DNA of 46,435 nt from Promethearchaeota archaeon. GTDB lineage: Archaea > Asgardarchaeota > Lokiarchaeia > Sigyniarchaeales > SOKP01. The notes below the pieces were generated by a model. The model was not told the origin of the DNA. It ran no database searches and saw only the letters and a program-made list of their open reading frames with translations. The stretch is taken from positions 1-46,435 of the forward strand of contig JBHLOI010000028.1 in assembly GCA_048940645.1 (NCBI GenBank), written 5' to 3'. Position numbers and translations under genes: made by a program. This document shows, one piece after another, positions 1-46,435 of this stretch (position 1 is the stretch's first letter; each line of letters begins with the position of its first letter).

Positions 1-249
1 TGCTTTATTAGCCATGGAACTATGTTTACTAATGATCTTTTTGTTGATTCTCCAAATTTTGAGAGTTGGATTAGGAGAGAAACTAGGATAGGTAATGATG
101 TACGTATAGGTTCTAATGTTACTTTATTACCAGTAAAAGTAGGAGATAATTCAATCATAGGGGCTGGAGCAGTTGTAACTACGGACATACCAGCTAATTG
201 CGTTGTCGCAGGGAATCCAGCAAAAATAATAAAAAAACTAAAGGAGTAA
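1..249 (+). CDS. Hexapeptide-repeat sugar N-acetyltransferase, 5'-truncated by the window edge
   Basis: Frame is open from base 1 (CFISHGTMFTND...). It has left-handed beta-helix repeats IGNDVRIGSNVTLL / VGDNSIIGAGAVVT and C-terminal VAGNPAK, and is the first gene of a sugar operon. Confidence 0.9.
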   Translation, partial: CFISHGTMFTNDLFVDSPNFESWIRRETRIGNDVRIGSNVTLLPVKVGDNSIIGAGAVVTTDIPANCVVAGNPAKIIKKLKE

Positions 250-256
250 GATTATT

Positions 257-1147
257 ATGGATATTGGGATAGTTGGAATGGGGTATTGGGGAAAAATAAT
301 TTTAAGGAATTTAGAAAGTATGGGTAAAAATGATATTATAATATGTGATTTATCATTTCCAGAAAAGAGTAAATATCAAAACTACGACGCTTTTAATGAT
401 TATAAACAATTAGATTGTGAGTATGTATTTATTACAACACCAACAAGTACTCATTTTGATATTAGTAAATACTTTTTAGAAAAAAAAATTAATGTCTTTT
501 GTGAAAAACCTCTTACAACCTCAACTTTCGAAGCAGAGGCTTTATATGATATAGCACTTAAAAATAAAATTAAGTTATTTACAGATTGGATTTTTACGTT
601 TAATTCACATATTGAAACGATAAAGAAAGATTATGATAGCGGCAAATTAGGCAAAATTAGAAGTATATTTATGAATCGGTTAAATTTAGGACCTGAGAGA
701 TTTGATGTAAATGCTCGTTGGGATTTGGCATCTCATGATATTTCGATTATCCAATATCTTTTTTCTGAAAAACCTGTAAATATAAAATGGACAGATTATA
801 AAAGAAATAAAGAAGCAAAACAAGATGATAGTTCTTTAGGATTAATAGAATATAATGGATTTTTAGCATGTATTAATGCTAGCTGGCATTATAGAAAAAA
901 AGTAAGAGAATGTATTTTTGAATTTGATAATTATTTTATTGTTTGGGACGATTATAAAAGATTTTTACAATATGAAGATTCAGCTAACTTGAGTTTTCCA
1001 ATTTATTCAGGAAATTTGAGTTATCCGTGCAGCTCTTATCAAGAACCATTAAGAAATGCAATTGAAGCATTTTTTTCATTTAGTACGGAAGATTTAATTA
1101 AACAAAAAAAGTTAACATTAGAGACAATAAAAATATTGGAGGCGTAG
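257..1147 (+). CDS. Gfo/Idh/MocA family NAD-dependent oxidoreductase (nucleotide-sugar dehydrogenase-like)
   Basis: GIVGMGYWG Rossmann motif, CEKP motif, DLASHD motif. Confidence 0.9.
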   Translation: MDIGIVGMGYWGKIILRNLESMGKNDIIICDLSFPEKSKYQNYDAFNDYKQLDCEYVFITTPTSTHFDISKYFLEKKINVFCEKPLTTSTFEAEALYDIALKNKIKLFTDWIFTFNSHIETIKKDYDSGKLGKIRSIFMNRLNLGPERFDVNARWDLASHDISIIQYLFSEKPVNIKWTDYKRNKEAKQDDSSLGLIEYNGFLACINASWHYRKKVRECIFEFDNYFIVWDDYKRFLQYEDSANLSFPIYSGNLSYPCSSYQEPLRNAIEAFFSFSTEDLIKQKKLTLETIKILEA

Positions 1148-1151
1148 TTTT

Positions 1152-2273
1152 ATGGATATTATGTTTAATAATTTATCAAAACAATGGGATATTATAAAGC
1201 AGAATGTTACTCCAAGATTAGAAGTGCTTTTCAAAAAGTCTGATTTCATTGGTGGAAAAGCCATTGAGGAATTTGAAGAAAATTTTGCTCAATATTGTAG
1301 TACAAAATATGCGTTAGGTGTTTCAAATGGAACAGATGCGTTAAAGTTATCATTAGCAGCATTTAAAATCAATTCTCCATGTGGAGTAATTATTCCAGCT
1401 AATACTTTTATAGCTACTGCGTTAGCTATAACATATCTTAGCGATATAACTTACGATCTAGTTCTAATTGATTGCGATGAATATTATCAGATTGATGCTG
1501 AACTTTTAGAATCATATCTAAAGAAAAATAGAAATAAATGGGGATCTTGTGTAATTATTCCGGTTCATCTTTTTGGTCATCCATCAAATATGAAACGAAT
1601 TCTTGAACTTGCTGATGAATTTGATTGCTTAGTTTTAGAAGATTCTTCCCAGGCTCATGGAGCGTTAGTTTTAAATAAGAAAGTAGGAGGACTTGGAGAT
1701 ATTTCAGCTTTTTCCTTATATCCTGGTAAAAATTTAGGAGCTGCAGGAGATGCTGGAGTTATAACAACGAATAACAAAGAGTTATATGAAAAGATTAAAT
1801 CCTTAAGAAATCATGGATCACCTGTAAAATACCATTATGATTACAAAGGTTGGAATAATAGATTAGATACTATTCAAGCTATTATAGTAGACGAAAAGCT
1901 AAAACATTTAGATAAATGGAACGATATGAGAATTGAGGTAGCAAAAAAATATGATAATTTATTAGAAGATAATAACAATGTAATAATACCAAAAACAGCA
2001 CCTTATATTAATAAACAGGTTTATCATATTTATGCGATTAGGATAAAAAAAAGAGATAAACTTCAAACCTATTTAAAAGAGAATAATATCCCGACTATTA
2101 TTCACTATCCAATTCCTATTGAAAAAACCAAACCGTTTAAACATCTTGAGTCCTTTGATAATAAAAGAACAAAACAATATGCGAATGAGTTGTTAAGTCT
2201 CCCTATTCATCCATTTTTAACAGATGAGGAAATCGAGTACGTAGCAGCAAAAATTAATGCCTTTTTTGATTGA
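1152..2273 (+). CDS. DegT/DnrJ/EryC1/StrS PLP-dependent sugar aminotransferase
   Basis: SNGTDAL, PANTFIAT, PVHLFG, EDSSQAHGA, SLYPGKNLG (PLP lysine), NNRLDTIQA. Confidence 0.95.
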   Translation: MDIMFNNLSKQWDIIKQNVTPRLEVLFKKSDFIGGKAIEEFEENFAQYCSTKYALGVSNGTDALKLSLAAFKINSPCGVIIPANTFIATALAITYLSDITYDLVLIDCDEYYQIDAELLESYLKKNRNKWGSCVIIPVHLFGHPSNMKRILELADEFDCLVLEDSSQAHGALVLNKKVGGLGDISAFSLYPGKNLGAAGDAGVITTNNKELYEKIKSLRNHGSPVKYHYDYKGWNNRLDTIQAIIVDEKLKHLDKWNDMRIEVAKKYDNLLEDNNNVIIPKTAPYINKQVYHIYAIRIKKRDKLQTYLKENNIPTIIHYPIPIEKTKPFKHLESFDNKRTKQYANELLSLPIHPFLTDEEIEYVAAKINAFFD

Positions 2274-2347
2274 AGAAAATGTTAATTTAACTTTTTACTA
2301 AAGCTTAAAATGAATAGATCTTTTGAGAATAGTATTATTCTAAGTAA

Positions 2348-3406
2348 GTGGGAAAAAAAATGAATAATGAAAATTATAGAGAGAATAAGTCTTTTTTAGA
2401 AAAAATTTTAGATCATAAAGGAATAATTCTTATTGCTGCTGGAATTATTATTAGGATTTTTATGCTTCTTTATTATTATTACCAACTCCCTTCAAATAAT
2501 CCAGATCTCTGGGGAGATCTTGGTAAAAATTATAATGGTGATTTTTATTATCCTCCATTCACTATGTTGTTATTAAATGTGTTTAGAGTCATGTCAATTG
2601 ATATGATTGTGATATTTGCCTTTTGGGCTTTTCTTTTAGATATAATTGTAATGATATTATTCTACTTTGTGTTAAAGAGTTTTGAAATAAGTAATTTGAA
2701 ATATGTTTTTGGATTATTTCTAATAAACCCATTCTTCTTTTTAAATAATGTATTTAGTTTAACAAATTGTGGTTACCACATAACTGATTCATTCTTTTTT
2801 ATCTTTTTATTTTTAGCTTTATTTTTTTACCCACGAAAAGAAGAGTGGAGCAAATATTTGTTTTATATCTTTCTAGCATTATCCGCTGTCGCAAAGATTT
2901 ATACTCTACCGATTATAGGATTTTTCTTTCTTAAGTTTTTAATTGAGAAAAATTGGAAAGAGATGAAGAAATTTTTAATTTGCACGGTACCAATCGTTTT
3001 TGTATTCCTTGTTACCCCTATTTTTTATGAAGAAAATTATCTTTATCTTGTTTTCTTATGGAATCAAAAGGGTGAAGAGGCAGTGCCATTATATATTAGA
3101 TTAATTATTGTTGGGATTATAAGTATATTTTACATTTTCTTTAGACTTAAAAAAGCGGGGATTATCGAGATTACATTCTTCTCAATATTAGTTATGGCTG
3201 TTTTTCTTTTCTTTAGTCTTCCCTTTATAAGATATTTCCAACCCCTGTTAATCTACGGAATATTAACCCCCTATGTGTTTTTTACCTTTACATTAAATCT
3301 TGGATTTATTAAAAGAAAAATTGTTTTTGACAATAACTTATTGGTATTTTACTCCTCCTTTATTTTAGTGGGTATAGCCTATTTAATTATAATATTTATA
3401 TTATAG
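2348..3406 (+). CDS. Polytopic membrane protein, probable GT-C fold glycosyltransferase (GT87/DUF2029-like)
   Basis: About 9-10 hydrophobic segments, a YYPP motif in the first loop and AKIYTLP. Follows the sugar operon. The start may be the ATG at 2360. Confidence 0.55.
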   Translation: MGKKMNNENYRENKSFLEKILDHKGIILIAAGIIIRIFMLLYYYYQLPSNNPDLWGDLGKNYNGDFYYPPFTMLLLNVFRVMSIDMIVIFAFWAFLLDIIVMILFYFVLKSFEISNLKYVFGLFLINPFFFLNNVFSLTNCGYHITDSFFFIFLFLALFFYPRKEEWSKYLFYIFLALSAVAKIYTLPIIGFFFLKFLIEKNWKEMKKFLICTVPIVFVFLVTPIFYEENYLYLVFLWNQKGEEAVPLYIRLIIVGIISIFYIFFRLKKAGIIEITFFSILVMAVFLFFSLPFIRYFQPLLIYGILTPYVFFTFTLNLGFIKRKIVFDNNLLVFYSSFILVGIAYLIIIFIL

Positions 3407-3424
3407 TAATTCTCTTTCAGCTAT

Positions 3425-4663
3425 TTAACCAACCAGTTGGATGCTAGTAGGAAATACTGCAACTTTAGGATTAGTGCCATATAATTTTCCTAAATTTTCT
3501 ATTAACCTACTCCATTTATTAAATAACTCAACTGATTCAGGAAAGAAATGATTTTTATCAAATTCATTAATATTGGGAGAGAATAAATAAAACTTTCTTC
3601 TTTTAGCAAAGGCTTTCCAAAGAATACTCTCAATTAAATTTTTATATAACTTTGAGCCTGTTTCAGCTAAAAGACTATGATATCCTCTTCCTTCATAAGA
3701 AGAAGTCATTATTACTATTGCACCGCTTCTTTCTAACATATTATTTGGTGCTGTCATAAGCAAATTAAATGCTTTATATTGCGCTTGACTAAGTTCTGAG
3801 TCTTCTGGAAATGAATTAAAGAAACATATTTGATTATTTAAAGTAACCATTGTTGAATAACATTGATTAGCAAAGTCCATTGCCTTTCTGTGAGCTTCTA
3901 TAAAATGACCCGAAAATAATCTAGCAATTCTTCCTTCTTCATTTAAGATTGCATTTATAGAAAAATCTAATCCTACCTTTTTAGCAACTTCTTCGATATC
4001 TCTTCTTATATCTGTCATTCTTCCGATGCCTGCACCTATTCCTCTCATTCCAGCAGAATGGCTTGCTTCTAATGTACGTATTCCACATACTCCGGGAAGT
4101 ACAATCTTTGCACCTCCGCCAAAACCAGCCAAAGCATGCGGTATTACACCTCCTATAGCGATTTTTAAATCTGCTTTAAGATATGTTGAATTGACATCAA
4201 TAGGCGTCCCCTTATTAGAATTCCCTATATATGTCAAATTCTCATAAGGATGATGATTTTCAATTCTTATTGTATTAACATTCTCTATTCCAAGTTTCAA
4301 TATGAAATCTTGTCTATTCATAGGTCGATGAGCTCCTATAGCTGCAATAATTGTAATTTGATCTTTTTGGATCTCTGCCTTTTCTAATTCACTAAGAACA
4401 TGGGGGAGAATTCTTGAAATTTGAGTAGTTCTTGTCATGTCATCAATTACTATTACTATATTTTCTTTTTCCTTTGCAATTTCAGATAATTTTGGAGTTC
4501 CTATTGGATTTAAGATAGAAGATTTAATCCCTTCATCAGATAATTCTTCATGCTGAGCTCCCCTCATTCTACAAGCAACAACATCCCAAGATACTGGAAA
4601 CTTCAAATCAAGAAAATCGGGTTCTCGCCAGGCGGCCCATGGCACTTTAATAGTGTTAGACAA
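3425..4663 (-). CDS. larA: LarA-family nickel-pincer-dependent racemase/epimerase
   Basis: DDMTR, GAHRPM, PHALAGFGGGAKIVLPG motifs. TTG start preceded by an AAGGGA SD-like site. Confidence 0.85.
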   Translation of the reverse strand: MSNTIKVPWAAWREPDFLDLKFPVSWDVVACRMRGAQHEELSDEGIKSSILNPIGTPKLSEIAKEKENIVIVIDDMTRTTQISRILPHVLSELEKAEIQKDQITIIAAIGAHRPMNRQDFILKLGIENVNTIRIENHHPYENLTYIGNSNKGTPIDVNSTYLKADLKIAIGGVIPHALAGFGGGAKIVLPGVCGIRTLEASHSAGMRGIGAGIGRMTDIRRDIEEVAKKVGLDFSINAILNEEGRIARLFSGHFIEAHRKAMDFANQCYSTMVTLNNQICFFNSFPEDSELSQAQYKAFNLLMTAPNNMLERSGAIVIMTSSYEGRGYHSLLAETGSKLYKNLIESILWKAFAKRRKFYLFSPNINEFDKNHFFPESVELFNKWSRLIENLGKLYGTNPKVAVFPTSIQLVG

Positions 4664-4748
4664 TAAATATTCCCTTAGTTTAAGATACTTTTTGTTTATT
4701 AATTAATAAAAAAATATTAAATTATTGAAGTAATCTCAAATTTCAAAA

Positions 4749-5231
4749 GTGAATCTAAAGATCATGAATGATATCAATAAAGATAGAATTTCAAAAGACG
4801 TTTATTTTATGAAGATTGCTGAAGTTGTATCTTTAAGATCTACTTGTATGAAAAGAAAAGTTGGTGCTGTATTAGTAAAAGATTCACATATCGTTTCTAC
4901 TGGATATAATGGAGCTCCTCCTGGTTTTAAACATTGTACATCTGACACTTGCGTTCGAAAAAGCTTAAAAAGTGGAGAAAAACCAGAATTATGTCGTGGT
5001 GTCCACGCCGAAATAAATTGCATAATTCAGGCGGCTATTCATGGTACATCTATAAAGGGAGATACCATATTATATACTACAACATTTCCTTGTATGAGTT
5101 GCTTAAAATTACTTATAAGTGCTGGTGTTAAAAGATTATTATACAAGGAAGGATATAATATGGAGAATAAGGTTAAAGAATCCTTATTAAAAGAATCTTC
5201 CTTAATTATAGAGGAGTTTAAACAGTTTTAA
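4749..5231 (+). CDS. dCMP deaminase family protein
   Basis: RSTC..RKVGAV, TGYNG, HAEIN and PCMSC zinc deaminase motifs. Confidence 0.92.
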   Translation: MNLKIMNDINKDRISKDVYFMKIAEVVSLRSTCMKRKVGAVLVKDSHIVSTGYNGAPPGFKHCTSDTCVRKSLKSGEKPELCRGVHAEINCIIQAAIHGTSIKGDTILYTTTFPCMSCLKLLISAGVKRLLYKEGYNMENKVKESLLKESSLIIEEFKQF

Positions 5232-5314
5232 TTGATTTGAATATATTAAAAAAAATGTAAATAAATCATAAAAGCTAATAATGTACTTTAATTTCTTAAT
5301 TAAATCTTTCAAGA

Positions 5315-6760
5315 ATGGGTGTAATTAATAAATTGGTGATTAAAAGAGATAATTTAATTGTCATGAAATTCGGAGGTTCCTGCTTACAAAATAAAGATTC
5401 TTTCGATCAAATTCTCAAAATAATAACTCAATATAAAGAAAAGAATAAATTGATCATTGTAACCTCTGCTATAAATGGAATAACTGATAAATTAATAGAG
5501 TTCTATGAAAGATCTTGTATAGAGGATGAAACATGTAATTTAATCATCAATGAAATTTATGATTTGCATGAAAATTTGTTAAACCAATTATTTTCTCAAG
5601 GCAAAGCTGAACATATTGAGACTATAAAATTTATTCAAAGAAACATTGAAGAGATAAAAGAAGTAGGTAAAGTGGTAAGATTAATTAGACCCAGTTTAGA
5701 CATTCAAGATTTGATAAATTCTTATGGAGAAAGACTTAGTACATTCATCTTATCAGAGTATTTAAAATCAAATAAAATTAACGCAGTGTATATATCTTCG
5801 GATGGATTAATCCTTACTGACGATAATTTTTCTCGAGCTTTACCTTTATTGGAAGAAACAGAAGAATTAGTTAAAAAAATGCTAATTCCTATAATAGAGA
5901 GTTCTACAAAGGAAATAATTTGTGCTCCAGGGTATTACGGTTCGACATTAGATAAAAAAATTACTACTTTAGGTAGGGGTGGTAGTGATCTCACAGCTGC
6001 TATTCTTGCATATTCCTTAAGAAGTAAATATGATTGTAAAGTTATCTATTGGAAAGATGTTAAAGGATTTTTAAATGCTGATCCAAAAATAGCAAAAAAA
6101 ACTGCCCTTCTAAAACAAATTTCGTATATTGAAGCGAAAGAACTTGCATTTTTTGGCTCAAAAATCTTACACCCACTTTGCTTGGATATGAATGAGAAAG
6201 GAAACATTCCTTCTGAAATAAGAAGCTTTAAAGAACCCGAATCTGAGGAATTTACGACTATTACTAAAGAAATTATAAAAGATGATAATGTGGTAAAGGC
6301 AATAACTTCAATATATAAACTTTCAATGGTTACTGTTGAAAGTGATACTATGGTTCCTTTAACTGGTACTGCTTCAAAATTATTTTCTCTTTTAGGTGAT
6401 AACAATATAAATACTGTCTTTATATCTCAAAGTTCATCAGAAAATAATATAACTTTTGGAATTGACTATGAAGATTCTAAAAAGGTTAGTTTTATCTTAA
6501 GAAATTCTGATTTATTTGGTAAAAAATGGTTTAGAATTAAAATTGACAATGATATCTCTTTAGTTGCAGTAATAGGAGCTGGTCTATTATATACTCCTGG
6601 TATTGCTGGAAAAGTATTTACAACTTTAGGAAATAATGAAATTAATATAAAAGCAATTGCTCAAGGCTCATCAGAAATGAATTTTACTGCAATTATCGAC
6701 AGAATTAATTGTGATAGAGCAATTAATGTGTTATATGATGCTTTTATAAATCAAAATTAA
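5315..6760 (+). CDS. lysC: Aspartate kinase with two ACT domains
   Basis: MKFGGS, VTSA, GERLS, TTLGRGGSD, DVKG...ADP, SYIEAKELAFFGSKILHP, plus C-terminal ACT repeats (SQSSSE, AQGSSE). Confidence 0.93.
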   Translation: MGVINKLVIKRDNLIVMKFGGSCLQNKDSFDQILKIITQYKEKNKLIIVTSAINGITDKLIEFYERSCIEDETCNLIINEIYDLHENLLNQLFSQGKAEHIETIKFIQRNIEEIKEVGKVVRLIRPSLDIQDLINSYGERLSTFILSEYLKSNKINAVYISSDGLILTDDNFSRALPLLEETEELVKKMLIPIIESSTKEIICAPGYYGSTLDKKITTLGRGGSDLTAAILAYSLRSKYDCKVIYWKDVKGFLNADPKIAKKTALLKQISYIEAKELAFFGSKILHPLCLDMNEKGNIPSEIRSFKEPESEEFTTITKEIIKDDNVVKAITSIYKLSMVTVESDTMVPLTGTASKLFSLLGDNNINTVFISQSSSENNITFGIDYEDSKKVSFILRNSDLFGKKWFRIKIDNDISLVAVIGAGLLYTPGIAGKVFTTLGNNEINIKAIAQGSSEMNFTAIIDRINCDRAINVLYDAFINQN

Positions 6761-6773
6761 AATTTTAAAAAAT

Positions 6774-8009
6774 CTAAAAAAAACTTTTAAAAACCTCTCT
6801 TGCTGCACTTTCTCTATGATCTCGTCTTTCATGATTTGAAAGTTTATTTATTAAAGCTTCATTACAAATCTTTTTGCCAATATTAACTTTTGGATTACTT
6901 GCCCAGTTAACATCTAATAAAAGGCAAAAATAATACACGGTACTCTGAATAAAAGCAATTAATTGCCCAATTTTTAAAGCATTTGAAGTTTCTAATGAAA
7001 TTTTCGCTGATGGAACACCTTGTTCTATTAAAGCTTGAAAGGTTGCATCTGCTTGATAGTTTACTATTGATTGTGCTGTTTGTCCATGTATATAATCAAT
7101 ACTAGATTCTAATCTTAAATCTAATAATTCATTTTCCTCAGTCCAAATAATTGGAATTACAATGCCCTTTGTTCCACCAAGAAGATATTCTAATACTGAG
7201 TGTTGGCATAAAGGTGCCGATTGATAGGCTCCCATAAAACCTCGCTCGCTCTTTCCACTACTTTCGGAAATTTCTTGTACAAAAAGAGCTACAGATCCTT
7301 CAAGATTTATGGAGTATGGCATAGAGAATACAATCTTATATCCTTTATTATATAAATTGAATAAGAAAGCGGAAAACTCCGTGCTAGGATTTATATCATA
7401 GTTCATGAACAAATCGTAACCTTCTTCTAAGCCTTTTATAAAGTTATTAATATCAATACCAGCTAGATATGCTGGGACGATAGCAACGTTAGATATAGAT
7501 GCAGCAAATCTTCCTGGTAAATCAGGAACTTCAAGAAGTGGACAATTAATCTTTTTTAAAATCTTATTCATAGTACCTTTAGATGATAAACCTAAGAAAT
7601 TATATCCTTTTTTTATAAATGTCCCAATAGTGGAATTAATATCTAGAGTTTCACCTCCTCGGGATATTGGAATAACTATTGAATCTTTTGGTGTTGTACT
7701 TTCTAAACATAACTTTAACTCTACTGCTCGAGAGCTAGTGATAGGATATATTTTTTTTTGGGATAAATGTGTTAATGCTAATAATGTTTGTATAGATCCT
7801 CCTGTACCTAAAACAATAATATTCTGAAGATTATCGATACTAAGAGAATCAACTACTGACTTAATATTATCCAGATTAATAAAAGTGTTAGTATCTACGA
7901 AAAAAGGAGAATCCCAATTCTCTTTTCTTTCAGCAATAATATTGATTATTTCTCCTATTTGTATATTTTTAAGTTTTGGATAATACTCTAATTCAAGATC
8001 TTTACCCAT
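6774..8009 (-). CDS. Double-SIS phosphosugar isomerase, divergent glucose-6-phosphate isomerase-like
   Basis: GTGGS, SRGGET, PGRF, QEISESSGK, QHS and PKVNIGK match the order of PGI motifs. Confidence 0.75.
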   Translation of the reverse strand: MGKDLELEYYPKLKNIQIGEIINIIAERKENWDSPFFVDTNTFINLDNIKSVVDSLSIDNLQNIIVLGTGGSIQTLLALTHLSQKKIYPITSSRAVELKLCLESTTPKDSIVIPISRGGETLDINSTIGTFIKKGYNFLGLSSKGTMNKILKKINCPLLEVPDLPGRFAASISNVAIVPAYLAGIDINNFIKGLEEGYDLFMNYDINPSTEFSAFLFNLYNKGYKIVFSMPYSINLEGSVALFVQEISESSGKSERGFMGAYQSAPLCQHSVLEYLLGGTKGIVIPIIWTEENELLDLRLESSIDYIHGQTAQSIVNYQADATFQALIEQGVPSAKISLETSNALKIGQLIAFIQSTVYYFCLLLDVNWASNPKVNIGKKICNEALINKLSNHERRDHRESAAREVFKSFF

Positions 8010-8222
8010 TTTTTAATCACATTAATTTTCTAATCAAATTTTATCTTTAAATATTAGATTTCTTTTCTTCTTTTATTATATTATCTATTTTCTAAGTTTT
8101 GGATAATTAAAAATTGAAAAATTAGAAGTCTATTTTATTTAAAATATCTTTCCTCGTATTTATACCATAATTAATTTCATATATTTAAATTACACTAAAT
8201 TTTAAATTATAAGTGATAGTAT

Positions 8223-9497
8223 ATGGCAAAAGCTAGCGAAATAAAAAATGAGAGTAATGGTGGGATTGGCGAAGCTTATTATTGTATAGAATGTAAAAGA
8301 AATCATACTAAAGGAAAGATTTATAAAGAACATCTTCAATTTGCAAAAACTGAAAAAGATGGAGAAGAAATTACAGAAGATGATGAATTAGAATTGAATG
8401 AAAATGATTATAGTGAACAAGAAGATATAGATTTGGAAGAAGAAATAGAAGATACAGAATTGGAAGAAGAAATAGAAGATACAGAATTGGAAGAAGAATT
8501 TGAGGATGATATTGATTCTGATCTTGAAGAAGAAAATTTTAATGATGATGCTCAAATTTGTGTTGAAGCTGTAAAAAAGCTCCCGGGAGTGGGAGATGCA
8601 ACACTTAAAAAGCTAATTAAAGCAGGTTTTAATAGCCTTGAATCTATAGCATATACACCTCCTAGTGTTATTCAAGAAGAATCTGGATTGGGAGACAAAA
8701 CTACAGCAAAATTAATCAAAGCATCAATGGAAAAATTAAATATTGGATTTAAATCTGCTGAAGATGTGTGGGAACATAGGAAAAATATTGCTCGGATTTC
8801 AACAGGGAGTCAAGAACTTGATGATTTATTAGGAGGAGGGCTAGAAACAGGGTGTGTAACAGAATTTTTTGGAGAATTTAGAACTGGCAAAACTCAAATT
8901 GGCCATCAATTATGTGTGAATGCTCAGTTATCTAGAGAAAAAGGAGGCCTTGAAGGTAATGCTTTATATATTGATACAGAAGGCACTTTTAGACCAGAAA
9001 GAATAATTCAAATGTCTGAAGGTCTTGATCTTGATCATAAGAGAGTATTAAAAAATATTATCTTTGGTCGAGCTTACAATTCAGATCATCAAATTCTCTT
9101 GATCAAAGAAGCTGCAAATCTGATTAAAGATAAAAATATCAAAGTAATAGTAGTTGATTCATTAATTGGGCATTTTAGAAGTGAATATATAGGGAGAGGC
9201 ACCCTAGCAAACCGTCAACAATTAATTAATTCACATCTACATGACTTATTAAGATTAGCTGATATTTATCCAGAACTGGGAATAGTTGTTACAAACCAAG
9301 TTCAATCTAAACCAGATGTTTTCTATGGAAATCCCTTACGAGCGGCAGGTGGCAACGTAGTCGCACATGGTTCCACTATCAGAGTCTATTTAAGGAAAGG
9401 GAAGGGAGAACAAAGAATAGCCAAAATAGTTGATGCTCCTCATCTTCCTGAAGGAGAAGCTGTATTTAGTATTACAGAAAACGGTATATCAGACTAA
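8223..9497 (+). CDS. radA: DNA repair and recombination protein RadA with an N-terminal zinc-finger/acidic extension
   Basis: HhH LPGVG, FxxA motif GFKSA, Walker [21 protein letters not shown], Walker [18 protein letters not shown]. Confidence 0.96.
8433..8498 (+). repeat. 27-bp in-frame tandem repeat (TTGGAAGAAGAAATAGAAGATACAGAA), 2 exact copies plus a 12-bp partial
   Basis: Copies at 8433-8459 and 8460-8486, partial at 8487-8498. Encodes LEEEIEDTE repeats in the RadA linker. Confidence 0.95.
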
Positions 9498-9590
9498 AGT
9501 TCCCTAATTTTTAATTTAAGATAACAAAATTAGTGTTTTAATTCTAATTTTTTTAAAAAAAAGTAAAAGAAATAATAAAAATAGTTAGGA

Positions 9591-12500
9591 TTATTTCAAT
9601 TTTTCATATTCATTTGCTTTGTTAGTCAATCTTTTTACCTCTTTTGTCATATTAGTAACCCCTAATTTAAATATTTCAGATGCAATTTTAGAGGCATGCT
9701 TGTATTTCTGAGCCGCTTCGAGATAATTTTTCTTTTTCACTGCTAGTTTAGCTTCATTTTCAAATTGCTTCTTCTTAGTTGTTAAATCCTCTATCTTGGT
9801 TTTACGAGTTAATTCTTCTAACTGCATAAATTCTTTAGATAACTCCCAATTAGAAGCGATCAAAGCGGCCTCTTGGAAGATTTCAACGGATTTTTGATAA
9901 TTTTTCTTACTTTTTGCCTTTTTAGCCCGATTAAATAACTCCTTTATCCCGCTTTTAGCTTCTTTCTTATTGGCGATCTCAATAGTTCCAATTTTTGATT
10001 TGATAGGAGCAGAAACAATTTTCTGACGCTCAGTAATACTTGAAAGATAAGCTTCTCTTTCTACAGGACCCAACTGTGCCAAATCGTTTACTAACTTTTG
10101 TTTTTCTTCAGGTGAGAGTTTAGTTAATTGTGAAACCTTCTGATTAATTAGGTTTATCTCTTGTTGTGAAATTGGTTGTGCTTCAAGTGCGGAAATTTCA
10201 ATAGGAATTAACATTTTCTTATCCCTTAATTCTTTAATTCCCATAAAAATTTCAGCAGTATCTTTATTTGTTCTTTCTGAAGCCTCTTTTAATAATGTAG
10301 CTATAAAGAAGAATTGCCTATCAGCTTCTTCACAACAAGAATGAGCTATTTTTAATACCTCTCTTGAATGGGGATTCTTTAGCTCCTTGATACTCGAAAA
10401 ATCATATGATATTTGATGTGGTAAAATTATAGAAGTACTTAATAAATCGTCCACAATTTGACCAGAATTTCTGAAGTGAGCTAATTGGCCTCTCCAATTA
10501 GGTAAAACATCTTTATATGTTTCTTCATATACATTAATAAATTCCCTTAGGTTTCTTCGAAGGATTAATGAGGCTTTTTTAGTGAGAACTAATGCGATTC
10601 TGATATATTCACCATCTGCCAAAAGTAGCATTTTATCTCCATATGAAATTTCATTTAAAGCTTCTTGAGCAACCATTTCTCTACCAAATGAAGAAACAGC
10701 CGTCAAAAATCCACCTATCAATTCTGGGTCAATTTGTTCTGATCCATATGATTTAAAGTATACACATGTTCCAGTCTCTTTATATAAAACTAGAATGTGT
10801 TCTAGATTGATTGCATCGTCAAAAATTGTTTTAACTTCATTTAGAATTCGAGCTTTCTCTCTCTTTTTTGGAGCGATAACACCTCGCTGAATAGCTACAG
10901 CTCCAAGGATGCCAACTACGACAATTGCGGCTATTATTATGTAGGGCAGAAATTCTTTTAAATTTAGACCAGAAGGGGGTATTATAGTAATATCTGAAAT
11001 TTCAAGAGTAAATTCTTGATGATTATATGCACTACTTAATTGGATTGTTAAATTAAATGTACTGGTATCACTATAAGTTGGTATTGTAAATTCAATTTCT
11101 CCAGTACTATTAGTGGGATCTTCCTGAGATGTGCCAGCTATACCATTATAGTATGGAATTATTGTTATAGTTGAATCATTAATTGGTAACCAAACTGAAC
11201 CATTGAAATATTCTGCCTTGACGATAATTGTGAATGGAAGTCCTGCATTTACACTATCAGGCACTACAGCTGTTAAATTTGCTTGATATTTTCCTATCAC
11301 CGTTAAATTAAACATAAAATAAACTTCTTCATAATTAAGTTTGTTAACAGTAATATTTACTTCGTAATTTCCTATTGTTAAAGCTGGATTTGAGGTGGTA
11401 ATAAATCCCCTATGATTTTGGGATACGATCTGAAACGAGTTAGCAAGTGTACCATTATCTCCTGTATTAAGATTTCTATAGTAGACCGTATAAGTATCTG
11501 CTAAAGTAGATACTAATTTATTATTATTCTCCAAATCAGTTATATTTAAATCAACAGTAATATCACTTCCTTCAAAAATTGTGTAATTATAACCCGCTCC
11601 AATAGATTCTATTTGTCCTCCAGGATCAGAAACCGATTTTAAATCGATATCCGAATAATTGCCTCTAAGATAAAATGTAAAGTAGGACAAATCATAGCCA
11701 TAATTCGGAAACTTCGAAGCATTCACTTCTAAGGTATACCAACCGTAATTTTTATTTGTGAGACTAATATTTAGGTCATACCACCCGTTAGTTAGATTAA
11801 CTAATTCCCATCCAGGAGTCCAAATGATCCCTGTAGAATTATCTCTTACAACAATATTACTTTTAGTAAGTATTTCAATACCCCGATCGTTCGTTGTGTC
11901 ATTAAAGTAAAAATTAAAGGTTTGGTTTAATCCAGAATTCCTTGGTATCTCAGTAATCCATGTAGTACTTTCTATACGTGTTTGAATTATTTGTATATCA
12001 ACATTTAATTGAACTATTTGGGTTTCTGCACCAATTTTAGATACATTAAAAGTAAAGGATTGACTACCAACATCTACATCATCAGTATCTAACTGCATGG
12101 TATAAGTTCCATTTCCATAATCTTTTAGAAAAGGTTCAAAATTATAATCATCACCAATCACTTCCCAAGATGCTCCAATAATATAATTTAAATCTGTATC
12201 ATAATAATCAAAGGTATAAGACACATTTTGTCCTCTGATAATGCTACCTAAATTCGGGGAATTACTGGGATAAATATCCGTAGTAATTTGTCTATGAAAC
12301 GTATATATATCTGTTAGATTTACATAAAATGTTTCTGAGGCTGAGATTATAACATCAACAAATCCATAACTGGGGAAATCAGGATCAGCTACTCTTACAG
12401 TTAAATTATACCTTCCATTTCCAATGTATTGAACAGCCGTTGAATTGTAAGTAGAGCCTCCATCAAGACTGTATTCAACGGTTGCATCAGCAATCCCTTG

Positions 12501-14318
12501 ACTTAGTATGATGTCATTGTATTCTATAGTAATATTGAAATTCTCTCCTTTCAAAAATATTGAATTTTCAGGAGGACTAACAATACTTAAAGAAGTATCA
12601 CCTACAATAGTAAAATATGAATCTATAAAACCCGCTGCTGTATCATTATTCCAAAAGATTTGAGCTTTAAATACTCCATATTGAGTTGCATTATCAGATA
12701 TATCCCAATTATATACAAATAATTCAGTACCTGGAGATAGAGATACGTCTACTAAATTTGTATGGTTTAAATAGCGAGGAATTGAGCTATAAACGCTTAA
12801 ATTTAAAATGCCATTGTTTACAAATTCACTGAAACTTGTGTTGAATTCAATAACGTTTGAGAAATTAGCTATGTTTGTGGCAACGCCCCCGACATATGTA
12901 TTAATAGAACTAAGTAAATTTGTTGAGTTTGCTATCAAATACCAATTACTCCCATTACCAGCATTTAAAACTTGAACAAAACGATAACCATCTTTGATGA
13001 AATCTTTTTTAATGTCTATGCCTGGAATTTCAGTTTCATTAAATACTTTTATGGTATTTAAGATCCAAGTTGATGGAATTGTAAAGTTAATAGTGTTGAA
13101 ATCTGTAATTCGTGAATCAAAAAAGTTTAATCCTCCAGTTGCTGAAACATTCCACTGTACGTTATCACCAGAATTTAATATCTCAAAACTTGAATCAGCT
13201 AATAAGTTTGATTTCGTATAATTTATTTGAACATTAGTAACATCACAAGATACGTTCCACCATCCAGCTGATATTGTAAAATTCAACTCATTTGATGAAC
13301 TCGAATATGAATCAATCGGATGCCAATATCCTGATCCGTTAACATTACTATACCCCGTAACTTTTGTATCATTTATAGCTAATCCTATATGCTCTGGATT
13401 TGGAATGTTATTGATTGGACTTAAATCCATTTCTAACCTAAAATCAACTGTAGCGGAACCGCTTACCAGATTTGACGTTAAAACCCAACCACCACTATAA
13501 GAATAGCTATAAGTTTCATCTATCCCATCACCAAAAGCAATATCATCATCAACATAATACCAAATAGTATCCGCACCAGGTGCTCCACCATCAAATAAAC
13601 CAATAAACCAAGTTTTATTAAATGTGATTGAATTATTTAGAAATTGGTGGACATTATTAACAGAGAAAGTTCCTGTTGTAGAAGCTGGTACATTAAACGT
13701 ACCTAATGCAGTAAGATAGTCCGTGGATGACGTACCATAAGGCATGTTTTTATTACCATCCCATGTTGAATTATATAATACAACAGTTACGGTTGATTGA
13801 GCAGTTGCGTGAACATTTCTGACGTAAAAAGAAACGTTTTCTAAATATCCATCACCTAAAACTCGAAAAGAAGTAGCTGAGGGATTAGCATTATCAAAGT
13901 TATCAGCATTATCCCAAGCATCATCTTCAACTATCAATGTCTTATTAGGAGCGTAGATATTGTCAATAGATACATTAATAAATGATGTTGAATACCCATT
14001 AAAATCGGGAAATGGTTCAGAAAAGCGATTTGAGATATCTAAATCAGTGAATTGCTTAGTAGTAGTATCAATTAAAGATTGGTGTAGTGTAACATTCATT
14101 TGTTCACCAGTTCCATCAAAATCTAAAGATTCAGCTAATTTTGGTAATATTTCAATGCAATCGTTTTCCTCTCTGAAAACATCATTTTCGTCTGTATATA
14201 ACTTATTATTTAAACCTGAAACTAGAATATTTTTCACTAAAGTTGGCGTAACCATTCCTAAAAACAAGAGAAGAACTACTACTATCCTTTTAGTTTTATT
14301 AAAATTAGATTTTTTCAT
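9591..14318 (-). CDS. Large type I membrane protein: signal peptide, ~1100-aa beta-rich glycosylated ectodomain, one TM helix, cytoplasmic longin-like + wHTH + tandem MIT/TPR-like domains
   Basis: MKKSNFNKTKRIVVVLLLFLG signal (ATG at 14318; the track uses TTG at 14327). Many N-x-S/T sequons and GNGxY-type Ig-like strands. TM LPYIIIAAIVVVGILGAVAI followed by KKREK. Longin-like LEHILVLYKETG...IDPELIGGFLTAVSSFGREM. Confidence 0.8.
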   Translation of the reverse strand: MKKSNFNKTKRIVVVLLLFLGMVTPTLVKNILVSGLNNKLYTDENDVFREENDCIEILPKLAESLDFDGTGEQMNVTLHQSLIDTTTKQFTDLDISNRFSEPFPDFNGYSTSFINVSIDNIYAPNKTLIVEDDAWDNADNFDNANPSATSFRVLGDGYLENVSFYVRNVHATAQSTVTVVLYNSTWDGNKNMPYGTSSTDYLTALGTFNVPASTTGTFSVNNVHQFLNNSITFNKTWFIGLFDGGAPGADTIWYYVDDDIAFGDGIDETYSYSYSGGWVLTSNLVSGSATVDFRLEMDLSPINNIPNPEHIGLAINDTKVTGYSNVNGSGYWHPIDSYSSSSNELNFTISAGWWNVSCDVTNVQINYTKSNLLADSSFEILNSGDNVQWNVSATGGLNFFDSRITDFNTINFTIPSTWILNTIKVFNETEIPGIDIKKDFIKDGYRFVQVLNAGNGSNWYLIANSTNLLSSINTYVGGVATNIANFSNVIEFNTSFSEFVNNGILNLSVYSSIPRYLNHTNLVDVSLSPGTELFVYNWDISDNATQYGVFKAQIFWNNDTAAGFIDSYFTIVGDTSLSIVSPPENSIFLKGENFNITIEYNDIILSQGIADATVEYSLDGGSTYNSTAVQYIGNGRYNLTVRVADPDFPSYGFVDVIISASETFYVNLTDIYTFHRQITTDIYPSNSPNLGSIIRGQNVSYTFDYYDTDLNYIIGASWEVIGDDYNFEPFLKDYGNGTYTMQLDTDDVDVGSQSFTFNVSKIGAETQIVQLNVDIQIIQTRIESTTWITEIPRNSGLNQTFNFYFNDTTNDRGIEILTKSNIVVRDNSTGIIWTPGWELVNLTNGWYDLNISLTNKNYGWYTLEVNASKFPNYGYDLSYFTFYLRGNYSDIDLKSVSDPGGQIESIGAGYNYTIFEGSDITVDLNITDLENNNKLVSTLADTYTVYYRNLNTGDNGTLANSFQIVSQNHRGFITTSNPALTIGNYEVNITVNKLNYEEVYFMFNLTVIGKYQANLTAVVPDSVNAGLPFTIIVKAEYFNGSVWLPINDSTITIIPYYNGIAGTSQEDPTNSTGEIEFTIPTYSDTSTFNLTIQLSSAYNHQEFTLEISDITIIPPSGLNLKEFLPYIIIAAIVVVGILGAVAIQRGVIAPKKREKARILNEVKTIFDDAINLEHILVLYKETGTCVYFKSYGSEQIDPELIGGFLTAVSSFGREMVAQEALNEISYGDKMLLLADGEYIRIALVLTKKASLILRRNLREFINVYEETYKDVLPNWRGQLAHFRNSGQIVDDLLSTSIILPHQISYDFSSIKELKNPHSREVLKIAHSCCEEADRQFFFIATLLKEASERTNKDTAEIFMGIKELRDKKMLIPIEISALEAQPISQQEINLINQKVSQLTKLSPEEKQKLVNDLAQLGPVEREAYLSSITERQKIVSAPIKSKIGTIEIANKKEAKSGIKELFNRAKKAKSKKNYQKSVEIFQEAALIASNWELSKEFMQLEELTRKTKIEDLTTKKKQFENEAKLAVKKKNYLEAAQKYKHASKIASEIFKLGVTNMTKEVKRLTNKANEYEKLK

Positions 14319-14545
14319 GCTTATCAAATGTTAATTACTAATTTTTTAGTCTAGCGCAAACTATAAATATTAAATTTATAATCGTGCAAGATCAATTTAA
14401 AATTTCTTATATTTGCATATTTTCTTATTGAATATAGCATTAGGATATTATCTCAATTAATTTTCTACATGCAAAAGTACAAATTTGTAAATTTTGGTTA
14501 ACGAAAAAATGAATCTAATTTACCATAAAATAATTGAATAGTTTT

Positions 14546-15250
14546 TTACTCTTCGATGTCTGGTTTCTTTAAAATAATTCTAGCATCAACACAAACTAAT
14601 CCTTTATCATAGATAAATACAGGATTTAAATCCATCTCATTTATTTCTTCATGTTTTGTAACAAGGTTAGATACTATTAATAAAGTTTCAACTATGGCAT
14701 TCAAATCTGCTTTTGGTTTTCCACGATATCCATCCAAAATTGGGAATCCTTTAATTTCATGTATCATTTCTTTAGCATCATATTCCGTAATAGGCGCAAT
14801 TCGAAAACTAACATCCTCCAGTAGCTCTACTAATATACCACCAATCCCAAACATTAGCGCAGGACCAAATTGAGCATCCGTAGTCATACCTATTATCAAT
14901 TCTGTAATAGGTTCATCTGCCATCTTTTGGACTGAAATCATTTTTTCCTTTTGTGAAGGAATTTGCATTAGATCATCGAAAGCTTTTACTACTTCCGCTT
15001 CAGAGTTTATATTAAGTTTAACAGCTCCAGTATCAGACTTATGTACGACATCTTCTGCTATTAATTTCAAAACTAAAGGAAATCCAATGTCTTTTGCGGC
15101 AGAAATAGTCTCTTCTTTTGAAGAGGTTAAACGATGGTTCGGAATTGCAATACCTATTTGCTTCAACAATTCTTTAGATTCAAATTCTGTGAGAATAGTT
15201 TGATTAGTTTCGAGTTTCTCTTTAAAAAACTCTTGAATATTCATTACCAT
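14546..15250 (-). CDS. ADP-forming acetate/acyl-CoA ligase beta subunit (ATP-grasp)
   Basis: EFESKELL, GFPLVLK, HKSDTGAV, FGPALMFGIGG, EMDLNP, DARI. Confidence 0.92.
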   Translation of the reverse strand: MVMNIQEFFKEKLETNQTILTEFESKELLKQIGIAIPNHRLTSSKEETISAAKDIGFPLVLKLIAEDVVHKSDTGAVKLNINSEAEVVKAFDDLMQIPSQKEKMISVQKMADEPITELIIGMTTDAQFGPALMFGIGGILVELLEDVSFRIAPITEYDAKEMIHEIKGFPILDGYRGKPKADLNAIVETLLIVSNLVTKHEEINEMDLNPVFIYDKGLVCVDARIILKKPDIEE

Positions 15251-15378
15251 TATCTCTTAAAAAATTAAGAATATAGAAGTTTAATGTAAATTAAAATTTT
15301 AAAAACAATTTAAAATTAATGAAAAGAATTAAAAAAAAGTAATCTATTATTTTTGCAAGTAGAAAAAAATCCAGAACT

Positions 15379-16461
15379 ATGACTAAAGAAGAAAATATTG
15401 GAATTTTATTAAAAAATTTTGTAGAATCCCAAAAGGAAATAGAAATCGCTTTTGTATATTCACATCAAGGACTTCTATTATCTAAATATGGTAATATAGA
15501 AAAAAGAATGAATAATGAACAAGAAGTCGATGAAATCTATGGTGCATTGACAGCTCTAGTTGAAAACTTATTAGATAAAATATCTTCAGAATATAAGATA
15601 GGATTTTATGGGAGCGGTTCATTTGAAACCACAGATCATAGGATTGTTTATCTTGAGGCAGGTCCAGAAGCAATTTTACTTTTAATTTGTAGCTATAAGA
15701 TAGATTTAAATAACTTATTTCCAATTGCTTATCTTGTTGTTGAGAAGATTGCTCAATTGTTAGAAGATAGTTTTGATTTTAACTATAATACTTTAGAAAT
15801 TCCAGATTTGAAAATTCATGAAAATATCTCTGTGAGTTTAGATATGTATACTTTAACAGAATCAAGTAACTTAGTTGATGGAGTAAAAGCAGTCCATCAA
15901 ATGAAAAAGGAAGAGAATGTAGAAAAACTATTTAAACTTATTGTATTGGGTTCCAAAGCAGTCGGAAAGACTACTCTTATTAATAGATTTTTGAAAAAAG
16001 AAGTCATTATAGATTATCGTCCTACTTTAGGTATTTCTATCTCAACACAGAAATATTTTGTCCAAGGATTTAAGCAAGATGTTGTAAAGTTTCTTATCTA
16101 TGATTTTGCTGGACAAGAATTCTTTAAACGTGTTAGACATGAATATTATAAAGGAGCTAAATGCGCTTTTGTAGTATATGATGTTACTCGACGTGAAACT
16201 TTTGAAGATGCGTTAAATTTTTGGTTAAAAGATGCTCGGGAGGAATTAGGTAATTTACCAATCGTACTTATAGCGAATAAAATAGATTTAGAGGAACAGC
16301 GAATAATCTCCAAAGAAGAAGGTTTAAATAAAGCTCACGAACTTAAATGTTCTTTTATTGAGACATCCGCATTACATAACATTAACGTTCAAGATACCTT
16401 TAAATTAGTAGGAATAGGGCTCTTCTTCAAATATATTGAAGAAAATAGAATAACTCACTAA
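15379..16461 (+). CDS. Roadblock/LC7 (MglB-like) domain fused to a Rab-like small GTPase
   Basis: N-terminal roadblock pattern (IEIAFVYSHQGLLL...GALTALV...IVYLEAGPEAILLLI). G1 GSKAVGKT, G2 YRPTLG, G3 DFAGQE, G4 NKID, G5 ETSA. Confidence 0.88.
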   Translation: MTKEENIGILLKNFVESQKEIEIAFVYSHQGLLLSKYGNIEKRMNNEQEVDEIYGALTALVENLLDKISSEYKIGFYGSGSFETTDHRIVYLEAGPEAILLLICSYKIDLNNLFPIAYLVVEKIAQLLEDSFDFNYNTLEIPDLKIHENISVSLDMYTLTESSNLVDGVKAVHQMKKEENVEKLFKLIVLGSKAVGKTTLINRFLKKEVIIDYRPTLGISISTQKYFVQGFKQDVVKFLIYDFAGQEFFKRVRHEYYKGAKCAFVVYDVTRRETFEDALNFWLKDAREELGNLPIVLIANKIDLEEQRIISKEEGLNKAHELKCSFIETSALHNINVQDTFKLVGIGLFFKYIEENRITH

Positions 16462-16493
16462 GCTAATTTTAAAAAATAAAGTAAAAATAAAAG

Positions 16494-19358
16494 TTATTTC
16501 CTAGCTTTTATACCTTTCTTCTTTCTTAATCTCCATTTACGAACTTCGTCAACAACAGACACACTAAAAGCTCCTATAATTAGGGTAATCCAATAATAAG
16601 GATGAAACAGTGGAACAATATGAAAAGCTAATCCGATGGGAGTGTAAAGAATTAGCAATTGCAATCCAAGAGAAAGTCCTGTAGCCCAGAATAAATGTTT
16701 ATTTGGAAATAAATAGAATGGTTTTATATTGGATGTGCAAGTATAGACAAATAACAATTCACATATTACCAGATTAGTAAATATGATTGTCTGAGTTAAT
16801 GATATTGCATAGAAATTCGCATCTGGCCAAAATGCTGGATCGATAATAGTTGGATCAAATCCTGCTAATCCAGGAAGTCCAGCATTAGCCCAAGCAGGAA
16901 TTAAAACAGTCCATAAAAGTAAGTATAGTGTAATATCAGTTATTGATGTATATATACCAAGAAGTAAAACGGGTCCTTTAATTTCTGGGAGCAATGTAAA
17001 TCCTTTGCGCGGCTCTTCTTTCATAACATCAGGATCCGTGGGTGTTAAACCAAGAACCATAGCAGGTATGCCATCTGTCGCTATGTTAAGCCATAAAATT
17101 TGTATTGGAACAACTGGAATCGCTAAAAATACAAAAGGAAATAATTTCATAACGATATACGCTGCAAGTATTAAAAATATCTCGTCAAAGTTAGTACTCA
17201 ACATGTAACGGAAGAAACCTTTAGTTGTTTCAAATATTCCTCTTCCTTCTTCAATAGCATTAACTATAGTAGCATAATTATCATCTATTAATATCATATC
17301 AGAAGCTTCTTGAGTTACTTCTGTTCCCTTTAATCCCATCGCAACACCTACGTGAGCACCTTTTACTGCTGGGGCATCATTCACTCCATCTCCAGTCATC
17401 GAAACTATTAAACCTAATTCTTTTAATCTTCTTAAAATCCTTAATTTATGGGCTGATGTAACTCTTGCAAAAACATCTACCGTTTTCACTTTCTCTTGGA
17501 GTATGTCATCACCCATTTCTTCTAATTCTGCTCCAGTTATTGCTTCAGGAGAATCTGTTAATCCTATTTCTTGAGCAATTGCTAATGCAGTAATTTTGTG
17601 ATCTCCAGTAATCATAATAGTTCTTATTCCGGCCATCCTTGCTTCCTCTATTGAGTCCTTAACTTCATCTCTTGCAGGATCTATAATTCCTGTTAAACCT
17701 AGATATATATAATCTCTTTCAATTTCTTCTTCTTGATAACCTTCATTTAATTGTTTATATGCAATACCCAATACTCTCAAAGCACTCCTTGCAAAATCTT
17801 CATTTTGTTCAATAATTTTATCCTTTACTTCATTAATTGGTTTTACAGCTCCGTTATAAATAGCTTGACTTGCATTTTCTAATAAAACATCTGGAGCGCC
17901 CTTAATTAAAGAATAGAGTGTATTATCGATCCTAACAACAACTGCCATCATTTTCCTATCAGAACTAAATGGGATTTCATCAATTTTTTCAGCTTTAGTA
18001 TCAAGTTTCATTTTCATTGCTAGAACTTTCATTGAAATTTCAGTTGGATCTCCAACAACATCAGTATTATTTGTTCCATCATTTCTAGGTGATACATTTG
18101 AATTATTACAGAACATGCAAACTTCTAAGAATCGTCTTAAATTTTCATTTATTTGTACTTGATTGTTCATATCATCAACGATTTTTCCTTCAATAGCATA
18201 ACCTACGCCTTCAACATTATATACTATTCCTCCGAGGAACACTTTTACAACAGTCATTTCATTTTTTGTTAAAGTCCCTGTTTTATCTGAACAAATTACA
18301 TTAACTCTTCCTAAGGTTTCTACAGCGGTAAGTTTTCTAACTAAGGCATTTCTATCTGCCATTTTTCTCATTCCAATACTCATTACTACTGTAATCACTA
18401 CAATAAGGCCTTCAGGAACAGCTGATACTGCTAAACTTATTGAAATTTCAAATGCTTCAATAATTTCGTTAACTTCAGTTGGTCCAAATGCCAATCCCTC
18501 TGTAATTATGATAATTAGTAGTTCAACTACGAACACTGCCGCACAAATAACTAATATTACTATTCCCAGTAATTTTCCAAATCTATTTACCTCTTTCTGA
18601 AAAGGACTAAGTTCAACTTTTTCTTCTTGCAAGCTTTCTGCAATTTTTCCAATCTCAGTGTTCATTCCAGTTCCAATAACTATACCTTCTCCATTTCCTC
18701 TAGTAATTATTGTATTCATGTATCCTAGATTGGTTCTATCTGCTAGAATCATTTTTTCATCTACAGGTTCTAGCTGCTTTTTGACAGGTTTCGATTCACC
18801 CGTTAATATTGCTTCATCTACATCTAGTGAAAACTCTTTATATAATCTAATATCAGCTGGAAATTTATCACCTTCCTCTATTAACACAATATCACCAGGT
18901 ACTAAATCTTCTACATCTATCTCCATTACCTTGCCTTCCCTACGCACTTTAGCAAAATGGGGTGCTAATTTTTTTAAACTCTCAAGAGATCTTTCAGCCT
19001 GATATTCCTGATAGAATCCCAATACAGCATTAACAATTAAAATTGCTGCAATTACTATTGCATCTGTATATTCTGAAGACCAAGCTTCAGCTCCAGGTTT
19101 AGATGATTCATAGATTCCTATAGCTATTGATATTATAATCGCAAAAATTAGTAGATATATTAAGAAATCTTTGAATTGACTAATAAAAATTTGCCAAGCC
19201 GTTTTTCCTTTTTCTTTAATCAACTCATTTTTACCATATTTTTCGAGTCTTTTTGTTATCTGAGCTTCAGTTAAGCCAGTTTCAGTTGATGTCTCTAGAA
19301 AATTTTCAACTTTTTCAGATGTTATTGCATGAGCATTAAGTTTTTTTATATCCATCAT
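16494..19358 (-). CDS. P-type ATPase, type IIA (Ca2+-transporting-like)
   Basis: TGES, PEGL, CSDKTGTLT, KGAP, MITGD, TGDGVNDAPA, STNFDE, LWLNIATDG. Confidence 0.95.
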   Translation of the reverse strand: MMDIKKLNAHAITSEKVENFLETSTETGLTEAQITKRLEKYGKNELIKEKGKTAWQIFISQFKDFLIYLLIFAIIISIAIGIYESSKPGAEAWSSEYTDAIVIAAILIVNAVLGFYQEYQAERSLESLKKLAPHFAKVRREGKVMEIDVEDLVPGDIVLIEEGDKFPADIRLYKEFSLDVDEAILTGESKPVKKQLEPVDEKMILADRTNLGYMNTIITRGNGEGIVIGTGMNTEIGKIAESLQEEKVELSPFQKEVNRFGKLLGIVILVICAAVFVVELLIIIITEGLAFGPTEVNEIIEAFEISISLAVSAVPEGLIVVITVVMSIGMRKMADRNALVRKLTAVETLGRVNVICSDKTGTLTKNEMTVVKVFLGGIVYNVEGVGYAIEGKIVDDMNNQVQINENLRRFLEVCMFCNNSNVSPRNDGTNNTDVVGDPTEISMKVLAMKMKLDTKAEKIDEIPFSSDRKMMAVVVRIDNTLYSLIKGAPDVLLENASQAIYNGAVKPINEVKDKIIEQNEDFARSALRVLGIAYKQLNEGYQEEEIERDYIYLGLTGIIDPARDEVKDSIEEARMAGIRTIMITGDHKITALAIAQEIGLTDSPEAITGAELEEMGDDILQEKVKTVDVFARVTSAHKLRILRRLKELGLIVSMTGDGVNDAPAVKGAHVGVAMGLKGTEVTQEASDMILIDDNYATIVNAIEEGRGIFETTKGFFRYMLSTNFDEIFLILAAYIVMKLFPFVFLAIPVVPIQILWLNIATDGIPAMVLGLTPTDPDVMKEEPRKGFTLLPEIKGPVLLLGIYTSITDITLYLLLWTVLIPAWANAGLPGLAGFDPTIIDPAFWPDANFYAISLTQTIIFTNLVICELLFVYTCTSNIKPFYLFPNKHLFWATGLSLGLQLLILYTPIGLAFHIVPLFHPYYWITLIIGAFSVSVVDEVRKWRLRKKKGIKARK

Positions 19359-19597
19359 AATAAGTTCAATTTCGATTTATATTAATTTGAACATAAAAAT
19401 AATAGTTTATAATGTAATTATTATCAAAACATTTTAGTTTTTGTTTTTATAACTTATAAAATAGAATACCAAAAAATCATTTAGATTTACAAAATATAGA
19501 GTAAGCACGCAAATAAATTTATTAGTTTATACATCTATTATTTGATAAATTTATTAAAACCTAATTTTATCTCTATATAAAAAAAAATTTAATAAAA

Positions 19598-20158
19598 ATG
19601 AGACCTTCAAGAGTTTTCAGATGGATTGTTCGAACGTTTTTGTTTTTACTCACTTTATCTATGACAGTAGTCTCAATTTTGGGAGCTCTATCTGCTGTGA
19701 TGATCCTTGGGAATATGAATGAAAATATAAAAATTCCGGCAAGCCCACCAAGTACTAATTTTAACATTACAAATCCAAGTAGTATGAACATTACTATTCC
19801 ATTTAATATTACCAACTCTGGATATTTTGATTTAACAAATCTACTTATTGATATTAAAATTTCTATGACTTTTGGAAATTCTTCTACCCCCACCAACGAA
19901 ACTACTAATACAGTTATTTTTGATAAAGCCCAAACTTTTCCAAACATTATGAGAGGTCAAACTTATTCAGGAGCATTTTTTGGCAATAGTTCAGATTTTA
20001 TAGTGGCTAATTTTCCAAATGCTACAACTGAAATTGATTGGTTCAGAACACCTGTTTTAGAATTTTATGGAAATTTCACAATAAGTGCTTATTATTCTCT
20101 AGATTTAATTGCTTTTACTTTTGGGATAAATAATGTTACACTAGGAACATTTCCATAA
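19598..20158 (+). CDS. Membrane-anchored glycoprotein with a LEA_2/WHy-like beta domain
   Basis: One N-terminal TM helix, ITIPFNITNSGYFDL motif, dense N-x-S/T sequons. Confidence 0.6.
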   Translation: MRPSRVFRWIVRTFLFLLTLSMTVVSILGALSAVMILGNMNENIKIPASPPSTNFNITNPSSMNITIPFNITNSGYFDLTNLLIDIKISMTFGNSSTPTNETTNTVIFDKAQTFPNIMRGQTYSGAFFGNSSDFIVANFPNATTEIDWFRTPVLEFYGNFTISAYYSLDLIAFTFGINNVTLGTFP

Positions 20159-20160
20159 TA

Positions 20161-20166
20161 AGGAGG
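20161..20166 (+). promoter_or_regulatory. Shine-Dalgarno site AGGAGG
   Basis: Lies 8 nt upstream of the ATG at 20175 in a 16-nt intergenic gap. Confidence 0.75.
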
Positions 20167-20174
20167 AGTTTAAA

Positions 20175-20687
20175 ATGGGAGCAGGAAAGAATTTAATTAA
20201 GGGTATTATTTTTATGGGCATCTATATAGTAATTACAATGGTGATACCTTATTTCACATTTACTTGGATTAAAGATTTGAGTGATCTAGGCATTCCAATA
20301 GTACTTGAACAGCAGGAGTATGAATCTATTATTTTTTGGATTTCTGCTTTTGGATTATTAATTAGCTCCTTGGCATTTTTCTCCTATTCCTCCCCCAAAC
20401 AATCAATACGTAAGGGAGTATTTGCATTAATTCAGATATTAGTAAATAGCCTGTATATATGGAGCTATAAGTTTTCTGGAGCAGCTGATATTTTATTCCA
20501 ATTTAGTGCCTCCCAACATATTACTGGATACCTTTTCTTAAATTTCCAAAACATGATTATGGTATATCTAGGGATATACTTTCTTACTATTCTTTTAAAA
20601 GGCTATGATTTAGCTGACTTCATTATTAATAGAGAAAAAATTCGTGAAAAAAGATATGGAATTAGCGGAGGTTATGATAGAGAATGA
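20175..20687 (+). CDS. Hypothetical 4-TM membrane protein
   Basis: Four hydrophobic segments, strong SD, ATGA overlap with the next gene. Confidence 0.75.
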   Translation: MGAGKNLIKGIIFMGIYIVITMVIPYFTFTWIKDLSDLGIPIVLEQQEYESIIFWISAFGLLISSLAFFSYSSPKQSIRKGVFALIQILVNSLYIWSYKFSGAADILFQFSASQHITGYLFLNFQNMIMVYLGIYFLTILLKGYDLADFIINREKIREKRYGISGGYDRE

Positions 20688-21088
20688 TATTTCAAGCTGT
20701 AGATTTTCTACAAGTATTAGCTGAAATAATAGGTGCAATTCTAAATTTTTTAAAACCAATTGTAAGTCCAATTGGAGCTTGGATGATTAATTGGATAGAA
20801 GTCGTACTTAGAATTTTTCCAAAAAATGATTTAACCTTATATATAATATTATTCGTGATAATAATCATAATTGGCGCGATTACTAATATATTATGGCCTG
20901 GAGACAAACCACCTAGATTTTTGGAAAAAAAGTATAAATTGATTGAACTTGAGAAAGAACCTGAACGTGTAGAATATAAAACACTTTTTAAAAGAGAACC
21001 TACTGAAGAATTAAAAAAATTTGGAGATGAATTTAAAGAACCGGGAAAGGACTACAAAGAATCAGCGGATGAATATGAAGATTTTTAA
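20684..21088 (+). CDS. Hypothetical membrane protein with a charged/acidic C-terminal tail
   Basis: Amphipathic N-terminus, TM LYIILFVIIIIIGAITNIL, E/K-rich tail, translational coupling to the upstream gene. Confidence 0.7.
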   Translation: MIFQAVDFLQVLAEIIGAILNFLKPIVSPIGAWMINWIEVVLRIFPKNDLTLYIILFVIIIIIGAITNILWPGDKPPRFLEKKYKLIELEKEPERVEYKTLFKREPTEELKKFGDEFKEPGKDYKESADEYEDF

Positions 21089-21109
21089 AAAAGATAATTA
21101 AAATTTAAT

Positions 21110-21736
21110 TTATTTTTTAATTTTTTGCACTAAATCAGCCACTCTTTTTCCTAAATCTTTGGCTATTAACCCTGCCAGTTCATCGATTTCTCCTTTCCCG
21201 ATAAATTCTTTTAAATTAAATTTTTGTAAGCTTGTTATAGGGATGTTGCCTTCAATTACAGGAGATCCAAGATTGTTTGCTACTACAATCATTCCTTGGA
21301 TAAGCGCAAAATTTATTAGATCTGAAATAACTCCTTCTCCTCCATTCCTTAAACCAGTAGATGCCAAAGGAGCAAATATGACATCTTTCAATAAATATTT
21401 TTTCATTTTCCATGGCCTTGATCGGTCAATTAACGCTTTTATTTGAGAGCTCACAGATCCAAAATAATTAGGAGCAGCAATTAATATCGCGGCAGATCCT
21501 AAAATTTTTTCTTCTAACTTATTCATATCATCATTTTCATTAAGAGGGCAATCATTAGGTGGTCTTAAACATTGATCACATCCATTGCAAGGAGTGATAT
21601 TATAATCAGAAATTTGAATTTTCTCTATTTCATAATCGTTGGAGATTGAATTTATTCCCTCTATAGCTTGATCAATTAAAAAATTACAGCTCCTATTTTT
21701 ACGTGGAGATCCTACAATAAGACTAATTTTTGTCAA
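21110..21736 (-). CDS. Iron-sulfur flavoprotein / NADPH-dependent FMN reductase family
   Basis: GSPRKN, Cx2Cx2Cx6C, APNYFGSVS, IDRS, RNGGE. Confidence 0.9.
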   Translation of the reverse strand: MTKISLIVGSPRKNRSCNFLIDQAIEGINSISNDYEIEKIQISDYNITPCNGCDQCLRPPNDCPLNENDDMNKLEEKILGSAAILIAAPNYFGSVSSQIKALIDRSRPWKMKKYLLKDVIFAPLASTGLRNGGEGVISDLINFALIQGMIVVANNLGSPVIEGNIPITSLQKFNLKEFIGKGEIDELAGLIAKDLGKRVADLVQKIKK

Positions 21737-21860
21737 TTTATTTTCTCACTTAAATTATTATTTTACTATACTATTTAATGTGTTATATCACATTTAAATT
21801 TGTAATCGCCCTAATTAGATATAAAAAGAATATATTTTACCTTTTTGAGAAAAAATTAGT

Positions 21861-22604
21861 ATGAGTTTTAAAGATAAGCTCTGCCAATATAAACAGAGAA
21901 AAGATCTAATAGATGAACTTGATTTTTATAAATCAATGATCTCAAAGAGAATAGAAAATAAAAGTTTTAAATTCGCATTAGAAAAAATTGAATCCGCAAT
22001 AATTCTCATCAAAGAAAACCAACCTTATTATGACTTAGATATTGAACTTTCAGAATTCGAAAATCTAAAAGAGGAAATTATTTCTGAGTTAGAATTGTGT
22101 CAAAAACTTTATACCAGGCGTTATAGTAATTTATTAAAAGAAAGTCTGACTGAATCTAATATAGAGAATTTTTTGAGATTATTAGCAATGCTCAAGGGTG
22201 AAGTAGATGAAAACTTAGATAATTTTAACCTTAAAGATTTATCTGCTAGAATAAACAAGTATTTTATTTTTTTGAAAAGATTGTATATAATAATTAGTTC
22301 TTATAAAGTACTAAACTATCACGGAGCCTCGAATAAAATATTAGAATTTGTAAAAGAAATAAAAAGTGAGGATTATCCGAATATTAAAGCACTGATTTTT
22401 TATATTTACCAAGATTTACTAAATAATCAATTCTCGAATTTCTCAAAACAATATGATAAGTTATCGATTACAGAATTATCTGAAAAATTAGCAATAAATC
22501 AAGATAGTTTGTCTCATTTTTTGGGTATTATCATGAAAGACCCAAATTGCCCTATTAAAAAATATAATACCTATACTCAAGAAGTAATCTTTAGCAGATA
22601 TTAA
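21861..22604 (+). CDS. Helical protein with a C-terminal PCI-like winged-helix domain
   Basis: All-alpha body ending in FSKQYDKLSITELSEKLAINQDSLSHFLGIIM...YNTYTQEVIF. Confidence 0.6.
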   Translation: MSFKDKLCQYKQRKDLIDELDFYKSMISKRIENKSFKFALEKIESAIILIKENQPYYDLDIELSEFENLKEEIISELELCQKLYTRRYSNLLKESLTESNIENFLRLLAMLKGEVDENLDNFNLKDLSARINKYFIFLKRLYIIISSYKVLNYHGASNKILEFVKEIKSEDYPNIKALIFYIYQDLLNNQFSNFSKQYDKLSITELSEKLAINQDSLSHFLGIIMKDPNCPIKKYNTYTQEVIFSRY

Positions 22605-22620
22605 ATCATTATTTTTCGAT

Positions 22621-23544
22621 TTATAATCCACGATAGAACTCATTTCTTAGAATATTTGGATGAGTTAACCCGTAATTTATTACTTCTAAAATCTTCTCTT
22701 TATCTTTCTCCAGGACTCCCTTTATGGGCAAATAATTGCTAGCGTGATTGGATCGGAAGATGCAGTTGGCATTTTTATTCTCAAAATTAATTGTATTAAT
22801 AAATATTTTTAATTCATGAAGGATCTCTGAGGAGCCCATTTCTTTAAATTGGCCCTTACTTTGTTTCTTGTATATAACAGTACCAGGGGGTATCATAAGA
22901 GATAGGAATGCAATATACCAAATTCTATCATCCTTTGGGCAAATTTTATTTACTAAATCTGCAGATTCCTTGGCATGTTTTTCTGAAATCTCAGGATGAT
23001 TAGCACCTCCAAGTCCATTAATAAATGTTGCTGATAAGGTTATATTAGCCTTAAATAATTTTTTAGAAGCTTCAATGTATTCAGCTTTGGTAGCATGTTT
23101 GTGTACTTCCTTTAATAATGGGTCATAACCCGACTCAAACCCTACATACGCAATTTTGAGTCCTGCGTCTGATAATAACTTCAATTGGGCATCGGATTTT
23201 TTAATTATATCTTTTGCATGAGCGTAAACTCCTATCCTATCTAATTTTGGAAAAATTTTCATAGCATAATTCGTTAAATCGATTAATTTTTCTGTTGGTG
23301 TCACCAAAGCATTCCCATCTAAAAAGAAAATCCTACGTACAAAAGACCCATTTTGATTTTTTGCAATATCTAAATCCTTTTTAACTTCTTTAAGATCTCT
23401 TATTTTGAAATCCTTTCTAAGATTTGATACACAAAAATCACATTTATAAGTACAACCCTCTGTTAATTGAATTAACAAAGAATGAGCTTCGCTTGGTGGA
23501 CGAAAAACAGGGTGACAATAATATATATTATCGTTCTTTACCAT
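22621..23544 (-). CDS. Radical SAM protein of unknown function (RPPSE family)
   Basis: RPPSEAHS, CTYKCDFC, FLDGN, GFESG, RSNHASNY. Confidence 0.9.
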   Translation of the reverse strand: MVKNDNIYYCHPVFRPPSEAHSLLIQLTEGCTYKCDFCVSNLRKDFKIRDLKEVKKDLDIAKNQNGSFVRRIFFLDGNALVTPTEKLIDLTNYAMKIFPKLDRIGVYAHAKDIIKKSDAQLKLLSDAGLKIAYVGFESGYDPLLKEVHKHATKAEYIEASKKLFKANITLSATFINGLGGANHPEISEKHAKESADLVNKICPKDDRIWYIAFLSLMIPPGTVIYKKQSKGQFKEMGSSEILHELKIFINTINFENKNANCIFRSNHASNYLPIKGVLEKDKEKILEVINYGLTHPNILRNEFYRGL

Positions 23545-23562
23545 AATTATTATTCTTTACTT

Positions 23563-24246
23563 TTACTTCTCATTCTCCTCTTCTGCATCTTGAGGCTTTT
23601 TAGGACATGACTTAAGATGTCGTCCTAATCTAACAAATTCTTTACCACAATAAGGACACACTTGCTTTTCTTTTTCTTCATCTTCTTTAGCTTGAGATTT
23701 GGGTGTAGTAGTTTTTTTTCTCTTCTTCTTACGACTTGGGAGCACATCATCTATATTAACATCATCAGGAGCAAATTCACAAGTGGGTATGTGGGATCTT
23801 AAATCTTCAAAGATTTCACCGCAAAATGGACATTCTAAATCTCCAAATTCTTCAGCCTCGATTATTTCATCTTTTCCAACTTTTCGTTTTTCAAATTTTA
23901 GGGGTTCTTCTTCCTCTTCTTCTTCAAATTCATCAAAAGTTAAGTCAATTTCGTCTTCTCCCGTGAGTTCTTTAAGTTCGAATTCCTCTAAACTAATCTT
24001 TTTCTCTAAAATCTTTTTTTCCGCAATTTTTCTACTCTCTTCATAAATTTCTTGTATTTTATTATTAGATTTTACAGGATCATAGATTGAACATACCTGG
24101 CACACGTAAGCTCTCCTACCTAGTATTAAATCTCTTGAAGGACAGACACATAAAGGTTGTAGACTGTTAGAAATATCTCCTAACGGTTTTAGATGCTTAC
24201 AAGCTATTTTTCTAGAATATTTAATTTTCTGTTTTCGACGTGGTAT
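23563..24246 (-). CDS. Multi-zinc-finger protein: Cys-rich N-terminus, acidic linker, two C2HC fingers
   Basis: CKH..CVC..CQVC, then CPFCGEIFEDLRSHIPTC and CPYCGKEFVRLGRHLKSC. Start inferred at ATA 24246 after a GGTGAT SD; the track uses TTG at 24327. Confidence 0.75.
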   Translation of the reverse strand: MPRRKQKIKYSRKIACKHLKPLGDISNSLQPLCVCPSRDLILGRRAYVCQVCSIYDPVKSNNKIQEIYEESRKIAEKKILEKKISLEEFELKELTGEDEIDLTFDEFEEEEEEEPLKFEKRKVGKDEIIEAEEFGDLECPFCGEIFEDLRSHIPTCEFAPDDVNIDDVLPSRKKKRKKTTTPKSQAKEDEEKEKQVCPYCGKEFVRLGRHLKSCPKKPQDAEEENEK

Positions 24247-24335
24247 AATAACATCACCAAAAGAAGTAATTAAAATAATATAACTTAGAATATATTTTTT
24301 TTCATTATTAAAAAGAGTAAATTTCAAAAAGAGTT

Positions 24336-25913
24336 TTAATAGTTATATCTTATAAATTTGAGGTCATTAATTATTTTCTCTTTTATTTCAGAATTCTCAA
24401 CATTTGGTATTAACTCATCAACTAGATCTCTTAATTCAATTATTTTTTCACTAAGTAATTCAGGTTTACTCCAGAGAGATTTTCTCAAAGGATGACTATG
24501 AATTATAGCTTTATTATAATTTTCTATAGCTTCTTTATAAAAAAGACATGCACTATCATAATTTTTAAGTCTTGTTTGATATATTGTAGCAATTTTATTA
24601 TAACTCATACCAGCTCCAGCATAATCCATCACTTTTCCAAAATATATAGCTGAGTTTTCAATTTTTTTCAAGGCATCCTTTAAAATTTGTATATCTCCTT
24701 TTTTTAAAGAAATATATCCAATTATGTAGCTTGCTACTCCTAAATAAAACAATTCGTCATTTTGCTTAGACAACCTGAATAATTCATCTGCAAATTCCTC
24801 TGCTAGAACTAAATGATTATTTGAAATGCATAATTTTGCTACAGTTCTCAATAAATCCAAAACACGATTAATATCATCTAATTCTTTATACTTTTCGATA
24901 CCTTTGCGGTATCTTTCAATTCCTGTAAATGTATCCTTATTCTGGAATGCCTTATTTCCCTCATATATTAAATATTCAGCTTGTTCTTTTAGATTGGTAG
25001 AATCAGAAAGATTTTCCTGATTTGATGTGTCATAGAAAAGGTTGCTAAATCCAAAAGAAAAATCCTCATTCATAGGTATATCAACCAAATCCTTTGGTTC
25101 AGTTCTGATATCTATTTCAGATATTATCCTTTCTGAGTTTAAATCATTTTTTTCGAAATTTTGATTATTTTTATAGTTAGATTCTAATTTGTCATCCTCT
25201 TTATAAGCTGATTGTAAAGGCTTACCAGCAGAAACTAATGCAGACAGCTCAGATAAAACATTTGCAAAAAAGTATTTATTTAAACCTTTAACTATATAAT
25301 CAACTTTATGATAGTTATTTTCAAATTGAGGAGAATTTGGATTCATAGTTACATCATTTATTCTATAAATTTCAAATCCAGTGTCATATTTAGTAAGAAT
25401 GTTCTCACCAATCTTCTCCTCTTTCTTTTTTCCTAATAAAGTATGATCAAACACTAATCCGCAAAAATCAGGATTATTTTCTTGAAACCATAATTGGTTT
25501 CTTAAGTCAATATCAGAAAAGAAAAGACTTAATCCAGGATGAGAATGAAACCAACCTACAACGTAATGGCCTTTATCTTCAGAGTATAATTTGTCTTCTA
25601 TTTCTGATATGAATACATAATGTCTATTATCTAGTTGAACATCAGCATCATGTCCAAAAGTTAAAGCATATGCATTTTCTACATAAACAAAATCATCATC
25701 AGAGTAACCTGTTAAAATTCCATAGATTTCCTTCCAATCTTTTGGTGGGATGGCTTGATTAGAATATCTACTAGCATATAAGATAATCGTCTTATAAGCT
25801 TCAGCATTAATAATTACTGGTTTAGTTACTTTTTCTTCTTTTTCTTCTTGTTCCTTTTGTTCCTCTTCAATCTCTTGTTTTCCGTTATTTTCTCTTTTAA
25901 ATTCTTCTGTCAT
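24336..25913 (-). CDS. MPN+/JAMM metalloprotease (Rpn11/CSN5-like) fused to a C-terminal TPR/alpha-SNAP-like solenoid
   Basis: KEIYGIL...VVGWFHSHPGLSLFFSDID is a complete E-HxHx7SxxD motif. GLVFD follows, then helical repeats in the C-terminal ~220 aa. Confidence 0.88.
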   Translation of the reverse strand: MTEEFKRENNGKQEIEEEQKEQEEKEEKVTKPVIINAEAYKTIILYASRYSNQAIPPKDWKEIYGILTGYSDDDFVYVENAYALTFGHDADVQLDNRHYVFISEIEDKLYSEDKGHYVVGWFHSHPGLSLFFSDIDLRNQLWFQENNPDFCGLVFDHTLLGKKKEEKIGENILTKYDTGFEIYRINDVTMNPNSPQFENNYHKVDYIVKGLNKYFFANVLSELSALVSAGKPLQSAYKEDDKLESNYKNNQNFEKNDLNSERIISEIDIRTEPKDLVDIPMNEDFSFGFSNLFYDTSNQENLSDSTNLKEQAEYLIYEGNKAFQNKDTFTGIERYRKGIEKYKELDDINRVLDLLRTVAKLCISNNHLVLAEEFADELFRLSKQNDELFYLGVASYIIGYISLKKGDIQILKDALKKIENSAIYFGKVMDYAGAGMSYNKIATIYQTRLKNYDSACLFYKEAIENYNKAIIHSHPLRKSLWSKPELLSEKIIELRDLVDELIPNVENSEIKEKIINDLKFIRYNY

Positions 25914-26003
25914 TTTAAAATAACAAATTCTTTATTGAAGTAGATATATCTTCCTTAAAATATAATAAAATAATTCTTAAATAAAATTATGTGTTCATTC
26001 TCT

Positions 26004-26528
26004 TTATTTTTTTAATTCTTCATTCTTTGCTTTTTCTGCCAATTTAAGTACCTTTCTAGCAAAATCCAAATTAGGTAAAATTTCTAATGCTTTCTTCAAA
26101 GCTTCAATCGCTTTTGTATATAATTTTCTTTTGTAATATGCTGAACCCAAATTGGTCCAAGCAGATTCATCCTTAGGGTTATGCTTTAAAGCATTTTTAC
26201 TAGCAATGATAGCTTTATCAAAATTTCCCTTATCAATATATACAGAGCTAAGTTCAGACCATGTGTTTGCTAGATTAGGATTTAATTCTAAAGCTTGTTT
26301 TAATGCTTCAATAGCATTTTCATATTCCTTAATTTCATAATAGATATATCCCAAGTTATGCCAATTAATTGCTTCATTTGGATTAATTTCAATGCCCTTT
26401 TTATAAGCCTCAATAGCTCTATTATATTGATTATTTTGAAAATATAAAAATCCAATTTCTATCCATGCATTTGAATTATGTGGGTCATCTTTCAAGACTT
26501 CTTTTAAGGCTTCAATTTTTTTTGACAT
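26004..26528 (-). CDS. Stand-alone TPR protein (about 4 canonical repeats)
   Basis: W..LG..Y....Y..AI.A.KKA.E.NP repeats at 34-aa spacing. Confidence 0.95.
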   Translation of the reverse strand: MSKKIEALKEVLKDDPHNSNAWIEIGFLYFQNNQYNRAIEAYKKGIEINPNEAINWHNLGYIYYEIKEYENAIEALKQALELNPNLANTWSELSSVYIDKGNFDKAIIASKNALKHNPKDESAWTNLGSAYYKRKLYTKAIEALKKALEILPNLDFARKVLKLAEKAKNEELKK

Positions 26529-26545
26529 TGTTATTTAAATTTTCT

Positions 26546-27103
26546 TTAACTTTCAAAAATTGATCGCATAAATCGAATTTTAATCTTTATCGGTGCTAGA
26601 GGAATGTTGCTTACTTGAGCACTTCCTGGTTTAGTTTTTATTAATATAAAATGGCAGCCTATATCTAAACTTTTTAATATTTTTGTTATTTCCTCAATTT
26701 TTGTTATCTTGACTATTGATTTAAAACCAGCACCTTGAGCAATAATTTCTAGATTTGTTTTATTGCTAGTATATGTGCATTGATCTCCTGTAGAACCGTA
26801 AGATCCATTATCTATTACGATTAGAGTTAGATTATTTGGACTTAGATTAGCAATAGTACTTAAGCTACCGAGATTCATGAGCAATGAGCCATCTCCCTCT
26901 ATACACCATATCTTTTTTCTTGGTTGAGCAATTGCCAGTCCAAAAGCTATTGAAGATGCTAAACCCATTGAGCCCATCATATAGAAGTTTTGAGGGCGAT
27001 CTTTAAGATGATACAATTCTTTTGAAGGAATTCCAATATTACATACTACTAACTCTTCATTTAAAACTTCCACTATCTTATTTATAGCATCTATTCTTTT
27101 CAT
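26546..27103 (-). CDS. comE: Sulfopyruvate decarboxylase beta subunit (or phosphonopyruvate decarboxylase-like)
   Basis: NIGIPSKEL, FYMMGSMG, ThDP motif GDGSLLMN...IDN, YGSTGDQ. Confidence 0.85.
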   Translation of the reverse strand: MKRIDAINKIVEVLNEELVVCNIGIPSKELYHLKDRPQNFYMMGSMGLASSIAFGLAIAQPRKKIWCIEGDGSLLMNLGSLSTIANLSPNNLTLIVIDNGSYGSTGDQCTYTSNKTNLEIIAQGAGFKSIVKITKIEEITKILKSLDIGCHFILIKTKPGSAQVSNIPLAPIKIKIRFMRSIFES

Positions 27104-27600
27104 TTTTTTTCACTCCATAAAGATTTTTGTAGAAGAACGCCAACTGAAGAATTATTTTCTTGGCTATAGAGAATTGCCTTGTTTAGTTTAATGATTTCCT
27201 TACTGGAACTTATTGACCACGTTTTTACGTCAATTACGTCTAAGAGTTTAGTGGTTATTTTTCCCATTGGTATTTGAGCCAAGATTTTCTCATTTTTTCC
27301 TCCTCTATGGGTCATAATAAAAATTACGGGAATATCATATAGTTCTAATAGAGACTTTATAGCATTAATTGAATTTCCTAAACCCGAATTTTGCATTAAG
27401 ATTACAGGATGTTTTCCTCCAAGATAAGCCCCTGCCGCTATTCCAACACCTTCTTCCTCACGGGTCACAGGAATATGTAATATTTCTTTTCTTTCATTTA
27501 TTAAGTCTAAAATACCTTTCAATAAAATGCATGGTACTGATAACACTAAATCTATAACCGAATTATTTATTATGTCATATAACTTTTGATCTATATTCAT
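27100..27600 (-). CDS. comD: Sulfopyruvate decarboxylase alpha subunit
   Basis: SVPC, REEEGVG, MQNSGLGN, HRG, AQIPMG. ATGA overlap with comE. Confidence 0.85.
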   Translation of the reverse strand: MNIDQKLYDIINNSVIDLVLSVPCILLKGILDLINERKEILHIPVTREEEGVGIAAGAYLGGKHPVILMQNSGLGNSINAIKSLLELYDIPVIFIMTHRGGKNEKILAQIPMGKITTKLLDVIDVKTWSISSSKEIIKLNKAILYSQENNSSVGVLLQKSLWSEKK

Positions 27601-27712
27601 GCGAAATTGTTAACTCAGCTTTATTTAATTATATTCATTAATATGCAAACAGCTAAAAAATTTGATATTATTGTTTTAAAATAATAAAAAATTCCTGTAA
27701 AGTAAATACTAA

Positions 27713-28969
27713 ATGAAAGCTCTTCTCTTTGAATACAAAATTCCCAGACTAGCAATTGCAAAAGTTACTGGTTCATTAAATAGAAGGGGATACCTCTCTA
27801 GATTTGGGCCTTTAAGAATAAAAGAATTTCCTTATCCAAAAATTAAAGCAAACGATTGGTATGTGATTAAAACAAAATTTTGTGGAATATGTGGTTCAGA
27901 CCATAAACAAATTTTTTTAGATGGTAATATCGATAATCCTATGACTGCGCTTATCTCTTGGCCTCAAATTCTTGGACATGAAGCTGTTGGTATAATTGAT
28001 AAAGTTGGAAAGGCTTTAAAGCTTAAAATTGGAGATCGAGTTGCTTTAAATCCTTGGATTAGTTGTGAACCGCGAGGTATCACACCTTTATGTAAATCAT
28101 GTAAAGAAGGTAAAAAGTCTCTATGTAGAAATTTTTCAAAAGGAATATTAAACTCTGGTATCCACACAGGTAATAGTAGTGATGCTACAGGTGGATTTGC
28201 CGAATTTTTTCCGGCACATAAAGTAATGGCGATTCCTATTCCTGATAACATTTCATGGGATCAAGCTATTCTTTCAGATCCATTTTCTGTTGCGTTTCAT
28301 TCGGTTTTAAAAGTAAATTTACAACCTGGCTTAATATGTGCTGTTTATGGATGCGGTAATTTAGGATTATTAACAATACATATCCTAAAGAATATTTTTA
28401 AAGATATAACTATAATAGCTATCGCTAAATTTTCTCATCAAGCGAATATGGCAAAAAAATTTGGAGCAGATTTAGTTATAAGGGCATCACCACCCTATAA
28501 TATTATTGAAAAAGTAGCAGATTACGTTGATTGCGATATATACTACTTAAAAAAGAAAAAACCTTGGTTAATTGAGGGGGTTGATATCCTTTTTGATACT
28601 GTTGGTTCACCTGAAACACTTGAAACTGGAATACGATTCGTAAAAGCCCGAAAGAAAAGTCAAACACTAAATAGTTCTGGGGTAATAGTTGTTACTGGAG
28701 TTTCATCACCCCAACGCTATGAATGGACGCCTTGGTATTTTAAAGAAATTAATATTATTGGAAGTAATGCATTTGCTATAGAAGAATATGAAGATCGAAA
28801 AGAACATGCATATTATCACTACTTTCGATTTATTAGTGAAGGAAAAATAGATCCCACTCCAATGATTACTCATAAATTTTCGTTATCTCAATATAAAAAA
28901 GCATTTTTAGCTGCTCACTATCAAGATAAATATAAAGCTATTAAAGTAGTGTTTAAATTTGAACATTAA
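27713..28969 (+). CDS. Zn-dependent MDR dehydrogenase, paralog 1
   Basis: GICGSD, GHE, structural Zn site Cx8Cx2Cx7C, YGCGNLG. Confidence 0.92.
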   Translation: MKALLFEYKIPRLAIAKVTGSLNRRGYLSRFGPLRIKEFPYPKIKANDWYVIKTKFCGICGSDHKQIFLDGNIDNPMTALISWPQILGHEAVGIIDKVGKALKLKIGDRVALNPWISCEPRGITPLCKSCKEGKKSLCRNFSKGILNSGIHTGNSSDATGGFAEFFPAHKVMAIPIPDNISWDQAILSDPFSVAFHSVLKVNLQPGLICAVYGCGNLGLLTIHILKNIFKDITIIAIAKFSHQANMAKKFGADLVIRASPPYNIIEKVADYVDCDIYYLKKKKPWLIEGVDILFDTVGSPETLETGIRFVKARKKSQTLNSSGVIVVTGVSSPQRYEWTPWYFKEINIIGSNAFAIEEYEDRKEHAYYHYFRFISEGKIDPTPMITHKFSLSQYKKAFLAAHYQDKYKAIKVVFKFEH

Positions 28970-29012
28970 ATAATTGGCAGGGATAATTGAGTTGAAAAAT
29001 GAAGAAAAAACT

Positions 29013-30242
29013 ATGGACGCCTTAATATTTGAAATGAAAAAACTAAAGTTATTCAAAGCTTATTTTCGAGGAAAAAGACACAAAAGTGGATATTGGAGGA
29101 AAGGTGGTCCTGTAAGTATAAAAAAAATAGCAATACCAAAGCTTCCAAATGAGAATTGGATAAGGGTTAAAACTGTTTATTCTGGGATATGCGGGAGTGA
29201 CATGAAAGAATTAACTTTAAGTGGAGCACTTGATAATCCTCTACGGACATTTATTTCATTTCCTCAAATAATGGGGCATGAATCGGTTGGAATTATTGAT
29301 AAAATAGGAGAAAATACTTCAGAATTCAAAGAGGGTGATAGAGTGGCTATAAGTCCTTGGTTTTCTTGCGAACCTCGTGGTATTACGCCATTATGCTCTA
29401 GGTGTCAAGAAGGAGATTATCCACACTGTAAAAATTTTCAAAGAGGTATTTTACCACATGGTATGCTTTTAGGAACTACTATAGGTTATGGAGGTTTTGC
29501 TCCATACTTCACTGTGCATAAGTCCCAATGTTTTAAAATTCCAGATAATGTAAATTTTGAAGAAGCCATTTTAGCTGACCCATTTTCAGTCACGTTTCAT
29601 TCAATTTTAATTTTAAACCCAAAGCCTAATTCAATAATTCTAGTATATGGTTTAGGTATAATAGGTTTATTATCTATTGTTTGTTTAAAAAATCTGTTTA
29701 GAGTCGAAAATATTATTGCAGTCGGAAGATATCAGTTTCAGAAAAATTTAGCTTTAAAACTTGGCGCTAATCATGTATTTATGAGTACTAGTAATCAATT
29801 AGTTGAAGAAATCGGAAATTACTTTAATGCTGAGCTCTATACTCCTGAAAGAGGACTTAAATGGACAATGGATGGTCCAAATGGAATAATTGACACAATA
29901 GGTTCCTCAGAAACTTTGGAAATTGGGGTTCGAATAATAAAAACTCAAGGTAAAATAGTTTTTCTCGGAGTAAGTAGACCAAAGAGATGGGAAAATACTC
30001 CACATTATTTTAAAGAACTTGAAATTATTGGTTCAAATGCCTTTGGTATTGAAGAATTTGAAACACAGCAAGCTCATGCTTTTTATTTTTTTCTGAAATT
30101 TCTTTATGAAAAAAAAATTAAGGTATCAAATTTAATTACTCATAAATTTCCTCTAAGTGCTTATAATGAAGCATTCAATGTATTAGTAAATAAGACAAAT
30201 TCTCAAGCTATAAAAGTAGTCTTTAAATTTAACAATGATTAA
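29013..30242 (+). CDS. Zn-dependent MDR dehydrogenase, paralog 2
   Basis: Same motifs as paralog 1. ATG at 29013 (MDALIFE) aligns with paralog 1 MKALLFE; the track start is TTG at 28974. Confidence 0.92.
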   Translation: MDALIFEMKKLKLFKAYFRGKRHKSGYWRKGGPVSIKKIAIPKLPNENWIRVKTVYSGICGSDMKELTLSGALDNPLRTFISFPQIMGHESVGIIDKIGENTSEFKEGDRVAISPWFSCEPRGITPLCSRCQEGDYPHCKNFQRGILPHGMLLGTTIGYGGFAPYFTVHKSQCFKIPDNVNFEEAILADPFSVTFHSILILNPKPNSIILVYGLGIIGLLSIVCLKNLFRVENIIAVGRYQFQKNLALKLGANHVFMSTSNQLVEEIGNYFNAELYTPERGLKWTMDGPNGIIDTIGSSETLEIGVRIIKTQGKIVFLGVSRPKRWENTPHYFKELEIIGSNAFGIEEFETQQAHAFYFFLKFLYEKKIKVSNLITHKFPLSAYNEAFNVLVNKTNSQAIKVVFKFNND

Positions 30243-30316
30243 ATGACTATAAAAAAAGTTATAACTTGCTTTTTTTCTTTTTTGTCTATCGTTTTATTTA
30301 AAGCCAAAAAAACCTA

Positions 30317-31534
30317 CTATATTACTCCTTGTTTCTTGAAATCTTTAAAATCGCTATCTGTATAATTAAGTGATTTCAATATTTCTTTTGTATGTTTACC
30401 TATTTTGGGAGCCAAATTTCTTATCTTTAATGGAGTTCTTGAATATTTAATAGGTGAAGCAACATTTTGAACTTTTCCGAATTTAGAATGATCTAACTCG
30501 ACTATCATTTTCCTTGCTTTTATTTGTGGATCCTTACAAGCTTCACTAAAAGTTTTTACTGGCATAACACAGGCATCTCTATTGATAAAAATCTCAAACC
30601 ATTCATCTTGAGTCTTCTTTAAAAACTCTTTTTGCATTTCTTGGAATGCTTTTTCCTTTTCTTTACCTTGAGTATTACCTTTAGGGATTAAATCTTCTCG
30701 CCCGATACCCTTACAAACTTCCCGCCAAAATTTAATCTCAATAGCACCAACAGATAAATATTGGTTATCTTTAGTTCTAAAAACTGAATAAAAAGGAAAC
30801 TCGCCATGAAGTGGATTCCTTGGCTGAATTATTCCATCATTTAAATCTTTTGAAAATTCGAAAGCTGCTGCCATAGGCATAAATGAAAAAACGCAATCTG
30901 TCATAGAAAGATCAATATATTGGCCTTTCTTATCTGAATTTTTTTCTCTTTCAATTATGGCACCTAAAATACTAATCGTAGAAACCAAGCCACCTCCTAT
31001 ATCCGCAGCTTGTACACCTGGAACAATGGGCTTTCTTTCTTGTTTTTCCTTGCCAAAAAATTCTCGTTCTTTATTTAGTTCTAAAATACCACAAATGCCG
31101 ATGTAATTTAAATCATGCCCAGCAATTTGTTCATATGGACCATATTGACCGTATCCAGTTAATGAGCAATATATAATAGATGGATTAATTTTTGAAATAG
31201 TTTCATAATCTATCTTCAATTTCTCCGTAACTTTTGGCCTGAAAGTTTCTAAAATCACATCTGCTTTTTCTGTTAATCTATAGAAAATTTCTAAAGCTTT
31301 CTCCTTTTTGAGATTAAGTGAAATTGACTTCTTATTCCTCATTATGATCGAATTAAAAGCGCTCTCCCTATATCTGCCTTTCTGAAAGAAAGGAGGAGGA
31401 TTTCCGTATGGAAATCTTGGATCGTTGATATGTATAACTTCTGCGCCCAAATCAGATAATATCATTGAGCAATAAGGACCAGGAAGCAAACGACTTAAAT
31501 CTAATACAACAATATTCTCTAAAGGTAAAACCAT
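30317..31534 (-). CDS. CaiB/BaiF family III CoA-transferase, alpha-methylacyl-CoA racemase-like
   Basis: LLPGPY, DLGAEVI, RNKKSI, TGYGQ, GHDLNY, ADIGGG. Confidence 0.9.
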   Translation of the reverse strand: MVLPLENIVVLDLSRLLPGPYCSMILSDLGAEVIHINDPRFPYGNPPPFFQKGRYRESAFNSIIMRNKKSISLNLKKEKALEIFYRLTEKADVILETFRPKVTEKLKIDYETISKINPSIIYCSLTGYGQYGPYEQIAGHDLNYIGICGILELNKEREFFGKEKQERKPIVPGVQAADIGGGLVSTISILGAIIEREKNSDKKGQYIDLSMTDCVFSFMPMAAAFEFSKDLNDGIIQPRNPLHGEFPFYSVFRTKDNQYLSVGAIEIKFWREVCKGIGREDLIPKGNTQGKEKEKAFQEMQKEFLKKTQDEWFEIFINRDACVMPVKTFSEACKDPQIKARKMIVELDHSKFGKVQNVASPIKYSRTPLKIRNLAPKIGKHTKEILKSLNYTDSDFKDFKKQGVI

Positions 31535-31604
31535 AATAAAGATAAATGGAAAATAATTAAAAAAAACTTATTAAATTTTAAAAAACAACTACAAAAAAAT
31601 AAAA

Positions 31605-32117
31605 TTAGATGTATATAATTTCAGCTTCTAATTTTTTTGTATCAATTATTGCGAAAGTACCTTTTCCTGTTAGATATCCACAAGCTTCCCCAGGGTTTAG
31701 TACTAAAACATTATTGTCAGATTTTTTATTCACAATCGAATGAGTATGACCTGATAAAACAATGTCAAAAGTGCCTGATCTTGCTAATGCGTCTATTGCT
31801 TCTGGTTTTGGCATATGTGAGGCAATTAACCTTTTTCCATCAAATTCCTTAACTAACTCATGACCATTTTCGACGAATTTACAAATTTGACCTAGATTTT
31901 GTTTTAAAAATACTTGATCACCATCATTATTTCCGAATACTCCAAAAAAATTATTCTTTATTTTTTGATTCAATTTATCAAACCATCTTCTTGTAAAAGG
32001 TGAGCAATAATCTCCACAATGAATTAATACATCTACAGTCCTTTCATTCATAATTGAAACTGCCTTTAGAATATTATCTTGATGATCATGCGTATCTGAT
32101 ATGACTGCAATTAACAT
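31605..32117 (-). CDS. YfcE/MJ0936-family metallophosphoesterase
   Basis: SDTH, HCGD, GNND, SGHTH, NPGE. ATG at 32117 is preferred over GTG at 32129. Confidence 0.92.
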   Translation of the reverse strand: MLIAVISDTHDHQDNILKAVSIMNERTVDVLIHCGDYCSPFTRRWFDKLNQKIKNNFFGVFGNNDGDQVFLKQNLGQICKFVENGHELVKEFDGKRLIASHMPKPEAIDALARSGTFDIVLSGHTHSIVNKKSDNNVLVLNPGEACGYLTGKGTFAIIDTKKLEAEIIYI

Positions 32118-32257
32118 TCTTAACAACACATACGAGTTTGTATAATTTGCTTTATTTAACTATTGTAATAAAAAGCATAAAAATCTTGTTTAGGTAAAAG
32201 ATATATTAAGTAGTTTTTTATATTTATAGCAAGATATATGAAAAAGTTGTATACTTT

Positions 32258-33334
32258 ATGATTGATGAATTTCTTAGAAATGAAAAATTAGCTATTGATG
32301 CAGAATTAGTTAAATATTTTAATAATTTGAATAATAATGAGCCTGAAATACTCCTTAAAGATTTCCTTTCACAATTACAGGAGTTTATATTAAATGAAAA
32401 AGCAAAAAGATTTCATTCCATATTATTGATTGCAGCATTTATTGGAATTGTAAATCCTATTTATTTAACGGAACAGATTGAGCAAATTCGAAAAGTATCT
32501 TTAGCAGTAGAATTATTACATAGTGGTCATTTAATATATGATGATCTTATAGATAACGAAGAACAAAGGAGAACTAAGCCAACATTTCATAACCAGTTGA
32601 AAAAAGAAATAGAAAGAGTTTACAAAAATCTTGAATTTTCTCATAAAAATGATATTATTGAAATGTATGGGAGAGATATGAGTATTTTAGGTGGAACTCA
32701 TGGATACTTGTTAGGATTGAATATACTTAAAAGCTCAACATTTCCTGATCGTTTGAAATTATTAGCTATTAATGAATATACTGAAGCAATGGACTTTCTA
32801 ATTAAGGGGCATATAATCGAAGAATATATGAATTATCATAATATTACAATGACTTTAGAACAATATCTTAATATTGCTGAGATGCAAAGAGCAAGATTAC
32901 TCGAAAAATCTGTTAAAATAGGAGCAATTTTAGCTAAGGGAAATTTACATTATCAAATAAGGCCATTAAGTGAAGCTATGTTAAGATTAGGCCAAGCTTA
33001 TGCTATTCGTGATGATATACTTGATTTGAAAGAGGATATAAAAAGAAAAATTAAGAAAAATTTTATCTATATTCTAGCAATCCAAAATTCAGATGTAGAA
33101 CAATCCAAAACTCTAAATGAGATCTATCGCATGGAAGAATTATCGAAGGATGAGGTTAAAAAAGTGGAACTTATTTTTGCTGAAACAAATTCGGTCATTA
33201 CAGCAGAGCACTTCTCAAAAAATTTAGTTTCTCAAGGTAAAAATTATTTAAAGGATATTTATCCAGATTTGAATAAGGAGCAAAAAAGTTTCTTTAATGA
33301 ATTCTCCGATTATATTTATATGAGAGAATTTTAG
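32258..33334 (+). CDS. Divergent trans-isoprenyl diphosphate synthase family protein
   Basis: AVELLH...DDLID....RR (FARM) and DDILD (SARM) are present. Other conserved motifs are altered. Confidence 0.85.
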   Translation: MIDEFLRNEKLAIDAELVKYFNNLNNNEPEILLKDFLSQLQEFILNEKAKRFHSILLIAAFIGIVNPIYLTEQIEQIRKVSLAVELLHSGHLIYDDLIDNEEQRRTKPTFHNQLKKEIERVYKNLEFSHKNDIIEMYGRDMSILGGTHGYLLGLNILKSSTFPDRLKLLAINEYTEAMDFLIKGHIIEEYMNYHNITMTLEQYLNIAEMQRARLLEKSVKIGAILAKGNLHYQIRPLSEAMLRLGQAYAIRDDILDLKEDIKRKIKKNFIYILAIQNSDVEQSKTLNEIYRMEELSKDEVKKVELIFAETNSVITAEHFSKNLVSQGKNYLKDIYPDLNKEQKSFFNEFSDYIYMREF

Positions 33335-33344
33335 ATATAAATTT

Positions 33345-33965
33345 TTATTCCAATACAACAAAATTAGAATTTTGTTTTTTAAGCATTAAATTACTTAAGT
33401 CTTTAAATACTTCTACTACATTATAATTTTCTAAAGCTGATGTTTTATAGAATCTATCTAATTTCTTTTCTTTTACAAATTGAATAATTGAATTATCCTC
33501 AACTCTTTCTTCTTTAGGCGTATTTCCTACTAGATCGAATTTACTACCCACTAAAATTTTAGGGATATAATAACCGCTAGCATGTTCTATTAACTGATCA
33601 TACCAAAAATCTAGTTGGGAAAAGGTTTTTTTATTGATTAAATCAAATACTAATAAAGCACCATTGGCTCCTTCTAAAAATTTTGGAAGTAGAGGTTTAA
33701 ATCTTTCCTGACCACCAAAATCAAAAATGGAATTAACAATATAACTCTCACCCAATATATTAATTTGGTTTTTCTGTTTAATTTTCAAATTTAGCGAGTG
33801 AAAATTAATTCCAATTGTAAGTGATGTATCGAAATTGAAAGAATTAAAACAAAAACGATTAAATAAACAAGTCTTTCCAACACTCTGAGCCCCAATTATG
33901 ACTGTTTTAAAAGTGTAAAATATTCTTTTTTCTTGCTCAATAGCTCTTTTCAATTCAAAAACCAA
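33345..33965 (-). CDS. Rab-like small GTPase
   Basis: G1 GAQSVGKT, G2 LTIG, G3 DFGGQERF, G4 SKFD, G5 KTSA. Confidence 0.92.
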   Translation of the reverse strand: MVFELKRAIEQEKRIFYTFKTVIIGAQSVGKTCLFNRFCFNSFNFDTSLTIGINFHSLNLKIKQKNQINILGESYIVNSIFDFGGQERFKPLLPKFLEGANGALLVFDLINKKTFSQLDFWYDQLIEHASGYYIPKILVGSKFDLVGNTPKEERVEDNSIIQFVKEKKLDRFYKTSALENYNVVEVFKDLSNLMLKKQNSNFVVLE

Positions 33966-34159
33966 TAGTTATTATATCTTTTAATCTGGGAGAAACAATG
34001 AAATAATAAATATTATAAAATGAAATATTATTTCAAATTTTATTTTCAAGGATATTACATAATTAAAACAATTTAATTAAAAACGGATCGAAAACAAAAA
34101 AATATGCATTTTTGAATAAAAAACTAAATAATTTAATTCAAAAAAAAGTGTAAAGAAAA

Positions 34160-35170
34160 ATGAAACAAGAAGTAAGTCTAGAAGAATTAGAGGGAGAGCT
34201 AGAACCTGGAAAAGAGAAAAGCGCTAGTAGAGCTGTTTTTAGTTGGTTCTTCAAAAATATTAAGTTTCTTCTTATTCCTGCTTCGAGGTTAGAAGAACTT
34301 ACGATTCGAGAACGCGAATATGAAAAAACTGTGAGTAAAAGAAAATTTCTTAAAAGATTGAAATCAACATTAACTATTATTGGAATTATTCTGGTGCTTT
34401 ATGTTATAACCTTAGGTGCATTCGGGCCTTGGATTTCTCCATATACCTTTGCAGAAGCTGACGATGTGTATGGCGTATATTGGACAGCGCCCTCTCCTGA
34501 TCATCCTTTAGGGACCACCTATATGGGGCGAGATGTGTATGCAAGAATGATATTTGGGGCTAGATCTTCATTAACTCTGGCTTTGCCAGCAATAGGAGTA
34601 AGTCTTGGTTTTGGTGTTATTTTTGGAATAATATCTGCTTATCAAGGTGGTTGGATCGATACGCTAATTATGAGGATTTTTGATGTTATGCTTGCCTTCC
34701 CTGCGTTAATCTTTGCTATCGTTATAGTATCAATCTTTGGAAGACAATTGAATAATATTATTATGGCTTATGGTATTCTTGGAATTCCTTATTATTCACG
34801 ATTAATAAGGGGAAATGTATTACAGGCAAAAGAATTGCCATATGTACAAGCGGCAAAGGTAGCTGGTGCGAAAAACTGGAGAATCATGTTTAAACATATT
34901 TTACCAAATACCATCCAACCAATAATTATATCATTTACATTGGATATCGGAGGAGTTATCTTAAGTTTTGCTGGTCTTGCATTTCTGGGTTATAGTGATC
35001 CAGATTTAATAGAATGGGGAAGAGATATTAATTTAGCTCGGGGTCATATTTTATCAGCACCATGGGCATCACTTTGGCCAGGAGTGATGATTATCATCAC
35101 AGTGCTAGGGTTCATGTTACTAGGAGATGGGTTACGAGATGCTCTCGATCCAAGATTGAAGAATTTATAA
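34160..35170 (+). CDS. Peptide/nickel ABC transporter permease (DppC/OppC type), orphan
   Basis: HPLGTTYMGRD, EAA-like YVQAAKVAGA, HILPN, GDGLRDALDP. Confidence 0.93.
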   Translation: MKQEVSLEELEGELEPGKEKSASRAVFSWFFKNIKFLLIPASRLEELTIREREYEKTVSKRKFLKRLKSTLTIIGIILVLYVITLGAFGPWISPYTFAEADDVYGVYWTAPSPDHPLGTTYMGRDVYARMIFGARSSLTLALPAIGVSLGFGVIFGIISAYQGGWIDTLIMRIFDVMLAFPALIFAIVIVSIFGRQLNNIIMAYGILGIPYYSRLIRGNVLQAKELPYVQAAKVAGAKNWRIMFKHILPNTIQPIIISFTLDIGGVILSFAGLAFLGYSDPDLIEWGRDINLARGHILSAPWASLWPGVMIIITVLGFMLLGDGLRDALDPRLKNL

Positions 35171-35429
35171 TTTTTTATTTTTTATTTATTAATAAGCTGG
35201 CTAAGATAAGTTAAAAAAGAAAAAACATTTCAAATAGACGTTCTATTAATAATAGGTTCATATTTTGCTTTTTTTAAGAAGTAGAGATTATAGCATAAAT
35301 GAATGGTTTCCTTGAATAATTAAATTTTAATTTTAAAAATAAAATTAATTAAAATTCTTTTTCATTATAATACTTAAAAATTAATTCGAATGTTAATTAA
35401 CAGAAATTAAATAAAAGTTAGTTTTCTAA

Positions 35430-36356
35430 ATGAATAACACGAATTTACAAATTGTCCCAACTGAATACATAGTTATTAGGCCTCCTGTTGAAGGTGCCTC
35501 GCGTTCAATATTGATTCCAGTTACGGGTGGTTGTTCATGGAATCGTTGTGTCTTTTGTGGAACGTATAAAGGAATGTATGGGATTATTCAAAATTATGCA
35601 ATTCGACCAATAGAAGATGTATTAAAGGATATCGATTATTATAAAGAACATAATTATGATGGATATCCCGTATTTTTAGTTGGTGGTAATCCTACTTCTG
35701 CTCCTACAAAATATTTAGTAGAAATTATCAAATATGTTAGAAAGCAAATTAAAAACATTCCAAGAGTGAGTTGTTATGCCAAAGCCTTAGATATCCTAAG
35801 AAAATCTGATGATGAACTTAAACAATTGGCAGAAGCAGGATTAGATATAGTTTATATGGGATTAGAAAGTGGAAGTAGTAAAATATTACGAATGATGAAA
35901 AAAGGTACAAATGCTAAATCTTTGATAAAAGCAGGAAAACGTGTTTTAAAAGCAGGGATAAAACTAAGTTTATATATAATTCTTGGATTAGGTGGTAAAA
36001 AGTTCTCTCAAGAACATGTCATTGAAACTGCAAAAGTCTTAACAGAAATTAATCCTACAGTTTTCAGATTCAGAACATTAAATATCGTACCATTCTCAGA
36101 ACTTTGGAATAAATGGAAGAATAATGAATTTGAATTATTATCACCTATTGAAAATTTAAAAGAAGAAAGAGATATTATAGCAAATTTGGGACATAATGTC
36201 ACTTCCCAAGTTTTTAACGATCATTTAAGTAATTATTGTTCTATAGAAACTCCAAATATCAAACTAGATAGAGAAGTGTTTATAAAAACTCTAGAAAATT
36301 TCATCAATGACTCTCGAATTCAAAATATGCAAAGAACAAACTTAACACGTATGTAA
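35430..36356 (+). CDS. Radical SAM protein (same family as 22621-23544)
   Basis: RPPVEG, GCSWNRCVFC, YMGLESG, GLGG, DHLSNY. Confidence 0.9.
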   Translation: MNNTNLQIVPTEYIVIRPPVEGASRSILIPVTGGCSWNRCVFCGTYKGMYGIIQNYAIRPIEDVLKDIDYYKEHNYDGYPVFLVGGNPTSAPTKYLVEIIKYVRKQIKNIPRVSCYAKALDILRKSDDELKQLAEAGLDIVYMGLESGSSKILRMMKKGTNAKSLIKAGKRVLKAGIKLSLYIILGLGGKKFSQEHVIETAKVLTEINPTVFRFRTLNIVPFSELWNKWKNNEFELLSPIENLKEERDIIANLGHNVTSQVFNDHLSNYCSIETPNIKLDREVFIKTLENFINDSRIQNMQRTNLTRM

Positions 36357-36447
36357 GGGGTACAAAGTTCCAATAAATTTCCATTTAGTGTATAAAATAT
36401 TGAAAATGGACAATATTCTCCTTATAAAAATTAAATAAAAGCTCACG

Positions 36448-36467
36448 TGAAAAATATATATTTTTCA
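36448..36467. promoter_or_regulatory. Perfect 20-bp palindrome TGAAAAATATATATTTTTCA upstream of guaB
   Basis: Self-reverse-complementary and intergenic. It overlaps a TCACGTGA palindrome at 36443-36450. Function is inferred only. Confidence 0.4.
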
Positions 36468-36582
36468 TATTATAAATTGATAAAATTTTATAATAAGTCT
36501 CTTCTTTATTAATAATATTTAGATGCTAAAAATTAATTACATCGAATCTTAAACAATAATAAAATCAATCAGGGAGATAAAA

Positions 36583-38049
36583 ATGTCTGATCACTTTCGT
36601 AAAAAGGTTCATTATGAAGATATAATAGCTACTTTTGATGATATTCTCATACAACCAGGTTATACTAACTTTGAACCAAATGATGTAGATATTTCTTCTA
36701 AATTAGGACCTCATTGTTTTAATTTACCAATTATGACAGCAGCCATGGATACAGTTACAGAAGAAATAATGGCTATTAGAATGGCCTTATTAGGAGGATT
36801 AGGAGTACTTCATCGTAATTGTTCTTATGAAAGACAATTAGAAATGGTAAGAATTGTTAAAAGGGCTAGATCCTTCATTATTGAAGATGTTGCGACAATA
36901 ACTCCTGATGATCCTATCACTAATGCAAAATATATGATGGAAAATTATAATATTAGCGGACTTGTTGTAATTAATGAGGAAAATAAAGTATGTGGCATTT
37001 TAACTAAACGTGATATGCCTTATACAGAGAATGACATTAAGAACGGTAAAGTAAAGGAATATATGACAAAAAGTGTTATCTCTATTGAACCTGGTGCATC
37101 TAGAGAGGATGCTTTAAATAAACTTTTTAAGCATAGAATTGAAAAACTTCCAGTAATAGATAATGGACGGCTTAAAGGTTTAATTACTAAAAAAGATCTA
37201 GCCCCTGAATTTCCTTTAGCTTCAATGGATCATGATGGTCATTTAATCTGCGCGTTAGCATTATCTCCTAAATTTCCTGAATCATTACAGGCTCAAAATA
37301 TGTTAAAAGAAATAGATAAGTTTGTTGATATTTTCTTTATCGACGTTGCTGATTTCTACAAAATAGCTGATATAGAAGGTACGAAAAAATTAATGAATTT
37401 ACTAGAATCAGATTTTGTATTGGGAAATATCGGTACGTATGAAGCGGCAGAGTATATTATTTCTAAATGTGATTTTGCTGAAGAAAATTTTATTGGATTA
37501 AAAGTAGGAATGGGTTCGGGTTCAATTTGTACTACTTCAATTCAAACTGGAGTAGGAGCCCCTACTTTGTTTGCAACTGCTCAAGTAGCGGATGCTATTA
37601 AGGATTATAAACCAGAACTCAGCTTAATTGCTGATGGAGGCTTTAAAAATCCAGGTGATATTCCTAAAGCATTCACTGCAGGAGCTGATTTAATCATGTC
37701 TGGACACTTTTTTGCGGGCTGTACAGAAAGCCCTGGATATGTAGATACTATACAAGGGCAGAAAGTGAAAGTGTATAGGGGTATGGGAAGTAAAGAAGCA
37801 AGAACTTCTGGTTTCATATCGGATCGCTATATAGAAGGCTCAAAAATACTCGCTGAAGGGATATCAGCATATATCCCCTATGTTGGAGATCTTGATGGAG
37901 TTATTCTATCATTAAAGGAAGGATTAATCAATGGAATGGTATATGCTGGAGCAAGGAAAATTAAGGACATGAAAAACGTAAAAATCGGTGTAATCACTCC
38001 ATTTGGTCGTCAAGAAGTAAGAACACATGATCTAATGGGAAAATATTAG
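36583..38049 (+). CDS. guaB: IMP dehydrogenase with a CBS pair
   Basis: TFDDILI, AAMDTVT, GLGVLH, GMGSGSICTT (catalytic Cys), IADGG, YRGMGS, DRY flap. Confidence 0.9.
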   Translation: MSDHFRKKVHYEDIIATFDDILIQPGYTNFEPNDVDISSKLGPHCFNLPIMTAAMDTVTEEIMAIRMALLGGLGVLHRNCSYERQLEMVRIVKRARSFIIEDVATITPDDPITNAKYMMENYNISGLVVINEENKVCGILTKRDMPYTENDIKNGKVKEYMTKSVISIEPGASREDALNKLFKHRIEKLPVIDNGRLKGLITKKDLAPEFPLASMDHDGHLICALALSPKFPESLQAQNMLKEIDKFVDIFFIDVADFYKIADIEGTKKLMNLLESDFVLGNIGTYEAAEYIISKCDFAEENFIGLKVGMGSGSICTTSIQTGVGAPTLFATAQVADAIKDYKPELSLIADGGFKNPGDIPKAFTAGADLIMSGHFFAGCTESPGYVDTIQGQKVKVYRGMGSKEARTSGFISDRYIEGSKILAEGISAYIPYVGDLDGVILSLKEGLINGMVYAGARKIKDMKNVKIGVITPFGRQEVRTHDLMGKY

Positions 38050-38169
38050 GATCTATGAAATTGTAAAAACAATTATTATTAAATTCCTATTTATTAATTG
38101 TCTATTAAGCAATTAAATACAATTAAGATATTTAACTTAATATTAAAAGCAAAATTGGGATGATTTTTT

Positions 38170-39771
38170 ATGAAAAAAATTAAAAGAGCATTAGTAAGTG
38201 TTTTTGATAAGAGTGATTTAATTCCTTTTGTATCAAATCTAGTTAAAGATTTTAAAATTGATATTCTATCTACTGGTGGTACTGGAAGACTATTAGAAAA
38301 GAATGGGATTAAATATATAAAAATTTCAGATTACACAGATTCTCCAGAGATGTTTGATGGCAGAGTGAAGACAATCCACCCAAAAATTGCAGGGGGTATC
38401 TTATTTCGAAGGAATTTAGAGAAGGATTTAAAAGACGCTAATAGATATAACATTCCCCCTATTGATATGGTCATTTGTAATTTATATAAATTCAAAGAAG
38501 CAATAACTAAACCGAATATCACTTTAGATGAAGCTCTTGAAATGATTGATATAGGGGGCCCTACAATGATAAGAGCTGCGGCTAAAAATTATCCAGATGT
38601 TATTGTTGTTCCAAGTCCAAAGTACTACAATACAATTTTAGATGAATTAAAAAAGAAAGGGGGGATTAGCGAAGAAATAAGAGCTAAACTTGCTCAAGAA
38701 GTATTTATTATTATGGCAGATTATAATGCTGCAATAGCAGATTATTTGCAATCATACTACAATCCAGATATTAAATTGGGAGATTTCATAAATAAAACAT
38801 ATAGGAAAGTTCAAGATTGCCGTTACGGAGAAAACTGGGATCAAGAAGCTGCTTATTATCTTGACGTATCAACTAAATATGGACTTCAAAGTTTTAATCA
38901 ACTTGGTGGAAAACAAATCTCATTCAATAATTATCTAGATATCGATTCTTGTATTCAAATGCTACTAGATTTTGGCAAAGATCATAATGTCACTGCAATT
39001 TTGAAGCATACATCTCCAAATGGAGTTGCTATAGATAAAACAGATTTATTACAATCAGTAAAAAGGGCTTACAGTTGTGACCCTCTATCAGCTTTTGGAG
39101 GAGTTTGGGGTGTCAATCAAAAACTTACAAAAGAAGTAGCAGATTTTATCATTAATAAAGAAAAAATTTTTGTAGAAGTATTATTAGCTCCAGAATTTGA
39201 AGATAAAGCTTTAGACATATTGAAACAAAAAGAAAACATGAGAATTCTTGAATATGGAAACTTTCTTGACAAAAGGGATGAAGTCTATAAGCAATTAGAA
39301 ATACGTACAACTTTAGGAGGAGCTCTTATTCAAGAGTATGATTTTAAACCCATTATTAAGGAATGGAAAGTTGTCAGCAAAAGGAATGTTGATACTGATG
39401 AAAAGGAAGCTTTGATTTTTGCCTATAAAGTTTCAAAATGGGCGAAATCAAATTCTGCTTCTTTTGTTCAAGTATATAAAAATGGTATTTATACAATTGG
39501 TATTGGTGCGGGACAACAATCAAGGATTCATGTGGTTAAGCTTGCAGCTCAAAAAGCAATAGAATTTGGGCATAAAGATGAGCTGAAAGACTCAATGATG
39601 GGAACTGACTCCTTTTTTCCTTTTCCAGATGGATTAGAGGCTGCTGCGAAAGCGGGGGCGAAAGCTATAATTAATCCTGGGGGGTCAATCAGAGATAGTG
39701 AAGTTATTCAGAAAGCTGATGAATTAAATTGTGCATTGGTATTTTGCGGTAAAAGAGTATTTCGGCATTGA
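38170..39771 (+). CDS. purH: Bifunctional AICAR transformylase/IMP cyclohydrolase
   Basis: RALVSVFDK, STGGT, GRVKTIHP, IDIGGPTMIRAAAKN, RYGEN, KH, SAFGG, PGGSIRD, FRH end. Confidence 0.96.
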   Translation: MKKIKRALVSVFDKSDLIPFVSNLVKDFKIDILSTGGTGRLLEKNGIKYIKISDYTDSPEMFDGRVKTIHPKIAGGILFRRNLEKDLKDANRYNIPPIDMVICNLYKFKEAITKPNITLDEALEMIDIGGPTMIRAAAKNYPDVIVVPSPKYYNTILDELKKKGGISEEIRAKLAQEVFIIMADYNAAIADYLQSYYNPDIKLGDFINKTYRKVQDCRYGENWDQEAAYYLDVSTKYGLQSFNQLGGKQISFNNYLDIDSCIQMLLDFGKDHNVTAILKHTSPNGVAIDKTDLLQSVKRAYSCDPLSAFGGVWGVNQKLTKEVADFIINKEKIFVEVLLAPEFEDKALDILKQKENMRILEYGNFLDKRDEVYKQLEIRTTLGGALIQEYDFKPIIKEWKVVSKRNVDTDEKEALIFAYKVSKWAKSNSASFVQVYKNGIYTIGIGAGQQSRIHVVKLAAQKAIEFGHKDELKDSMMGTDSFFPFPDGLEAAAKAGAKAIINPGGSIRDSEVIQKADELNCALVFCGKRVFRH

Positions 39772-39856
39772 AATTTAAGTTAAAATGTGCCAAAATATCT
39801 TTTGAATAATTCTAATTTCTCATGATATCACGATTTTACATAATTTCTTATTAGAA

Positions 39857-39873
39857 GAAAAAAACTTTATAAA
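39857..39873 (+). promoter_or_regulatory. Archaeal BRE/TATA-like promoter for the 39935 gene
   Basis: A-rich run GAAAAAAAC followed directly by TTTATAAA, about 60 nt before the ATG. The AT-rich background limits certainty. Confidence 0.45.
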
Positions 39874-39934
39874 TATCTAAATATAACTAAATATACGACT
39901 TATTAAGTATTAATTATCCCTAAGCGAATATCTT

Positions 39935-40219
39935 ATGGACTTCTTCTTAAAAAATTTAAAAGAAACTCTTGATGCTATTAATAAATTAATAGATAATAAT
40001 GTCACTGTAGTAAATACTAAGAGAATCAGAAGATGCAATAACATAAAATCTTCAAATCGATCAAAAATAAACTTTATATGGCGATCATTAGATTATCTTG
40101 AAAAAGAGGGCATTTTAGAGGTAAATGGTTCTTTTAGTCCAAGAACCTATAAAATAAAATTAAACGAAAGAATAAATGTTGATAAACTAATAACTCAAAT
40201 TAAAAAAGAACGACTATAA
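39935..40219 (+). CDS. Small basic winged-helix-like hypothetical protein
   Basis: IWRSLDYLEKEGILEV...PRTYKI resembles a recognition helix plus wing. 6-bp convergent overlap with the next gene. Confidence 0.6.
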   Translation: MDFFLKNLKETLDAINKLIDNNVTVVNTKRIRRCNNIKSSNRSKINFIWRSLDYLEKEGILEVNGSFSPRTYKIKLNERINVDKLITQIKKERL

Positions 40220-42946
40220 TAATTTTAATTGTTCTAATAAACTTTCAAGTTTTTTCTTACTTTCATCATGACTTGGATTAGTTATTAATCTTTTTTGGTA
40301 AAAGAGAATGCTTCCATATTTTAATTCTATATCGTTGAATAGTTTGATCCAAGATGTAAATTGTTTTAAATTTTCTTGTACTTCTGGGTCATCCTCAAAT
40401 AATTTGATATCTTCTTTTTTATCTGTTGAGGAAATCATCATCTTATATTTTTTCATCGAGTATCCCTGTTTTTTTAACAATTGAATATTTACATTCCGTA
40501 TAAAGGCTTCTAATCCACTTCTCCATCTAACATACTGTTCATTTATTCTATCAATTGATTCTTGAATCTCTTTTATCTCATACGGAAAAATTGTTTCATT
40601 GCTTTTTGTTAAAATCTTTTTAATTTTATGGAACTCCAAATTAAAAATATAATTATAACTATCTACAGTTTTTTCAAACTGTTTTAACATAATATTATAA
40701 TCTTGGGCGAATAATACTTCATAACTTGAGAATGTGAGGTTTTTTTCATCATAACTTCCTTTTAAAATTTTTTTATTTAACATTTTTTCAAGAATTGCAC
40801 GTAATAATTCAATATCTTTCTCTGATAATTCTTTACCATAGAACAGATCATGAAAAGAAAATATAGAGCTATTTTGGAGTATTAGTTTTTCAATACCTTT
40901 TTGGGTATAAAATTTTTTCTCTTCATCATCCTTATAAAAAATTCCCTTAATTTCTCCATCATTCTGCATTTCTTTTAACAAACTTTCAACTAAGCTTGAA
41001 GTTATATCAATATCTCCAAGTAAAATGTGATCTTGAGTTTTCGATTTATTTATTAATTCAGTTCTTATTTCTTTTTCAGCTTCTTTTATTTTATTTTCAT
41101 TGAAAAGTAAAATATCCCCTTTTTTTAAATATTTAACTCCTAGATCATCTATAAATTCAAAAAATAATCTATCAGACATTCCTGTTTTTTCAAGATATTC
41201 AATGATAACAATTTTGTCTTGTTGTTTTATATCTTCACCAATAAGTTTGAGATTTTCATCAATTTTTGCTAATATAATATCCTTTTGAATGTTTAATTCT
41301 TCTGTTATTTTTAATATTTGACTTTCTTTTTCTTTATTATCAGTTAGCTTATTGATTTTCTCAATTTTATCATTTAAAAATTTTGAATAATAAAATATAT
41401 TTTTTTCTTTGTTAAAAATGCCACTTCTGTTATCGATATAATGATCTAAAACATCAACTAATAAAATTTTATTAATTCCTAATTTTTCAGAAATTTTAGG
41501 TATTGATAAATATCCTAAAATTTTGGAATTTTCAATTTCATTCTTAATTTTCATTAATCCTAAATTCGTTAATAAAATTGTTCCCTTACGATATTTTGTC
41601 AAATAATCCTTTGGAAGATTTCTTATTAATTTAATGAAACTTTTTTCAGTTAATAATTCACGGTAAAGTTTTATATCCACAATACTATCTTTTGAAGCTT
41701 TAGAATTAATTTCTTGCTTTATTGTTTTTAAAGAATAAAATGCTGTATTATTTTTAGCTAATAATAATTTTTGGTTATTAGAGTTAGAAATATATTTAAT
41801 AATTTTTTTTATCAATCCGAATGGCAAGTAGTTAAATTGTTCAAGGATAATATTTCCTTGATTCTTTATACTTGTTTCAAGCTCGCTTTTTAAATAACTA
41901 TAAGGATAAAAGTATCCTAACTCTGAAAAATAACCATTTATTTGCTTTAACTTTAATAAGGTTTTAACTATATATTTTAATTCTATTTCGGATTCGATGA
42001 TACTAAGAAAGTCTTTAATTGATTGTATTGAAATTCTTTTTTCTTGCTCGAAAAAGTTAATTAATTTTTGTTTTTCAATTTCATAAAAATATATTTCATT
42101 GGTTTCTTTATTTTTGGTGTAAAAATAAATCTCTTCCTTCCCAAAACGAGAATTTTTAATTTTTTCTATGAACTCCTTTAATTGAATATTAATTTGCCTA
42201 CTTAAACTTGTAAAATTGAATTTTTTTATGATTAATCGATTATTAATTAATTCATAAATTTCTTTAATACTTAGAGCTTCAAGGTTGAGATTTTTAAAAG
42301 GCCCATAAAATTTTTTACAGAGTCCTACTAATACATTATGAAAGATTGATTCTTTTTTTCCGGAAAATAATGTAGATATTTTATGTACTCCTTTCCTAAA
42401 CCAAAATATCTCATTAAAATAAAAATTATCGCATCCACTAAGAAATTCTAAAAGCGAATAGAGATTAACTTCATTTTGTTCCTCTAAAAGAGCCCTTAAT
42501 ATATTTTCTTTATAATTACATAGTATTTTAGGTTTAATTTTTACGATCTCTTGAAGAAAGTAATAAGCATTCTCTTTTATATCTGGATTTTTATCTTTTA
42601 AAGCTAGAATAAAATCTAATAAATAATTATTAATATATTCTGGATTTGCAATCATTGCAAAACCTAATATAATTACGGCATTTAATCTTAATTTTAATTC
42701 AGGAGAATTTTGAAACTCTTGAACCTTTTCAATTATACCTTTAGATATAAATTCAAAATTCTCTTCTGCTAAAACACTTAGAATATAAGTAACTGGAACA
42801 TCCAAACCATCCTCATTTAAAAGACTTTTTAATTCCTCAACGAGTTTTAATACTTTCTCAACTTTATTTTTGCTTAAATATTTATTTAATCTCCCAACGA
42901 TACTCTCAAGGATATCATTATCTTTAAATTCTTCCAGATTAAACAT
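40214..42946 (-). CDS. HEAT-repeat plus tandem PCI-like winged-helix protein (UFL1/DDRGK1-like)
   Basis: N-terminal HEAT-like helices (LKDKNPDIKENAYYFL). Recurrent G-x-F...F/Y-Y wing motifs: INGYFSELGYFY, SGIFNKEKNIFYY, IKGIFYKDDEEKKFY, LKGSYDEKNLTF. Confidence 0.65.
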   Translation of the reverse strand: MFNLEEFKDNDILESIVGRLNKYLSKNKVEKVLKLVEELKSLLNEDGLDVPVTYILSVLAEENFEFISKGIIEKVQEFQNSPELKLRLNAVIILGFAMIANPEYINNYLLDFILALKDKNPDIKENAYYFLQEIVKIKPKILCNYKENILRALLEEQNEVNLYSLLEFLSGCDNFYFNEIFWFRKGVHKISTLFSGKKESIFHNVLVGLCKKFYGPFKNLNLEALSIKEIYELINNRLIIKKFNFTSLSRQINIQLKEFIEKIKNSRFGKEEIYFYTKNKETNEIYFYEIEKQKLINFFEQEKRISIQSIKDFLSIIESEIELKYIVKTLLKLKQINGYFSELGYFYPYSYLKSELETSIKNQGNIILEQFNYLPFGLIKKIIKYISNSNNQKLLLAKNNTAFYSLKTIKQEINSKASKDSIVDIKLYRELLTEKSFIKLIRNLPKDYLTKYRKGTILLTNLGLMKIKNEIENSKILGYLSIPKISEKLGINKILLVDVLDHYIDNRSGIFNKEKNIFYYSKFLNDKIEKINKLTDNKEKESQILKITEELNIQKDIILAKIDENLKLIGEDIKQQDKIVIIEYLEKTGMSDRLFFEFIDDLGVKYLKKGDILLFNENKIKEAEKEIRTELINKSKTQDHILLGDIDITSSLVESLLKEMQNDGEIKGIFYKDDEEKKFYTQKGIEKLILQNSSIFSFHDLFYGKELSEKDIELLRAILEKMLNKKILKGSYDEKNLTFSSYEVLFAQDYNIMLKQFEKTVDSYNYIFNLEFHKIKKILTKSNETIFPYEIKEIQESIDRINEQYVRWRSGLEAFIRNVNIQLLKKQGYSMKKYKMMISSTDKKEDIKLFEDDPEVQENLKQFTSWIKLFNDIELKYGSILFYQKRLITNPSHDESKKKLESLLEQLKLL

Positions 42947-42965
42947 TATTACGTTATTTTAATAC

Positions 42966-43691
42966 TTAATCTAATATGAATTTTTTGAATGGTTCAATTT
43001 CCAGAAGAGTTTTAATTTCTTTAATAATAACTGTTGGTTTAGATTCTTCCAAATCCCCTTTAACTCCATGACCACTTAATAAAGCAATACTATTGATTCC
43101 AGCATTTTTTGCTGTTTTAACATCTGTTGGGAGGTCTCCTATGAAGTAAACATTATCCCTTCTAATTGGAATCTTAAATTTCATTTTAATATACTTTAAA
43201 GCTAATAGGATAGGGTAAGGATTAGGTTTTCTATAGGGTGTGTTATCTCTAGAAATATAGATTGAAAAATAGTTATCCAAATCTAATTTTTCCCTAAAGA
43301 AATTTAACCGGGCCTCACTAGTGTTTGAAACTATGCCTAATGGAAATCCGTTTGCCTTTAATTTCACTAAAACCTTTTTTAAATCACGTTTTAAAGTCTC
43401 ATATTTTTCATACTTTGGATAAGAACGTCTATATTTCATAAAAAAGAAAATTCTTCTCCACCTACTTGGTATATACTTCTTATATACTTTATAGGCACGA
43501 ATTAAAGCTTTGATTCTATTTTTAGAATCTGCTTCTTCAAAAAGTCGTGCAAAGTCTATTAATCTTAGATTTTCAATGTTTTGAAATCTATAAAATCTTT
43601 TTTTTAATAACTTTAAGGCTACATATTCAAGAGCTTTCTGTGTAATTACAACACCATCAAAATCAAATAACAATATAGGAGTATACGACAT
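42966..43691 (-). CDS. HAD-superfamily hydrolase (phosphoglycolate phosphatase-like)
   Basis: FDFDG, SNT, KPNP, GDLPTD. Confidence 0.92.
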   Translation of the reverse strand: MSYTPILLFDFDGVVITQKALEYVALKLLKKRFYRFQNIENLRLIDFARLFEEADSKNRIKALIRAYKVYKKYIPSRWRRIFFFMKYRRSYPKYEKYETLKRDLKKVLVKLKANGFPLGIVSNTSEARLNFFREKLDLDNYFSIYISRDNTPYRKPNPYPILLALKYIKMKFKIPIRRDNVYFIGDLPTDVKTAKNAGINSIALLSGHGVKGDLEESKPTVIIKEIKTLLEIEPFKKFILD

Positions 43692-43916
43692 TTGTATTAC
43701 TTAAAATTTAATTTTATTCTTAAATCTAATCATTCAATTAATAATATGATTGAAATATTCTTATATCGAAAAAAACAGAGTTCTAATTAATCTTTTACTA
43801 TTGAGGATATTATTTAATGTATAAGAAGGTTTTTTAAATAGAATTTCTAATATAATGTTAATAAACCGTTTATTTAATAAAAATTAATATATAGCAAAAA
43901 AAAGTGTTTATTAACA

Positions 43917-44579
43917 ATGTCTGAAAAAAAAACTAAATCTGTGACTGAAGTTAAACTTCGCTCCTATCCGAAAGTAATCTTTTTATATCCCTTATTGATT
44001 GCTAGTTTCATCCTTTGGCTATTACAAATGGTTGTTGGAGAACCCGAAGCATGGTTTGGAAATATATGGATGATTATATTCTTTGTTAATTTGTTTATAA
44101 TGGCTTTTGACTTCTCTTCAACGAAATTTTTCTTACTAATATTGGCTGTAGTAATTATTATATTATTGTTAATATTTTTATTACCTGGTGGCCTTTTACC
44201 TCCGGGAGCATTTGATTTTAATCTAGGATTAACTGCTGAATTTTACCTTATAGTGACCATTGTATTTGCATTTATTTTGGGATTAGTTGTTATTGGAGCT
44301 CAATTTGATTACTGGAAGATTGAACGAAATGAAATTTATCATAAGGCAGGAATATTCACTTCCGCAGAAAGAATTCCAACTAAGAGTTTAAGAATTAGAA
44401 AGGAAATTCCTGATGTATTCGAATTCTTTGTTTTAAGAGCGGGATCTATTACACTCATGCCAGGACACGGTGATGTTATTCCCTTAAATACTGTATTAAA
44501 TGTTAACAAAAAGTCAGAACAAATTGATTGGCTTTTGAGTCATATAAGCATGGAACCCGATGAATTAGACTCTGTATAA
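43917..44579 (+). CDS. Hypothetical 4-TM membrane protein with a soluble C-terminal beta (bPH-like) domain
   Basis: Four hydrophobic segments, then YWKIERNEIYHKAGIF...GSITL. Confidence 0.65.
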   Translation: MSEKKTKSVTEVKLRSYPKVIFLYPLLIASFILWLLQMVVGEPEAWFGNIWMIIFFVNLFIMAFDFSSTKFFLLILAVVIIILLLIFLLPGGLLPPGAFDFNLGLTAEFYLIVTIVFAFILGLVVIGAQFDYWKIERNEIYHKAGIFTSAERIPTKSLRIRKEIPDVFEFFVLRAGSITLMPGHGDVIPLNTVLNVNKKSEQIDWLLSHISMEPDELDSV

Positions 44580-44658
44580 GAGAGAATTCATAAACTAAAA
44601 CGTTAAATAATTCTATTTTTTTATTTTTTTATTTTAGCTTTAATTCAAAAAGGTAAGT

Positions 44659-45423
44659 TTAAAAATTAAAGTATTGCCAGACAGATTGTACCATTCTGTA
44701 AGAAAGAGCTATTTGTTGATTTCCTTGATTACTTATTCCCATATGACCAGGAAGTAGATACTTCACATCTAAATTATTAGCAAATTTAATTGATTCTGTT
44801 AAAATTTTTAATGAGCCTCCGGGGAAGTCATAACGACCAAAACTTCCTCCAGTAAATACCAAATCCCCGGGAATTAATACTTTTTTACTTGACTCGTAAT
44901 AAGATATTGAACCTAATGAATGTCCAGGTGTATAATATATTTGAAATTTAAAATCTTCATTCACATCTATAGATTTTAAATCAATTAAGTCTTTTACTTT
45001 TAAAGGAACAATACTGACATCAAACATACTAGGTCCTATACCAAGATTACCGGGAAAAATTTTTGATTCATCTCCATTCTGTAGAATTTTGGCAGTTTCT
45101 CCATATGCATAAATTTCTGGAGGATCATCTTTTAATAAATTCATTAAAGGATAAAGACCAAGAACATGATCGACGTGTTCATGAGTTAAATAAATTCTTT
45201 TTATATTTTTAATTTCTAAACTTAACTCTTTCATCCCTTCTACTAATCCTTTTAAAGAAATTCCATTCCCTGCATCAAAAAGAGCCAAATCATTGGATTC
45301 AGAATCTCTAATTATATATTGATTACAATCCAACATAGGATTTTCATTAAAGAAGTATAAATTATCAATGACTTGCTTGCCTTTTTTTTTTGAACCACTA
45401 ATTCCAGAGAAAAACATATTCAA
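44659..45423 (-). CDS. MBL-fold metallo-hydrolase (glyoxalase II-like)
   Basis: THEHVDH, TPGHS, GD, GRYDFPGGS, PGH. Confidence 0.92.
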   Translation of the reverse strand: MNMFFSGISGSKKKGKQVIDNLYFFNENPMLDCNQYIIRDSESNDLALFDAGNGISLKGLVEGMKELSLEIKNIKRIYLTHEHVDHVLGLYPLMNLLKDDPPEIYAYGETAKILQNGDESKIFPGNLGIGPSMFDVSIVPLKVKDLIDLKSIDVNEDFKFQIYYTPGHSLGSISYYESSKKVLIPGDLVFTGGSFGRYDFPGGSLKILTESIKFANNLDVKYLLPGHMGISNQGNQQIALSYRMVQSVWQYFNF

Positions 45424-45521
45424 AAACTTAAGGTTTGCAAAAATAAAAATATCTTTCTTTTAATGTTTTTCCTTTCAGAATTATAAAAAATAATTAATTT
45501 TAAAAAAATCAATTATTAATT

Positions 45522-45932
45522 ATGAAAAATGGATCTTCATATTACGAAAATATAGAGGATTTAAAATCAAAAATTGGATTTGGAATAAAATTTTGGTTAG
45601 AATTTCAAAATGATAAACGTAAAAATATATTAGGTTCAGGATGGGCAAAATTGTTGGAAAATATTGATAATACCGAAAAAAATGAAACTAAGTCTTTAAC
45701 TTTAGCTGCAAAAGAATGTGGATATTCATATAAATATGCTTGGAATATTATAAAAAGGATTGAAGATAGAACAGGCATGTCTCCTGTAGAAACCAGTAAA
45801 GGAGGCCGTGGAGGTGGAGGTTGGATTAAATTGAACGAATGGGGTAAGTATCTATTAAAAACTTATCGAAATCTACTTTTTGAATTAATAGAAATTGAGA
45901 AAAAGCTTGAAAAATCCTTTAAAATAGATTAA
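45522..45932 (+). CDS. ModE-type N-terminal wHTH regulator (no TOBE domain)
   Basis: SLTLAAKECGYSYKYAW...VETSKGGRGGGG..LNEWG. Confidence 0.88.
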   Translation: MKNGSSYYENIEDLKSKIGFGIKFWLEFQNDKRKNILGSGWAKLLENIDNTEKNETKSLTLAAKECGYSYKYAWNIIKRIEDRTGMSPVETSKGGRGGGGWIKLNEWGKYLLKTYRNLLFELIEIEKKLEKSFKID

Positions 45933-46026
45933 TAATTAAATTTTAATTTTAACAATTATTATTTAATTTAAGAAAATTGACAATATTTCTAATTTTATAT
46001 CAATAAGCACTTAACAGGAAAATTTT

Positions 46027-46435
46027 ATGGACGATAAACTCCAAAAATTTAATGAAGTAAAAGTTACTGAATTCATGATAAAGAATCCATTATATACGAG
46101 CCCTAATGAGAAGATAAGTACTACTGAGCTTTTAATGTTAAGAAAGAATGTAGGCTGTCTTCCTGTTGTTAATAATTCTAAAAGCAAGAAAGTAATTGGA
46201 ATAATAAGTCAAAGAGATATTCGATTAGCTCGATTTGCTATGAATTTGGAATCTCCAAACACAAGAGTAAGAGATTTAATGACTCCCGATCCTATTATTG
46301 CTAAAAAAACAGATTCATTAACTCAAATATTGGAAAAATTAGTAAAACATGATATCGAGCGATTACCTGTTATAAACGATAATGAAGAATTAATTGGTTT
46401 CATTACAAAACAATCCATTATTGAAACAATTTACA
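46027..46435 (+). CDS. CBS-pair protein, 3'-truncated by the window edge (not in the ORF track)
   Basis: Own translation: MDDKLQKFNEVKVTEFMIKNP...VGCLPVV...IGIISQRDI...VRDLMTPDP...IERLPVINDNEELIGFITKQSI. Confidence 0.9.
   Translation, partial: MDDKLQKFNEVKVTEFMIKNPLYTSPNEKISTTELLMLRKNVGCLPVVNNSKSKKVIGIISQRDIRLARFAMNLESPNTRVRDLMTPDPIIAKKTDSLTQILEKLVKHDIERLPVINDNEELIGFITKQSIIETIY

Follow-up and report, generated by a model that had tools for sequence, protein, structure and literature searches.

What kind of protein places a longin domain directly beneath the plasma membrane of an archaeon, and what might such a domain do there? Longin and roadblock domains are, together with small GTPases, among the most expanded eukaryote-like families in Asgard archaea. 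Eukaryotes use the longin fold to control small GTPases, and the fold also serves, in coat subunits and SNAREs, functions that do not involve GTPases. The question is raised by a gene of a Lokiarchaeial (Promethearchaeia-type) archaeon, lying in a window of 46,435 nucleotides, the whole stretch of DNA analysed. Its product is a predicted N-glycosylated single-pass surface protein, and a preliminary description proposed that it couples events at the cell surface to GTPase regulation. Here, we show the anatomy of this protein, the folds of its tail and the distribution of its relatives. The receptor architecture is real, conserved and without annotation, and the protein belongs to a large family of modular receptors that spans the Asgard phylum.

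Membrane topology and ectodomain

The whole ORF (9591..14327, minus strand; stop codon at 9591–9593) comprises 1578 aa when counted from the TTG at 14327, the numbering used throughout. The ATG at 14318 (1575 aa) is the likely start; it was the one used in the preliminary description, and it agrees with the ESM Atlas record, whose first residue is residue 4. A hydropathy scan of the whole ORF (Kyte-Doolittle, 19-residue windows, threshold 1.6) finds only two segments above threshold, aa 12–37 and aa 1120–1153. Hydropathy and sequence together define a signal-peptide-like N-terminus or signal anchor at aa 4–35 (14223..14318, minus strand), where a basic n-region (KK, K, KR) is followed by the hydrophobic run IVVVLLLFLGMV. 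The second segment holds a single transmembrane (TM) helix (FLPY...AVAI, aa 1126–1146, 10890..10952, minus strand; hydropathy peak 2.71). Directly after it come the basic stop-transfer QRGVIAPKKREKAR and a juxtamembrane helix, helix H2-15 of the tail model (aa 1147–1172, 10812..10889, minus strand). One TM helix with a basic stop-transfer behind it had been proposed at this position, and the scan bears this out. By heuristic, the signal-like N-terminal segment, the one TM helix, the positive-inside charge and the asymmetry of NxS/T sequons, 47 in the ectodomain versus 1 in the cytoplasmic tail, support the type I (N-out) topology proposed earlier and point to a predicted glycoprotein.

The ectodomain (aa 36–1125, 10953..14222, minus strand) is fast-evolving and, as had been noted, has a high content of Asn (11.0%), Thr (9.8%) and Ser (9.2%) and many sequons, its 47 comparing with 22.2 ± 3.9 (maximum 34) in 1000 composition-preserving shuffles. 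Its roughly 1090 residues are probably beta-rich with Ig-like modules, and beta-sandwich or Ig-like modules are the likely content of its C-terminal half. Sub-threshold Pfam matches are to Big_7, MG4 and Ribophorin_II_2nd; the MG4 match occurs in 3 of 16 aligned family sequences, the studied protein counted, with a best E of 1e-6. Self-BLAST of the ectodomain reveals no internal repeats, and Pfam searches of it reveal no recognisable ligand-binding family. A large, sequon-dense, fast-evolving ectodomain of this kind would also suit a structural anchor, in which a surface component (sheath, adhesin or matrix) is tied by the longin, winged-helix and TPR parts of the tail to a cytoplasmic scaffold, for example cytoskeleton-associated proteins or longin/roadblock oligomers, with no GTPase switch. 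We consider this unlikely, if well short of negligible, and return to it below.

The cytoplasmic tail

The structure model of the tail (pLDDT 92, pTM 0.82) contains a longin domain at aa 1173–1300 (10428..10811, minus strand), a five-stranded antiparallel sheet with the order beta-beta-alpha-beta-beta-beta-alpha-alpha and a core without an N-terminal helix. Roadblock/LC7 domains carry an additional helix, packed against the sheet at the N-terminus (alpha-beta-beta-alpha-beta-beta-beta); in the tail model a helix (tail residues 2–15) does precede the sheet, yet it falls outside nearly all structural alignments. The longin-like unit that the preliminary description placed directly after the TM helix is, by tail model and Foldseek comparison, a genuine longin fold. 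The motifs it listed lie where it put them: LEHILVLYKETG at aa 1175–1186, EFINVYEETY at 1262–1271, FFFIATLLKE at 1339–1348 and IKELRDKKMLIP at 1364–1375. The best fold matches include AP sigma, COPI zeta and delta, and the longins of Sec22b, VAMP7 and Ykt6; LAMTOR and SRX chains are also among the matches, the LAMTOR chains scoring below the longins in Foldseek. The Pfam longin models PF13774 and PF19036 do not match the studied protein at E ≤ 10. Two paralogues found with a longin-domain HMM, C37 (E 3.8e-9) and C88 (E 2.3e-11), pass PF19036 at 29.5–30.3 bits (gathering cut-off 26.1 bits), so that longin-family homology is supported transitively, through such paralogues only.

A winged-helix domain follows at aa 1301–1378 (10194..10427, minus strand), consisting of a three-helix bundle and then a beta-hairpin wing, which substantiates the wHTH-like unit described earlier at this place. 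Could the protein then be a membrane-tethered transcription regulator, a one-component system of the ToxR/CadC type with a DNA-binding winged helix and a substrate-sensing ectodomain? Some family members match GntR/DeoR-type HTH models, and four paralogues, all on contig C105, have sulfatase, transporter and oxidoreductase genes between them. However, each HTH Pfam match comes from one of 48 members and may fall outside the cassette, and the neighbours of the studied gene share no metabolic theme. The winged helix itself is near-neutral (pI 6.3), its third helix, TAEIFMGIKELRD, is poor in basic residues, and its best structural matches include protein- or peptide-binding winged helices. We regard a DNA-binding role as very improbable.

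Beyond the winged helix lie a three-helix linker without assignable family (aa 1379–1443, 9999..10193, minus strand; tail model) and a beta-hairpin leading into a Lys-rich, TPR-like helical repeat tail (aa 1444–1578, 9594..9998, minus strand; pI 9.8). A profile of this region (A5) matches consensus TPR proteins at E 2.2e-9 and 2.3e-9, and the single-sequence match to Pfam TPR_2 is 18 bits, under the cut-off of 27. TPR repeats and a non-basic winged helix are generic protein-binding modules, which a structural anchor could use equally well.

It is also conceivable, if improbable, that the cassette serves sorting or membrane remodelling, marking a membrane protein as cargo or as recruiter of ESCRT or coat-like complexes. 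The fold matches listed above suggest an analogy to the longin subunits of AP and COPI coats and to longin SNAREs. In the available portion of a preprint (Makarova et al. 2024, PMC11188069), Asgard ESCRT-linked multidomain proteins join longin, TPR, Ig-like and HTH/PCI parts, a repertoire like that of the studied protein, to Vps28-C; those proteins are defined there by Vps28-C or a steadiness-box, whereas the studied protein has no VPS28 match. Pfam VPS28 (PF03997) matches neither its linker nor any other part of it; the sole match in the genome is C123:2453-2725 (26.7 bits), and BLAST of the studied protein against that ORF returns nothing. MIT (PF04212) scores 13.4 bits at the C-terminus and 18.2 bits in the paralogue C48, both far below the cut-off of 30, and weak MIT-like matches occur in 3 of 48 family members. 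With a broad profile, MIT chains of the PDB appear at E 0.11–7, but they vanish with a focused tail profile, which gives TPR instead. Nor is there a SNARE motif, and the TM helix comes before the longin domain, not after it as in longin SNAREs.

Conservation and family distribution

Full-length orthologues are present in five related genomes (39–59% identity), and a sixth locus, L025, encodes a 954-aa relative with 31% identity across 670 aligned residues; the gene architecture is therefore not due to chance. Among orthologues, identity is 65–82% in the longin domain versus 29–51% in the ectodomain, which indicates stronger constraint on the tail.

The longin and winged-helix pair retrieves 1349 cluster representatives at E ≤ 1e-3 and 431 at E ≤ 1e-10, and the cassette occurs in 109 of 121 sampled Asgard genomes, with named members in Promethearchaeota, Hodarchaeota, Odinarchaeia and Helarchaeota. 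The winged helix is present in 140 of the 150 best relatives, and 117 of these 150 have a TM helix within 80 aa upstream of the longin domain, at a spacing of 21–47 aa (median 34); 105 of the 117 are single-pass. What is conserved is thus an inner cassette of juxtamembrane helix, longin domain and winged helix, which lies a short and constant distance from the membrane; the helical linker and TPR repeats that come after it are seen in the orthologue group of the studied protein. The outer parts differ among relatives and include an FG-GAP propeller, Big_1 domains, a NosD-type beta-helix and a polytopic membrane domain. Strict conservation of the cassette and of its membrane spacing beneath such diverse domains, polytopic ones included, fits a shared output module better than a structural anchor.

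In the host genome, the longin-domain HMM finds 36 ORFs, 13 of them membrane-anchored. Together with the TM helices just upstream in most of the best relatives, this overturns, for Asgard archaea, the earlier premise that longins do not sit on large membrane proteins. Several longin paralogues stand in tandem, an arrangement that is common in surface-protein families and would be expected of anchors also. Contig C105 carries four paralogues interspersed with sulfatase, alkyl-sulfatase, TauE, MFS and molybdopterin-oxidoreductase genes. Databases annotate the family only as hypothetical or Ig-like proteins. This family of longin-tailed membrane proteins is large and undescribed; in the literature searched, as far as the portions available extend, we did not find the architecture of ectodomain, TM helix, juxtamembrane longin and winged helix described.

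A possible link to small GTPases

Among the 36 longin ORFs of the host are one that fuses a longin to an Arf/Roc-like GTPase (E 2.4e-9; Pfam Arf 56.9 bits) and another that fuses it to a P-loop domain (E 9e-12). Pfam Fuz_longin_1 (PF19036), the model for the Rab-GEF longin of Mon1, Fuzzy and HPS1, matches eight places in the genome, six of them within the 36 ORFs; four of the eight are above the cut-off, two of these within the 36. Such fusions and matches within the same family count toward a GTPase link, and the fusions speak against an anchor without a switch. The available part of one study (PMC10933270) presents roadblock/longin dimers as conserved GTPase platforms and notes longin-GTPase fusions in Asgard archaea.

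Genomic context does not add to this. At 36 receptor-type loci in other genomes within the phylum, GTPase genes show no enrichment (within 3 kb at 3 loci, within 5 kb at 5), and in the host genome, which contains roughly 63 GTPase ORFs, a GTPase gene lies near 3 of 13 membrane-anchored longin ORFs, against a background of 354 of 2767 ORFs (12.8%). The sole recurrent neighbour of receptor loci is another receptor paralogue. An adjoining roadblock-like-GTPase gene is kept in four of the five related loci that have flank on that side; these loci are close relatives only, and the region is syntenic throughout. This lack of association is what an anchor would predict. According to the available part of a second study (PMC12290439), GAP-type longins are defined by a GP motif that closes the beta1-beta2 loop. 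That motif is absent here: among 48 sequences of the studied family, 42 keep a Gly before beta-2, but 32 have T, V or I in the next column, where Pro falls outside the top three residues. In beta-5, 35 of the 48 sequences share an Arg, a candidate counterpart of the catalytic arginine finger of GAP-type longins. Pfam NPR2/NPRL2 (PF06218) has no match at E ≤ 1 anywhere in the host genome (89.6% complete). The lack of GTPase enrichment, the missing GP motif, the coat and SNARE longins as best matches and the lack of a direct Pfam longin match all count against a GTPase platform.

Comparison with known longin systems

Longin SNAREs (Sec22b, VAMP7, Ykt6) are tail-anchored and run from longin through SNARE heptads to a C-terminal TM helix, with no ectodomain; the studied protein runs from ectodomain through TM helix to longin, followed by winged helix and TPR, at 5–11% identity. 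Longin SNARE identity is ruled out, since the longin domain comes after the TM helix and the protein ends in soluble TPR repeats. As a working analogy, Ragulator/LAMTOR and SRX-SRbeta offer a membrane-held roadblock or longin platform on which a small GTPase is positioned. In Ragulator, membrane attachment goes through a separate subunit, LAMTOR1, by a lipid anchor, and SRX binds a TM-anchored GTPase, whereas here the platform is itself part of a transmembrane protein and the GTPase partner is putative. The first longin of Mon1, Fuzzy and HPS1 (PF19036) is a Rab-GEF platform; in contrast to these proteins, ours has no direct PF19036 match, is not tri-longin, and no Ccz1/Inturned-type partner was found for it.

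GAP-type longins (FLCN, SMCR8, C9orf72, NPRL2) likewise place a small C-terminal domain after the longin, but the studied protein has neither a GP motif before beta-2 nor a DENN domain. Membership of that class by its motif is rejected, the Gly being followed by T, V or I. GATOR1/SEA-complex chains give long, low-TM Foldseek alignments (E 3e-3 to 1e-2, TM about 0.2). Asgard NPRL2-like longins fused to signal-transduction domains were reported by Liu et al. Other Asgard proteins with longin or roadblock domains, among them fusions of a longin to a GTPase and the Lokiarchaeal Roadblock-Longin protein (PDB 8yqg), are described, in the portions of the sources available, as soluble or GTPase-fused.

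Proposed mechanism and significance

Our preferred reading, held tentatively and at somewhat less than an even chance, is that of a glycosylated surface receptor whose longin-winged-helix cassette docks or regulates a cytoplasmic partner, most likely a small GTPase or a roadblock-GTPase fusion. The ectodomain would recognise a ligand or surface outside the cell. Close to the membrane, the longin domain would probably pair with another longin or with a roadblock domain and form, at the inner membrane face, a docking or regulatory platform for the cytoplasmic partner, most likely an Arf/Rag/Rab-like small GTPase or a roadblock-GTPase fusion, and the non-basic winged helix and TPR repeats would supply extra protein-binding surfaces. 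Both the small-GTPase coupling and the direction in which signals would pass are inferred; relevance to protrusions or partner contact, suggested earlier, is speculation. It is possible, though doubtful, that the family as a whole is a receptor system of the Asgard archaea's own, in which dozens of interchangeable ectodomains and polytopic sensors feed one membrane-proximal longin-winged-helix platform that recruits or regulates small GTPases.

In this family a longin platform sits at a fixed depth beneath the plasma membrane, directly linked to extracellular or polytopic domains that vary from member to member, and this offers a concrete and testable entry point. The well-folded cytoplasmic cassette, of about 220–420 aa, may serve as bait for GTPases or scaffolds linked to the Asgard cell surface. 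Should the partner prove not to be a GTPase, the family would still be a major class of Asgard surface proteins; if it is one, the pathway would be the first from receptor to GTPase to be proposed in an archaeon. Finally, if the broader receptor system exists, it would represent a prokaryotic forerunner of membrane-anchored longin/roadblock-GTPase signalling (Ragulator-Rag, SR, TRAPP/Mon1-type GEFs), and would connect surface contact or nutrient sensing to cytoskeletal and membrane remodelling in the lineage ancestral to eukaryotes.

Receptor gene, topology and surroundings

The receptor is encoded by an uninterrupted reading frame on the minus strand, running from 14327 to 9591 in a window whose G+C content is ~30%. 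Initiation at the TTG codon gives a protein of 1578 aa; an alternative ATG lies three codons in, at 14318, and is the start both in the matching ESM Atlas record and in the preliminary description of this region. The protein is strongly hydrophobic in only two places, aa 12-37 and aa 1120-1153. The first follows a basic N-terminus and is signal-like, either a putative signal peptide, as proposed earlier, or a signal anchor. The second includes FLPYIIIAAIVVVGILGAVAI (aa 1126-1146, window 10952-10890), with QRGVIAPKKREKAR on the C-terminal side. Between them lie 1090 residues rich in Asn (11.0%), Thr (9.8%) and Ser (9.2%), which contain 47 NxS/T sequons, as compared to 22.2±3.9 (maximum 34) in 1000 composition-preserving shuffles; a single sequon occurs on the 432-residue cytoplasmic side. 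Three features, namely the signal-like N-terminus, a positive-inside charge and the skew of sequons toward one side, agree on a predicted topology in which the large domain is extracellular and the C-terminal 430 residues are in the cytoplasm. These are heuristics, and they concur with the transmembrane (TM) helix and large outer domain of the preliminary description.

Neighbors of the receptor gene encode RadA, an ATP-grasp protein, a roadblock-like–Rab-like GTPase fusion and a P-type ATPase, and the nearest named relatives of the receptor come from Promethearchaeota/Lokiarchaeia MAGs. The RadA/Rad51 protein (8223-9497, plus strand) has an unusual ~110-aa N-terminal extension preceding its HhH and ATPase domains, made up of a CxxC...H stretch and then a long acidic Glu/Asp-rich repeat. 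Elsewhere in the window, the sole match of a 910-aa ORF (40214-42946, minus strand) is a sub-threshold one to Cnd1, a condensin HEAT-repeat family (25.0 bits), and ORFs 6774-8009, 19598-20158 and 20175-20687 match no Pfam family.

A predicted longin domain beneath the membrane

The cytoplasmic tail has no significant Pfam match. AlphaFold2, given a 48-sequence alignment, models residues 1160-1578 as a well-folded four-part cassette (mean pLDDT 92, pTM 0.82). After a juxtamembrane helix, the first unit of the model runs beta-beta-alpha-beta-beta-beta-alpha-alpha. In a Foldseek search, a check that the preliminary description had proposed, longin-fold chains dominate (among them AP2 sigma, COPI zeta, Fuzzy, VAMP7, SEDL and Mon1) and LAMTOR roadblocks rank lower; for AP2 sigma 6uri_S, the TM-score on target is 0.64, with an rmsd of 3.0. 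Structural matches of the longin domain score 11.8 for Sec22b (1ifq_B; rmsd 3.1 over 123/128 residues), 11.1 for Fuzzy (9rs8_A), 11.1 for the longin domain of a Lokiarchaeal Roadblock-Longin protein (8yqg_B; 131 aligned), about 11 for AP sigma chains, and about 10 for TRAPP and SRX longins. Every one of these matches covers model residues 14-141, corresponding to aa 1173-1300 and window 10428-10811, which is almost exactly where a longin-like unit had been claimed. Since the alignments begin past the juxtamembrane helix, the modeled fold is probably that of a longin rather than a roadblock.

Homology to a recognized longin family is supported transitively, without a direct match. An HMM of the receptor longin domain picks out 36 ORFs of the genome from which the window comes. 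Small stand-alone proteins among them, on contigs C37 (29.5-30.3 bits) and C88 (29.7 bits in the genome-wide search), exceed the cut-off (26.1) of Pfam Fuz_longin_1, which models the first longin domain of Mon1/Fuzzy/HPS1. This Pfam model matches eight places in the genome, six of them within the 36 ORFs. Among 48 sequences, the signature of the receptor longin family, D-P-x-L-I-S/G-G-F-L-x-A-x-x-S-F, occupies the first helix and the loops that flank it; signature positions include K24 (40/48), G27 (42/48), G80 (47/48), R84 (35/48) and E109 (46/48). A conserved Arg lies in beta-5, at aa 1243.

The wHTH-like unit noted earlier after the longin domain is indeed modeled as a winged helix when taken on its own (pLDDT 86); Foldseek by itself returned no match for it at E<=1e-3. 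With a pI of 6.3 and a third helix poor in basic residues, the unit would be an unlikely DNA binder. It is highly improbable that the receptor is a membrane-tethered DNA-binding regulator. The three-helix linker that follows could be assigned to no family. The C-terminal 135 residues, rich in Lys (pI 9.8), match consensus TPR proteins with E 2.2e-9 when a focused nine-sequence profile is used. This profile gave no MIT domain, for which only sub-threshold matches had been seen, and we dropped that assignment.

We rejected a Vps28 C-terminal domain in the tail, a lead taken from PMC11188069, as PF03997 matches only one ORF in this genome, C123:392-2758 (locus L026), and a BLAST comparison between that ORF and the tail found nothing below E 0.15. 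It is improbable, albeit less so than the DNA-binding regulator, that the receptor serves as a sorting or ESCRT-type adaptor. The C123 ORF encodes a soluble protein of 788 aa that has several zinc-ribbon-like clusters of Cys and the genome's sole Pfam match to the VPS28 C-terminal domain (26.7 bits). It probably belongs to the multidomain ESCRT-linked proteins of Makarova et al.

A large family of receptors

Of the 36 ORFs, thirteen encode membrane-anchored proteins, eight single-pass and five polytopic. The premise of the preliminary description that longins are absent from large receptors therefore fails in Asgard archaea, while holding for eukaryotes. TM-bearing longins of Lokiarchaeota may, reportedly, have been described by Klinger et al. 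in 2016. Two soluble paralogs of ~455 aa carry the entire longin–winged helix–linker–TPR tail (E 3e-20 over tail residues 10-389); both, C48:6631-8010 (L004) and C113:13627-14988 (L007), have a Cys-rich, zinc-ribbon-like N-terminus. Three proteins (C69:3951-6191, C19:36015-37646 and C15:8213-9361) are polytopic, with ~7-11 TM segments by hydropathy and a longin domain at the end; apart from one weak MFS match, their membrane parts have no Pfam identity. Four paralogous single-pass longin proteins of ~750 aa are encoded at C105:3151-19390 (L027, L028). Their winged helix is visible in BLAST/HMMER alignments, and the winged-helix HMM matched just one of the four. These genes alternate with a sulfatase gene and an alkyl sulfatase gene, and with others encoding a TauE sulfite exporter, an MFS transporter and a molybdopterin oxidoreductase, so that the region looks like an organosulfate-utilization locus with receptors of its own.

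Beyond this genome, a full HMMER scan with the 216-aa longin and winged-helix piece places the receptor in a very large family: 1349 cluster representatives match at E<=1e-3, of which 431 reach E<=1e-10 and 84 reach E<=1e-30. Among the best 150 of the 1349, a hydrophobic TM-like segment lies no more than 80 residues upstream of the longin domain in 117; 14 have at least 100 residues upstream without such a segment, and 19 are too truncated for judgment. The 117 are single-pass in 105 cases, N-terminal segment aside, and their TM-to-longin distance is tightly confined (21-47 residues, median 34). The winged helix is present in 140 of the best 150, immediately after the longin domain in 134; nine of the ten lacking a match end too early. 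At least one cassette match (E<=1e-5) occurs in 109 of 121 genomes sampled from the same phylum, and a single genome may hold as many as 23. The named members belong to Promethearchaeota, Hodarchaeota, Odinarchaeia and Helarchaeota and are annotated throughout as hypothetical or Ig-like. The ESM Atlas cluster nearest the tail has 354 members, 99% of them archaeal, and no Pfam family.

The ectodomain has no Pfam match over threshold, its profile matches nothing in the PDB at E<=0.1, and self-BLAST detects no internal repeats. Its nearest ESM Atlas clusters are lectin-like/Big (score 0.84), which is a lead only. Ectodomains vary across the family: aligned relatives of this protein show sporadic Pfam matches to MG4, Big_7 and Invasin_D3, two relatives have FG-GAP repeats and Big_1 as ectodomain, and the paralog on contig C92 has a NosD/beta-helix one. 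Among five full-length orthologs, identity is 65-82% in the longin domain and 29-51% in the ectodomain. By sequence, then, the pattern is one of a constant output module below a diversifying input module.

Longin expansion in Asgard archaea and longin-GTPase fusions are already known from earlier work (PMC4917890, PMC10933270, Liu et al. preprint). The Liu et al. preprint also reports NPRL2-like longins fused to two-component signaling domains, and Makarova et al. (PMC11188069) describe Asgard proteins in which Vps28-C is joined to longin, TPR, Ig-like and HTH/PCI domains. Full-text literature searches, covering running text as distinct from figures and asCOG tables, did not find the order ectodomain, TM segment, juxtamembrane longin and winged helix as a large single-pass receptor family. 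The domains are known; the arrangement and its scale are new.

Possible link to small GTPases

In the window, the divergent partner of the ATP-grasp gene upstream of the receptor (15379-16461, plus strand) encodes a 360-aa fusion with a C-terminal Rab/Ras-like GTPase (Pfam Ras, 144 bits); its N-terminal ~140 aa appear roadblock-like by eye and do not match Pfam Robl_LC7. This gene is retained beside the receptor in four of five relatives with sufficient flank, which carries little weight because those genomes are syntenic across the whole region. The second GTPase named in the preliminary description (33345-33965, minus strand; 206 aa, stand-alone, Ras/Rab-like, Pfam Ras 115.7 bits) adjoins a polyprenyl synthetase gene, and we saw no link between it and the receptor. 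On contig C48, 215 bp separate a stand-alone longin gene (2263-2730) from a small GTPase gene (1530-2048).

This genome has about 63 small-GTPase ORFs. Linkage was assessed more broadly with one Rab-like query at E<=1e-5, which divergent GTPases may escape. In other genomes, GTPase genes lie within 3 kb of receptor-type members at 3/36 loci and within 5 kb at 5/36, showing no enrichment; the set comprised 37 regions minus one (L069) that held no longin ORF under the ORF caller used. In this genome, a GTPase gene lies within 5 kb of 3/13 membrane-anchored members and 8/35 family ORFs, versus 354/2767 ORFs overall. The sole recurrent neighbor family at receptor loci is another receptor paralog (7 loci). 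Within the reach of this query, we therefore rejected a GTPase operon partner. The missing linkage is, however, weak evidence, because Asgard GTPase genes, according to PMC10933270, are as a rule not found in one operon with roadblock/longin genes. It is also conceivable, if rather unlikely, that the receptor is a passive structural anchor.

An NPRL2 reading was rejected: the long Foldseek alignments to GATOR1/SEA chains have TM ~0.2 and rmsd 18-30, the NPR2 model (PF06218) has no match in this genome, and the receptor longin family lacks the GP motif, described in PMC12290439 as a mark of GAP-type longins. Given the last two results, the receptor longin, should it regulate a GTPase, would more likely be an anchor or GEF-type platform than an FLCN-type GAP.

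The anatomy shown by sequence and model is that of a predicted glycosylated, variable exterior with a conserved longin–winged helix cassette (aa 1147-1381) close beneath the membrane. We tentatively favor a reading in which this cassette would be a platform that docks a small GTPase or a roadblock/longin partner there, for three reasons. Roadblock/longin dimers are, according to PMC10933270, conserved platforms for GTPases. In this genome, fusions join members of the longin HMM family to GTPase domains: of C122:3384-4271 and C60:20468-21352 (L014, L018), one carries an Arf/Roc-like GTPase, and the other a divergent P-loop NTPase. Finally, Rab-GEF longins of the Mon1/Fuzzy type are relatives of this family.

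Follow-up and report, generated by a model that had tools for sequence, protein, structure and literature searches.

A JAMM-TPR and zinc-finger gene pair with an optional PCI-fold neighbour in a Lokiarchaeial gene block

In the genome of a Promethearchaeota archaeon of the Lokiarchaeia (GenBank GCA_048940645.1), a JAMM protease gene with a TPR arm and an adjoining zinc-finger gene probably form a two-gene core, while the PCI-fold gene nearby would be a dispensable, lineage-restricted member of a frozen gene block rather than a lid- or CSN-like subunit working with the JAMM enzyme. The unit kept across families consists of the JAMM-TPR, zinc-finger and radical SAM genes, and the adjacency of the JAMM and PCI-fold genes was inherited within a larger conserved block rather than arising repeatedly. 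The features are listed in Table 1, numbered within the window, i.e., the whole stretch of 46,435 nucleotides analysed (contig JBHLOI010000028.1).

Table 1. Genes and protein regions of the locus, with positions in the window
Feature	Position	Strand	Basis and remarks
Three membrane-protein genes	19598-20158, 20175-20687, 20684-21088	all +	flanking passengers, same conserved block
FMN reductase gene	21110-21736	-	Pfam FMN_red, E 1.8e-23; flanking passenger, same conserved block
PCI-fold gene	21861-22604	+	247 aa; ORF and predicted fold
Radical SAM gene	22621-23544	-	307 aa; ORF and Pfam Radical_SAM
Zinc-finger gene	23563-24327	-	translation and orthologue alignment; start codon uncertain
JAMM-TPR gene	24336-25913	-	525 aa; ORF and Pfam JAB
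TPR arm	24339-25007	-	aa 303-525; ten helices; TPR_12/LGN/KLC/NASP/SNAP type
Linker	25008-25223	-	aa 231-302; mostly low-confidence/disordered; two short helices after the MPN domain
MPN+ catalytic domain	25224-25826	-	aa 30-230; motif and fold matches
JAMM motif H123-S-H125-P-x6-S133-x2-D136	25506-25547	-	read from translation
JAMM glutamate E62	25728-25730	-	read from translation
Stand-alone TPR gene	26004-26528	-	174 aa; ORF and Pfam TPR_1; upstream of the JAMM gene

The JAMM-TPR protein and its locus

The coordinates that a sequence-only reading had given for the stand-alone TPR, JAMM-TPR, radical SAM and PCI-fold genes all agree with the ORFs, and the radical SAM and PCI-fold genes do converge with 16 bp between their stop codons, as it had stated. 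Its parts list was also right: the locus does encode a TPR-armed, intact MPN+ enzyme, one protein each of the multi-zinc-finger, radical SAM and TPR kinds, and one with a PCI-type fold. The zinc-finger gene, placed by it at 23563-24246, ends correctly at 23563, but 24246 is an ATA codon; the sole canonical start of this ORF is a TTG at 24327, and the conserved N-terminus of the protein begins at about 24246.

The JAMM-TPR protein consists, in order, of an acidic disordered N-terminus, an MPN+ domain, a disordered linker and the TPR arm. Pfam JAB is matched at 55.3 bits (E 7.2e-15; cut-off 22.5 bits), and the motif E62...H123-x-H125-P-x6-S133-x2-D136 is invariant in an alignment of 21 orthologues. 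The fold of the MPN+ domain matches Rpn11 (4o8x_B) with Z 17.4 (162 aa, rmsd 3.4), CsRpn11 (6fju_B) with Z 17.1, BRCC36 with Z 16.7 and CSN5 with Z 16.3; Foldseek gave E 3e-9 against Rpn11, and a phmmer search of PDB sequences found CSN5b (E 8.6e-11) and CsRpn11 (E 3.4e-10) as well as Rpn11. Sequence and modelled fold together mark the 525-aa protein as an MPN+/JAMM enzyme with an intact catalytic site, nearest to Rpn11, CSN5 and CsRpn11; its predicted activity is presumably that of an isopeptidase.

In the AF2 model, residues 224-302 have pLDDT < 50; within the linker, L276, I279 and P280 of the motif L276-x-x-I279-P280 (LVDIP) are invariant or nearly so in the same alignment. The TPR arm is modelled mostly at pLDDT 75-95 and superimposes at Z of about 16-17.5 on the peptide-binding TPRs of LGN (3ro3_A: Z 17.5, 159 aa, rmsd 2.6), kinesin light chain (KLC2, 3zfw_B: Z 15.9) and NASP (Z 16.0), and also on gamma-SNAP (Z 15.3). 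By sequence, however, it belongs to none of the LGN, KLC and NASP families, and Pfam TPR_12 reaches 18.4 bits (cut-off 30.1); SNAP and Rgg_C are likewise weak Pfam matches, and its Atlas feature matches fall in TPR_12/SNAP clusters.

The best sequence and structure matches, CsRpn11 from Caldiarchaeum subterraneum (PDB 6FJU/6FJV; PMC6043591), Rpn11 and CSN5, have the MPN+ fold and the full JAMM zinc site in common with the JAMM-TPR protein. Unlike them, the JAMM-TPR protein adds a 220-aa TPR arm behind a disordered linker and is probably no part of a PCI complex, and its gene lies outside a ubiquitin/E2 operon and is paired with a zinc-finger gene. Like the CsRpn11 gene, the JAMM-TPR gene has no Rpn8-like partner encoded alongside, so the enzyme probably acts alone. 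In principle, it resembles the stand-alone eukaryotic JAMM deubiquitinases AMSH/STAMBP and BRCC36 (with Abraxas/KIAA0157), in which an attached or partnered helical module, not a lid, provides specificity. AMSH/STAMBP carries an MIT domain; compared with AMSH and BRCC36, the domains are ordered differently and the accessory domain is of another type, with the TPR of the JAMM-TPR protein being C-terminal. AMSH gave no match to the JAMM-TPR protein in the PDB sequence search, and the locus encodes no MPN- pseudo-enzyme as a partner; the remaining MPN genes of the genome are on contigs C54, C60, C69 and C80.

The PCI-fold protein

The AF2 model of the PCI-fold protein (pLDDT 91.4) comprises a helical solenoid (aa 13-197) and a C-terminal winged helix (aa 198-244). 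Foldseek against the PDB listed almost only PCI subunits; fold matches by VIA include Rpn6 (5mpb_Q, Z 10.5, 222 aa), 3jck_C (Z 9.2, 163 aa, rmsd 4.4) and CSN2 (Z 9.1, 159 aa, rmsd 4.2), although Z values of 9-10.5 lie in a range common among helical proteins according to the warning of the fold-comparison tool. An ESM Atlas model has TM 0.54 to PSMD11. The two independent predicted models agree on the solenoid and the C-terminal winged helix, which are common to the PCI subunits of the lid, CSN and eIF3 (Rpn6/PSMD11, CSN2, eIF3c), and such subunits make up nearly all of the best full-length matches. The models indicate that this 247-aa protein has a genuine PCI-type fold. The earlier label "PCI-like" therefore stands for the fold but not for Pfam, where PF01399 (PCI) reaches 13.9 bits against a cut-off of 22, i.e., no significant sequence match.

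In contrast to the lid, CSN and eIF3 subunits, the protein has no significant sequence relationship to that group, is shorter, single-copy in the genome, and restricted to part of one archaeal family. A profile search with its family retrieved that family only and no eukaryotic PCI protein, and the family has 36 representatives among 1.84 billion proteins. In the AF2 model, the chain stops three residues past the last strand, so that the bundle-forming helix after the winged helix is lacking.

Distribution and synteny among relatives

The JAMM-TPR arm was detected in 116 of 126 genomes of family f1, 4 of 13 of f2 and the one genome of f3. The PCI-fold profile was matched in 91 of the 126 f1 genomes, which belong to genera g1, g12, g14, g18, g19 and g20 (6 of 13 sampled genera of the family); it found nothing in genomes of g15 (0/7), g16 (0/8), g17 (0/6) and g22 (0/2), or in other families. 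At the examined loci of g13, g15, g16, g17 and g22, the JAMM, zinc-finger and radical SAM genes are kept without the PCI-fold gene in its slot, which is empty in g15, g16 and g22, where the radical SAM and FMN reductase genes abut at a gap of about 90-150 bp; in g13 the slot holds a CTP_transf_1-like gene, and in g17 ATP-grasp and hydrolase genes. The zinc-finger gene lies directly downstream of JAMM on the same strand at nearly all f1 loci and at the f2 loci L028 and L030, and the radical SAM gene stays near this pair in f2 and f3. Checked in this way, the neighbourhood proposed from sequence is conserved across families in its JAMM, zinc-finger and radical SAM genes, but not in its optional PCI-fold gene. 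The 174-aa TPR gene is also an inconstant member of the block, being found upstream of JAMM at most g1 loci and one g16 locus and absent from the examined loci of g13, g15, g17, g22, f2 and f3.

The sequence-only reading had proposed the TPR, JAMM-TPR, zinc-finger and PCI-fold proteins as a candidate minimal proto-lid or COP9-like module, which would be a multi-subunit deconjugation complex ancestral or analogous to the lid and CSN. Such a module is consistent with MPN+ and PCI-fold proteins encoded less than 2 kb apart and with an MPN domain nearest to Rpn11 and CSN5. However, the locus has no MPN- partner and no multiple PCI subunits, the single-copy PCI-fold protein has no C-terminal bundle helix and belongs to a tiny family that retrieves no eukaryotic PCI protein, the TPR gene is inconstant, and a phyletic pattern in which the examined loci of five genera keep the JAMM, zinc-finger and radical SAM genes and lack the PCI-fold gene contradicts it; we regard a true module of this kind as highly improbable.

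Genomes with both genes have them on the same contig, about 1-4 kb apart and convergent in about nine of ten, and this proximity spans six genera, down to 25% PCI-fold identity; given this persistence, the proximity may be under selection. In the JAMM gene tree, the PCI-plus genus g14 branches at the family's base, which makes the pairing old within that family. The genome has 7 MPN genes in 3.83 Mb, and one given gene is computed to have about a 1% chance of an MPN gene lying no further than about 2 kb away. G003, the only g1 genome with a verifiable loss of the PCI-fold gene, has an unusually diverged TPR arm (39% identity vs 57-93% elsewhere in g1). Together with the fold itself, the persistent convergent proximity, including basal g14, and the G003 arm speak for a minimal archaeal MPN-PCI pair, in which the PCI-fold protein would dock on the JAMM-TPR protein, probably on the TPR arm, and regulate it or recruit its substrates. 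Such a pair would be analogous to the CSN5-CSN or Rpn11-lid contacts with just two subunits, would occur in part of one Lokiarchaeial family, and would not amount to a full lid.

Several observations make this pairing unlikely. In the genera without the PCI-fold gene, the TPR arm is, by alignment measures, no less conserved: the TPR/MPN identity ratio is 0.63-0.77 there vs 0.54-0.62 in distant PCI-plus genera, and 13 columns are invariant in the PCI-plus group only vs 14 in the PCI-minus group only. A break within the radical SAM gene splits the block in G122 and G129; there, the PCI-fold and JAMM genes are on different contigs, and the PCI-fold gene remains on the membrane-gene side, away from the JAMM and zinc-finger genes. 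The unrelated membrane and FMN-reductase genes are equally close, are linked to JAMM as faithfully as the PCI-fold gene, and are still linked to the JAMM, zinc-finger and radical SAM genes in genera without it; with linkage no stronger than that of these passengers, the earlier suggestion that an MPN+ and a PCI gene within about 2 kb may mark a small deconjugation complex is not supported. The PCI-fold gene is moreover on the opposite strand with the radical SAM gene between, and the sequence-only reading had aptly warned of chance linkage on this ground.

The PCI-fold gene faces the radical SAM gene tail to tail and is transcribed away from the FMN reductase gene; the divergent arrangement, with a 124-bp intergenic region, is found here and in g14 and g18. 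A CTP_transf_1-like gene of about 385 aa adjoins the PCI-fold gene in g12, g18 and g20, and the side retained with it in G122 and G129 is that of the membrane and FMN genes. These arrangements would suit a transcription regulator of the winged-helix type, or an unrelated scaffold, for the FMN reductase or the CTP_transf_1-like membrane gene, with no tie to JAMM. We consider this quite improbable, as the folds matched are those of PCI scaffolds rather than of archaeal or bacterial regulators, the winged helix lacks basic character (residues 198-247 have pI 6.8, and helix 214-224 contains no Arg or Lys), and genera without the PCI-fold gene still have a conserved FMN reductase gene. As a dispensable passenger of the block, which we favour, the PCI-fold protein would be independent of the JAMM enzyme.

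The zinc-finger protein and the other block members

In the zinc-finger protein, an N-terminal Cys/His module (C43, H45, C60, C62, C76, C79) is accompanied by a disordered acidic stretch carrying the conserved motif DLxxDEFEEEEE and by two fingers of the form C-x2-C-x9-H-x3-C. Among 17 aligned orthologues from three families, the N-terminal module, an acidic DLxxDEFEEE or W-acidic motif and the C-terminal finger are kept across all three families; the protein family is Asgard-only, with a precomputed PF28519 assignment.

In the two-gene core, the first gene would encode a stand-alone MPN+ metalloisopeptidase of the Rpn11/CSN5 type, targeted or scaffolded through its own C-terminal TPR arm, and the second an acidic zinc-finger protein that is likely an adaptor or substrate of this enzyme. 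KLC2 (3zfw, tryptophan-acidic cargo peptide) and NASP (7w5m, histone H3 peptide) bind short peptides, and the TPR groove of the JAMM enzyme might, speculatively, bind the aromatic-acidic motif conserved in the zinc-finger protein in a similar way. The enzyme would then strip the targets so selected of a ubiquitin-like modifier. No modifier gene lies within the window; candidates are the ubiquitin of the separate C80 operon, a canonical Ub/E2/JAB operon with its own 279-aa JAB gene, or a SAMP/ThiS-like protein.

The radical SAM gene is an old neighbour of this pair. Its product matches Pfam Radical_SAM at 60.6 bits (cut-off 29.5), has the motif C31-x3-C35-x2-C38 and no B12 domain, and shows 70-92% identity across f1; NCBIfam gave partial core matches to class-B radical SAM families only, far under their cut-offs. 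The stand-alone TPR protein is canonical (Pfam TPR_1, 118.5 bits, E 4e-35). The three flanking membrane proteins, which have no Pfam match, are hydrophobic and contain signal/TM segments as well as N-glycosylation sequons.

Gene content of the locus and the TPR-armed enzyme

The gene coordinates proposed in the sequence-only reading agree with the ORF map except at the zinc-finger gene, where the end at 23563 stands, but the proposed start at 24246 is an ATA codon near the beginning of the conserved N-terminus and the TTG at 24327 is the sole canonical start. The 247-aa and 307-aa genes converge, with 16 bp between their stops. The G+C content of the window is ~30%, homologues carry Loki-type Asgard MAG labels in their source records, and a scan of the window for sigma-70 promoters and terminators, with a model that does not apply to archaea, gave background level only. 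The three small membrane-protein genes adjoin the conserved block across family f1 of the class and weakly also in family f2, and one of them encodes a signal/TM segment together with numerous N-x-S/T sequons; the P-type ATPase gene directly adjoins the same block in another genome (G125).

Features of the locus (window coordinates) and of related loci elsewhere (C, contigs; L, fetched loci; G, genomes; G000 is the window's own genome)
Feature	Position	Strand	Basis or remark
P-type cation-transporting ATPase gene, 954 aa	16494-19358	-	
Three small membrane-protein genes	19598-21088	+	no family assigned
PCI-fold gene (P0001), 247 aa	21861-22604	+	ORF map
Radical SAM gene, 307 aa	22621-23544	-	ORF map; Pfam Radical_SAM
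Zinc-finger gene	23563-24327 (TTG start)	-	ORF map, translation
JAMM-TPR gene, 525 aa	24336-25913	-	ORF map; Pfam JAB
L-x-x-I-P motif (LVDIP), JAMM-TPR residues 276-280	25074-25088	-	
TPR gene, 174 aa	26004-26528	-	ORF map; Pfam canonical TPRs
CTP_transf_1-like gene	L044:4560-5723		
CTP_transf_1-like gene	L046:4456-5610		
CTP_transf_1-like gene	L047:5740-6900		
CTP_transf_1-like gene	L048:4755-5906		
CTP_transf_1-like gene	L038:4319-5452		
CTP_transf_1-like gene	L030:9-893		
Radical SAM fragments, G122	L043:4597-4788; L044:6761-6979		different contigs
JAMM gene, G003	L027:4677-6344		
Three-gene MPN cluster, G000	C54, L053:4678-9655		outside window
Ubiquitin-type operon, G000	C80, ~17293-22210 (L055)		outside window
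802-aa ORF, G000	C123:800-1699		outside window

The 525-aa protein had been read as a JAMM-TPR protease, and its domain content bears this out. The JAB profile PF01398 matches residues 31-148 at 55.3 bits (cut-off 22.5), and the catalytic motif E62...H123-S-H125-P-x6-S133-x2-D136 is intact and invariant across 21 orthologues from three families. The closest solved sequences in the PDB are CSN5b, the Caldiarchaeum Rpn11 homologue, Rpn11 and BRCC36. The AF2 model begins with an acidic disordered N-terminus, followed by the MPN domain (30-230), a mostly disordered or low-confidence linker (about 224-302) and a confident C-terminal arm of ten helices (303-520). The MPN domain, for which AF2 confidence is only moderate, superposes on Rpn11 with Z 17.4 over 162 aa (rmsd 3.4; Foldseek E 3e-9), as well as on the Caldiarchaeum subterraneum Rpn11 homologue (Z 17.1), BRCC36 (Z 16.7) and CSN5 (Z 16.3). 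The arm fits LGN (3ro3_A) with Z 17.5 over 159 aa (rmsd 2.6), NASP with Z 16.0, KLC2 in its complex with a W-acidic cargo with Z 15.9, SNAPs with about Z 15 and numerous further TPR proteins with Z 14-17; its Atlas features are consistent with TPR_12/SNAP, and its sequence lies below the Pfam cut-offs for both families (TPR_12 18.4 bits vs 30.1; SNAP 16.7 vs 25). By profile, motif and modelled fold, the protein belongs to the MPN+ family and has a predicted isopeptidase function.

Seven MPN genes are present in the genome, of which one lies at this locus and six on contigs C54, C60, C69 and C80. Since the canonical ubiquitin/E2 operon on C80 has its own, separate JAB gene of 279 aa, the JAMM-TPR protein can be regarded as a specialised paralogue. 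No ubiquitin, UFM1 or ThiS-like gene was found on the contig of the window, and no UFM1 match was obtained in the genome (89.6% completeness). The C80 operon also encodes a UQ_con E2 and ubiquitin-like ORFs, and another small JAB gene, of 173 aa, lies near a UQ_con-like gene on C60. A further feature of the JAMM-TPR protein is the L-x-x-I-P motif of its linker, conserved in 21/21 orthologues within fast-evolving and otherwise disordered surroundings; it may serve in docking or autoinhibition.

In nearly every locus, the JAMM gene is followed directly, on the same strand, by the zinc-finger gene. In an alignment of 17 orthologues from three families, C43, C62, C76 and C79 of the N-terminal Cys/His module and the C-terminal C-x2-C-x9-H-x3-C finger are invariant, while a middle C2HC finger occurs in f1 only. 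The long acidic region contains the motif DLxxDEFEEEEE in f1 and its counterpart W-D-[DE]-E-D-[FY]-Y in f2. The N-terminal module, AC-x-HL...QPLC-x-C...RDL-x-LG...VC-x-VC, has no family assignment. The grooves of KLC, LGN and NASP hold short peptides, and the JAMM-TPR arm is similar to them in predicted fold; because of this resemblance and the adjacency of the two genes, the arm may bind the acidic motif of the zinc-finger protein. The zinc-finger protein would then be an adaptor or a substrate of the JAMM enzyme, held through its acidic motif in the TPR arm.

A PCI-fold protein without a significant PCI sequence match

The 247-aa protein, P0001, had been described as PCI-like, a description that holds for its predicted fold but not for its sequence. 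PF01399 gives 13.9 bits against a cut-off of 22 (E 0.066), and weak PCI matches are found in 7/14 orthologues (best E 0.0085), with the same model also matching weakly in 14/14 control genomes. A profile of the 14 orthologues had one irrelevant match in the PDB (E 1.5), and against 1.84 billion representatives it retrieved 36 matches, all from its own family and none a eukaryotic PCI protein.

The AF2 model of P0001 (pLDDT 91.4) shows a helical solenoid followed by a C-terminal winged helix of the order H-b-H-H-b-b (H173-197, E200-202, H203-210, H214-224, E232-236, E241-244). The Foldseek list against the PDB consists almost entirely of CSN1-4, Rpn3/5/6/7/9/12 and eIF3a/c/e/l (best E 2.5e-3), and the nearest non-self clusters of the ESM Atlas model are PSMD11 (TM 0.54), CSN2, eIF3c, Rpn7/CSN1, CSN3 and eIF3e. 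VIA-align gave Z 10.5 over 222 residues with Rpn6; residues 79-247 superposed on Rpn6 at 4.4 A over 163 residues and on CSN2 at 4.2 A over 159. A wide VIA search returned mainly three-helix MIT/TPR-like matches at residues 10-80, together with CSN3 (only Z 8.4) and DDRGK1/UFL1 (Z 8.2), and did not decide the fold alone. Since these Z values are within the range that, according to the tool's own warning, is common for helical proteins, P0001 is called a PCI-fold protein and not a demonstrated homologue. As modelled, it fits the PCI definition by architecture, but not by sequence, and it can be regarded as a bona fide archaeal protein of PCI fold. It is near-neutral, and its winged-helix element H214-224 carries no basic residues; together these speak weakly against a DNA-binding regulator.

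Elsewhere in the genome, PF01399 matches multi-winged-helix proteins, one of 1487 aa and one of 802 aa; the ORF of the latter has several PCI-type winged-helix repeats and matches E3_UFM1_ligase (UFL1-like) with E 5e-17.

Distribution and synteny in Lokiarchaeia

Across 150 genomes sampled from the class, the JAMM protein's TPR arm was detected in 116/126 genomes of f1, 4/13 of f2 and 1/1 of f3. The TPR-armed Rpn11-like enzyme represents a widespread Lokiarchaeial deubiquitinase-like architecture, uncharacterised so far. The PCI-fold profile was detected in 91/126 genomes of f1 and in 0 of the other families. By genus, the gene occurs in g1 (33/39), g12 (48/50), g14 (5/5), g18, g19 and g20 (1/1 each); it was found in none of the genomes of g15 (0/7), g16 (0/8), g17 (0/6) and g22 (0/2), nor in those sampled from g21 and g23, and in g13 the profile yields only weak winged-helix matches. 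Where a genome has both genes, they are nearly always convergent on the same contig, 1-4 kb apart, even at 25% identity (g14). In g1, about 10 kb are collinear, in the order three membrane-protein genes, FMN reductase, PCI-fold, radical SAM, zinc-finger, JAMM-TPR, TPR and two TPP-enzyme genes.

It had been suggested that an MPN+ enzyme and a PCI protein encoded within ~2 kb may mark a small archaeal deconjugation complex. On a pairwise reading, P0001 would bind the TPR arm to give a two-subunit MPN-PCI unit for deconjugation, restricted to a subset of one Lokiarchaeial family. The distribution points away from a functional tie. The PCI slot is empty in four loci (L039, L040, L042 and L052); radical SAM directly abuts FMN reductase in the loci examined from g15, g16 and g22, and unrelated genes fill the slot in g13 and g17, while JAMM, zinc-finger and radical SAM genes are retained with the membrane genes in all loci examined of these five genera. 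A PCI-fold gene hidden in the g17 slot was considered and rejected: its two genes encode an ATP-grasp and an alpha/beta hydrolase protein, and hhalign of the P0001 profile against both gave 0.3-0.6% probability. In G122 and G129 the block is broken inside the radical SAM gene, with the PCI-fold gene on the membrane-gene side and JAMM and zinc-finger genes on another contig; the radical SAM gene of G122 is in two fragments, and the two loci fetched from G129 (L045, L046) show no radical SAM ORF. In f2 and f3, only radical SAM, zinc-finger and JAMM-TPR genes are still neighbours, with altered orientations.

One observation in favour of a functional tie comes from G003, the only g1 genome with verified loss of the PCI-fold gene, in which the TPR arm has diverged strongly, to 39% identity against 57-93% within the genus. 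The other genes of G003 are ordinary, and its JAMM gene has a run of Ns as well as a second frame piece. In the genera that lack the PCI-fold gene, the TPR arm shows no relaxed constraint: the ratio of TPR to MPN identity is 0.63-0.77 in genera lacking the gene and 0.54-0.62 in distant genera possessing it, and the columns invariant in one group only number 14 in genera without the gene and 13 in those with it. Complex prediction of JAMM-TPR residues 29-525 (21-row alignment) with P0001 (14-row alignment), run without controls, gave scores of 0.00 and 0.00, the mark being 0.32; with no verdict from the tool, this result weighs on neither side. Binding of P0001 to the TPR arm is considered improbable; if true, it would be the first archaeal MPN-PCI pair.

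In the JAMM gene tree, g14, which has the PCI-fold gene, is basal in f1 (support 97/90), and the remaining genera are unresolved; the PCI-fold gene was therefore probably ancestral to f1 and lost at least twice. The neighbourhood of the JAMM and PCI-fold genes mostly reflects inherited block synteny. The robust unit is the TPR-armed Rpn11-like enzyme with its zinc-finger partner, and a stand-alone isopeptidase of this kind, with the zinc-finger protein as its partner and the PCI-fold protein as an optional neighbour, is regarded as reasonably likely.

Comparison with lid-type complexes and other loci

The proteasome lid, CSN and eIF3 are PCI/MPN assemblies regarded as eukaryotic inventions, and lid subunits supply C-terminal helices to a helical bundle. 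Fuchs et al. 2018 (PMC6043591) describe PCI complexes as not known in archaea, and an MPN-PCI complex in Asgard archaea would therefore bear on the origin of the ubiquitin-proteasome system. HTH/PCI domains have been mentioned in Asgard ESCRT-associated proteins (Makarova et al., PMC10936438), and no description of an MPN-PCI complex from Asgard archaea was found in a literature search.

The sequence-only reading had combined the JAMM-TPR, PCI-like, zinc-finger and TPR genes into a candidate minimal proto-lid or COP9-like module. It is partly supported, in that the parts were rightly recognised, but the module was not. The locus has only one MPN gene and hence no MPN- partner for an MPN+/MPN- heterodimer, a genome search with the P0001 profile retrieves P0001 alone where multiple PCI subunits would be expected, and no bundle helices follow the winged helix in the P0001 model: because the chain stops three residues past its last strand, there is no helix for a lid-type bundle. 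Together with the lack of co-inheritance of the MPN and PCI genes within f1, the locus lacks all testable defining features of a lid/CSN/eIF3-type complex.

Elsewhere in the genome, three MPN genes lie together on C54: one divergent, of 316 aa, and a tandem of 490 and 466 aa whose products have long helical C-terminal regions. Adjacent genes encode a zinc-ribbon protein (208 aa) and a MoxR-like AAA+/VWA protein (734 aa). As a candidate MPN-MPN pair, this cluster would be preferable to the JAMM-TPR locus.

The radical SAM assignment of the 307-aa gene was confirmed, with PF04055 at 60.6 bits against a cut-off of 29.5 and the cluster motif C31-x3-C35-x2-C38 (CxxxCxxC) present. The protein, from a very large family, is highly conserved; no NCBIfam equivalog was reached, and NCBIfam, PDB and homologue names say only "radical SAM protein". 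A weakly CTP_transf_1-like membrane gene of ~290-390 aa, for which family matches were obtained at L038, L030 and the G073 locus, is found repeatedly, in several genera and also in f2, beside either the radical SAM or the PCI-fold gene. The radical SAM gene may belong with it to a lipid-related pair, apart from the JAMM system.
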